The notes below the pieces were generated by a model. That model was not told the origin of the DNA. It made no database searches and was given only the letters and a program-made list of their open reading frames with translations. Positions 1 through 64,000 of a stretch of 64,000 nucleotides of DNA are shown one piece after another. The position numbers were made by a program, and so were the translations under genes. The stretch spans positions 118,832,397 through 118,896,396 of the forward strand of contig CM097887.1 of NCBI GenBank assembly GCA_044892525.1, given 5' to 3'. This stretch comes from Schmidtea polychroa. Its lineage: Eukaryota. Positions within the stretch are counted from its first letter, which is position 1; every line of letters starts with the position of its first letter.

Positions 1-326
1 GAAGTTATTTCATTTCATTTTATTTAAATCATTTGTGATTTTTATATTTTATTTTTAAATTGTTTTATTTTTTTCACAAATAAAAATGGTATCCTATAGG
101 GTTAAGGAAAATTTTATTTAATAATTAGAAGCTTGAATTTAATGTTTCTGTAAAACGATGTTCATAGATTTATTTCATGTCAAATTCAAAGACTTACGAA
201 AAACAATAAGTACCCTATTTGTAAGTTATTTCTACTTCCATTTACATTTCCAAAAAACTTGAATTATTTATTTGACCCGTTTATTATTACTGGAAAATGA
301 ATCGAGATGTGGATTTTATATTTCAG

Positions 327-3300
327 GTTACGAATTACTCTTTGATACCATATGGAAATAAGTTGAACACTCCATTAAATTTGCAAATCGCTGTTGAGAT
401 GAAAATCAAGCTTGACCGAAGACTTATGGTTATGGGGTTACGAGATAGTTCCGTTCAATTAACGGCCGAGTCTCAGTATTCAATACCAGTAACCCAACTG
501 AAATTTCATCCTGATCAAAAAGACTGTGTTGCAATGTCGGTTACAGAAATACCTCCGATAAATGGGAAAGTTCAAATTTGTTTGAACATTTTAATGGAGA
601 ACCGAGCTGAACTATTCGATAGTACACTTGTTCAAGTTGAACTTTATTTGGTATTTAGTTTCTGTTTGTGATGGACTTAAATGTATATGATTTAGAGAGG
701 TCGACTGATTGAATATGGACATTGTAAAATTAGAGTTGCTCCATATTATCATGCTTTAGGTGAGCCAGGGGATGCCCTTTTCATAACCGGTCCAGATACA
801 ACTAGGGCAAGTTTTTTAAGATGGGAATATCTTCTCAATTCATTAGGAATGATGACAATAGACTTTTGGGACATTGAACGATACAAAGGTCTTTCATTTT
901 TGCAAAATAGTGGATCAAGGCATGAGGTATAGTTTAANNNNNNNNNNNNNNNNNNNNNNNNNNNNNNNNNNNNNNNNNNNNNNNNNNNNNNNNNNNNNNN
1001 NNNNNNNNNNNNNNNNNNNNNNNNNNNNNNNNNNNNNNNNNNNNNNNNNNNNNNNNNNNNNNNNNNNNNNNNNNNNNNNNNNNNNNNNNNNNNNNNNNNN
1101 NNNNNNNNNNNNNNNNNNNNNNNNNNNNNNNNNNNNNNNNNNNNNNNNNNNNNNNNNNNNNNNNNNNNNNNNNNNNNNNNNNNNNNNNNNNNNNNNNNNN
1201 NNNNNNNNNNNNNNNNNNNNNNNNNNNNNNNNNNNNNNNNNNNNNNNNNNNNNNNNNNNNNNNNNNNNNNNNNNNNNNNNNNNNNNNNNNNNNNNNNNNN
1301 NNNNNNNNNNNNNNNNNNNTATGAAAATTAACTTTATTAAGAAATAATTTTCATATTTAATGAAAAATCTTGTTGATGTAAATTTGGAAGAAATTCAATT
1401 AGTTTAATTCTAATTTTATTGCTGATAAAATATTGGAAATAAATCGGAGAATAATTTCAAAAATTTGATTGTGAATTAATAAAAAGTAGTTAACATATTT
1501 CACTGATTTTATGTTATAATTAAATATTTTATCGAAAATCTTTCAAAAATATTTTCTTCAAATAAAATTATTATGATTGTAAAACAAAATTATCTTAAAA
1601 AGGTTGTAATTACTAGGAACATCTTGGAAATAGTCAAAATGGTATAATTAAAATATTGAAATGTTAACTTTTTAACATTTAAATCCTAACAGTTTGTATG
1701 TACATCAAGAATATGAGCTGTATAGAACTTGCAATGGGTTTAGTGGGAAATTCGGCACAGAGATGACGGGAAGTCTCTCCAATGTATGTGGCATTACACC
1801 CATTACATGTAAACTGATAAACGAGATCGGAACACAATTCAACCGGAGTTTTTGACTTATTAATAAACATATTGCGTACTTTCCATGAAGAGAGACTTCC
1901 CGTCATCTCTGTATTCGAGCTCGTGAACATTGTAGACCGAAGTCTTTGACCCATATTGGTGAGCACAATAAGGGCTGTAAGATTAAAATAGGTATGTCTG
2001 ATTTTAAAATTTTATTAAAAAACTTCGATAATTATTGGGAACGTGTGATTTGTGAGGCGTTGTTGATAAAATCATTGAATCCGAAAATTAATGTGCAGAA
2101 TGCAGTAAATACTTGTGTGTTGAGTGTTTTTAAATAAGCTTTTGTGTATTGTATGTATTGATTGTTGTGTTAAATTAAATAATTAATAAAAAATTTTTAA
2201 ATTATTAAATTAAAATTTTAAATGTTAAAGTTTTAAAAATAATATTTTTTATAAAATGAAAAAAAATTTTTTTTATATATAATTAAATTTGTTTAAAATC
2301 CTTTATTTAATGAGTATTATATCCCACCTGATGATGACAGAAAAACTGTCGAAATTAATCGTGAAAAAAATGTTTNNNNNNNNNNNNNNNNNNNNNNNNN
2401 NNNNNNNNNNNNNNNNNNNNNNNNNNNNNNNNNNNNNNNNNNNNNNNNNNNNNNNNNNNNNNNNNNNNNNNNNNNNNNNNNNNNNNNNNNNNNNNNNNNN
2501 NNNNNNNNNNNNNNNNNNNNNNNNNNNNNNNNNNNNNNNNNNNNNNNNNNNNNNTTACCTCCAAGTTCTCAGGAAAACATTTGTTAATTAAAATAATGAA
2601 ATTTATAAAATTGATAAAATAATTAATATACTAATTTTAACGAAAATTGATTATTTGCTAATCATAATTTGTTTGATTAATTAATACATATAATTGTTAA
2701 TTTATAAAAATTTAATTAATAATTTCATCTCCACTGTGTCATGAAATATTGTCAGGAAAAGAAATTTGATACATGATTTAATTAAATTCTTGTTTAAAAC
2801 CTCTAAAATATATCCTGTATATCTAGTAAATAATAAATTATTTTTGACTGCTATTAAAACAAGACATAAGGAAGATATTTATTTATTTGTTTAATTAATG
2901 AAAATAAATCAACATTTCTAATATTATTAGTACGCATGAATCTGATTGGTGTCTTATGTATTTCTCTAATTTTCAACGTTTATTAACATTTCTATTTTCC
3001 TATGCATACATTCTCTCTAGTTTCCTATTTCTCATAATCATATCTTTATTATTTCTCATCGAAGTTAGAAAACATTTGTGGAAGAAAAGATAATATCAAC
3101 AAATAGTACATGTATGCATTCTAGGGGCAGCACATAAATAATCCCATTCATTAAATATGTCTTTTTAGTTTCACTACTTAAAATTACTCAATGGCAATTT
3201 CCTATGGGGTCGGTCATTATTAACAGAAATTGTAGCTTAAATGACTTTTGAATCTTACTTGCCCGTGTATTTGGATCGGTTCCCTTTATTTCATTCAATG

Positions 3301-6300
3301 TAGAATCAATATTATATTTTATTTTAAAGTTGACCTCTTAGCCTAAAGTTCAAATTAAATTTTTTTCCGACAATTGTCTACTGAATATATTCGGTTGTAA
3401 TTATATGTGAACTCAAAGTTCAAGAACTTAAATTAATTCTGGATCGTGGAAAAATTTAATTTTCTTGTACCCGAGTTAACTCGGTTGAATGTATGAGTGA
3501 AAAAGTTCGACGTGAAATAAAAAAATAAAACTAGCATTACACAATATTTATGTTGCAATCGTCTGAGATTGCACTTTAAAGAACACATTTTTGATTACAG
3601 TAAGTCATCAACTTACGCGACTTCGTATTTACACGATTTAGAAATATTTGTATTTTTTATTTGGTTGCGCGCTTTATTTCTCGGTGCTTATGTTTATATG
3701 AAATATTATATTCATGAGAGGAATTCACCATCACGCAATTAAAGGCAGCATGTGCTTTTGCTTTATTTCTCCCTTTTCTCCGCACTTAATGCCATTTAGT
3801 ATTAATTTATATTACTTTTTATTTTTGTTGGGCTCAGATATTTTGTATCATGTTTATTATAAAAATACACCAAGGCGCAATTGATAGAACCCTTTCTTAC
3901 ATTTAATTCAACCCTATCAATGGTGATCTTGGTAAGTATGAAAGTAATTTTTTTTACTTTCTTATTTGTATTTTCATTATAAATTTTAAGTAATTTGAGA
4001 TTAAATTTCATTTATCTAATGTCGTATTAGGTGCAATCAATTGTGCTTTGGTGTTTAACCTTTAATCACGTCTAATGAAAAAGGAAGAACTTATATTACT
4101 ATGAAGACCAAAGTTAAAATTATGGAACAATAATAAAAAGGTAACAAGACGGTAAACATCGCAAAGGCTCATAAAATTTGTCATTTTACGATTAGAATAA
4201 TTATAGTTAATAAAGTTCCAATAAACCTTATGTACTTTCATGAAGAAAGCCTAGAGTCATTTTGAAGACCTAAAGAGTAGAAATAATAATAATGTTGATA
4301 CTCACGCATTTACTGAAAGCCACGGATGGTTTCAAAACTTTAAAGGCCATAATAAACTACACAACATCAAAGTTATAGGTGAGATTGCCGGTGCATATAC
4401 AGAGGAAATTCGAATTTTATCAAAAATCTAGCAGAAATCATAAAAAATGAGGATTGCCTACCACAAAAAATTATTAATGTCGAGAACTGGGTTATTTTGG
4501 GAAAAGAGCCAAATTGGTCATATATATATATAGGTCAAATCTATACAAGGTTTTAAGATATTCTAAAGATAGAATAACACTTTTATTTCTAATCACTTCT
4601 AATTTAATACAGTGAAAGCCAAAGGACCTTAAAGAATATTTCAAAATCACCAACACCTTTTATTTGGAAATCTAGTCGAAAAGCTTGGATAGCTCAAGAA
4701 ATTTTGAATTTGAGTTTCGTCATCATTTTATCGAAGAGATAAAATATTATTGCAAATAAAATAACGTATCATTTAAGATTTTACCGGATCATTCGCTTTG
4801 AGACTGTAATTAAAACGTAAATATAATGTGTCTCTCTCCAAATACAACTTTTATTATTCAACCAAATTATTGCCTATGGAACATATTTAAACCAGCAATT
4901 AAAGCTATAATAGAAAAAACGGCAAATGATTAACCCATATCTGGAAAGGGGATAACATTTATAGAGTAAATTCTGCGATGAGCAACGTATTGAATAAGCT
5001 CATACCCCAAATGATAGTATGTTAACTGGAGAAGTTGAAAATGTAGAAATTAACAAAGAATGGAGCCTAAATCTGGAAGAAAAGGGTTTCATCAATTAAA
5101 TCAATTCAATTTAAAGCTATTCAACGGAAATAAGCAACGACATTCTGAATGAAGACTCTTTTTGAGAAGAACATCGATTAAATGGACAACCGAAGCAATT
5201 CGAGACCATGACGATGGATGAATGTTTAAATATGATCCAGAATGGATTAACTAGCTTCGAAGCTCGACCTATATACAGAATGATTTGAGAAGTTTCAAGA
5301 GCAATGAATGATGTTATTGCATGTTATATTATCATTCACGAAGAAACGAAATGGCCTACAAGGCAAACATCACTAGACCAGTAGTTTAATTAGTAGTTTA
5401 ATAAGTAGTACACAGAAATTATTATGTATACGTGTATTTGAATAAATAATAAAGTTTTCTTAAATCTAAGGCCCATTTTATTTCACCTATCCTTTGAAAA
5501 TAACACATATTATTTTAAAAAATTTTGTTCGACTTCCGTGATTTTTCGATTTGTACCAAATCCCTCGGAACGAATTAATCTCATAAATCTAGGATTTACT
5601 GTATAAATCAATTTATATTTTGTTTATTTATTAACATTATTAAAACAAATTTAATTTAATAGTGATTTAATAGTGTTTTATCAAATCAATCTTTATAGGC
5701 GTATCGGATTTAATTGCTTGAGAAATAAAACCGAAACTTGTTTTTGCTTTCATTATTTAACGATGTAATAAATTTCACGGTTGAAAAAATCAACTGCCGG
5801 TTGCTAATAATTTCCATATCAAATAAAATTCGGCTCAATTAAATAAAAATTGAAAACTTTTGAGTAGAATTGGGATAATTTCCTGGGGCTAATATCAAAA
5901 AATACGAGAGTCATTGTCAGTGGGATAAATAATTTCGGGGGAAGCTTTTACATCAATCAATTTATAATATGGAAATAAATCACTAATGATGGGCCTTTGA
6001 ACTGTTACCAGACTCTTTCGATTGTTTTGTGGTTGATAATTATTGCCCATTTCGGAACAGTTAGAGACCCGTTTGTTTAATATAAATTATGAATAAATTA
6101 TTTTTACATATTGTTTTCCTTAATAAATTTGTATGCCACGAAACAAAAATTACTTAGATGTGTGGCGTCTTGAAAAGGTTTGTCCACAACTGTAGTAAAT
6201 AGATACATATACATTATACCATCATTTAACTGCAATTTTGCGACTAGGAAGCAAAAAAAACCATATAAAAAATTGCAATTGCAAAATGATGTTCATACAG

Positions 6301-9300
6301 TATTCGTTCACAGAATTAGGGAAAAGTTAGAAACTGGTTCACATGTCATGAAATCATTGCTGTTTGAGAAGTTCAGTTTATGTGAATGTAATTTATCAAT
6401 ACTGCAGCTTCTTGTGGTACTGTTTGAAGCAGTTGCGCTGATTATTGAACCACAGCCATGAGGTTCATTTTTAGCACGCCGTGTCATTGTAACTGGAAGG
6501 GTACAGGGCACAGCTTTCTTCTTCCAGTGTCTCACTGCATCCAGTTGGATATTTGGAGTTGGGCATTTAAGTGCCTACTTCAAGCAGACTGGTTTGTTTG
6601 TAATTTCATCCTTAACAGGATTTTTTTTTAATTTAACTATAGACCCTCATATTTCATTGCCATATTCATATCTATCCAAAATTCCAAATTTGATAAACAA
6701 TTTGTTCGATGCAACACTGATTTCAAAATAATTAACACAATTACCGTATATTTCGGCGTATAAGGAAACCGTCAAATAAGACGAGGTACAAAATTAGAGC
6801 AAATTTTTATGATTTATCATATATCGGTTTATCATATATGCATAAAAGTAGTATAAATACAACTACCTGTACTGTAATACTTTCTTTTATATCGGTTCTA
6901 TAAGACGACCCACAATTTTCAAGGGTGATTTTTTGACTTTAAGGGTCGTCTTATACGCCGAAATATACGGTAATTTAACAAAAATAAATTTTAAAAAATA
7001 AAGTCTCTTATTTTAGATTAGCAATTCTTTCCACAAATACATTTATCCATTTAATTGTAATAATTTTTCTGACTTCGCTTGGCCATTATGTTTATTGGGT
7101 TAAATTATTAGTTAATGATATGATAATCCTCTGCTACAAACTTCAAGTTTATTAAAAACATTTCTTTCAATTTGCCTAAGAAAATACTTTGAATATGAAT
7201 TTGAAAATTTTGATTTCTTTCATTTGAATTATCTGTTTTTTTATTGCATCTTGATTCAATTTCAAAATTAGAGTTTCTTTTGTTATTTTTTAAAAAAACT
7301 ATTTGTTTTGACAAATTTTTCTAGTTTAAGATTTTTTGTTGAAATTCCTACAGTCATTGTGAAAATTTTAAAACAGAACCGCATTAGAAAGTCATTTACC
7401 TAACCAAAATTTGAAGTCTTTATTTTTATTTTATAGTTTTTTATTTTTTTTATTTAAGTTTTATTCAAGAAATAACATTTATGATTTCAGTATTTGATCT
7501 TTCTGCATATTTAGACAAATGTTTGAATGTTAAATGGAATTTCATTGGTGTTCATTTCAAAAAGTTATCAGAATTAAAATTAATCTTTTATGATTTCAAT
7601 TTCAAAATCTCTACTACTCTCATAATTGAAAGATGAATTATTTTTTGAAGGTCAAAAGTTACAATTTGAAATGGCATTAAAATAGAATGAACAAAACTAG
7701 TTTATGCGTGATAAAGTTATATTAATTCAAATATTCAACTATACCCTCAAAACTAAAACAAAGTTACTTTATTTTCACTTTAATTTTTATATAATATTAA
7801 TTTAAATAATTTTAAAAATACAATGATTGAAAGTGTTTTTAACTTAATTTATTATTATTAAAAAACTAATTTATTATCTCATTTAAATATTTAATTCATT
7901 TAATTTAAATGATTTTATTAACATAATAAGCTCAATTGATAGAGTACAGGATGCATTATCAAAAGGAAAGATTTTACTATTTAAGTTTTAGTTTCATTTT
8001 TATGTTATTTTTATTTTATTTTTATTTCTTTTGTGATATATATGAAATAAATATTTAATATGTGTAACTTTTTTGATAAATAAATAATTTATTGAGTGAA
8101 ACATATTTCTTTTGTGGGGGTCCAAATTTTGAAGTTCCGCCATTATATAATGTGATCCTGAAGTTCAACTAAATCACATAGAAATCAAAAACGACACTCA
8201 ACAATAAACACTACACAAATAATTTGGGAGACTGCCTTATTACTTGATGAAAATTAATATCACTTATAAAGTTTTGTTTGATAAATTGTACCAAATGGGT
8301 TAAATAATAATATTTAAAGGTAACGTGGATTGATCGCTATAAAGGAAAAATGATAATTTTTCCTCATTACGAACCTCAGCAAATATCTGGATGGGATATC
8401 AGTTGCCATTTTGGTTTGAAAATTGACGATATCATAGAAAAGTCAGCTTTCCCAATTGAAGAGTCAAATAACAATGATAATGATGATGGGAAGTTCGAAT
8501 CATTTGATGATATTGACGATGAATGTTTCAACGAAAAGGATTCTTCGTTGGTCTTATTAACCGATAGTGCTGATCAAGAAATTGACAAAGCCATTTTGTT
8601 AGGGTGTTTGGGTTTATTGAAAGTGGAAGATAAAGCTGCGGAATATGGGGGATATCATTTATTTAATCCAGCTGGAGCTTGTTACAAAGTTGATGTTGCT
8701 GACAAGTTTTATACTTTTATTCTTATTATGACTTAATGTTTTGACAGGAAACTGTCAAAAATTTTATCGCATTTTAAAAAAAGATTTCCTGATCAAGTTT
8801 ATATTACATATGATCGTACTATTGAATATGAAATGGAAAATGGTCTTTATTGGAAATATGGGGAACTTGTTTTAAGACGATTGGGAATCGATCGAGATTC
8901 CCTATTGACATTATTTTGTGCCGGAGAGCAAAGAATGCTGGATATTACATGTCATCCGTCAGTGTTCGACTGGGTACCTGTTATCGGCCAGTGGGCCCAG
9001 GTTTATCTAGTTATTTTATCATTATTAGGAACTTCTCATCGATCTCATTTGATGAGTATGAATCCTAGCAAACCAGTTCTTATGCTTCCTTGGGGAGAAC
9101 AGTTATCAGTTCAATATGTTGCAGCTTTATCAATGCAACCTTATTTAAAGAATGAACTCAGTCCTCTAATGAAGGTTTCTTTTATAGACATTACAATATG
9201 TTTTATATTAACTACATATTTTCCCCAGTCCTGCTGGAGATTACAGTATTTAGCCAAAGATGTTGAGGTCCATGTCAGTTATTATAAAAATCAAGTTCCA

Positions 9301-10838
9301 ATTTTACTCTACAATGTTTACGACTATTTCCAAACATCTTCGTCTATTAACCTCAGCGGGAAAATACGCAATAAAATGAAAACCCTTATTACATCTATGG
9401 AGAAGCATCTGCTTGAATATTTTGTAAGTTCATTAAAAATATATATTCAGATTCTTTGTGTGTATGGAAAATTGAATTAAGGATATTCTTCATGATGCTA
9501 CCTTTTCACTCATAGGATGTAATTCTAGAATGATATTTTGGGAAGCCAAGCTTCCAATATTGGTTTTTTTAATCTGCAATTATCATTTTATCATATACTT
9601 TTACTTTGGTATGAAGCATCGACGAAATTTGTTCAAAAGACTTACAGTCTGAAATTTGTCTAGTACAGAATAACTGTATTATTCAAAACTCCTCGCGTTT
9701 CGGAACACTATTTTTTCGATCAAAGACATGGTGTTATACATCTTCAAATTTCTTATTATTGTATCATAAAGGTTGTCCTATAATGAATTTTGTATTAAAG
9801 TTTTACAATGAAATTCTTTGGTTTTATTCTAGTTGGGAAAAATGATCTCATGTTATTACAAAAGAGTATACAATTGATATAAAATTGTGCAATGGAATAA
9901 ATAAGCAAATTTGAATTTCAACAGACATACTTTTCTTTTGGTGAGATCTTTTTCCAGTTTCGCCCTTCTGATCCTCTGGAACGTATATGCAAATAACCTT
10001 TTATGGTTATTTTTACAAATTACTTTCTATTTTTACTGGTTCTTTTGTCTTGAAAATATATAATAGAATATAACAATGTGTAATAATATTAGATTGACGG
10101 GAAAATTCTGTCGCATTTTACCTTCTACAGATAATTTAAACTATCAGGGTAACTATTTTTATCAATTTAATGGACAATAATAATCAAGACAAAGATTATT
10201 ATTTAGCGTGCCTTTCGTGGAATATAAAAAAACTACTTTTATTACCCTTATTCACTAATTTTCGGCACTGCCTTTTTCAAGGAATTTTTATCAAAAAACA
10301 TCGATATGTTTATTGATTCATAATCAAACTTTTTTTTATGGTCACAATGTTCTCATTAATATATTACGAATATTTTAAAGTTTTCTTTTTAGTATAAATA
10401 AAATATTTTTAATTAACATAAACTGACTTTTCATTTATCAACCTTCTTGGCCCCCGAAATGTTTGGTGAAGAAAATATGGCCAGCGGGCTATGATAAGTT
10501 GAACAGCGCTGATATATATGATCAGAAAATAGTTTCAATGTTGTTCAATCTCATAATCATGAAGAGATTGGATCAAAATGATTATATTGTTTTTATCTTT
10601 GATTTATCTTTAATATTTCTTTTTAATTAAGGGAGCAAGAAACATGAAAATGTGGACAAGAGAGGCTAGAAAAATGCTAAGAAGTGGACCACCTCTGCGA
10701 TTTTGTGATTTAATTGATGAAAAGCTATTGTTTAATCCAACAAGAATTGATACAAAAAGTGAACTGATAGATTTATCAAAATATTTAAGCGCGGCCGAAT
10801 ATGCATTAATAGAATCGGTGAATTGTTTATCTCGATGA
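327..10838 (+). CDS. Uncharacterised multi-exon protein-coding gene, 5'-partial
   Basis: Phase-compatible GT-AG exons: 327-650, 696-926, 8320-8705, 8748-9174, 9229-9423, 9482-~9562, 10632-10838 (stop TGA). The frame reads through the junctions, e.g. ...DFWDIERYKGLSFLQNSGSRHE|VTWIDRYKGKMIIFPH... Introns are 42-58 bp, plus a 7.4-kb TE-filled intron (927-8319) and one of about 1.07 kb. No family motif recognised. Confidence 0.8.
1750..2363 (+). mobile_element. Penelope-like retroelement 3' remnant (GIY-YIG endonuclease) with inverted 5' segment
   Basis: The minus strand (1889->1750) encodes ...SDLVYQFTCNGCNATYIGETSRHLC. The plus strand from 1890 encodes ETSRHLCIRAREH...FKILLKNFDNYWERVICEALLIKSLNPKINVQ (stop 2137). 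Both match the PLE GIY-YIG pattern VY-x-C-x2-C-x3-YIGET...R-x2-EH...EA-x2-I. An AT-rich tail with a hammerhead motif follows. Confidence 0.85.
2325..2363 (+). ncRNA. Minimal type I hammerhead ribozyme motif (Penelope pLTR type)
   Basis: cac-CTGATGA-t-GACAG-aaaaa-CTGTC-GAA-ATTAAT-C-gtg. It has the conserved CUGANGA and GAAA boxes, a perfect 5-bp stem II, a palindromic stem III (ATTAAT), a UC cleavage site at 2360 and a 3-bp stem I (cac/gtg). It lies about 190 nt downstream of the PLE ORF stop. Confidence 0.7.
4070..5602 (+). mobile_element. Degenerate pogo/Tigger DNA transposon (CENP-B-like HTH + DDE_1 transposase remnant)
   Basis: Peptides FTESHGWFQNFKGHNKLHNIKVIGEIAGAYTE (~4309-4404), KDRITL and FIWKSSRKAWIAQEI, interrupted by many stops and frameshifts. 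The 3' end reads ...GGATTTACTG-TA (CAGTA-type TIR plus TA). Confidence 0.8.
6744..6970. mobile_element. Tc1/mariner (pogo-type) MITE, 227 bp
   Basis: Perfect 21-bp TIR (CCGTATATTTCGGCGTATAAG / CTTATACGCCGAAATATACGG) flanked by TA on both sides. Confidence 0.9.
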
Positions 10839-11469
10839 TGTACGAAATTCAAAATCATATTGAGAAAACAAAAACATAGATTGTAAAAGTAAAACAAATA
10901 GTATTATTCGGCGATGTTCCAGTGCAATTTAGCATCATCTGAATATAATTGTATATTTTTTCATGCTGTGAGATCTATATTGTATATGAGATTTTGATTA
11001 CTTTGTTTTAATGAAATAAATGATATTTTCGCAAGCTAAACTGTTTCAGGTCTCATGGGACATCGTATAATTTCTAGGAATTATTTACAGATTATTGCGG
11101 CAAATTTATATGATTTTCTAGGAATATATTTATCATATATTGGCAAGATAATCTCGGATTACGTGAGAATTTGTGATATGTTGAATTTTTTAAAAAACCT
11201 TTCTTCGTTTCTTCATTTATAATCTGTTTTTTATGTTTGACAATTAATATAATAAAAATAAAAGTAATAAATATGTCAGTAGCTTTCATGGGATTTTCAA
11301 TTTTTTATAGTCAACTTCTATCAATTTCTATATCTATATTGTAATTGAGGATATCCAGTGAGATCTTTGATTTGTTTCGCTTTGTCATAGTTTCACTTTT
11401 AAAAAAAACGTTCATCAATAATTTTGTATCAGTTTTATTTTTAATGAAAATATTCATTTTCTCTCATAG

Positions 11470-11690
11470 GAATTAGTTGTCAATGTTTTTATTCTTTGAC
11501 ATGTATCACACTTTTTGATATATGCCTGTTATAATATTTTTCAACTCATCTATAACATAATTCATTACTCTAAAGAAAATTACCCTTTTTGAACCGGTAT
11601 GGTACATACTGATGCACATATATTTTTTAAAGCTTCCTTTAGTTTCTCAAAATATCCATATCTTGTTTATTTCTCATTAATATTCCATTA
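11470..11690 (-). mobile_element. LTR-retrotransposon integrase zinc-binding (HHCC) remnant
   Basis: The minus strand gives YHTGSKR...IKKCDTCQRIKTL, resembling the H...C-x2-C integrase N-terminal motif. It is broken by stops and frameshifts. Confidence 0.45.
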
Positions 11691-11729
11691 TCTATTTTGA
11701 ATTTACTTTATTCACTTTCAATAACAAAG

Positions 11730-12620
11730 CCAGATGATATTTCAACTTGGTTGCCGACAATTGGTAGATTTGCACTCCCGATTCTTAAAAGTATAGGAAT
11801 TTTCGTTATGAAAACTGCTAAGGATGTGATTATGAATGATAAAAAGATATTACCATCTCTGAAAACAAATGCTTTTTCCGAACTAGAAAAAGTTTTACCG
11901 CGTGTTGTTTCATAAAGATGAAAAAACAGAACCACCTGCAGCAACTGTTCCAAAACGTAAAAAACACCATGCACCACATATAAACAAACGGATGAGAGGA
12001 CATGGAACTATATTTGAAAAATGATTTGCCGTAAATCTGAATTGTGTATATTTGATCTACCTTCGCCTCAAACGGTTATTAAATATGGAGCGTTCGAAGA
12101 AGTCTTTCAAATGAATTCAATTTCCGATAGTAGAAATGATGTGGAACTTTACACCAGTGGTTCTCAAACTGAATATTTGGATTTTAATGATACTTTATTA
12201 ACTGTTCAAATCAAGGTTGTAGATAAAGGTAAAAAGATTTTGGGTGATGCTGATGCTATGATAATAATAATGTTTTGATTCATACGCTTTTTAAAGTTGC
12301 TATTCATGGATTTAATAATATCAAGATTGAAGGTGGTAACTATATATATATATTCACAGGACAATAATTGAAACTGTTTTAAATTATAATTCCGATACTA
12401 AAAATACATGTTTTACTCCTACTCAACTGATTGCAAAAGGCAAAAATGGAGTTAAGGTTCAAAAGTTTTAACTCTGTGTTCATCATTGTAATTAGACTTT
12501 CAAGATCAATCGAAAAATTTATTTCCAGGAGTCAATGTGCACATTAGGTTGAAAAGATTTGATTCAGCAAATTTTATTCTGTTAACATTTCGATCTGAAA
12601 CTCAATATAATGGATCATAT
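11730..12620 (+). mobile_element. Maverick/Polinton (adintovirus-like) fossil: small basic core-like gene + N-terminal half of the major capsid protein
   Basis: 12021: MICRKSELCIFDLPSPQTVIKYGAFEEVFQMNSISDSRNDVELYTSGSQTEYLDFNDTLLTVQIKVV, then (frameshifted) NNNVLIHTLFK..., RTIIETVLNYNSDTK and QSKNLFPGVNVHIRLKR. These match Polinton hexon consensus blocks as I recall them (KSELDLF..P.TQT.I; E...SGS..Y.D..NT.L.VK.K; NN.LHSLF; RAYIETLLNY..DAK; GV.....L.R). The upstream ORF GRFALPILKSIG...KTAKDVI...KRKKHHAPHINKRMRGHGTIFEK* overlaps the capsid start via ATGA (12021-12024). Confidence 0.8.
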
Positions 12621-13759
12621 ATACATTGCTTCAAGCTCAATTTCCTAAAAATTTAGTGTTACTTCTCTTTCATTATCAAAATATTATGATTATAGATAAA
12701 ATATTATAGATATTAACATACATTCAAGATTTTGATAATGATAATTACCGTGCTAGATATATGCAAAGTGTTGTGAGAAATATGGGTTGTTTGGATAAAA
12801 ACATGAATTGTGGTATAACTCTTGAAGAGTTCAAAACCAAATATCCATTTATTACATTTATTTTGGCATATATAATATAAGTTTGTCTTAGTTTCATAAT
12901 ATATAGAAGATAATGGCATGATCTATATTTTAATTTAGAGACTTTGGAGCTCATGCCCATGGAAATTAAGCATGTTTTGTATATACAGACCATAATCATA
13001 TTTGTGACCTACATAAAATTCTGAGTCGACCTAGATATTTTCCAGGGAGTGGAGGGTGACAATTCTATCTACTCATCATAATTTTTAATTAAAAATTACC
13101 AAATGAAGAATGGAAAACAAAATCGAAAAGTTGCGTATCTCGATAGTCTGTTAAAGATAAAGAAAAGTTTTCACCTGGAAATTAGTGAGATGGCGTCTTC
13201 TGAATATTACATATCTCAACAGCTGTCAAAGATAATAAAGGACTTGGAGATGGCCAAAAGGGAATGTACGGGAAGGAAAAATCTAAACGAAAGTCAGTAT
13301 CATTAGATTATGGAGTATAAAAGGAAATGGTTTTTTTATTTAGTGAAACTGTAAATTCTTCAATATAAAAGATTTTTGATGGGAAATAAATTTTTCAATC
13401 ACAAAACAGAAATTTTACCAGATTTTAATATAATTTGTAATAAAAACAAACTTAGTCATTGAATACTTTTTTATTTCAAATTTTTATTATTTGTTTTTTA
13501 TATTAAACTTTTTATATAAGAAAATAAAATTTGGGTTTTCACTTGGTCGATATTTTTCGAAAATTAGGGTTCCACCAATAATATTATCAACAGAATCGTT
13601 CCGATGGCAGTGAAAAGTTGAAGACCACTGGTTTATAAATTAATATTCCGTGTTACTTTTATCAATATCTCATTTTAATTAATTTATTTCTCTTGAATTA
13701 CTTTGCAACTTTTGATTTTCTGTTGATATTGCTAATATTTTACTTTTTAGATTCTCTGT

Positions 13760-14040
13760 TTTAGAATCCATGTGATTCTTTTGATTTTGTGTACAATTCC
13801 CACTATTCAGTCGTGATAACACATCTGCATTATTATCTTTTTCACTTTTGCGATATTCCAAACTTTTTATTAAGTTTATCCAATTTTGAAATTGTGCTCT
13901 AATTAAGTTTTCTTGTTAACATAAATGCGAGTGCTTTATGATCAGTTCCCAAATAATTATTTTGGGAAAATATAAAATCGATAATAATTAATTTTCGCTC
14001 TGCAATAATCTATCTCATATTTTTTCGTACACTTCGACCT
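13760..14040 (-). mobile_element. Ty3/Gypsy RNase H remnant
   Basis: The minus strand gives GTDHKALAFM followed by LEYRKSEKDNNADVLSRL, matching the TDH.AL ... Y.KG..N..AD.LSR RNase H motifs. Confidence 0.75.
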
Positions 14041-14830
14041 ATCTTTTCATTATAGAATAGAAAATTATTATAAATATTTTTATAAATTTGAATGAAATTT
14101 AAATTTCGCATTTTTTGTAATTAACAATTTGCTGCCCTTTTTTTAAAAAATAATCCTGATCTAGCTTTTCACCGAATAACTAATTGATAATATTTACAGT
14201 TTGACGGATTTTGTGACTAGACTAGATATTTGTCAAATAAACAAGCTATAATCCTTTATCGATATTTTGTTGGGCAAATTTATGAATTAGAGTTTGTTTA
14301 ATATAAATATGCCCTCGATAATACTAATGCGAGACAACGCACGAAATCAATTTAAAATCAGAGTGATACAAATAAAAGTCAAAAACACAATTTTTTATAA
14401 ATATTACAAAATAAAATTTAATTCTAAACAAAAAATTTTAAATATAAGTAAAAAGCTTTTAAAAATTTTGCTATTCGAAATATGAAGTTTTAGGAAAACT
14501 TTAGAAATACACAAATAGAATTTAATTCACAAATATACTCAAAAGAAATATTCAAAATACCTAAAATTTTTGTATTTATATTTATTTTTATAAATATACA
14601 AATACATTTTAGTTAATAATTTAAATTAATAATTAAAATCGATTTGTAAATAAATTTTAAATAGGTATTATTTTTATTAATATTTGTCTTGTGATATGGT
14701 ACAGTAACACACTGTTTAAATGGAATACAATGGATAAAATATTTATTTGAAATGGAGCTTTTTTGCTAATTAATTCTCTAATTAATATTCCTGCAAACAA
14801 GCAAATTGATAAAGAGATAAGAATTTAAAA

Positions 14831-17800
14831 CTATAATATATTGAATCTAGTACGACTTATGAGCAAGGCAGTCCCAAATCCTATCAATGTGAATGGAGTA
14901 CCAATCATAATCACCGAGAGAAATTTCCAACCCCAATTTCGATTGGATGATAAATATTTTTTATTTCGTTCTAGTTTTCCAGAATCAATATTAGTGATGC
15001 TGCTATCATCGTCACTGCCGATCCAAAATCTATGATCAAGAAATTCCTGTTCGTTGGCTAAGCTAATCCATTGTCTACAACGTCTGCGTTGTTCTCCAGG
15101 TACCATGAGACTAGAGAATCCCTCTTTTATTGGACCTTGCAAACCAGAAGGGTCAAGATTTACTCCATAAACCGCAAGAAGTGCTCCTCCTAGTATAACA
15201 GCTTCAGACATAGCTAAGCGTTCGACTCTCAATCCAGTAAGATCAGCCAATGTTTGACAAAATGCTTCACTGCGATCCAAACCTCTTCCACTGACGTTAA
15301 GAACTTTATAAGGCCTTCCAACGACGCTGGACAAAGACGTAAGAAGCTGATTAACTTCAATAGCGACAGATTCCAAAGACGCGCGTACAATATGCCCTGG
15401 GCGAGAGTTAGTAAGATTAAGACCCCATATATTGACGTGCCGATACTGGCTACGTTCAAGGGGACTGTGGGATGCCCCAGTAGTTGGAATAAAATAGCAG
15501 CCATTCGAATCGGTTACAGAATTAGCTACGCTATCAACATCCTCGGTGGTTGATGACAAATGCAAACAATCCCGGAACCAGCTCAATAAATTCTGACTGT
15601 TGTAAAGTGTAGCCTGAATAATAAATAAATATAATTAACAAGTATTTTTTCAAAATTAATGAATTGCAGATTTAAAAATAATCATAAGTAGCTGTGAGAC
15701 TGCGAAGCGAATGTCCTAAAAATCCAAAGTACAAATATAATATGAAACAATAAGTAAGCAAGTGACTCATCAATCAGTGGTACTGGTAAATAATTTATCA
15801 ATTTCTATTAGTATTTCACCGTGGGTTGGTTCACGTATACTTTATCAATACTCGAAGGTATATGAATGTGTGCAAAACTAATATTCCATTCTGAACATCT
15901 TTTCATTTCTGAAAACTGCTTTCGTAAACAAAATTATTTAATATTTGTGATAGTACTTTGAGATTTATTTTTATTCATTGTAGATCCACTAGTAAAACTG
16001 ATTCTTAATACTAAGACTCAATTTACAGGTTCATTTGGCTTCTGGGAAGAGAAACCCTCGCCTAACTGTAACAGCCTGAATGTTGTATTTCAGAAAAAAA
16101 GTAATCGGTCCCCAATCCTTTCTTTCATCTTCCGTTACTTTTATTTCTATTAATCTTTCGTCTTTGATTAAAAATAATTTATACGCTAACAAAAGAATTT
16201 TAATAATATACCAGTAATACTTTGTTAAAAAATTAATCTATACGCTAACAATTTGTCAATAGAAATCTTTCGCCTTTTACGAAATGTAAAAAATTCTTTT
16301 TTTTGATTGTCTAAAAAATTTTCCAACTTCAGTGTTTCCTTTCATTGTTGGCAATGAAGCATTTTAATGAAATCTGTAGCGAAAAACGGAAATAGATTTT
16401 GTAAGCGAATGAAAAATTTGATTATGTAGACAACATGAAATATTTGAATAATAAATGACTCTGTTTGATATTTTATAGAATGTAACACGATAATATGCCA
16501 CTGAGTCTGTAATCAGCTACCATTGACATTTTTTTCATAGAAGGATCCCTATTGGCTTTCTATACAAATCGAACCATAATTGTGTCTCATATAACCTTTG
16601 GGTGATTTTGAATAGGAATATACTATTTATTTACTTTCTTTTTATAAAATTTCAGTCGATATCTTTTAGAATTTGAAACAAAATTTCTGATAGATAAGGT
16701 GAAAATTGACCAATGTCAAAAATAGATTTTAATTAATTATTAATATTAATAAGTAATAATGAAATATTGACCTCAAGGGAGTAAACAACATTGGATTTCT
16801 TGCCGAATTGATAGGAAGCCGTGCTCAGCACATATCCTATCCCCTTTAGCATAGATCTATAGAATAATAGTTCTTCGCCGATTGTGATTGTTACATGACT
16901 GACACCAATTTTGGGATCGATATGCAGACTAACTGATCCGGGCTGTGTGGCTTGACAGCCGATAATGCTTGCCTTAATATCGCACACAGATCCCGTTATT
17001 GGTAATCCATCGATTCCGCTTGGTGAGTCTTGGGCTACTTTTCCAAATAATTCCGAACAGCTTTTGATCTCAGGCAGCATATTAATGTCGATCTCAATGA
17101 ATTTACAGATCGACGAATCCCAACAACCTCGATGCAAATTCATGAGCATTGTATAGCTGGCATTTGTTACGTCTGTTGCGTAACATTCACCTCCTGTCAA
17201 CTGCCAGAGAAGCCATGAATCTAAAGTTCCGAATCTCAGATCACCATTTTTGTATGCTTCTTGAACCGTATTGATGTTTTCAATAAGCCATTTCAATTTA
17301 ACGCCCGCCCACATGGCACTGATAGGTAATCCACACAAATGCTAAATAATAATATCAAATGATTCGTTAATTACTATATTTGTTTTCGATACAGGTATTT
17401 GATTCAAACCCTAACTGCATGTTACTGCGGTACTTATGTATAGGGTACTGATTAATGGACCCCAATCAAAGATTTTATGAGAAGCAATTGAACTAAACCC
17501 GAATTGATACTTTACACCAGTATACTGACAAATGCTGTAACTTGTCTCTCAAATTTTTTAATAAATTTCATTTTACTGACTGAATTTGAGGTCACCAATT
17601 TCAGACCACTAGGAAAGGTTTAAGTGTTATTGTAAAATGTTAGTTCTTTATCATTACTTACTCTCATAAGCCGTGCTTATTACTGCTGGAGAGTGCAATA
17701 TACGTGAATATATGAATGTTGGGAAGCGTTAGATTGCAGATGATATTTGGAGCAAATTAAAGTAAGTACGAGAATACGATAAAAAGGAAATTATTAATAA

Positions 17801-18698
17801 CCTTAAGTGATTTCAAACAAATAAATAAATTTAATACAATTGTACGAGAAGGGATCGAGAAGTACGACTTCTGTATTTTATCCCACTTATACTTAAATTG
17901 TATCCAGAAATAGCGATACAGTTTGATTAGGATTTAATTATCTAAGATAATATTCAGATGAATAAGTAAATCTGGGATTTCAATAGTAAAATATTAAATA
18001 ATTAAAAGTGTTAGATCGATTACATAATATCATAGATGACTTAATATTAAATTGATTATATAATAAATTATCAAATTTTTATGAATCCTTAAGCACCATT
18101 AAAAATCTAATAAATTCATTTTCATTGAATCAATTGTAACCTGAAAATTTGTTCTGGATTTCCTCCAAGATTTATGGATGAGTTTTTGACAGGTGTCATT
18201 GCATCTACAATCATCTTCTGCTAAAGCATTATACAAAGATTTACCAGTTTCTTTATTCCAAACAACGACAACATTTCGATTAGTACATATACTCATACAT
18301 ACAATTTTCTAAACAAAATATTTATAATTTTGATCTTTACAAATGAAAATGAACTTTAAAATCATAATTCAAAGATTTAAAATTATCTACAGCACACTTG
18401 ATGCACTTAAAAGCCTTTTCAATAAGATGTTCTGGTGATAATTCCTTACAACCTTCTCTTTTAATAATCTAAATTTTTCTAATGATAAAGTAAAGACAAA
18501 GAATTGTGAAAATACTAGATTATTAATTTCTTCGTGATAAGTTATTAATTCGCCATTTGAATTAGAAACAACGAAACATTTGGTAAAATAAAGTGATTGG
18601 TGTAGAACAATTGTATAGTAATCATTAATAGCATCACCACGACTACTTTCAGTAATCAAATAAGAATTGTCTTCATTTTTATAGATTTCAAGATTGTC
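14831..18698 (-). CDS. GK: Glycerol kinase-like (FGGY family) protein with C-terminal membrane anchor; probable pseudokinase; start codon not located
   Basis: Phase-0 exons: 18698-18516, 18468-18355, 18308-18141, 17341-16772, 15613-14831. The translation aligns colinearly to animal GK (REGCKELSPEHLIE; VVWNKETGKSLYNA; GLPISA..GVKLKWLIEN; FGTLDSWLLWQLTGG; TDVTNASYTML; GCYFIP; HIVRASLESVA; MSEAVILGGA). It ends in a hydrophobic tail, WKFLSVIMIGTPFTLIGFGTALLISR. Confidence 0.9.
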
Positions 18699-19278
18699 CT
18701 GTAAATAACAGTAAATTATTGACGCAAAATAACATTAAAAATTTTTTTTAATAAAGCACGTTAAAAATCAAATTCAATGAAGAGCATCACAATAATTGAA
18801 GTAATTAAACAACGAAACAATATCTGCAAATAATTAATTTAATTAATTCTTCTCTCAAAAAAATTGACTTGTTAAATTTTCTATTGCAGAATAAATAATA
18901 CTCAGAATTTTTTTAATTTTTTAAATGTTCAACAAGTAAACCANNNNNNNNNNNNNNNNNNNNNNNNNNNNNNNNNNNNNNNNNNNNNNNNNNNNNNNNN
19001 NNNNNNNNNNNNNNNNNNNNNNNNNNNNNNNNNNNNNNNNNNNNNNNNNNNNNNNNNNNNNNNNNNNNNNNNNNNNNNNNNNNNNNNNNNNNNNNNNNNN
19101 NNNNNNNNNNNNNNNNNNNNNNNNNNNNNNNNNNNNNNNATTAAATGCCTTAGTATTGAGTAAAATTTGTTTAGTTATGATACCTTGAATTTTCAGACTT
19201 CGTTTTAACCTTGTCATTGTTTAAATAATACATATTTAAATTTCTAAAACACCCTTTGTTTTTTAAATTATAATTAAA

Positions 19279-22200
19279 ATGGAATCTGGGGGAGATGTTA
19301 TGAGTTTGTTTGATATTACCAATATTCCGAAAACTAAGGAAAACATTGAAGTTAGTTATGCTTATTGAATTTTTTTCAGTTTTCTTGCAATGTTATTAAA
19401 ATTTATGTAACATTCTGTCATTAATTTAGAAAAGATTAAATTTAATTAGAGACTCTTTTCTTACTTTGGATTCTCGTGGAAATGATGAATATTTTAATTT
19501 AAAAACTCATTTTGATTGGTATCCATTTTGCCAAGTATAATAATAGTTCTGAAGCTATTAATATTTATTTTATAGTTTTTAATTAAAACTTCTACTCGCT
19601 TTTTTGAACTGGTTATTAAAAAGAAGTCTGCAACAACAGATTGGTATAAAACTCCAATGAATAAAAAGATTTTGGACGATATTATATATATTTATCATTT
19701 TACATTAAATAATATAGATCGTGGTAAGATGTAATTAATTGTATTGTATTTTCCCATTGTTCAGAAAATATGAATATGGATATAAATGGATTGTTAAATT
19801 ATGTTTTGAATTTAATTTCGCAAATGGCTTCTATCAATTTAGATATCGTTCAACGGTTTGTTAACTTAATATTTACTGAAGTGATTTTCGATGATAAATT
19901 TGCAATAGTAGGTGAAATTAACATTCAATTATGGGAAAGTAATATACATGGCATAATAACGTTTATTTTAACTTGTAACTAATTTAGAAGCTGAAAGTTT
20001 TTTATGTACAATTCTATTAAACATGCATGAATCTGATTCTCAGATATCAGCTCTTCTTCTTAAGAGTGTTTTTTTAATTTATAAGACAATGACTCCGTTT
20101 AAATATCCAGATTTGGGGTTAATCATTAAAACTATCAATCATATATCTAGCTGGTAATATAAAGTTAATAATATTTATTACTTCTATTTTATTATTAAAA
20201 GGAATTTTCGCCAGAATGATAAATTGGCATTGGATATCCATGGATATATATCAGCAATAATAAATCAGTTAATTCTAACAATTGGTCCTGATGCTACTGA
20301 GTGTTTGGTTAACGTTTGTGTGACACTTTCTATCAAGTCTTCAATAAAAATTTGGATGGATAATGGGAAGAGTCATGCTATGATTCAAGATCCCAATGTA
20401 AATACCGGGATAAATAGTCGATTAGAAATCGTAAAACTATGGAATAATGTATATGAATTGATAGGAGAAATCGATGGTGGTTGGACGGAACTGAATGTTT
20501 CACTATGGTTGAAGGAGGTGACGAGTTGTCTGAAAAGGGAGATCGAATATGCTGAATCCCGATCGAAATTCATAAGATATGAACATTGCGTTCCCGATTA
20601 TATATTTTACGAGTTGGCAATGAAACTGATAGTTAGATCTGAAGATGAATACGATAAAGATGTAGCAGACAGTCAGGCACCGAAACATGCCAAATCGATT
20701 ACTCTCATTGATAAAATCGTTGATAATCTGAATTCCGATTTGAGTTGCCGACAGATTTTCTGGATGCGAATGTTAGAAGTTGGATTGGATAACAGTTATT
20801 TCGTTGTTCGATGCCAATCACAAATGGCACAGATCGTCTCCGTTATAAATGCCTGCTTGAATATTGCAAATCTCAGCGCTTCGGTTTACAGTCACCTGCT
20901 GAAAATTGTTCCGAAATTCGCGGACAAAAATCTGAGCCCGGAACATTTCCGTTGCCTATTTGAAAGCATTTTCAAGTGTTTATTAAGGTAATTCAACTGA
21001 TTGACATTTCTCATGAAGGTTTCTTCTAATCAAGCATAATTATTGTGTAAATTTGGATTACAATATTCATAATTCGAAATTGTGTCCAAGCGTCATTATC
21101 GCTGATCTTGGTAACAAGAGAGCGGAGCGGGTATAACACAGTGGCGTAGCTACCATATAGCAAGAGTAAGCAATGCACAGGGGGCCTTTTTCCAAGTTTC
21201 CTTAATTTTCTTCAAAAAACAATGTCAAACAACGGAACGGTCGGCACCAGTCAACAGGGACCTCCAAATGATCGATTTGTGGTTTTATGTAATAAAGCTC
21301 CACTGTTTTGTTTACTTATTGCACAGTACATTATTTGCCTGAATTTTACCTATTCATGCAATCCCCTCTGCCTCTCGTTCGATAATAATGTACTGTATAA
21401 GCAAGCACCTTTAGTTATCTAAATAAATCGCCCATTCATATAGGGGGTGGAAAAAATTGTTTCGCTTGTCGGCTATACACATTTGTCCCTGATACATAAC
21501 TATCATTTTATAACGATTTATACTGTTATATTGTATATTGAGCTCTAATTATTTAATTAAATCGTCTTTCCAAAGAGGACCCAAAAAAATGTTTTCCCTG
21601 TGGCGCATAACTCCTCTGTAACTATAAGCCCTTCTTTTAATTAACACTCCCCTTCCCTTAAAATAAATCTTGGGTAGACCTACGCCACTGGTCTCATACC
21701 GCACAAAATAAACAAGGTGTTCCATCAAAATTTCGAGAATTACGAAGCGTTCCGTCGCAGAAAAATATTGGGAAACCCTGGTCTAATTCAATTGTGCTTC
21801 CAAAGGGTCCAAAAATTTTTCCCCTGTGGCGCTATGATGCTCCGCATCTATTTCACTTGTGTATGCAGTATAGGGGGCCCATCTATGACTCATTGCATAG
21901 GGGCCCCAAATTTCTAGCTACGCCACTGGTATGACATAACGTTGAGTAGAATACGATTAGTTTTCATTATACCAGGCTCTGTGTTAATTACTAGCAAATC
22001 CTTCATTGCACTTCCTAATTTTAATCAATTGTGAATCTGTTTATTGTTTGATTAGAGATGAGAAACCTAATGATTAATATTTGATGGAATTAATGTGAAT
22101 GTTTAGCGATTCCCAGTCACATGTGCCTCTGGTAACTGATACAGTAGCCGTTCTTATATCTATAGTCAAAACGGGATTGTTAACAACTTTACCGGAAGAT

Positions 22201-25200
22201 TTCTGGAGTAAATTAATGTCTCTACTTCCAAGCGAATCATTATTCTCCTTTGTTTCCCACGTGATCTTGCATTTCAACACGAATCAGCCTTATAGAGTAC
22301 TGATAAGTATTGAGACTTGTGTTCAATTATTGAACTGGATCCTTTCGTTTGTCTGTATTTCAACCACATCATTTTCTGATTTATCCCTACTGATAACTGT
22401 CCTAGTAAATCGTAAATCTCACAAAGCCGATTGTTATACAAAGCAATATTTCCCACATCATTATAATCACCCATTGGTCTCTGATATTTCTAACGAAAAT
22501 GCAATTAAATCATGCCTACTTAAGCACCATCCTAATTTTTATCCGCAAGCACCAATCACTGAAATGTTATCAATTAATTCTCTCGACCAATCGGGAATTG
22601 ATATTTTACTGAAATTTTTCAAAATCGTTTCATTAACCGATTCAACGAACTGGTTGATATTTATTATCCATTTCTTCCGTTCCCTTGACGGAATCGATAA
22701 TTCCAACCCGTTCCCTGACCGCATTCACATATATGTCAAGGCTATTTCATACCTGGACAGTATTGCTTCGCGTAATCCAAATTTAGCCCCATTCTTCGTT
22801 GAGGGATTATATTATATTGATTGGAAATATTTGAGTGCAGTCAAAACAAAAACCCCGCAATTATCGCAACCCATCTCAAAAATGACTGCAGCTGTAAAAG
22901 CGTCCCTTATGACAAGTTTATTATCCCATTTTCACCTGAAAGATCTTCAGCAATTTCGTGATAAATGTCGTTGTTATTTCTCGATTTTTTCCGATAATTT
23001 AAGTGAGTTTATTGAAAAATTTTTCAACTCATTTAAACTATACAATATCGATCACATTTCACTGTTGAGTGTGTTCTTAGAAATGATCGAAACCTTTAAA
23101 ATTAGAATCGAACCGGAAACAATATCCAATCTGTTGATGATTGTTAAAGAATCGTTTAAGATGTTCAAAAGAAATTATCGAGTCTATGAGAACTTAATCG
23201 AAATCTGCTTGAATATTATCAAGATTCTTTTTAATTTCGACATAAATAATCACAAAGATTTCATAAATTGCTTTCACGATCTCAGCGGCACGGTTAATAA
23301 GATCTTCGCGAGTAATTTCCCTGAGTGTCATTCCGTGGGAAGGTTATTGGCAAAATTGATGGGGTTATTGTTCGGATATTATTGGAATAATAACAGCATC
23401 GATTTTGACGCATTTCAAGCTCGATTATCGAGTATTTGTGAGTGTGTATTTTCCAATTTTTCTATTGGAAAATCATTTGTTGGGAGGCTTTCCGGGAGTG
23501 TCTTTATGGGTGAGCTGTTCAGGATTTGTCATTCCAATAAATTGCAGCGAATAAATTTGTTGGAATTTTTACTGAAAAATTTCCCCCAAAATTTCATATT
23601 GATTAACAAACAAAACCCCGCCGGATCTGATGAGATATTATACACCAATCAATGCCGCGCGAGAATATCTTCATTTCTTCTTATGTGGATTTGTTCTTTG
23701 AGTTCTGAACGTCGCGATATTTCTAAATTCGGTTCATTAATCTTGCCTTTCATTAACGGTAATATTCCTCACATCCCCATGAAACCTAAATCCATTTTGG
23801 ATTTCCTGTCGATCTTGTACAATAAATCTTTCCCTAACACAATGGATATTTCCGATTTCATTAAGGAGATTATGTTTCCATTCGTAAATGATTGGATTTG
23901 TTTGCAAGCCGATTGTCGACAACAAATCCAATTGCCGGGGAAAGTATTGATTTCGGAAATTGTTTTAAATAATCTCCGAGAATTTCTTTGGATAATTTCT
24001 TCTTGTTCCAATAAAGATAAACGTACGACAATGATAATGAATTATTTCCCATCTCCATTGATATTTGATGAGTCTCAAATGATTCTCAATAATCTACCCA
24101 ATCTCCTTTCTCGAATAATGATATTGGATTGCCTATCATTGGATAAATCATTGTCTAGGTTTGCATCCGATTATATATTTGCAATGTTTTCAATATCTGA
24201 CATTCGTAAAGTTCTCAATGAAAATATTTTCGAAACACTCTGGGAGATCGTTTCATATTTATTGGAAACATCACAAAATTTCGAAAATTTCGATAAAATC
24301 TTGAATATATTTTTCTCGAAATATTTAAATTTATCGATAAGTTTGTCACAGTGGTTGCTATTGCAATCTGGGCGATTGGTTGAGCTTGTGATGTTCATAG
24401 TAGGGAAATATGGCATTGAAATCCATGATAGATACCCAAGCATTTGGTGCATAATTATCAATATCATTATTTCATGTTGTCATGGTAACTTTCGCACAAA
24501 TACAAATAATTCCCACCTCAATGATAAATTTATCAGTTTCCTTATAGTTAGGCATATTAGGGTGCTGGAAATGTATAAAGATGAGAATGATAACGATTTA
24601 CAATTGGTATTGGTATTGAAAAAATTGATTTACTTTTCCAACCGGAACATTGAAACACCCAATCAGGATGTCAATATATTTTGGTATCAAAAAGTCTTTT
24701 ACTTTATTTCCGAATTCTCGGAGAAATATCGTAATTGCAAGTTGATATTCGATGAAATAATATCTGACCTGTTGTCGTCTCCGGTTAAAAACTGCTGTAA
24801 CATCGATGGGTTTATTTTCAACTATTCTCCGTTGATTTCTTTATTCAATCCGAAAATCGATGGAATCCAGTCCATTCGTAATATACTCATTTCTTTTGAT
24901 AAGTTCGGTTTGATAATTCTTGAAAACAAAACCAAATCATTTCGGTGTTTGTCTCAGTTTTTGCAGGATCTATTAAAATCGGAAGTAATCGATCCGTCAA
25001 TTGGGGATTTGTTACAGAAACTGAATGATATGCTTCATTTGTTTTTGGTTTCAAAAATGGAGATATTTCACTCATTAAAATCCAATGAAACATCGGATGC
25101 GATTATATCGTGTTTGATGTATTTGAAATTGCTTCTGTCACAGTTCCACATTTCTCTCAATCAGCAACTATCTGTAATGGGTAAATTTGATCAAGATCCT

Positions 25201-28200
25201 ATAATTTCCGATCAAATTGACCTACTCTACTATCTTGCTATAATGTGTCTTCAGGATTTTGGTAATCGTTCTTGGTCTTCTTATTTATCTTTATGTTCCC
25301 TTAATCAATCAACATGTGTGTCGAAAAATCAATTTTTAAATGATATTCTATCTCTATTTGATCAGCATAAAAACAGTAGCATTATTCACCAAGATATTGA
25401 TTTTTCAACAATATTGCAATTTATTGAAAAATCTATTTTTACTTGTCCTACACAGTGGAGATGTGAATTGACAAAACTGTTAACAGTTCGGAGCTCAAAA
25501 CCCGTGTATAATCTTTGTCATCCCGATCTTATCAGTTTACCATCGATCTCATTTTATTGTCTTCCTCGAATATTTGCCACTGTCGAATTTACAATAGAAG
25601 AAACTGGGATTTTAGCAGAAGTAATCAATAGAGTTCTTCACGGTCCACATTGTGAAAGTCGAAAAATTTCTTTGGTTAATTGCCTTCTGAAAAAAATGGA
25701 GTATATTGAAGATGGAAATTGTCGAACTAACTGGGAAAATATCGATTTTTTCAAGGCCGCTGAAGTGGTTTACTGTGCCAAAATGTATACCGCAACGCTG
25801 CTGTTATTGGATAAATTATGGTTGAAAGAAAGTTACAATGAGATGAATAGTGAGATTATCAGATTGTATTACAAAACTTTCAAATCTCTTGGAAGTCAAG
25901 AGGATTTAACTGCAGATCGATTCTTAATCAATTCTTATCTATCCAACGATGATAGTGATTTATTGTGGTTGCTAAAGAATGGAAAATTTAAAGTTTTACA
26001 TCGCTTATTGATAGTGGAGAAAAATACCGATAGTTTTTCGTTTAAAGGTGAGGAGAAAATTGATATTTTATGGAAATTATCTAGATGGGGAGATGAGGAG
26101 AAATTAGAAATCAATAATCTAAAAACGGAAAACGTTTGCACATTGACCATGTATGATTTCTTATACAGTCGATCGTCACATGTGTCGGAATTCTATCGAA
26201 ATAACGTGGTAGATATCTGTAAAAATTCCTGGGATCAAGAAGCGTGTTTTGAACCATTAATTGAGCGTGCTATTCTATTCGGAAATGAAAAATCTTTGCC
26301 AACTATCCTGGAATCACTGATTCGTATTGCTAATAAATCTAATATCGATCAATTAGACTCAAGCATTGTCTGGGCATTGATCCGGGCTAATAGATTTGCG
26401 AAAAATCTAGAAATAGTCAATGAACAGTTACTGGGAATATCAGATTTGGCAAAGCGGTGCAAGAGACATGAATATATTGATTTTATTCGAGACATGTTAA
26501 ATTTACATGAAGTTGATAAAAGTCTTTTGAAGTGCAGTGGAGAATCTTCTTTAATTCGAACTATTGATATCTTCAGTCAGCGAAATGAAATGGAGGAGAT
26601 GAAGAAATCATTTTTACAACTTGAGCAGTTTATATACGATTCACAAGTAATATTATTGTTTCTGGTAATTCTAAAATATTGCTTCATACCGTCTTGGGCT
26701 AGTACATTTGATGTAGCATTTGTTTCTTCCCGAGTAACAAATCCAATCACGGGATTTCGGGATGCTGATTTATAGATATTGTTTTTCATTGAATAAATGT
26801 ATTTTTGGTTTTTAAAAAAAACCTTAATGCATTTAGTATTTCTCATTTAGATCCGATCTCAGTTTATTTCAAAAGTTTCCGGCTGGCGAAAAACTCTTTT
26901 GGACTCCATTGAAGTTGGAGGAATCGTTGATAACTTATCATAAATATTTTCGAGATAAAATCCTATTTTACCACTGTAAATTAAAATTGCATTTTTTATT
27001 AGGCTATGAAATCTTGAAAAATTCTGGTTTTCTAATTATTAATTGTTAATAGCTAGCTGCAGGTGTCCTTCAATGCTGTGATTGTGATTGAATTGTGATT
27101 GAATGTAATAATCTCGATGAAGTGCAATTTACATAAGATTTAACACATTTTTGTACTCTGTAACTTTAAGTCGAATAATGTTCATTTTGCACGGAACTCC
27201 ATCATTAAATTGACGAAAATTACCTTCATAAAGTTGCATGCATTTAATAAGATCCTCTTCAGTACCACAAGCGAAAGACAAGAGTGCGTTGGGTAAATTA
27301 TGATTTGAAGTATGACCAAAGAATATTGCACCATTAGTTCACTTTAATGTTAGACTCATCTAAGGATAAAAGAATATCTTTCATGCTTTATCATTTTATT
27401 AATTCCTTCGACAGCTTTTTCGAAATAAGTGACTTAAATTTCCACAGAGCCATAATATTTGAATATAACCTATGATTTAAATCATACCCATTTAAAGTTT
27501 TCATGATCAAATTAAATTCAAAAGAATAACAAGTCAGGAACTCATAAAAATAATCCAATTTAATTACAAAAAACAAGTGAAGCAAAAGAAGCGCGCATAG
27601 AATTGACCAGTTTCTATTTGAATAAAGTTTTAAATATAACTTTTGAGAAAGATATTGTTTTTACCAATTTAATACTTTATGACCTGTATATCGCTATTCT
27701 CAGTAACCTTATCCTTTTAATAAGCCTTTCTCATATTTAGCATTATATTTGACCCCGTTGAGCTTAATAGTCTAACATGGGACACCCATGAATTGATAAT
27801 CTCTGCCATCAATTTCGCTCTATGGATAAAGGATCATGAGTTATATATACAACGTAATAATGACGTTAGAGGTTGAGGTAATTTTTTTAAGTCACTCAGG
27901 TCAAGGAATCGAACTAATATACTTTTTTAATCACAACCTCTGACTAATTTAAAAGATCCCGATCCCGTTCTTAGTAAAACTATATATAGGCAGATTTCCA
28001 TTCACTATAATAGAATGTAATAATCTCGATGAAGTGGAATTTATCTAACCTAAATCATTTAACTTGATCAGAAATTTTAAATGTTGCTTTTTGCGTGCTA
28101 CACACATGTTATCTTGTAAAATTTGCACTTTACCTAATCAAAATTAAATGATTAAAGCTCAATTTAATTGAAAAATCGATTTACAAGGTTTGATGTGCTG

Positions 28201-30047
28201 TTACTCCTTTCCACTTAGATTACAGAAGCTGAAATTTATTTATATATAATTTATAGTTTATAGCCTGAATATATTGATTTATGGTGTTTTATAAATTTGC
28301 ACGTCAATCTGCTAATTTTTATTCAAATTAACTATAGTATTTTACGAAATTTTAATAATTTTTCGAAGAATATATTTACACTACTTCAAATTTAGAACCA
28401 TTTATTTCTGTGAGGTGTTTTCAGCTGAGAGTTAAATATTTCAAAAAATTATTAAGATAACTAATTGACTATTTGATAAATAATTGACTATTTAAAATAA
28501 CTTTGAAAATAATTTATAAATTAAACAAGCTTTTTAACCGGATCATTTGTAAATAAATATATTTTAAATATCGAAATTTTAATAAATGGTTTTTTGGAAT
28601 ATTTTATTCAACGCTGAAAATGTGTTTGGAAATTATACAATATTTAATTAAATAAATACTTGGAATTACGTCGTTAACTTTTGAACCGGATTTAAAAAAT
28701 AATTTAGAAGATGTGTTAGCAGCTTCTAATAATTTCAATTTCTCAAATAAACTCTTATATACGTTATTTATTTTATTATATTCATGGTGAATTTAAAATA
28801 ATTTTACTTCAAAAATTCTATATTACTGCATCAGTTAAACAATTTATATAATGAGTAGTTGCTAACTATTGTAAAATTATTTATAATTAACCGAATGACA
28901 GAAAGGACAAATCATATAAAACATTGTCAGTGGCTAAATGTCATTTAGCGCAGCTTCAATGAGTCTTATTGCGAATATAAGTTACGGGGCAGTTAAGTTC
29001 AGAAGAATTCATTTTTTATATATTAAAAAGTATGAATTTTGCGCCATTTTAAAAAAGTACTTAGACTGGACTTAGCTAAAATTTTCAATATTCGTTACAA
29101 CCAAGACTTTTAAAAATTTATTTAATAATAAAATTTTAGAAATCAGATACTGGATATGATATAATAAATTTTTTAATATACAGTTTATGAAATATCAATA
29201 AGTTCGCAATCAAAATTGTGAGACTTCTAGAAGCGCGTTTTTCGAATTGCATCAAGACGTTAAATATGTTATAACCGAACATCCATACAGTTATATATTA
29301 TTCAATGCTGAAAACGATTTTCATTGGGGTTTCCAGACATCTGTTACTACTTTTAATAAAATATTAGAAAATAAATGATATTTTAAAGTTATATATGATG
29401 TTTAATTGANNNNNNNNNNNNNNNNNNNNNNNNNNNNNNNNNNNNNNNNNNNNNNNNNNNNNNNNNNNNNNNNNNNNNNNNNNNNNNNNNNNNNNNNNNN
29501 NNNNNNNNNNNNNNNNNNNNNNNNNNNNNNNNNNNNNNNNNNNNNNNNNNNNNNNCATATAAAATAATATTTGCTGCTAATGATATAAATACATTATTGA
29601 AATGTGACAACATCGAAATCTCACCAGAGTAATACTTGCTATTAAAAGATTTCCTGCCTACATCTATACCAGTTGAAAGAAGCTTTTCATTGCTCAAAAA
29701 TCTTAATTGATTAAATAAATTAACTGCATAACTTAGAATTTTTTAACACTTATTTATTTTTTATTTTAAAAATTAACATTAAAATCAATCATTCATAAAT
29801 ACAACATTTTTCGGGAAAATTGAAAAATTCTCGATTTATAAATGCAAAATTCTCGATTTATAAATGCAAAATTTTCAATTTTAAATGCAAATTATTCCTT
29901 GCCCTATATATTATTCTTTGTTGAATATTAAATGCCACAATTTTAGTTGAATATTAAATTTCCTATTTTTTCATCATTTTCTTATTTCTTGTTTGTTGCC
30001 ATACATCAAACACCTCAACAAAATATTCAGTTCATTTTAAAATGCTA

Positions 30048-30117
<70 letters not shown>

Positions 30118-32638
30118 CCTATATGATTAAATTGTGTTATAGAAGCATATTGTGACCTGTCAACAAATTAAGAGGAAGCATGATTTATTTTTCAAACTTT
30201 ATTTTAAAGCAGTGTCTAAGATTTGTGCCTGGAATCAAGAGTATCCAGTGCACAGTGTGTCACATATTAGAACAAATATTTTAGAGCCAGTAATATTGTT
30301 TTAAGATGAAACTTAAATTGATGAATTAATTAGGCCATGGAGATATTTGGAAAAAGTCAGCGAGAATCTGATATATTAAGTACAATGTCAACCTTTTCAT
30401 ATCAGCAATACACTCATATTAATCAATACATGCACTCATCAGAATATGAGAATAGAGTGAAAATTTTATCAGAATCTAAAAGAGATGTTAGCTATCTTGT
30501 TGATCTGCGAGGCAAATGGTTTTTATATTTTTCATGCCGATCTATTTAAAAATTCCCAATAGTCCATTTCGAAAAATCCTAGAAAAGCAGTCAGAGGTGG
30601 ATTGTGATGAATTAAACAATTTAATTCAAGATCGAGAGAGCTTTCTTCTTTCTGCAGTCATTAGTTGTTCGGAATGCCTGCAAAAAGAAGATGAAAATGA
30701 TTTTAAAGTTACTTAAATGGATTTAACGATTTCTTAACATCAGTCTAGATATTCCATTTGATGTCAATGTGGTTAAGTAATGAATCCAATGAGAAATTGA
30801 ATAAAATCATGTCTAATGTTATCGGTAAAATCGCAACGCATAAATTTCTCGTTCTTATCCCTCAATTGTGTGCTCGTCTTAATTCCGAAAACAATAAATC
30901 TTTTGAAATGAATTTGGAAAAAGTAACTGTTATTGATTATAATTAAGTTAAATCAACTCGTAATTTATTCATAGTTTTTCGTTTTATTTATAAATATCTT
31001 ATTTACTCCACTTCACATAATTTTTTTATGACCAGAATAGCACTATATAGCCTTCAACTATTCGAATTTTAAACATATGACAATTATTTGATGGATTTTT
31101 ATTCTGATATCCTATCTTTAAATTTTTCGAAATTGGCAAAGATAATTCTATCAAATGTCAATGATTTTTAACTTTATTTAACCCATTAAGTTATTGTACT
31201 TATCTATTATCTATGAGACCCCAAATATCAGATTAATTAATTACCATTAATTTTCACTTTTTATCCAAATTATTGACTTTCATCTTGTAAAATGCGATTG
31301 TAACAATTGGCTTGATTGTGTAAATGTAATTAGATCAATATTATTTGTAATAATTTTGGAAATATTATATATGATAAGATTTTGATCTATTATCTGAAAA
31401 GACATGAAAAGAACGAAAAGTTTTACTGATGTCATAGATGTCATATTAATTTCCATTTTACTAAAACCAGTATCCAGTATCCACAATTTGAGTGCATTGT
31501 TCTATATATAAAACGAAGTCTCTTTTAAAATGACGTGGACTTTATTGCTCTATCTAGTGTTAAAAATTATGAGTATAAATGCAGTTCAGTTACGAGAAAA
31601 ACGCATTTAAACTTTTGTATGCTTTATATTTTCGATATTTCTTGTTATTATTCTTCTGTTTTTGTCTAATAAATAATTTCTTTCATGATTTCGTTTGATT
31701 ACTGTATATAATCTTTCATATCTTATCTTTATTTCTAACTACTTATTTCACCAAAGTTTTCTACTTCAAGGCTCCTAGTTGTGTCAATGTATTTTATGGC
31801 TTCTTATTATGGCTTCTTATTTCCCCATAATTTTTTTTCTATTTACTTCATTATTTCTATGCTATTGTGTCCATATATGTTGACGTAGCTTTCTGCCGGG
31901 ATCACGTTTGCCATGAGTTATTGGTATATGACTCTAACTCAGTATGACTCAATCTAGCATTAAGTATGGTTAATGTTTTAAACGAAAACTCTCAAAAAAA
32001 TCATCCAAAATATCATTATCAATTACATTTTTTTGTACAAATCGTATTTTTAATGTGTTGAAACCATATTTGGAAAAAATCCGTTTGCATCACATTTTGG
32101 TCATTATCTCGCTGTCACGTGTTGCAACATTTGCTTGGTTCAGCTCAGATGAGTAACATATATATTCTTTTCAATACTTCTCATTTACTTATTACGTCAA
32201 AAACATTTTTTATTTTCTTTCTACTTTGAATCCTTTTTCCATTTCCTATAAATCTTCTATTATTTTCCATATATTCATCATTCATTTTATTATCAGTTAA
32301 TCAAAAGAATCATTCTTGATCATCCGCTTCATTCGATTTATAATTTACTTGCTATTCGAAATGCTAACAGAGATTCAGAATTTGAAAAATCAAAAAGTAT
32401 GAAATCTGTGAAAGAGGCATGTGACAAGGTCTATATTAAACTTTTATTATGAGAAAAGGAATGATTGATTAATATGCACAGATGAATAGTAGGATATCCG
32501 TTGCATCGACAATGGTCGAACAATTGATGAAAGAATCTCAGTCTGACATTATAAGAGATGCGGATCTTTTAACAACAGCTTACATTCATTGGGCTAATAC
32601 AGACTTGTCAGCATTTAAACAAGATACTCATAGTACGC

Positions 32639-32717
<79 letters not shown>

Positions 32718-35700
32718 AATGATGATTGCTTGGTAGCAGCATTTATTATTTAAAACAATAAAATGATAATTTAAGCCTTTTGCTGCAAATAATGTATTTA
32801 ATGAAAGAATTTGCGACTATAAGATAGTCCTTGACAAGGAAATAATTTAGCCCTGGAAATAATTTAGCCATGGAAATAATTTAGTTCTGGAAATAATTTA
32901 GCCATGGAAATAATTTAGTCCTCGGAATAATTTAGCCATGGAAATAATTTAGTCCTCGGAATAATTTAGCCACGGAAATAATTTAACCATGGAAATAATT
33001 TAGCCACGGAAATAATTTAGCCATGGAAATAATTTAGCCATGGAAATAATTTAGCCATGGAAATAATTTAGCCATAGAAATAATTTAGTCCTGGAAATAA
33101 TTTAGCCATGGAAATAATTTAGCCATAGAAATAATTTAGTCCTGGAAATAATTTAACCATGGAAATAATTTAGCCACGGAAATAATTTAACGCTGGAAAT
33201 AATTTAGCCATGGAAATAATTTAGCTCTGGAAATTATTTAGTGCTGGAAATTATTTAGTGCTGGAAATAATTTAGCCATAGAAATGATTTAGCCCTGGAA
33301 ATTATTTAGTGCTGGAAATAATTTAGCCATGGAAATAATTTAACCATGGAAATAATTTAACCATGGAAATAATTTAGCCACGGAAATAATTTAACGCTGG
33401 AAATAATGAATAATCTGAAACAAATTATTTCCGTAACCCTAACTTTATATTTGGTAATTTATATAGTCTACTTTTGATTTTAGCTTCAAGTTGTAATGAA
33501 TGTCTTTAGAATTATTTATATTTTAGAAAAGTTAAAAATTCCATTGAACTGTTCTTTGTTAAGAATAGCTAAGCAAGTTAAGCTTCCTGCTCCTACTTTG
33601 TCGATACCCATTGATAGATCCCTTAAATATTCACTTGATAGGCTTCCACTAATTGTTGGATTTGATGATGTATATTCCTTGCAAGGAGGAATTAATCTAC
33701 CTAAAATTATTTGGTGTCAATCATCAGATGGTTTAAAGCGTCGACAATTAGTGAAAAGTAATGACGATTTGAGACAGGATTCCGTAATGCAGCAGGTGTT
33801 TTCTGTCGTTAATTCTCTTCTTGGTAATAGAGGCTCTAATACATATAAAGCAAATTCGATAAAGAGTTCTGATTGGTCGGCTTTCATTTATAATAGAATG
33901 ATAAATATTCGTACATATAAAGTCATACCAATGACTCAGACTAGCGGTGTAATTGAGTGGTGTGAAAATACAATTCCTTTGGGAGATTGGTTGGCTAATG
34001 ATAAAATTGGTGCTCATCAAAGATATAGGCCTCAAGATTCCACCCCATTGCAATGTCGCAAACGTCTCCAAATGTCAGCCGACGAAAACGTCAAAAAAAA
34101 ATTTGAAACCTTCAAAGATGTTTTAACAAAAATCCAGTAAGATTCAGTTTGAAAATTTATCATTTTATATTGATTTGTTAAATTGATATTATTGTGCTCT
34201 CATAAAACGGCTAGAAAATAATAATAACTAAACTTTATCGAATTAAATGTCTAATTCAAACCATAGGAAATAGTAGATTGTAAAATTATAATCGATACCC
34301 GCCACTGACAAAAACGGGTAATTTAAAGCACTGGCCAATGAAATAAAACTAGAAATCTATATTAAGACGATTTTATTTGACTATAATATACAACCTGCTT
34401 AAAACATCAACGCAAATAACCTGAAATGATAGTTTTGCACGGAATTTTATCGCCCTGTTCCAGTTAAATATCTAGTGTTATTTATTCACAGTAAAGGAGA
34501 AGGTAAAGTACTAAAGTCTCCATAAATCTTCATTTCCCAAGCGTGCTACCAAAATAGAATTCAATGCTGTAAATATAAACCAACAAGACTAAATATAGCT
34601 CGCTTTTTATGGTTCTCCTCGTCACTTTCAAGAATTCGTTGAGATTGTGTACTACTTGCGAAGATTGGTCTGGAAGGGTTACTGGTGGTCAATTACTATA
34701 ATCGTTCGTCGTTACAACGCTAACTTCTAGTGATGCTTTAGGTTGTGAATAACAGCCGCATCCATAGGCTGTATGCGATGTGGTGTTTGGAGGTAAAAAG
34801 AACACTGTTATGTTCATCAGCCCCATCGATTGTCGGATAAAGAGGACAGTTATCGAAAATCAATGCAATTTCGCGCTTCATTATAGCATGTGTCGATCTA
34901 GTTGTTGAATATAGCGAGAAAAATCTCTGAACTCATATTTTATACGGAAGCAGTTTGACATTTTTGACCTCCCAATTACGAGTAATAGTCATTTTATAGT
35001 AATGCACTTGCTCTACATAAAACCTTGATCCTCTACTGAGATTGCTTAATTCCACTACATGCTGTCGGGTCGCTAGCCAGAATAGTCCCATTTCATCAAC
35101 GTTGAAAATATTACCATTGAGAAATTGACACAATATGGCTGGAAGGAGAATATTTCACTAATCTGTAACAAGGGAATGGCATGTTTTGAAGTAAATTATC
35201 CCAATAATGTCGATCTTTTTGACATTGACTTCTGTTAAGATTTCACGAACTCTTGTGCCTTCTACTAGAGTACAGTTTCAGATATCCAAGATCTGTCAAT
35301 ATCCACAGTTCTAAATCATTCCAGAAAACTGTGTCAAACTCAAGGACAATTGATTTGTTGTGCATGACTGAGGTCTTCAATTTGCCTTGCTCGAATTGTC
35401 TCATAATTTCCACCTGTTGCTTATTCAGCCTTAAAACTGCCGATTCATTCACGCCAAATTTGTTTAGTACTTCCTTCGTATTTCTACTGTAGTTGAATGT
35501 ATTTTTATAAATGTTTTTAGCCATGTTGTCATCAAATCAATGTTATGCTAGGGTTTTACGGTTAATCGTCTGAATATACTCAATCGCACACACACACACA
35601 CACGATGTTACAATTGGGTGACTATAATGCAGCCTAGTCAATGGTTTTAATGTTGCCCTGTTGATGCTACCTAATAAGCAAAGTGGGTTCAGAGGTCGGA

Positions 35701-38700
35701 ACTTCAGGGATTTTTCCCGAGGCCCCACGCTTCCTTATATGGAATTATGATAAAAACGCCTGTTTCAATAGCTTCCGCCGAACTCAGTTTTTCCAAATTA
35801 AAGTTAATTAAAAACTATCGAAGATCAACCATTCAATAATATAGGTTAGAGGGGGTGGCTATGTTGTCAATAGAGCAGGAGATAACAAAACTGATAAATT
35901 TTAATGATATTATCGAGGAATTAGTAGTATAAAAAGTTTGTTCGAAGTAAGAATAAAAAATATTATGTTTATGTATGTATATTATTGATTATATTGAAAA
36001 AATAAATATTTCATTAAATAAATTGATAAAATTATGTTCATGCATCGTTTCTTCCTTATTGAAAGGGGCCCCGCATATAATATTTTCCTGAGGCCTTGCA
36101 AAACCCACACTTGGCCCTGCTAATAATCTGCTAATAATCTGATCTGGTAGATGAGATATTTCATAACACAGAATGATATATCTGACTCCAAAGATATAAA
36201 TATATGTGCGTGTAAATATAAATAACTATATGAATTAACTAAGATAAGACTTTTATATTTTTCAAAGATATATTTAATATGCACAAAATCTACAAATTGT
36301 TAGTTGTGTTTCCCAAAAAAACCGGTGAATACAAAAGTAAAGAAATCGGTTATTCGAACTGTCCTCAGAAAAAGAACAAACGCTGAATCTAATGCTTCTA
36401 GTCCTGTATTAAGAAATGGATCAAAGCGGGTGTTTCCCAAAGTTTGCGCGATCGAATAGATCAAGGGTGATCTAACGTTCCTAAATTACACAGCTGGTGT
36501 TAATACAATTTACCTCAGCTAATTCTTAGGAATTGGTTTATAACAGCTGCTACTACCAATGCTTATTAATCGTTAATGGTTTTAAGCTCACTGTATTTCT
36601 CTACCTCAAAGTACCTAATGTACTTCTAATTTATAGTGAATTATTATTTTTTAAATTTGTTAACTATTACTATAAGTGTATTATCTAAATATAGTAATTT
36701 AAATAAACTATTATTATATTTATGCTATTTTCAGTAATTTTTATTTATTTTATTTATTATTTTATCCTAATTAGCCCTTATGGCTATCGTTTTATCGGAT
36801 CCAACCCCAACAATAAGAAGATAGGGATTGTGATCATAATCATAACATACATTGAGGGTAAAAACAGTAGGAACTGATGCCTGTAGATTTTGCATCCTCA
36901 CATGCGTACTTAATATTGATAATAATATTCATTGTAATAAACGAATCAATGTCATATTGGTGATTGGGAAGTTCTTGTGATTATGAGGCATGCTGTTAGG
37001 CAAAATCATTTGTATTAAATGGTCATTTTACTGATGCTTCTCAAAAAGTTGATTTTTACTATTAGACAAATTGCTAATACATGAATTTGACTGTAATTAT
37101 AGAAGTTTATTGTAAACATAAAACTATACTGACCAAAATATTATTTCATACTGATTATTTATTTAGTAAAATATCGGCCGTTTGTAACAAAAAATGACAC
37201 TGAAAAATTAACCTAATAAATTAAATTAAATATTTAATTTTTGGTTATTTATGGTACATTTAATTATTCGAATGTTTAAAATTTACAAGTGATTCTTTTC
37301 TTTCTATATTTCCCTATTTAAAAATGCGCATGTAAATAATGTTTACTTCATTTGAGAAATTGGTACTTTTCAACTAAACTCATTCAGGCCGGTGTTGGGT
37401 TATTTTCACTTTGAAAAATTTCCTGAATCTCAACGATGGTTCAAAGCTAGGAAGTCATATGCTAATTCTCTAGCAATCAATTCGATTGTGGGATTTATTC
37501 TTGGTTTAGGAGATCGGCATGTTCAAAATATCCTTCTAGACGTTAATACCGCAGAATTGATTCATATTGATTTTGGGATCGCGTTCGATTTAGGTAAACT
37601 GTTACCGACTTCAGAACGTGTTCCTTTTCGTCTTACTAGAGATCTTGTACATGGACTCGGCCCGTTCGGTGTCGAGGGGAGATTTAAGATCACATGTTGT
37701 GATGTTTTGAATTTGTTGCGAAGTCAGAAGGATATTATTCTCACACTGATTGAGGTATTTTTCCTGTTTAAATTTTATATGAATACCATGTTTCTCCGAN
37801 NNNNNNNNNNNNNNNNNNNNNNNNNNNNNNNNNNNNNNNNNNNNNNNNNNNNNNNNNNNNNNNNNNNNNNNNNNNNNNNNNNNNNNNNNNNNNNNNNNNN
37901 NNNNNNNNNNNNNNNNNNNNNNNNNNNNNNNNTAGGGCTTAATTTCGGGAAGTTTTCTATTTTTTGGAATATAAACTTTTAAACATTATACAAATATTCA
38001 AAATAAAAATTTAATCAATTAAAATGTTTATTAAAAAGTTATTCAATTTTATCAAATAGTTATTAATATTAATATAACTATGTTTTTAATTTTTAACAAT
38101 ATATAACGATCTGAAATTTTATTTAATATATATCAAAAAACAAAATTGGCTTAATTTCGGTGTTAGGGCTACAATATAATTTTTTTTTAAATTGTGTTAG
38201 GGTTTAATTTCGGAGAAATACGGTTTATATCAGATTGTAATAGTATATAGGATTGAATGGTTCCCAGAGATATATTATATGACCATTTATAGCTAGTATG
38301 TTCTAATACCCACATATTTGATTGATTAATATTGAATTTACTCAATTTATTTAATGTTATATATAATATAGATGCGCATGTTGCGTTTATGGTAAAAGAC
38401 GCGTAATATATATTTTTAAATAATTATTGAAATCTTAATACCATTTCCAGCTGACAAGTCACCTTTCTTTCAAAGCGATTTTGTGTTATAAAATCGACTC
38501 ATCAAGCCTATGTGTGTCTTACTAGTCTAAAACACTAAACCATCTATTCTCAAACCATGGGTCGCGACCCGCATGTGGGTCGTGGAAACTTCCCAGGTGG
38601 GTCGCGAGGATGCTATTTGTAAAAAAATGAAACAAAATACGTCACAAACTTTTTAATCTGCTACAAACAAAACGAGAGCATTAGTTTACTAGTGTTAATT

Positions 38701-39659
38701 TGCGATTTGCTCCATATAAATTTATTCTTTTATTTCGAGTAATTAATTGTAATAATTATCTTTAAGAATTTAGGGTTTGTTAGCAAAATTTTGAAAGTAT
38801 TAAAATACGTCTAATGGGAAAATATTTTAGTCGGAGTTGGTAAATATAAAGTTGATTGCAAAAGAAGGAAAAAAGTTTGTATTGGGTCGCCAAGTTTCTG
38901 GTTTCTGGTTAGTGGGTCCCTATTTAAAACAGTTTGAGGACCCCTGCACTTAACTATCTATTGTTTTAATATATTGTATTTCAATGACTTAAAATTATAA
39001 TTTCGAAAATTATTTTATGACATTAGTTGAAAATTTTTGATGAAAAAATCATCTTTATAACCAATAATGAAGGGCTGCAAAATTAAAAAAACGTATGAAA
39101 AAAGTCAAGGTTTTTTTCGAAAAAAATAACTTTTTAATATTATAAGAATTTCTTTCAATTTTCACCTCTAATTTCTTTTCAATTGACATTGTATTTATTA
39201 AAAAATTGACAATGAATCAGTAAAGATATCGATGTTTTTTTATATCTTTACTGATCTTTACTTTTTAATAATTTTAAAGAATCAAGTATAAAAATCGAGC
39301 TTATTTGCAAAAAAGTTAAGAATCAAAAAATACTTTATTATTTTAATAACCAGAGATTTACTAATTAAATCGAATCATTCTCACTTATCTCATAATTTTA
39401 ACATAAACATTTATTTTTACATAATCTAAAACTACCTTTTGATATCTTCAACGCTTCTGCTGTCTTCTTGACCGACGCTAGTTATCTTTCTTTCTGAAAA
39501 CTCTTTTCTGTGTATAAAGTTGTTGATCCATTGATCACTTGCTTTAAAATCAATATTTTTTTTAGGAAACTTTTTTTTATTAGCACTCACAATTACAAGC
39601 ACATATTGTCGAAATTTATTTAATTTTTCAATTTATTGATTTATTCAAAGTTAATGTGC

Positions 39660-39694
<35 letters not shown>

Positions 39695-40351
39695 AAAGTT
39701 AGGGTTAGGGTTAGGGTAAACCTCTGGTTATTAAAATAATAAAGTATTTTTTGATTCTTAACTTTTTTGCAAATAAGCTTGATTTTTATACTTGATTCTT
39801 TAAAATTATTTAAAATTATTATTTTCCTAAATATTGAAAACATCTATATATTTACTGATTCATAGTCTTCAAGCTTTTTAATAAATACAAAGGAAAAGAA
39901 TTCAGTGGTGAAATTTGAAAGAAAAAGTTATAAATAACAGTGGTATGATATGATGTTTTACTCGATCTAGGTTTTACTTCATGATCCTTTGCATTCATGG
40001 AAACTAAATCCCCAGCAAGCTCGCATGTTGCACAATAAACGAGAAGCAGATAATAATGATTGTAATAATATATCAAATATTAGTTCGAAAACAATTGTCA
40101 ATCAGGGATTTGATAATAAGACTCGCCCTAGCACTAGTAAGTAATAAATGAGGTTTGGAAGTTCTTAGACATAACCTATAGGTCAAAATCAAATGGCAGA
40201 AAGAGTAATCCTGGAAATGTCTCGCAAATTGGCGGGAGCCGTTGATAGTAGTTATTTGAATTGTGAAGGTCACGTCAATTACCTCGTCCAAACGGCAACT
40301 GATGTTGAAAATTTAGCCCGAATGTATCATGGGTGGCAGGCGTATTTGTAA
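19279..40351 (+). CDS. ATM: Serine-protein kinase ATM/Tel1 (PIKK), complete 17-exon gene, about 2745 aa
   Basis: Exons: 19279-19350, 19430-19534, 19576-19723, 19765-19938, 19988-20153, 20202-20987, 22107-26646, 30143-30289, 30334-30518, 30563-30707, 30749-30922, 32297-32428, 32482-32632, 33527-34136, 37388-37754, 39971-40136, 40182-40351. All junctions are GT-AG and phase-compatible; the total is 8238 nt (divisible by 3). ATM-specific motifs: YMHSSEYEN, DHPLHSIYNLLAIRNANRD, GGINLPKII, RRQLVKSNDDLRQDSVMQQVF, GLGDRHVQNIL, HIDFG, VPFRLTRD, VLLHDPL and the FATC end ATDVENLARMYHGWQAYL*. Confidence 0.95.
21139..21928. mobile_element. hAT-type MITE (compound) in ATM intron 6
   Basis: 14-bp TIR CAGTGGCGTAGCTA / TAGCTACGCCACTG; 8-bp TSD GTATAACA / GTATGACA (1 mismatch). 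A second internal right-end motif (CTACGCCACTG) ends at about 21690. Confidence 0.88.
26860..27700 (-). mobile_element. hAT transposase C-terminal remnant in ATM intron 7
   Basis: The minus strand gives GKIGFYLENIYDKLSTIPPTSMESKKSFSPAGNF, matching the hAT dimerisation motif (TIPPTSVESER.FS.AG). A weaker NRNWSIL segment upstream resembles the TRW motif. Confidence 0.65.
29585..29907 (+). mobile_element. hAT element 3' end (dimerisation-domain remnant + subterminal repeats)
   Basis: Peptide FLPTSIPVERSFSLLKN, followed by tandem AAATGCAAAATTCTCGATTTAT subterminal repeats and a ...CCTTGCCCTA terminus. The 5' side is in an N-gap. Confidence 0.6.
30051..30117. repeat. (ATT)n microsatellite
   Basis: Uninterrupted ATT run of about 22 units just upstream of ATM exon 8. 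Confidence 0.95.
32641..32716. repeat. (ATT)n microsatellite
   Basis: About 25 ATT units in ATM intron 13; these produce the artefactual poly-Ile tail of ORF 32482-32736. Confidence 0.95.
32838..33407. repeat. 17-bp minisatellite, 33 units + partial
   Basis: Consensus unit GGAAATAATTTAGCCAT, with a near-constant 13-nt core and a variable 4-nt tail (CCAT/CCAC/TCCT/CCCT/TGCT). The first (32838) and last (33399) unit starts are exactly 33 x 17 bp apart. Confidence 0.95.
34560..35530 (-). mobile_element. Degenerate pogo/Tigger transposase in ATM intron 14
   Basis: Minus-strand peptides: HTH-like KFGVNESAVLRL, NIFNVDEMGLFW, EIALIFDNCP, VFFLPPNTTS and QPMDAAVIHNLKHH (DDE_1 signature blocks), with stops and frameshifts. 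Confidence 0.8.
35679..36119. mobile_element. hAT-type MITE with degraded left TIR
   Basis: Right end ...AAACCCACACTTGGCCCTG; left end CAAAGTGGGTT; candidate 8-bp TSD CTAATAAG / CTAATAAT; GGCCCC subterminal motifs. Confidence 0.6.
37786..38224. mobile_element. pogo-type MITE spanning an assembly gap
   Basis: Left end ACCATGTTTCTCCGA and right end TTTCGGAGAAATACGGT (imperfect TIR), with internal TAGGG(C/T)TTAATTTCGG repeats. Confidence 0.55.
38541..38946. mobile_element. hAT-type MITE
   Basis: Ends CATCTATTCTCAAAC / GTTTGAGGACCCCTG, GGGTCGCG subterminal repeats, 8-bp TSD CACTAAAC / CACTTAAC. Confidence 0.8.
39267..39810. repeat. 95-bp inverted repeat pair enclosing a spacer that ends in (TA)n(TG)n(TTAGGG)3
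   Basis: Arm 39267-39361 equals the reverse complement of 39716-39810 with 2 mismatches. TTAGGG x3 at 39699-39716 abuts the inner edge of the right arm. Confidence 0.9.
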
Positions 40352-40467
40352 TTATAGTAATTGTTGTTGATTTTAGTTTTTATTATTTCAGTTTTATTTG
40401 GATGTCTTTAAATCGATTTGTATATTTTTTATTTCCAGGTGATACAGGGTTTTCAACTTAATTTAAA

Positions 40468-40656
40468 TTCTTATAGCCCGAATTTAACGCGACACCAAAT
40501 TTTTCATAAAGATTTTTAGAAAAAAAATACTCCTAAAAAATTAAAATTAATGTCGTTATTTAAATTGCATTACTTAAACCCCGAATTTAGCGCGAGTCGA
40601 TTATTTAATAAAAATAAAATGTTAAAAAATGTCGCGTTATATTCGGGCTAATACGG
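40468..40656. mobile_element. pogo-type MITE (left TIR degraded)
   Basis: Right end GTCGCGTTATATTCGGGCTAATACGG-TA; left end ...TAGCCCGAATTTAACGCGAC is its imperfect inverse. Confidence 0.65.
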
Positions 40657-40686
40657 TAATTTAACAAATAATTATACTATGTAGCA

Positions 40687-40925
40687 CAGGGGTGGGGAAC
40701 CTGCGGCCTCCGGAGCCTTATCAAAATAAATCTTAATTTATATAAAAAACCATGAATTTTGAGGATTTACAAATAAAAATTCTTGTAACTACTGAATTGT
40801 ATATATACCGTACTGTACAAGCATCCCGCCGAGTAGAAAGAACGAAATATAAACGAAATACAAATTCATTTGAAGGCGACAAATTTCAATGTGGCCTATG
40901 GAAATAAAAAGGTTCCGCAGCCCTG
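40687..40925. mobile_element. hAT-type MITE, 239 bp
   Basis: TIR CAGGGGTGGGGAACCT / AGGTTCCGCAGCCCTG; perfect 8-bp TSD ATGTAGCA on both sides. Confidence 0.92.
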
Positions 40926-41299
40926 ATGTAGCATAACGTAAAAAGCAATTGGAAAATAGCGTTAGACAAACTTATAAACACATTTAATAACTAAATAAAA
41001 TTCTAAACAGATAAGTGATGATGTGGAGCTCAATGTAAATGTTATTTAATTGAATATTTAAATTTTTCATTTAAACGAATTTCTTTAGTTTCTGAATGTC
41101 GTCGCACATGTTACGTTCTGCAAGATGAGAATACAATTAATTTACTTGATAAATTTGGGGTAAGTTCTTCATCATGAGTGATGTATGGAAGGAGTTTTGT
41201 GGGGTTAAGATAAGAATCACACGATCTAAAAATTTATGTATGTGTTTCGATTACAAAATATGGAATTGTCTTTTGATAGTGGTGAATCAGCATTTAACA

Positions 41300-42330
41300 A
41301 AGAAAGATATTCATTTTTGGGAAATATCTGTGAATAATTAAATATTGCAGGATTTAATAATGGATTCATGAAAATATATTACATTTGTTTTCACAGCTTC
41401 GTTTTAGCAATTCCTCTTTTCTCTTTTTGTGAAAATGTAGGATCAATTTTATTCATAATCTTATGTCATTTGTCTTGCTCTATACTCGTTTCAAGTGATA
41501 ACACTCTCCCTTCCTTTCTTTCACAATTGCTGTTTTCCTCAAAATCATTTCCCATATAGCCCAATTTAGTACCCCGTACAGAATAATTTTATTTCTCCAG
41601 TATTTATTCTTAATCTGACAAGTATGCTCCCTTCTTGACAATTTGCTAAAAAGTCCGCAAAATTGTTTCACGCTTCACCATATTTTCTCTGTCAGCAAAA
41701 AATACACAATTTGTCAAAGTCAAATCTATCTTATCTCCTTTTCCATCTACAATCGTGTAATGAACAAAAAATTATTCTGTAAGCCTAACATTTTCGACAC
41801 GATAATGCGGTTCGATCTAGTTTAAATTATTGGTGGCCGTTTTGCGACGAATGTAATTTGGGTACCTTTAATTTCTATACAGTTATCTATAGAAAGTCTC
41901 TTTTCAAGTAACGCAATCCTATATAAAAATTTGGAAATACATCGTCAATTATTTGTCTCACTGTTTCCACCTCAAGCTAAACCTTTATTTCAATTCTGTA
42001 CCATTAGCGCAATTTGTCCGTAGATTAGTTATGAACAAGTAATCCCGGCTGTATTTGCATAACTTTCTGTAAAACATTTTAGTCAAGACATTGATATCTG
42101 CAAAAGTATCAAACATTATTCGTGTATTACATGTCCAAATTGGTTGCATCGAAAACATTTTATTTGTTTCTTTTTTAGAATGACAATTTCGTTTAAAATG
42201 GCTTGTTTGATTTCATGGAAAATATCTAATCTCTGTTGACGATGGATTCTGCCATTTAGGACTTTGATCTAAACTTTTGCCCGTAATAAATTCATATTTC
42301 TTTATAATCTTGAGCTCATTTGAGGTGTTT
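41300..42330 (-). mobile_element. Highly degraded Ty3/Gypsy gag-pro-pol remnant
   Basis: Minus strand: zinc knuckle KCFRCNQFGHVIHE (~42160-42120), protease-like IMFDTFADINVL (LxDTGA-like), and RT-end-like LTLTNCVF and VKQFCGL. Confidence 0.55.
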
Positions 42331-45300
42331 TTTCATTAGTTGTCATATTTCTTCATCGTCTTCATCCTTATGGTAGATCGCAGGTAATCCACATTTTACC
42401 CATTCGTGTCGTTTCCGACGCAACCTAAGATACAATGACTTGTTTGACCATCAACGTGATTAACGTTGGGTGAATACTCTCGAGAAATGAGCGTATCCCT
42501 GTACACTATAATCCTCGAGCATTCGGGCTGCCAATAGAAGGCCTGCGCCCGACTTCAGTTAGGTCCCATTATGCTATATTGCAATGACACGAATGTGGGA
42601 AGATTATCTTTCTTCTGGCTTGTCCCACATGTTATGCTGTGAGTCCCCGTTACACTGCTGAAAATCTTTCTTAGGTGCACTTGAATTGGAAATGAAAATG
42701 AACTACATACAAATTTATTAATGTAAACGCACAACATTAAAGTGTCTATCAGACATGTGAATCAGGAAACAGTTAAGTGTCCTGGTATTTGAACTTTCTT
42801 GCAGGAACATCGGCGGAAGCGTTCGAGCTTTCCAGATTTATTACGCTTCGTATTTTTTCTGAATTTAGTAGTCGTATGATGATTTGAGATGGATTAAACA
42901 TTCCACTCTTGTAGTTGAGTTGTTAATATTTGTAACACCAAGTGTTGTTCGATAATGTCCTGGCGCTCTCGAGCCCCTTTCTGTCTTGAGCGGTTTTAGA
43001 CGTTTCTGCATCGCCTCGGGACAGAACCACGTCCCTTCCATCTTCCACACTTGTTCCCTGAGTACATCCACTCAGTTACGGAGCACTTCTACTAGTCGCA
43101 TCGCTTCGTCGCGATCTGCTTGCATATCTTCTTATAGCTATAACCCTGGAATTAAATATGAACATCCTTAAATATCACTATTTGAGGTCTTGTAGATAAT
43201 TTTAGGGTTTCAGTCAATTCGCTCTTGTACTTAGTGCGATCCACAAGTGAATATCTTTAGCAATCGGTTCTTACTCTCGTTTAATTTAATAATTTCTTAC
43301 TTTTAAATGTCTGTCCCATCTTTGTAATCATTTGGAAGATTTAATTTTTAGCCACATTTCAGGTATATCAAATGATATTAAATAACACCAATAAAAATAA
43401 CTAATTACTAAACCGAGGAAATCATATATTAATTTTTATTAAAAATCAGAAACTTTGGTCTTTCATTTATTTTCGTACATTAGTGGTGACGCATATTCGC
43501 GTTTTACTACTAGTAAATTTATCAACGCAATTGAGGCTATCTAATTTATCCCTACGATGGTGTCACTGTAATTTATCGATAAATAGTTGTAATATTTAAC
43601 TTTTTGTACTATAATATTTCCCTTGTAGTACTAGTAATATAACTTAATGGTTATCATTTTTACCTATATAAATTTGTTTCAGTTTCCATTTAATATTTCA
43701 GACAACGGTTTACTACTACTAATTAGTATGTGTACAATCTATGTTTACCCAACGTCCTCATCACTCAGCATTCACACAATCACAACATTTTTTCTTAAAT
43801 CGAATAACTACCAAAATTTTCTATTTTATAATTGAATAAAATAAACACTAAATGTCATTATTCTGGAAATTTATCTAGGAGTTATCGCTCCGAAATCGGA
43901 GTTTTCAGCTGTCCATTTTAATAATCCGTTTACTTGCTTGCAATATGAACATTTTATGTTCGGACATTGAGCCTTATATGTCCTACTTCCTTGCATCCCC
44001 TACATTATTTTGGTTGTTTATATCTTTAATTTAACTAATCAGATGAATTTGGAAAATCAGATTTGTTTGTGTGGTCTACATTGATTTTAGATGAGGTAAA
44101 CTCCTTTAATATATAATTCTATTATTGGTTCTAAATGGTTCTCTGTGTGGTAGGCTGTTTTCTCAAAATCTTTGTTGTTGTTATCGATATTGTTGAGCTA
44201 GATATTGGCTCCAATTTTGGACTACATTTGTATAACTTATTTTGATAGGTTTTTTCAATTTCTTCATTTTTAATTTCTTTATTAATTGTTTTTATCATCG
44301 TAATGATTTTTTTAATCTTCTTTACATTTCAAATATTTTTCATCTTGATTTCTATTTTTTTATCTTTATCTTCTAATGCATTTTTCAATAAAAATGCTGT
44401 TAATTTCTCTTTCGATAAGACATTTTCTGCTAGTCGATCAGTGGTTCGAAAAATGTTTTGAATTATTCATTATCTTTTTTGTCACGGATAGCTTCATTTA
44501 AATCTTTCTTTTTTGCTTTCTTCATACATGCACACTTGCATAAATAATACAAATATTATATTTGGGATTTAGATAGACGTTACGTAATATTCAGTCATAC
44601 AAATTCAACATGCAATATTATCATTCCAAATATGTATGTACAGTTATCCTTCATACGTAAATTGACTAAATAAATTTAATAAATGGTTACTTCTTTGAAT
44701 CGTTCGAATCGAGTGTAGACAGATATCAGTTCTTCTAGACCAGTCGAGTCTCGTAACAATGGGAATATCAATACAACCGATGGCCATCCATTATTCCTTC
44801 TTACCTTCTGAATAAATTGCGGGGAAATATTTTTCTGCAAATAGCAATTTACTACTATTGCTCTAAGAATTGTCTTAGTATAATTAGAAGAGAAATATTC
44901 AAAATTAAGAGAATAAAGACAGTGTCTGAGAAATAATTGGCTAGGCTTCGACAACCTGGGCGCGATTACACGGGTAGATATATATTATTATTGGGTGCGA
45001 AAGCCGACGACAGAACCACCAGTCAATATGAGAGAATAAATAACTACATAGAGGTTATAATCAACTATGAATCGAATTCGATAAACTATGTGTGTGCTAG
45101 TCATTCTTCAGAGGCTCTTTTATTTTGACATCTTTTCTATTTAAGCTAATAACTGATTATTAATGACAGATACTACAAAAATAGGAGCTCCTTGGAAATG
45201 TCATTGATTACGAGTTGTTTTCTTGTAGATCTATTACAACTTTGTGTTGAGAAAGAACTATGCCAAAAGGTTGAAAATCAGATGCCTAGAACTTGAAATA

Positions 45301-45911
45301 ACTTGTTTAAGCTGATCATGTGTGTTATATGAAAAAAAAAGAAATTATTTTTAATAGCTACATTATTAGAAATGGACTATTGTGAAGGTTGCTGGTAGAA
45401 AGTAACCTAGTAGTAATCTTACAAAATTAAATGCAAGTATGCTGAATACCATATATATGTTTAAAAATTTTACTTTCGATTATAGTGATTGTAAACAGAA
45501 CTTAAACTATATTTGGGTTTATATGTTCCTTTAAAAAACTCAATTTGAGTTTAAATTCTTACAAATATTTAAATATCATTTGTATTTTGTTGCAATTTTT
45601 AACATTTATTAATACGATTATATTAAATAAACAATAATTTGAAGTTGTTTCAAATTAATAAATAAAAATTTTTATATATAAATAAACATTGTTTTCATTT
45701 ATTAACAATTGTTAAATATTAAAATTGTTTTACTTCATGAAAAGGCACGATGTATAAATAAATAAATATTAGTGAAAATTTAAAATTATAATTTATTATA
45801 ATATTTAAATTTATATATCTTCTTTTTCAATTATTTTCATAATTTATAATTTACTTTTTATAATTTTATTCACTTTCGATCAATATTTTTTTTAGAATTT
45901 AAATATTTTAA

Positions 45912-48900
45912 ATGTCATATAATTTTATTTGGGAGCCTCAGCCGGCTCTACCTTCACAACCAGATTTATTTGGATGGCCGGGTGGAGACAGTGACCCGGA
46001 GGATTTAAATGATGCTTTATCGGCTAATATCAATAATGCTAATATTTCACAACAAAGAAGCAGGACTATAGACTCGGCTTCTAGCTTATCATGTCAAATT
46101 GTCGCGTCTTGTAACAATGATGATTCCAACCAACATGAAGAAGTAAATTCAGTTGGAATAGCATTAAAAGTTCCTCCATCTTCAAGTGCTGAAGCATCTA
46201 ATTCATCAACTTTAAACAACTCTTTTAATCATTCAAGTAATGAAGTTTCTAAAATTACAGCCATATCATCTTCATCTGCGTCTTCTCCGGCTTTCAAGCA
46301 TGCACATACATTTGTCAAAAAATCTTTTCATCGGCCAGCCTATTGTCATCATTGCAGCGAAGTCATGTGGGGTTTAATGACTGTCGGATTCGTCTGTGAA
46401 GGTGACGAATTTCGATGAGATTTAATTTATTTATCATTTCCATGTTCAGTTTGCAATTTCCTCGTCCATGAAAAATGTTTGTCTCAAGTGTTCTCCCTAT
46501 GCACCACAATTGCATCAACTGCAGTCGCGGTAANNNNNNNNNNNNNNNNNNNNNNNNNNNNNNNNNNNNNNNNNNNNNNNNNNNNNNNNNNNNNNNNNNN
46601 NNNNNNNNNNNNNNNNNNNNNNNNNNNNNNNNNNNNNNNNNNNNNNNNNNNNNNNNNNNNNNNNNNNNNNNNNNNNNNNNNNNNNNNNNNNNNNNNNNNN
46701 NNNNNNNNNNNNNNNNNNNNNNNNNNNNNNNNNNNNNNNNNNNNNNNNNNNNNNNNNNNNNNNNNNNNNNNNNNNNNNNNNCACCTTTTATAAATTAAAG
46801 GACACTTTGCCAATATTGATTTGATGGCCCTCGTGAATGACAAATATTTATTTCACTAACAAATAACAATTTGTTGATAATTATCCATCACTGTATGGTT
46901 GGTGTAAATATATTTTTATACAAAAAATCAAACTACCTTATATAGGTCAAATTTATTTCTACTAATATTTTAATTAATTAATTCGTTTGAATTTTTGTAA
47001 TAACTTTATAATTATTTCACTTTTATTTATCTTTTCGTTTGCTATCTACTCCTACCTTTTCCCTTGGGAAATAATTATTTTTCAAGATTTTATTATTAAA
47101 TTTTTTTTCATATTCGAATTATAATTTTATTTGCTTTGCACTTGAAACTTTTTATATTTAAATATCACTTACAGTCATTTACAGCAGATAGATAAATAAA
47201 TAGAATAAAATGAAGTCAATAATATATCTCTATCCAAGCTCTTGTATTCTATATTTACAGTTCTGATTTACCTCTTTGATTTCCAAGCTCTTTGGAAATT
47301 GTAATTTCATTTTTACCAAAATATGACGTAATTTATTCAAATATTTGGGGAAATTAGTAAACCTAAATTTCACCAAAGTTAATCTCATTTCGTTTAATTC
47401 AGAGTGAATATTACGATGGAGTTGTTAATTAGTAGTCAAATTCATTTTTCCCCATATAACACACAATTAGTATGTTAATCTGTGACTAAGGCGCGCTTCT
47501 AATCCTATTGGTCAAATATCTCTAATTCTGAATGAATCATATGTTATTCATCTTTACTATAAAAATCTATATAGTCCATTTTTTGCAACTGAGGATATTA
47601 AGAAAGTATTTTGGAAGAAAATGTTACAATAAAAATAAGGTATTAACTGACAAAAAAATTAATTATTGAATTTATTGAGAAAAATCAAAATAAACTTTAT
47701 ACTAGCATTGTTGAAATTTGTACTTGAAAATTCAAAAAATAAAAGCCACCCGCTCAATCCTCAATTACAAAAATTCTAAAGTCGAAATTTTGGAAATATA
47801 TAATATATTTTCTTTTTGTCGTATAATTTCCACTCTTTAAATTCATGCCACCCAAAACTCGAAAGCTGGACTGGTATTTAAAGTTGTAATGTAATATTTT
47901 TCTTCCATAAAAAGTGTGAAGAGGCCTTTCAATTTTTATTATAATAATATTGCTTCAGGAGAGATCCGTAGTAAGTGGTCCTGTTATCAGGGGCGGCTCA
48001 AGAAATTTTGTCTAAGTCGAGCGCCCTAGGCAAACTTTTATGAAGCGCCTACCCTAAAGAATGTCAACTGAAACATTACGTTTCAATCTATATAACTATA
48101 TAAGCTAACCCAACCAAACTTTGCCTAACCTAACCTGACCAACCTTGACTAATTTGCAAAATTTGATGAGGCTAGCTTATATAGTTTAGGGGACATGGCC
48201 ACATTTGTATTTTGAAATTCTACAAAAAAAACATTCTTTGATTTTATAATTCTAAGAAATGCATACAAATCCTTACGAGACGTCACCAAATTTGAGCTAG
48301 AATACAGCTAAACTCAATCATTATTTGAAGATAAATTTATTATAAAAAAATGTTAAATCATCAAACGCATATTTTAATAAATAATTTTTTTTCTATATTC
48401 AAGAAATAATTTATAAACATATTTTTATGCCTTACAAAATTGAGCGCCCTAGGCGGCCGCCTACTTCGCCTATATGGAAGAGCCGTCCTACCTGTTATTC
48501 TCTTTCTAATAGGAATTGATAACGTTATAATTATTAAAAAACTTACTTAGATGTTTTGTGTAGTTTGATGATAAAAATTTATTGAATTGTATTTATCAAA
48601 TAAAAAAATTTATTTTCGATTAATAGTGAAACAGAAAATAAAATATTTTACTGAAAAATTTAGAATTAATCTGATCGATTCTCTTTATATATAAATCGAG
48701 ATTCCTAGAAAATCCTGCCGTTCACTTCATAATTTAATTATAATGTGAAGTAGTAATACGACAAGACTTTTAGAAATGTATTGGTAAGAAGTATTTTTAA
48801 AGCACACCCTCGTTGGGCAAATGGCTGAATGACAAGAGCAGCATGTGAAAATGCCACTCTGAAACAGACTTCTGTAGCACAATACTTCAATTTTCTATTT

Positions 48901-51242
48901 ATTTATTGAAATGTAGTTTGTATATAGTTTGTACTCACCATAAAGCTGCTATATGAAATGCGAATATAAGTATAAGTAAAATACTAATATATGAAATCAA
49001 AAATTAAAGCATTAAAATAATAATATAATTAATATTATAATCAATTCTTACATATATGACATGTTATTTTTTGATGGAATGTAAAAAATTTTGTATATTT
49101 GAATTACGAGCTATTATTTGGTTTTCAAAATTTTATGTCAACCTTCTACAGTGGAGTTCGTTTTCACCAACCTCTCTCTCGAACTATCAAAATAATACCA
49201 AATTACATGTATTAATATGGAACTTACCATTTACCTTTCTTGTATGGACGACCTAGTCAACTATCATCTAGATAATCCATTAGTTCTTAAAGTTCTTTTT
49301 GAAACATACTTCTGCTGCACAATTCCTTGAATGGTTTTATAAATGTTTTTAAAAAGCGGAACAAATGTCAGGACATTTTATTTCTGAATATTGTTGTTTC
49401 AGTCATTCTAATCAAATAATTTATTCTAAGAATTGACTTTTGAACAATTGCTTTCAAATAATTTATTTAGAATCCATTTCCTAGATTAACGGCACTGGTT
49501 CGGACAACCAAAGTTTATACGCGCACTTGTCGAAATAACCAAAATTATATTAATATTGTTCTAAGACACTCTTAATAGTCATTGTGACAGACAAATAATA
49601 TTTTATAAATTATATATTTTTATTTAATTTATAAATATGAATTGTGTGATGTCTTTGTATGAATTGAAAACACATACAGTACTGTCATTAATTATTGCAC
49701 CTATCCCATAAAATGAAGAATGAAAAGACCTGAAAATTCATACAGATATTTGAAACAAACAATTTATGAAATTGAGTACATGAATATAAATGTTTGAAAA
49801 CTAGAATAAATTAAGTTAAATAATTAACTGCACGAAAATTAATTAATATTTTGTGTGGCCACCGTGATTTTAAATAACAGCTTTCATTCTATGCGACATT
49901 AATTCAGTGAGATTGGTTAAAATTGCTTTACAAAATTAGGATCCATTGAATGTCATGCCTGCTGAAATATTGTTTTTGATGCTATAAATACTTTACCTAA
50001 TTTGTATAGGCATAATAATAAATAATTATTCAATATTAATAATTTTTTTGTTTATAAATTCTGTATTACATATTTACATTTGTTTTATTTACACAAATTC
50101 AAAATTAACAAAAAAGAGTTGATTACAATAGGTACTTTATCTAATTGTTATTTTAATGCAGTGACTTGTATGGGCTCAGGCTGATATTTTGTTATTTCAT
50201 TCGGTTTCCGGTCGGGCTCAGGCTTAATTTTAAAAATTAATTAAAAATTTTTTCTTTATGAATTTTTAATATCACTTTTTTTGCTCCAATGATGAATGAA
50301 TTAAAATAAAATTTGCGTGAGTTAATTTCCTTGCTTACATAAATTTAATTTTAAGTAGCCAAAATGAGAGCATTTCGATACCATGGACTTGAAAATCTAG
50401 TACAAAATTCTTGATAAATAATATTTCGTCTAATAAGGTCATTATGATTATTTTACTAAGCCCCGGGTCTGATATGATTCTGACTATAATAAATTATGAA
50501 GAGTCCGGTTACTTGGGTAGCATGGTTAGCTAATAACGGAAATTTTTCAGATGAGAATAAAACTTACATCCATGAAAAGAATTAGACGGTTTCATTTAAA
50601 ATAATTTTACTATGTTAACATTTTTGTCATTTTATAGGGTAAGTGTAGTGATTATTGATAGTACTATATCTGTGAGATGAGACTATCGTTACATGATTTT
50701 ATTTCTTATTTTTCATTAATTAAATTTCATTTATTTCAAAGAAATTATTTTCAGCTTTTATCTTTTACCCATTTATTTAATATAGACGTTTAAATATTTT
50801 ACTTTATGTTCTCAATTTGATTTCAAAATGATTTTTTTCAGAGACCATTATCTCATTGCTGGACAGAACCCGGAACTTTCAAAAGAAAATTTTGCAATGT
50901 CTGCAGAAAAAAACTTGATGATAGTCCTGCTATTCGTTGCGAAAGTATGAAAAAAAATTTAATAAATATTACACATAAATTATAGTAATTTATNNNNNNN
51001 NNNNNNNNNNNNNNNNNNNNNNNNNNNNNNNNNNNNNNNNNNNNNNNNNNNNNNNNNNNNNNNNNNNNNNNNNNNNNNNNNNNNNNNNNNNNNNNNNNNN
51101 NNNNNNNNNNNNNNNNNNNNNNNNNNNNNNNNNNNNNNNNNNNNNNNNNNNNCTATAAATCTAATTTATAGTCTTCAAACTCTCTTTTCAATTCAATGGA
51201 TAAAATAATCAGTGGTGAAGTTGGAAGAAATAAAAGTTATTA

Positions 51243-51317
<75 letters not shown>

Positions 51318-51676
51318 AAATCAAAGAAAGAATGCAAAGGTTTTATATTAGAAAATCGCCAACTAAGTAAATTAAAATATAATCGTATTAATAACAACTA
51401 ATGAAAATAAGAATATTCAAACTAATTAACAAAAAATAATCGTAATAAAATTTTTCTTTTCTTTGAAAATAAAATACATTTTTAATCATTATTTTAATTT
51501 TAAAAAACACACAAAATTGTTAACGATCTCATACAAAAATTTTTTAAAATTAATATAAAAAAGTTTAATTTAAATATAAAAATTAAAAATTGTTTTCATA
51601 AAAACAAAACAATAACATCATCCAAAATATTAAATATGCAAGTTAAATTATTTAAATACATTCAAAATCCCTGTAA

Positions 51677-51744
<68 letters not shown>

Positions 51745-52484
51745 AAAAAAACTAACAATACAAAGTCCTTCTGTTTTAATGTAGTGTCTTTCGGAATAGC
51801 TGACGCGACATAGATATTGTATTGAACCCTTGGTATTAATAATTATAGATATTTATACGACTTTAACTTTAAATTGACTTCTATGAAAATATTGATCTAC
51901 TTTTCTAGGGGGTATTGCACTATATATGATGGGAACGCATATATCTATTGGAAAAATTTAATAAACCTTTTTTTCGAGTAAGAAAATCATGACTTAAAAC
52001 TAACCAAGAAAAAGGTTTCAGTACCTCAATTTTAATAATTGATTATTTAATTAATGACAAATTGAAACAATGAAATACTCGAAACTGCCTAATTATACGA
52101 AAAAATTCAGGGATTTTTTAGGATTGGTTAATTTATTTAAAATTGCTTGATTATAGTTAGGCCATTGAAATCTTTGATAAGCAACAAAACTTAAACTATT
52201 ACTTAGAATACTATGTGAGAAAACATATGATAAAACAGTGTTTCTAGCTCTTTGCCCTCTCATTATAATAAAGCAATTATTTTAGATACAGATGTTAGTT
52301 TGATTTTATTAGTACGTTTTTATCCCATAACATAAACATGTTATATAAAATGAATGGAACTACTAAATAATTGTCAAAGTGAATAACAGTAGATGAACAT
52401 ATAGATAATTTATATATAAATAATAAAGTAATGTTTGAAATATATAATGCAACTTGTGATCATTTTATAGTGCAGCACTAAATA

Positions 52485-52540
<56 letters not shown>

Positions 52541-55411
52541 AGATTGTCACCATTTCATTCTTTATACTTGAAATAATCCTCTCCTACCCGTGGTAGAGTT
52601 AACCAAAGGGCCCAGATTTCTCAATTTATAATTCCTCAATGAAAATCATAAATTAATACACTTAAACCTCGATAAACTCGATTACGGGAATTTTATTTTT
52701 GGATTATAAGAGGATTTCCCGTTTATTTCAATAATTCAATTTTTTTTATATAAAAAATTAGTTTTGAAAGGTTCTTGATACAGGTAAGACCTTGGATTTG
52801 TAATAAATTTAATTTTCAAAAAATGATATTCATACACTAATGATATAAAACATGTTTTTATTAATAAAATTTGGTTTTTTTCGTGAAATTTACTACAAGA
52901 TTCCAATTAATGAAAAACTGGTATAAACACATACGATAAATGATTTTGATTTGCGTCGTTTTGAATTGCGTTGTCTTTCTACAGTCCCAATTAACGACGC
53001 AAATCTAGGTTTAGATGTATGTTAAAAAAATATCCTACTATTTAAATTTTTATCTTAATTTTTCTTAGTCTGCCTGTCAAGTTATATCATTTGAGTTATA
53101 TTTTTTTTTAAAAATGAAACTAATAAAAAATTATTTAAGTTCAACTAATAGCCAAGAGTAATTTTCAAATCTTGTTTTTATTGCAAATATAAACTTGCAA
53201 GAAATGTTAATTTTGAAGAAATTATTGATGAGTTTGCAGGTGAAAACTTCGTAAAATAAAAGTTTTACTTATTATTTATAAATATTATAACTATACTTTG
53301 ATTAGAGAAAAGTTTTCTTTGTCAGATCCAAGAAAATTTAATTTGATTTTTAAAAGAATTGAGGCGGGCAAAATTTGTATTTTTTCCAAGCTCCTATATT
53401 GGCTAGTTAAGGTTCTGAATTTTTTCTCTGTTATCTGTATAAATGTGATGTATTTTTAATGTCAATAAAATATCGTAGAGATGAATTATTGCTGAAAACG
53501 GAAGCTTTAATTGAGCTATTTAAATAAAAAATTTTGTTTTTTTCCCATCGGAATCGTGAATAAAATTTTCACTATTTTTCTTTATACTTGAAATTTTTTA
53601 TTATTTTCACCAAATACTGTTTCCATATTTTTACATTAATTTTAAGTTTACTTTTCCAAATTTGTGAATTATAAAGCTAAATGAACGTATTGGTATTCAT
53701 AAAAACCGTTTAAAATGAAGTTCTTTTTCACCATTTAATATTTTCCCCTTAATTTTCTCGATAATTCTATAAAAAGATCCAATTAAGTAGAGTTTTTCTC
53801 ATTAAACTTTTATCTGTCATTGTTTCTTCAACAACTAAAATTTTACATATTATTATTCCATGCAAAATGTTCACATATCGAAACTTTGCATATATTTATA
53901 ATTATGTTTTATGTCGTGTATGTGTGTGTGTTAAAGTTATTTTTTCTACCACTTTCTCATTTTCTATATTAAATATTATTATTCATGAAACATTAAAATT
54001 AACAGAGATAGGTTTTTGTATTTATATAATATAAGTTTGTTTATTTTTTATATTATAGATGTTATTATTCCACACAAACAAGTGTATTCGAAAGTACTTC
54101 TTTTATTATTAGGATATAGTGATATTATTAAATTACTACTTGCTAAAATAAATATTAATTTTTTAGCTTTATTTACTTTTAAAAATGTAAATAATTAAAT
54201 TTTAATTATAAGCATTAAAATAATATTTTTAATTAAAAATATATAAGAACTTTTAGGAATAAAAATACAAAATACTGAGTTTAAAATTATTTTTAAAGAT
54301 TTGTTTTTTAAGGAAATCTTTTGAAAGCTTTCATGAATTTTAAATTTATAGTTTTTTTATTTTAAATGTTATATTTAATCACATTTACACCTAATGAAAA
54401 AGTAGAAAATGAATTCTAAAAGAAAGCCACCAAACACTGAACATTCTAGCTAAATTTTAATATATGACATAATAAATATCTTGTAGTAAATGCTTATCAT
54501 GTCATTTACTTATTTTATTATTACTATTATTATTATTTTAGTATGCGAATATCATTCTCATATTGAGTGCCAGGATTATGTTGTCAACAATTGCAAGGAA
54601 GGTGCAGCATATACACCGAATTTATCGTTGGTAAATTTACTTATTGAATGAATATAAAATTTAATTTATCAAATAATAAGTACCAGGCTAAGTATTTTTA
54701 AAAAAACAAAAACTCTTATGAAAAGAAATAAAGATCAAATATTTTCATGTAAATATAATATTCAATTTACAACATATTTTAAAAATTAATAGAAAAAATT
54801 TGTTTCAATTTAAGTGATTTGAGGATTCGCGCATAGTTTAGACTAGAATTTTCTTGTATATACTTTTGTATATACAATATGTTCTGGAATTCTAATAAGT
54901 TAGAAATTATCGGTAGAAATAACAGGAAGTGTGAAAATAATCAGATTAGTCTCTATTTTATTTTATTTTTATTGTTTTTTGAATTCCTTAATTATAAATT
55001 TGTTGGAGACAGAAATTAGTTATGATATCTAATGGTTATAAAATTTGGGATAATTTCACTTTTCATGGATAATAAATTTTATTAGTTTTTCTTATTTTTT
55101 AAAAATTTTATTTGAAGTAAAATTCGAAATTTGTTGCATATATAATGTTTATTATTTATACAAATTTCACGTTAATAAAATATCTAGTAAAATACGAAGA
55201 TTAGGCTAATATCCAAATGAAATAATGCAATTTTATCTATCTTTATTTTTCCCTCGACTAAGACAGCGTTGGGAATTCGTGCTAAATAAATAAAAAGATT
55301 GATATATAGACTGAAAATGAAAATAAAAGAAATTGAATATTTTATTCTTTTATATCCAACAATGCAGCGCCCAGACAAAAATTCAAATGGCTTTAAAATA
55401 TAATAAAAACG

Positions 55412-55445
<34 letters not shown>

Positions 55446-56236
55446 GAACTTGTTTTTCCAATTTCACCACTGATTATTTTTTCCATTGAATTTATTATAA
55501 AAAGAGCTTAAAGACTATCGTATAGGACTTTGTAGATAAAATCTAATTGACTAGTCACGCAAATATGGCACTAATTTGTAAATAAATTCTTGTAAATTCA
55601 GCTCAATTTCAAGCAATTTCATCATTGGCTGGAAGGAAACCTTCCTCCGAATTCCAAATGTATTATTTGCAATAAGAATTGCTATTCATCAGAATGCATG
55701 GCCGGTTATCGATGCGAGTGGTGTGGCAATGCAGTGAGTTTTGATCATTTTCCTAATAATAATGCCATAATTGACTGCTAATGACAACAGAGTCACACAA
55801 TTTGCTTCAAACAAATCCCAATAGAATGCAAATTCGGCCCATTGAAGAATATCATTCTCCCTCCCAGCAGTGTCTGCATACCGAGAACAAAAATATCAAT
55901 GGAAAGCATTATCGGAGTTTCCAAACGATCAAATGGTTAATATTTTATCACTATTTTTATCTAGGAAAATATATTTCTTATTTTGCACTTTTGCATATTA
56001 ATTATGATCGTCCTTTTATTGGTGTTGATTAATTATTAATAAATAGGCTACGATGTTATTGTTAAGATTATTGATGGTATAGGATATCATTATTGACTAT
56101 TAATATGGGAAGTATTGAATATTCAGAATTCATATTGTCACCGACACCCAAAAATGTATTGCAAAAGCAATATTGATAATTTCTGAGACCTTAAATGATT
56201 CTTTTCACTTTGTGTTTTATAATGGAAAATACTTTA

Positions 56237-56277
<41 letters not shown>

Positions 56278-59200
56278 TTATATATTCGTCTGACTCCATG
56301 TTTTGCTAAATAAGAATAAAAGCTCCAAAAATTTTTTTTAAAGAAAACTTGTTCAAATTCATTTATTATTGTTATTATTTCATACACTTTTATACAAATT
56401 CAGCATTCAATTAAAATTTTGTTCTCGTTATAATTTTTAATATTTTATTCAAAAGATTTTCAATAGTATTTTTATAAAAATGTTCCAACATTTTTTATAA
56501 AATTATATATATTAAACTTTTCATTTACTTTATACGCTTTTCAACTTATAGAAAATTAATACTTATATAACTTCTTGAATTTTATGCAATAAACTTTTAA
56601 GCGTTTTTNNNNNNNNNNNNNNNNNNNNNNNNNNNNNNNNNNNNNNNNNNNNNNNNNNNNNNNNNNNNNNNNNNNNNNNNNNNNNNNNNNNNNNNNNNNN
56701 NNNNNNNNNNNNNNNNNNNNNNNNNNNNNNNNNNNNNNNNGAAGGTGCCCGTTGAAAAATAAGAAATACTTTATTTAATATAGACGAAATATTTATTAAA
56801 AATTCAATTTCTGCTAATATTATTTAAATTGAATGAAGAACGTCCTGAAAACTGCATTGCGTGTGAATTGTCTCTGGTCATTCAGTGATCTACCTTACTT
56901 TGGATTCGATTCAATATACTTGCGCTGGACCTGCAACATTTGATTGTGATAAAGTTACATACATTTGACCGTGTGAAAATGCTGGGGTCGCCAAATTGAT
57001 ATTAACATAATCAAATGATCGAATTAATCACAATAAATATGAAAAGTTTTCTGAAAAAATTTAAAATATATATATATATATATATATATAATTAATTCAA
57101 ATATTCAATTATATCCTCAAATATAAACAAAGTTGCCACTGTTATCTGTGCATAGATACTTTTAATAAATTTAATTTTTATATAATTTTAATTTAAATAA
57201 TTTTGAAAATATACAATTAAATAAATTTAAACTTTCTGAATATTAGAGGAAACAATTTTCGAGTCAGTGGTTTTTCCAGTCTTATCATATAATTTCCTTT
57301 GAACATGTAATTTAGTGTGTTGAACGAATCTTTTAACTACTATGTTAAAATCTTGAGTAAAATAAACATTATATTATTTATAAAAAGTATATCGAATTCG
57401 TGTATTTTCTGAGTAACCAGTGGTCAACGTATTTTGAAGGTTCTAATTTCCACTTCTCCAAATGTCAGTTGAGTATTAATATCTCCAGACTAATGTTTGT
57501 TATCAAGTATCCGAGACCAATACACCTAAACCTAACCCTTTTTCTTATTGTGGTTGATTCATTAAATTATGAAGGAAATGTTATTATTGGATTAAACAAT
57601 TTCTTTAACCAAAGCTTTCTTCATTTCTTTACTTATATGATTAACAATGTTTAACAGATGCATTTGAAGTATGTAGAATTCGACTCATTTCAACTCCGTT
57701 CAGTTTCTATAGATCAAGTTCAATTTCAAAATGATGGAATGATTGATTTTCCTTAGCTATTTTATATGCAGTTCAAAGGGTTTTTGCTTTTATTAATTTT
57801 CTGTGCGATGAAAATGTTATAAAAGCATTCTCATGAGTCATTTTTTTGCTGTCAGCAACTATTTTTAATGCAGCTTTATGTCCATAAAATTCTTTGTGAA
57901 GTTTTAGAAGTTTCATTCCCATTTTTGCTTCATCTCTAAGAGATTCAACTTGTCTAAAAGGCGTACAGCCAAGTATCATTTTGCAAACAGAGTCATTCAT
58001 TTTTCAAGCAAAAATCATTTTTTTATTATGTCCCACAGTCCAGTCGGTCATATTTACTTTGGTATTGCTTCTCAGCACCACATTCAGAAATATCAACAGG
58101 CGTCATTTTTTTTCTTGTATTCTGTCATTATTTATGTTAATATTCTTGCTTTTTTATTAGCAGAACCGTTAATTGAGAAGTAATTACTAATTAGTTTCAT
58201 TTTTATTTGGGGTCACGCTTTTACAATAAAGAAATTATTTACCTTTCGCGTATAGTGGTTCACTGTACACACATCATCTGTGCAACAAAACATGACAGTC
58301 GAATCGACAATATCCAACCGCAGAAAGCATTCAACGTGCGTCCAAACATGACCAAACATGACCATTGGACATGAGATCCTGCGCACAAGCAGCTTACATG
58401 TACCGTTCAAGCCTACGTGGACCCGATATCAAATTTTAAAAAGTTACTTTTAAAATATGCCGAAAAGGTACAGGTACCCCCTTCCGATACGTAACATTAT
58501 AAAAAAAGATATAAAGTTCTTTGAGGGTTTGGTTATTTTAAACTAATCGGTTATTCATAAATGTTTTATTTTCTCGGAAAGGAAAACTCAAAGTTTCAAA
58601 ATGCAATATCAATGTTGAGTAAGACTCCCTAAATAATTTATATATAATTAACCTGAAAGTTTAATAAAAATACATTAATTAGAAAAATTTTTTAACTATT
58701 TAAAAATTTTTTATTGAAAATAATTTTTTTAACGTCTCCATTCAATCCATAGTTCCGAAATAGTTTATGAAGTTCTGTTCTAGAGAATTAATTTTATTTC
58801 CGGGTTCATATTATATTATAAGTTCTCTGATATTTATGTACACTTGATAATATTCAGTTTTTTTATTTGATGTTGAAATATTCGAATTACTTTTATTTTC
58901 CTGGGACTAGTGAAATTCTATTTAATTATGATTAAGAGATATATTTGTGTCATTGCGGCCACTGGTCTTCATCAAGTTATTGAGATGGGAAATTCAATGC
59001 TTTGAAACCCTATAATCGGATAATTGAATCTCGTTTTTTCTTTATCGGTTTATTAGTTGAAGAAATTTTCGCTGCTCCTTAATGAAAATTTAATTATTAA
59101 TTTGTGAGATTTACGGAATTTTTTATTAGAATCAACTATGATTTTCTTTTGGAGCGGTATTTAGATCGGAATGATAATATTTATTCCACAAACCAATAAT

Positions 59201-62049
59201 AATATTATCATTATGAGTCTTACGTTAATATTATTAATATAATATTTGGGAAATTTTGGGAAGCATTTGTCAACAATACCAATTATAAATAAATATAAAA
59301 CAAATATTGATTTTCGTGTCATGCCTTGCAGACATTGGTTGGTAGACGTTTTAAAGACGATAATTATTTTTTGGATTCCAATTCTGTAAACTCTAATCCT
59401 TTTTTATTTTATATTATTCGATTTTCTATTGGTTACTAATAATGTAAAATAAATCGATTTAACAAAAATATTAAGTTTTCAAAAATTTATTTTTTATTTA
59501 TATGTTGATTATTATATATATATATATATGAAATATTGTACCTTTCTCGGCCAGAAAGTTTCGGGAAATATTCAACTTGAATTCACTGTGAGAAATTTCC
59601 TAATTTCAATGAAACCGAAAATTTTGAACACCTGACTTTTTTGAACACAAAAAACATGATAGGATGCAGATATATAAGATTTTATTATTGAAACGGAAAG
59701 ATTTTTTGACATGACAAATATTGCCGATGATTACAGAAGCAAATTCGTTAAAGCATTTCTCACAATTAATGCCACCAAGAAATATGATTTGACAAATGAA
59801 AATCATCATTATACAGAGAGATTAAGGAAATCATTTTCAAAAAATAGAAGCCTTATTGATGATCTCAATGAAGCACTCAATTATTGTCAAGAAAATGACA
59901 ATGCTGAAGAATTTTGTTAAAAAATCGAAAAAATAGCGGAAAATATTTTAAAACATAAAGGCTGGATAAAGAATTAAAGAAAATTTTAATGTTTAATTCA
60001 CTCGAAGATAAATAAAGAAGGATTTCAAAATACAGGATTTAAAATCATTCGATGAATTGAAAGAAAGATTGAAGAAATATGAACAAGTTACAAGGGAAAT
60101 TAATACATGTAATACTGAAATTTCTGCAATGAATAAAAATCAACGTTATCCTGATGCTGTAAAGAAAACTTTACCAATGTATAATTTTGAAAATCGATCA
60201 GACAAAGAAAGAGGATTTTACCAAAGAAAGACGAAATTCCAAGAAGAGAAAAAGGGTCTGCAAAAGGATAGACACTGGTGAAAGCAGTAAAGTTTATAAT
60301 TCTAGAGAATATCAAACTCGAACACATGGCCGACCGCATCAAGATTTTCGCTGTTGGGCATGTCAGGAGGAAGGCTATAAAAGATTAGAATGTCTCAATA
60401 TTCGCTGTGCAAATTGCAGGAGAACAGGGCACTTCAAACATCAATTCCATGATCTTTTTCTCGAAAGACGTCAAATATTCTAGAAAATGGTAGCTGTTTT
60501 CGACGATGAGAACCATGATGCCGGATCAGAGTACCCAAACCGGGATGCTCCAACACACGAGTGGAATCCTCAAAAAAATCATCTGTGGCTAGTACAAGAT
60601 AATAATCCCCATCTGGTGATCCGCACGTCAGCAAATTCTAAAGAGTCAATCAAATAAAAAATCACGAATTTCAAATTGGAGATGTTTAAGTTAAAATGGA
60701 TATTCGCAATAAAATCAAAATTGATAAATGGGGTCAATGGAGATTATTAAGAAGCTGCACGAACGGAGTTATGAATTAAAAATGGAAGTACTTTAATTAG
60801 AAAATTGAGTGACTGAAACCATATAAATAAGTGGAGATGTGAGATGTTCTAAAATATAAATTAAATTATTATTGTATGTTACCTGCATGTTGAAATCCTT
60901 ACTTTGCATTAATTTTTTTTATAGAAACTCCTCAAACAAATTATGATTTGCTCTGATTTGTTTAAATATTATTTTTATTAAATAATTAAACGTATTCGAA
61001 TCTTAATTTTAAATCGATCTAATTAATACCGAAAGTTCTGTGGCTAACACGCCTAGTGTTTCAAATGCGATTTTTTATGTTACAGTTTTGGAAAATTTAT
61101 GGAACCAAAATTTTAATTCACTTTTTAAAATGGAGTTGCTAGTTTAAAATTTACACAAATCAACTAACTTTACTGTCGATTTATCTTCAGGTGGAAAAAT
61201 TGCACACAATTTTAGTAATATATTACTAAAATTACTTCTTTTTCTGATTATTAGGAATTAGGGTCTTATTAGGAATTGAACATAAGTTTGAACTCGTGCG
61301 TATACTTTGCTTATGTGTGTGGTGACTCAAGTCCGCCAACTCTTTAGGTGTATACTTGATGCTATTAACTATCCACTTGATAGTTAATTAGGAAATTTCG
61401 AAACTTTTCAAAAATGTAGAAAAAAACTAATTCCGATTCTATTTTTTCTAAAATATATGATAAAATTTCATTATTTAAGATTGTTTTAATTTAACCATCC
61501 AGAGGGCGCGTTGGGTCTCACAGACCCAGACGATCTTTTTTTTTATATTTTGAATGTAAAAGCTTGTTTATAAAGTAATAAATATTTTAAAATTTAATAT
61601 TGCTCTATTTTGCCAATCAATAAGTCTATAAATCATGAGAAAACAATATTGGGTCTGTGAGACCCAACGCGCTCATCCATGTAACTTTTTTAGCGCGCGC
61701 TCTGCAGGGTTAATAATAATTTTTTTAAACAAATTAATTTAAATTCAAATATCCTTAAATGTATGTTTTGTGTCAAAAATATTGTCGAAATCAGATTCTT
61801 CATTTCAAAACTTATTAAAATAGCATATTACACAAATGTTTATAAAACAATTTGAACACTTTTATAAACTGTACATTGTACAAGCGCGATTATGGTCCTA
61901 TTGTAATTTTTGCTAATTTTTACTTTTTAATTTTTGTTCATTTTTAGCCAAATCAACTTCCGAAGACTGGACAGATGAAGACAGTAAAGAAGAAAGCTTC
62001 ATTGATAAGAGGTCACTTAAAGATCAAAACGAAAAAGAAAAGCATGAAG
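45912..62049 (+). CDS. DGKQ: Diacylglycerol kinase theta (type V DGK), 5' part; continues beyond the window
   Basis: Phase-compatible exons: 45912-46401, 46450-46529, 50842-50944, 54542-54630, 55602-55733, 55791-55935, 61948-62049. They give a Ser-rich N-terminus and three C1 domains: HTFVKKSFHRPAYCHHCSEVMWG..FVCEVCNFLVHEKC; HCWTEPGTFKRKFCNVCRKKLDDSPAIRCEICEYHSHIEC; HHWLEGNLPPNSKCIICNKNCYSSECMAGYRCEWCGNASHTIC. These are followed by ECKFGPLKNIILPP..V.IPRT, the DGK-theta-specific arrangement. The last exon (acidic linker) is less certain. Confidence 0.92.
47988..48490. mobile_element. hAT-type MITE in DGK intron
   Basis: Ends CAGGGGCGGCTC / GAGCCGTCCTA, paired GAGCGCCCTAGGC subterminal motifs, perfect 8-bp TSD CCTGTTAT. 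Confidence 0.88.
51241..51315. repeat. (AAT)n(ATT)n head-to-head microsatellite palindrome
   Basis: About 8 AAT units directly joined to about 16 ATT units. Confidence 0.9.
59711..60483 (+). mobile_element. LTR-retrotransposon gag remnant with two zinc knuckles
   Basis: CWACQEEGYKRLEC and CANCRRTGHFKHQF (degenerate CX2CX4HX4C), preceded by broken helical capsid-like ORFs. Confidence 0.6.
61495..61709. mobile_element. piggyBac-type MITE
   Basis: TTAA on both sides; ends CCATCCAGAGGGCGCG / CGCGCGCTCTGCAGGG; internal inverted pair GCGCGTTGGGTCTCACAGACCCA / TGGGTCTGTGAGACCCAACGCGC. Confidence 0.85.
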
Positions 62050-62101
62050 GTGAATCGATTTTCTAAAACTTCTTAAAATAAATTCGTAATATAATCTAAA
62101 T

Positions 62102-62800
62102 TAGGGTTGCCAGATTTTCACCAAGACAAACCGGGACGTCTGGCAACCCTACTTCATCGGTACTATAACATTTTACAAAAAATGTTGTCAAAGGTATTTT
62201 ACACATGCTTGAAGATGCAACTGCAGATTTGTGCTTCTGGCTATTGATATGATCTTTAATATCAGACAAACCACCATGACTGATACTAAAATTCGAATTA
62301 CAATGCTTGCAAAACGCTTCTGTTTCAAATTTGCCTTTTTTAATAAAAGGAAATTGCTCTGTAGAAATTGACACTTTCTTTTTGGCATTTTAAATTAGGG
62401 TAACTATATAAAAAACTTAAATAATAAACAAAGTATAAATATAAAAATCAATAAACTCACATATTTTTAAATAAGTTAATAGCTTTAAATATTGTAAATA
62501 AAAAAATAACTTTCCCACGACAGCCACAGATTAAATTAAACAAAAACAAAATTTAACCATCTGTCATTCATAACAAAAACAAACTACTCAACAGGAAAAG
62601 TTATTAAAACCCATCGAACAAGAAAGCTAATTCGAAAAATAGAAAAAGTGTGATAAATAAACGAAACTTTGGAGGCAGTTGTCCTCCAAAATTTTTAATT
62701 TTGTTTGCAATATTGCAATGCATAAAAACAGGGACAATTGAGCGTCCCGAAGACCTCTGGGGACAATAATCTGAAAACTGGGACAATCCCGGCAACCCTA
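62102..62800 (-). mobile_element. Internally deleted hAT element retaining the BED-type zinc finger of its transposase
   Basis: TIR TAGGGTTGCC / GGCAACCCTA, perfect 8-bp TSD ATCTAAAT. The minus-strand ORF reads EAFCKHCNSNFSISHGGLSDIKDHINSQKHK (C2H2/BED finger) and is cut after ...STDE. Confidence 0.9.
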
Positions 62801-62939
62801 ATCTAAATATTATTTATTTTTATAAGAACTTCTTTCGATTTTTTTATTTTCTTCATATTGTAGCGTATTTATTATACTAACTCGCATGTCGGAAACCTGT
62901 TTACGTGAAGCCAAATTATGGTGTATATATAAATTTCGT

Positions 62940-63610
62940 GTATTAATACTAGATTTATGGAACCTGTCATTTGGGCAAATTCGTCGTGCTAAAGCTTGCT
63001 GAACCATATTTATCCCATGATCAAAATATAACTACTGACAACTTTTTCACGCGTATTTCCCTTTCTAAAAAAGATTCTTGAAAAAAAACTCTTGCGGTAA
63101 CTTTGCGTGCAATTAGAAGTAATTTGTCAAAAATTGCGAGGGCTAAAAAGGATAATATGATCTAATATTCTACAAAATTGTATAAATCAAATGAATACGT
63201 ACTTACAATTTATAAATCAAAACGAAACAAAAAGATATTATTGCTCAGTTCTAAATATAAAAATGTGAAAATATAAAAAATCTCAAACGTGTTCCTGAAA
63301 CAGCCGCAATTTACAACAAAACAAAGTGTGGAGCTGATATTATCGACCAAATGGCTAGAAAATATACCGTGAAAGCAGGATCCTGTTAGATTTGCCAGCC
63401 ATCAATGCCTGCTATTGTACAAAGAGACCACTGGAGTAAACATATCTTGGAAGAATTTTGTTTTTGAATAAACTGAAGAATTATGTAGTGATTATCACGA
63501 TGAACAAACAGCTTCAATTCATTGTCTGATGTCCAAAATCCAAATTTGCGAAAATCTTGCCAAATATGGTTATGTAAGATATAATTAAGAAAGATATTTT
63601 TTCATTTGTA
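62940..63610 (+). mobile_element. piggyBac transposase C-terminal remnant
   Basis: LGKFVVLKLAEPYL..QNITTDNFFT, ILLSSKY and PETAAIYNKTKCGADIIDQMARKYTVKAG match the piggyBac TDNFFTS and YN.TKGGVD..DQM motifs; frameshifted. Confidence 0.8.
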
Positions 63611-63740
63611 TTAAATATATAATTTGCAGCAAAAGCTTAAATTATCATTTAATTGTTTAAATTTTATTTAATGCTGCTACCAAGAAATTATCCCTATATA
63701 CTATGTTTGCAATAAATATAACAATTATGTATGCGGAAAT

Positions 63741-64000
63741 TAGGGTTGCCAACTTTTGATTCGACCAAAAGCGTATTCAAATTTCTTTTAACCATATAGT
63801 AACAAAAATGACAAATAATTTCAATAAATTAAAATTGAGATAAAATAACAAAACTCTTTTATTATAAAAAAAACAAACAAATATTTTTTATAAATTGTTG
63901 ACTAAACAAATATTTTTTATAAATGTAGGTAAATAATCATAACAAAATACTGAAATAATTTTTAATTTTTAGTTTTAAATTTATATTTTTTCGTGGATTT
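63741..64000 (+). mobile_element. Left end of another TAGGGTTGCC-TIR hAT-family element (runs out of the window)
   Basis: TAGGGTTGCCAAC at 63741, the same terminal motif as the 62102-62800 element. Confidence 0.45.

What the first reader, a model, noticed from the sequence alone, without database searches (positions are those of the whole stretch)
14831..18698. Glycerol kinase homologue with an intact gene but destroyed active site: candidate membrane-anchored pseudokinase
Seen in sequence: the ORF is uninterrupted over five exons and keeps the GK scaffold, yet nearly every ligand-binding motif is replaced. Phosphate-1 DQGTSSTR becomes HQSLYFTK; NQRET becomes NRNVV; VWLD.R becomes AEDDCR; TYFS becomes AMWA; GDQ becomes CDI (only the Asp is kept); TYGTG becomes HIDPK; the adenosine-binding DGG becomes SGR. 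The C-terminal hydrophobic anchor is retained. Established: these motifs bind Mg-ATP and glycerol in FGGY kinases (E. coli GlpK D10/T13/R17, R83/E84, Y135, D245/Q246), and mouse testis Gykl1/Gk2 are GK paralogues reported to act structurally in sperm mitochondrial sheath formation. Inference: this is a conserved non-enzymatic (scaffold or sensor) GK, possibly an independently evolved pseudokinase.
Basis: partly seen in the sequence, partly recalled or inferred. Interest (0 to 1): 0.7.

Follow-up and report, generated by a model that had tools for sequence, protein, structure and literature searches.

The report
Planarian glycerol-kinase-derived pseudoenzyme, tail-anchored
This is a real, expressed flatworm gene that copies the glycerol kinase fold but has lost almost every ATP- and glycerol-binding residue, yet evolves nearly as slowly as the true enzyme, so it most likely works by binding rather than catalysis, in independent parallel to the mammalian sperm proteins GK2 and Gykl1.

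Summary
A five-exon, minus-strand ORF (14831-18698, 605 codons) is a true FGGY/glycerol-kinase (GK) homologue. Spliced RNA contigs from three runs in two studies match all four exon junctions exactly.

The missing start codon is explained. The mRNA carries a flatworm spliced leader whose terminal AUG is in frame with the first exon base. No upstream exon can therefore supply a canonical DQGT motif.

At 16 E. coli GlpK ligand positions only the catalytic Asp is kept in all three orthologues; Arg84 survives in two. The glycerol-kinase equivalog model scores 314 bits against a 590-bit cut-off, while the predicted fold still matches GK structures (TM 0.90).

It is not decaying. An orthologue in a second species has identical exon lengths for exons 1-4 and 73% amino-acid identity. 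dN is 0.19 with synonymous sites saturated; the canonical GK of the same two species gives 78% and dN 0.15. The altered motifs are conserved in their new state. The tree shows a very long stem and short tips.

A canonical GK paralogue lies on the same chromosome. A C-terminal tail anchor is present.

Function as a membrane-anchored adaptor is inferred, not shown. I found no earlier report of it. The scan's index held only this same finding.

The parts
18699..18700 (-). AG acceptor used for spliced-leader trans-splicing. The SL's 3' AUG becomes the start codon, in frame with the first exon base (18698).
   Evidence: The X1 RNA contig runs from the stop codon to 18699 and then carries 24 more bases. 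With the G at 18699 these equal the 3' end of an SL RNA gene that occurs 11 times exactly in this genome and is followed by GT.
18516..18698 (-). Coding exon 1 (61 codons). It holds the N-terminal tail and the degenerate phosphate-1 loop HQSLYFTK (18579-18602).
18355..18468 (-). Coding exon 2 (38 codons). EGWVEQDP has become EGCKELSP.
18141..18308 (-). Coding exon 3 (56 codons). NQRET has become TNRNVV (18267-18284). VWxDxR has become ALAEDDCR (18204-18227).
16772..17341 (-). Coding exon 4 (190 codons), the best-conserved core. TYFS has become SAMWAG (17303-17320). GDQQA has become VCDIKA with the catalytic Asp kept (16970-16987). It also holds an insertion of about 11 residues and TITIG in place of TYGTG (16874-16930).
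14831..15613 (-). Coding exon 5 (260 codons plus stop). GSVAIAGA has become ATLYNSQN (15590-15613). DGG has become VSGRGL (15278-15295). A C-terminal extension of about 110 residues follows.
14858..14923 (-). Predicted tail-anchor transmembrane helix of 22 residues (FLSVIMIGTPFTLIGFGTALLI). Basic residues lie before it. It is followed by an 8-residue basic tail, SRTRFNIL (14834-14857).
   Evidence: It is the most hydrophobic 19-residue window of the protein (Kyte-Doolittle 2.0). It is helical in the AF2 model (H573-605, pLDDT about 84). It is conserved in the orthologue from the second species, on locus L007.
20703..20864 (-). Not part of the gene in this genome. This stretch matches the extra 53-residue N-terminus of database protein P0001.
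   Evidence: Here it has no ATG at the P0001 start, has an in-frame stop, and lies antisense to an exon of a plus-strand gene. The extension is probably a gene-model or assembly artefact, made because the true AUG comes from the SL.

Best explanation
This is a lineage-restricted paralogue of glycerol kinase, seen so far in three close orthologues from probably triclad planarian species. It kept the two-domain FGGY/ASKHA fold and the C-terminal tail anchor of animal GKs but lost the Mg-ATP and glycerol sites.

Shown:
- It is transcribed, spliced at four GT-AG introns and trans-spliced to a spliced leader whose terminal AUG opens the 606-codon frame.
- It has evolved under purifying selection since at least the split of two species, at about 1.3 times the nonsynonymous rate of the genuine GK.
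- Its former active-site loops are as conserved as the rest of the protein in their new sequence.

Inferred:
- It cannot phosphorylate glycerol.
- It sits in an organelle membrane, most likely the mitochondrial outer membrane, with the GK-like body in the cytosol.
- It acts by binding. It may serve as an adaptor or scaffold, or as a receptor for a new ligand in the remodelled cleft. This is the way mammalian GK2/Gykl1 act on sperm mitochondria.
- It arose by DNA-level duplication of the intron-containing GK gene, followed by a burst of change and then stasis.
For: Homology and fold.
- Pfam FGGY_N and FGGY_C match.
- The best NCBIfam model is glycerol kinase: 314 bits against 113 for xylulokinase.
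- The AF2 model has pLDDT 78.9 and pTM 0.77. Its top 50 PDB matches are all GK or GK-like structures, with target TM about 0.90 and rmsd 2.4 A.

Active-site loss. E. coli numbering includes Met1.
- D11H, G13S, T14L/I, T15Y/N, S16F, R18K, E85N, W104E, Y136M/R, Q247I, G311Q.
- TYGTG is lost and DGG has become SG(R)G.
- D246 is kept in all three orthologues. R84 is kept in two of three.
- All 12 canonical comparators, including this genome's own GK, keep these residues. The honeybee protein is an exception at some.

Expression and start codon. The spliced 1849-nt contig consists of 24 nt of SL, a G, the 1818-nt CDS and 6 nt. The SL gene is GCCGTTAGACGGTCTTATCGAAATCTATATAAATCTTATATG followed by GT, with an Sm-like site downstream. 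Flatworm SLs end in ATG, which can start translation (PMC12582326).

Constraint.
- The orthologue on locus L007 has exon lengths 183/114/168/570 identical to the window and an intact frame.
- Amino-acid identity is 73% and dN is 0.19, with dS saturated. ML omega is about 0.03, which is unreliable but clearly well below 1.
- The canonical GK of the same two species (L005 against L014, same sample) gives 78% identity and dN 0.15.
- Of seven exon differences between the RNA contigs and the genome, six are synonymous and one is E to D.
- Motif windows are 76% identical between the two orthologues, against 73% elsewhere.
- The tree has a stem of 4.3-5.8 substitutions per site and within-clade branches of 0.03-0.23.

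Paralogy. The gene is single copy. A canonical GK lies at C3:33.32-33.34 Mb with DSGTTSSR, NQRET, TYFS, GDQQ, TYGTG and DGG.

Tail anchor.
Against: - No biochemical, localisation or phenotype data exist.
- The catalytic Asp is retained, and Arg84 is retained in the Schmidtea-like sequences, so residual or altered ligand binding is not excluded.
- The AF2 model is weak in part of domain II (residues 290-410, pLDDT 43-89) and around the insertion.
- The runs taken as RNA are only guessed to be RNA by the index. Their RNA nature is inferred from the missing introns and the SL.
- Tissue of expression is unknown, so the sperm/mitochondria analogy is only an analogy.
- Only three orthologous sequences are known, so omega cannot be estimated properly and the age of the duplication is open.
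Confidence: 0.7

Rival explanations
1. It is still an enzyme: a kinase or phosphotransferase with a non-canonical nucleotide site, or a GK-fold protein with a new substrate. It would use the retained Asp (CDIKA) as catalytic base.
For: - D246 is invariant in the three orthologues and R84 is kept in two.
- The remodelled cleft loops are conserved.
- The fold is intact.
Against: - Both phosphate-binding loops and the adenosine motif that define ASKHA phosphotransferases are replaced. Hydrophobic and bulky residues fill the former phosphate-1 loop (HQSLYFTK), and GSVAIAGA has become ATLYNSQN.
- The score against the GK equivalog model is about half the cut-off.
Confidence: 0.1
2. It is a transcribed but decaying duplicate (an unprocessed pseudogene) whose open frame is a leftover.
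For: - Divergence from all GKs is extreme (at most 38% identity).
- Distribution is narrow.
- There is no genomic ATG at the start of the frame.
Against: - The frame is intact in two species whose synonymous sites are saturated. Exon lengths are identical for exons 1-4 and dN is close to that of the real enzyme.
- Polymorphism is 6 synonymous to 1 conservative.
- Within-clade branches are short after a long stem.
- The start codon is supplied by the SL.
Confidence: 0.03
3. It is non-catalytic but not mitochondrial. It would be a tail-anchored protein of the ER or peroxisome, or a soluble regulator that heterodimerises with the canonical GK and modulates it.
For: - GKs form dimers and tetramers, and the most conserved block shared with canonical GK is the structural core of exon 4 (model residues 121-240: 14-19 of every 30 identical).
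- Tail anchors can target several organelles.
Against: Nothing speaks directly against it. The moderately hydrophobic transmembrane helix with basic flanks, and the precedent of animal GK tails, favour the mitochondrial outer membrane. That preference rests on general knowledge and was not tested.
Confidence: 0.15

Closest known systems
Mouse Gykl1 and Gk2 / human GK2 (testis GK-like proteins; PMC5566117, PMC6473107). Related: the GK-like arrays on VDAC in mammalian sperm mitochondria (PDB 7nie; bioRxiv 10.1101/2021.02.16.431372).
   Same: - They are GK paralogues with no detectable GK activity.
- A C-terminal sequence targets them to the mitochondrial outer membrane.
- They act as adaptors (Pld6 interaction, mitochondrial sheath).
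- The fold match to 7nie has target TM 0.83.
   Different: - The mammalian genes are intronless retroposons of Gyk, highly similar to it in sequence. This gene keeps introns, two of them at the same positions as in the canonical paralogue.
- It is only 29-36% identical to any GK and has replaced nearly all ligand-binding residues.
- Tissue, partners and location are unknown here.
- It is phylogenetically independent (flatworm against mammal).
Canonical animal glycerol kinase (EC 2.7.1.30; TIGR01311). This includes the paralogue of this genome at G000:C3:33.32-33.34 Mb.
   Same: - FGGY_N plus FGGY_C architecture.
- Shared intron positions before LCGLP and after YxLE.
- A C-terminal hydrophobic tail like that of many invertebrate GKs (for example P0152, P0160, P0172).
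   Different: - It fails the equivalog cut-off (314 against 590 bits; a canonical mollusc GK scores 744).
- It lacks the phosphate-1, phosphate-2, adenosine and glycerol-binding residues.
- It has an insertion of about 11 residues and a longer C-terminal linker.
Flatworm mRNAs that take their initiator AUG from the spliced leader (Cheng et al. 2006, as cited in PMC12582326).
   Same: - The SL ends in AUG.
- The AUG is the first one in the mRNA and is in frame with the exon that begins at the acceptor.
- The frame is open from the first exon base in both species.
   Different: Nothing differs in kind. This is an ordinary example, but it explains why gene predictors mis-annotate the 5' end, as in the P0001 extension.

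Membership tests
FGGY carbohydrate kinase superfamily (fold level) | Both Pfam domains, FGGY_N (PF00370) and FGGY_C (PF02782), score above their gathering thresholds. | tested here: met
   134.6 and 77.4 bits against cut-offs of 28.8 and 27. The window's own exons also match.
FGGY carbohydrate kinase superfamily (fold level) | Two-domain ASKHA fold superposable on solved glycerol kinases. | tested here: met
   The AF2 model (pLDDT 78.9) against 8y1t, 5gn5, 8pry and 2d4w gives target TM 0.90-0.91 and rmsd 2.4-2.6 A.
Glycerol kinase proper (EC 2.7.1.30, NCBIfam TIGR01311 equivalog) | Score at or above the curated equivalog cut-off. | tested here: not met
   314.1 bits against a cut-off of 590.35. 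The control canonical GK P0152 scores 744.4.
Glycerol kinase proper (EC 2.7.1.30, NCBIfam TIGR01311 equivalog) | Mg-ATP residues (D11, T14, R18, T268 in TYGTG, G311, G412/DGG) and glycerol residues (R84, E85, W104, Y136, D246, Q247). Their roles are recalled from UniProt P0A6F3 and the E. coli GlpK structures. | tested here: not met
   Only D246 is kept in all three orthologues; R84 is kept in two of three. The rest are replaced.
Glycerol kinase proper (EC 2.7.1.30, NCBIfam TIGR01311 equivalog) | Glycerol kinase activity. | not testable with these tools
   Needs an enzyme assay.
GK2/Gykl1-type non-catalytic GK-like adaptors | A GK paralogue that coexists with a canonical GK. | tested here: met
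   The canonical GK is on C3 at 33.3 Mb. Both paralogues are also present in the second species.
GK2/Gykl1-type non-catalytic GK-like adaptors | Origin as an intronless retroposon of Gyk (PMC5566117). | tested here: not met
   The gene has four introns confirmed by RNA, two of them at positions shared with the canonical paralogue. It is therefore an analogue, not a member.
GK2/Gykl1-type non-catalytic GK-like adaptors | [quoted passage not shown] | tested here: inconclusive
   A 22-residue hydrophobic helix lies 8 residues from the C-terminus with basic flanks. The organelle cannot be determined here.
GK2/Gykl1-type non-catalytic GK-like adaptors | Testis or sperm expression and a role in sperm mitochondria. 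| not tested
   The RNA runs are coded and their tissue is unknown. No paper on a planarian GK-like gene was found.
Pseudogene | Disrupted frame or neutral evolution. | tested here: not met
SL trans-spliced mRNA with an SL-donated initiator AUG | SL sequence at the RNA 5' end joined at an AG acceptor. SL RNA gene in the genome with a GT donor. AUG in frame. | tested here: met
   No Rfam model exists for this SL.

The most novel reading that the evidence does not exclude
After duplication, the GK cleft was rebuilt into a new binding site. The rebuilt site is conserved and rich in cysteines: 13 Cys are invariant in the three orthologues and only 2 are shared with canonical GK. It would bind a ligand or partner unrelated to glycerol or ATP. 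This would make the protein a planarian-specific receptor or adaptor on the mitochondrial surface. It would have evolved in convergence with mammalian GK2/Gykl1. It would also depend on trans-splicing for its start codon.
Probability: 0.2. Interest if true: 0.6.

Novelty: new variant of a known kind. Interest (0 to 1): 0.5.

Why it matters
It would be a second, independent case in which animals recycled glycerol kinase, a membrane-tethered metabolic enzyme, into a non-catalytic protein. The loss of the active site here is far more radical than in mammalian GK2/Gykl1, and the signature of 'burst then stasis' is clear.

Planarians are open to RNAi, in situ hybridisation and single-cell atlases. 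The function of a GK-fold pseudoenzyme could therefore be tested directly, including whether the link to sperm or mitochondrial organisation is convergent.

Practically, it shows that 'glycerol kinase' annotations by homology can be wrong about activity. It also shows that flatworm gene models without an ATG may be complete once the spliced-leader AUG is counted.

Tried and rejected
1. P0001's 53-residue N-terminal extension as the true start. It maps to 20864-20703, where this genome has no ATG at the P0001 start and has an in-frame stop. It lies antisense to an exon of the plus-strand neighbour, and the RNA contig instead carries the SL. I rejected it as the start here. A GT donor does follow ATGAGA at 20703, so a rare cis-spliced form giving MRD... 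is not excluded.

2. Classical dN/dS. The NG86, LWL85 and YN00 methods fail because synonymous sites are saturated. The ML dS of 5.8 is unreliable. I used dN relative to the canonical paralogue instead.

3. Placing the duplication on the tree. The position of the divergent clade is unresolved. A clade with the planarian canonical GKs is not rejected (delta lnL 1.18, p-AU 0.40) but is not shown either.

4. More orthologues. Searches of 1.84 billion representatives and of 5.8 billion clusters gave only P0001 (96%) and P0002 (69%). No DNA is on record for P0001.

5. Last exon(s) of the canonical GK. They were not found within 10.5 kb downstream, so I could not check whether it also has a tail anchor.

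6. Rfam has no family matching the SL RNA loci.

7. Literature. No paper on a planarian GK-like gene or on FGGY pseudoenzymes was found in the held library. The paper on planarian SL3 (PMC3994195) is not held.

8. Pfam on the neighbouring 1558-aa ORF gave no hit.

9. No complex prediction was run, because no specific partner is claimed.
Full report
**Anatomy.** The window is AT-rich (22-36% GC). It lies at G000:C3:118832397-118896396 of a 781-Mb assembly. On the minus strand four ORF pieces carry FGGY_N or FGGY_C similarity.

Joining them at GT..AG sites gives five phase-0 exons:
- 18698-18516
- 18468-18355
- 18308-18141
- 17341-16772
- 15613-14831

Together they make 605 codons plus a stop. 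PDB sequence hits are all glycerol kinases (E down to 4e-33 for exon 4 alone).

**Transcription and the start codon.** Runs X1-X3 come from two studies. The index only guesses that they are RNA. They hold 27-35% of the sampled words of the stretch, about what the exons contribute.

Laid on 14900-20899, their contigs skip precisely the four predicted introns (CT..AC on the plus strand). The DNA run X6 has one contig colinear with the genome.

The X1 contig is 1849 nt long. It ends at 18699 with 24 further bases. With the G at 18699, their reverse complement reads TCGAAATCTATATAAATCTTATATG.

That 25-mer followed by GT occurs 11 times exactly in this genome and never in the reversed control. In the best copies it is the end of GCCGTTAGACGGTCTTATCGAAATCTATATAAATCTTATATG|GT. 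An Sm-like AATTTTTGA and a hairpin follow. This is a spliced-leader RNA gene.

All reported flatworm SLs end in ATG, which can serve as initiator (PMC12582326, citing Cheng et al. 2006). Here that AUG is the only AUG of the leader and is in frame with the first exon base. The protein therefore begins MDNLEIYKNEDNSY.

- Why no ATG is present in exons 1-2.
- Whether another first exon could bring a canonical DQGT. It does not.

The SL and the AT-rich, roughly 780-Mb genome point to a triclad planarian, Schmidtea-like. That identification rests on my own recollection of the planarian SL1 sequence and was not verified in a paper.

**Active site.** I aligned four groups:
- the window protein
- its two orthologues
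- this genome's canonical GK
- E. coli GlpK (taken from NC_000913) plus 11 other canonical GKs

The roles of the residues are recalled from UniProt P0A6F3 and the GlpK structures. Numbering includes Met1.

| Canonical residue or motif | Window protein and orthologues |
|---|---|
| D11 | H |
| G13 | S |
| T14 | L/I |
| T15 | Y/N |
| S16 | F |
| R18 | K |
| R84 | R, R, S |
| E85 | N |
| W104 | E |
| Y136 | M, R, R |
| D246 | D (kept in all three) |
| Q247 | I |
| TYGTG | TITIG behind an insertion of about 11 residues |
| G311 | Q |
| GSVAIAGA | ATLYNSQN |
| DGG | SG(R)G |

The canonical paralogue of the same genome keeps DSGTTSSR, NQRET, VWSDTR, TYFS, GDQQ, TYGTG and DGG.

The GK equivalog model TIGR01311 scores 314 bits against a cut-off of 590. 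A mollusc GK scores 744. GK nevertheless remains by far the best FGGY subfamily.

The fold is retained. The AF2 model has pLDDT 78.9 and pTM 0.77. Its best PDB matches are GK structures at target TM about 0.90.

**Is it alive or decaying?** An exhaustive search with exon 5 found only two close relatives among 1.84 billion representatives:
- P0001: 96% identical, 659 aa.
- P0002: 69% identical.

Everything else is 38% identical or less.

P0002 lies on a 2.7-kb genomic contig (locus L007). That contig carries all five exons with short introns (54, 45, 52 and 202 nt). Exon lengths for exons 1-4 are identical to the window (183, 114, 168, 570) and the frame of 612 codons is intact.

Window against L007 gives 73% amino-acid identity and dN 0.19. 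Synonymous sites are saturated.

The same sample also holds the canonical GK (locus L014). For two homologous exons the results are:

| Gene | aa identity | dN |
|---|---|---|
| Canonical GK | 78% | 0.15 |
| Matching segment of the divergent gene | 71% | 0.21 |

The divergent copy therefore evolves only about 1.3-1.4 times faster than the real enzyme. The duplication predates the split of the two species.

Further signs of constraint:
- Seven differences between the RNA contigs and the genome in exons 4-5 are six synonymous and one E to D.
- Windows around the former ligand-binding residues are 76% identical between the two orthologues, against 73% elsewhere. They are only 30% identical to the canonical consensus. 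The new sequence of the cleft is itself under constraint.
- In ML trees the clade hangs on a stem of 4.3-5.8 substitutions per site, with tips of 0.03-0.23. The window-to-L007 path is 0.40 and the canonical planarian pair is 0.46.

This is a burst followed by stasis.

**Origin.** The gene is single copy. It shares intron positions with the canonical paralogue at two places: before (H)LCGLP and after Y(S/A)(L/F)E. It therefore arose by DNA duplication, not retroposition.

Its place in the GK tree is unresolved. A clade with the planarian canonical GKs is not rejected (p-AU 0.40).

**C-terminus.** After the FGGY_C domain comes a linker of about 80 residues with low model confidence. Then comes a 22-residue hydrophobic helix (14858-14923), preceded by RNKKYLSSNRNWGWK and followed by SRTRFNIL.

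This is the layout of a tail-anchored protein. It is conserved in L007. It resembles the tails of invertebrate GKs seen.

Mitochondrial outer-membrane targeting is an inference from general knowledge of tail anchors and of animal GKs.

**Comparison with what is known.** Mouse Gykl1 and Gk2 share several features with this gene (PMC5566117; PMC6473107):
- They lack detectable GK activity.
- Their C-terminal sequences target them to the mitochondrial outer membrane.
- They bind Pld6.
- They are needed for the sperm mitochondrial sheath.

GK-like proteins also form arrays on VDAC in mammalian sperm (PDB 7nie; bioRxiv 10.1101/2021.02.16.431372). The present gene works, by inference, like these.

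It is not a member of that group, however. The mammalian genes are intronless retroposons very similar to Gyk. This gene is intron-bearing, flatworm-specific and far more degenerate.

I found no paper on a planarian GK-like gene or on FGGY pseudoenzymes. The scan's own index holds only this same finding.

**Verdict.** The gene is best called an independently evolved, tail-anchored GK-fold pseudoenzyme, a new variant of a known kind.

Loss of activity, location and role still need experiments. The N run at 18947-19140 lies in the intergenic space and was not touched.

Noticed in passing
window 19140-26775 (+): A large plus-strand gene lies head-to-head with the GK-like gene. An RNA contig of 3418 nt shows five very short GT..AG introns (41-79 nt) between 19350 and 20201. 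One exon has a 1558-aa open frame (22099-26775) with no Pfam match.
   Followed up: partly
window 20703-20864 (-): Database protein P0001 (UniParc UPI00060CAA20) has a 53-residue N-terminal extension encoded here, antisense to an exon of the neighbouring gene. In this genome the stretch has an in-frame stop and no ATG at the P0001 start. It is probably an annotation or assembly artefact, made because the real AUG comes from the spliced leader.
   Followed up: yes
window 14831-18698 and L007:47-2238: Third-position GC rises steeply from 5' to 3' along the gene in both species. In the window, exons 1-3 have GC3 0.16-0.23 and exons 4-5 have 0.42 and 0.33. In L007 it rises from 0.41 to 0.84. The second species is much GC-richer in this gene (GC3 0.72 against 0.32). 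The cause is unknown.
   Followed up: no
proteins P0262, P0252, P0232, P0255 (Apis, Athalia, Ceratosolen, Microplitis 'glycerol kinase'): These hymenopteran proteins annotated as glycerol kinase all read GNQQ (catalytic Asp to Asn), TYRSG (for TYGTG) and DGK (for DGG). They may be another conserved, possibly inactive, GK lineage.
   Followed up: partly
G000:C2:109761206-109762310, C2:113231947-113252138 and other places (L008-L011): Spliced-leader RNA gene copies. Several form inverted pairs 1.1-1.8 kb apart. Some dispersed copies have a changed donor or a different downstream sequence and may be dead copies. Rfam has no model for them.
   Followed up: partly
window 16434-16750 and 18079-18943: Many contigs of the DNA run X6 break or change partner inside intron 4 (about 16640-16750) and upstream of exon 1. 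A 7-bp insertion (AGTTACT) relative to the window sits at 18897. Repeats or indel polymorphism lie in these non-coding parts.
   Followed up: no
G000:C1:194355401-194356060 and C1:134466456-134466587: Two further FGGY_C matches in the genome. They are presumably other FGGY kinases (xylulokinase, GK5 or FGGY type) and were not examined.
   Followed up: no
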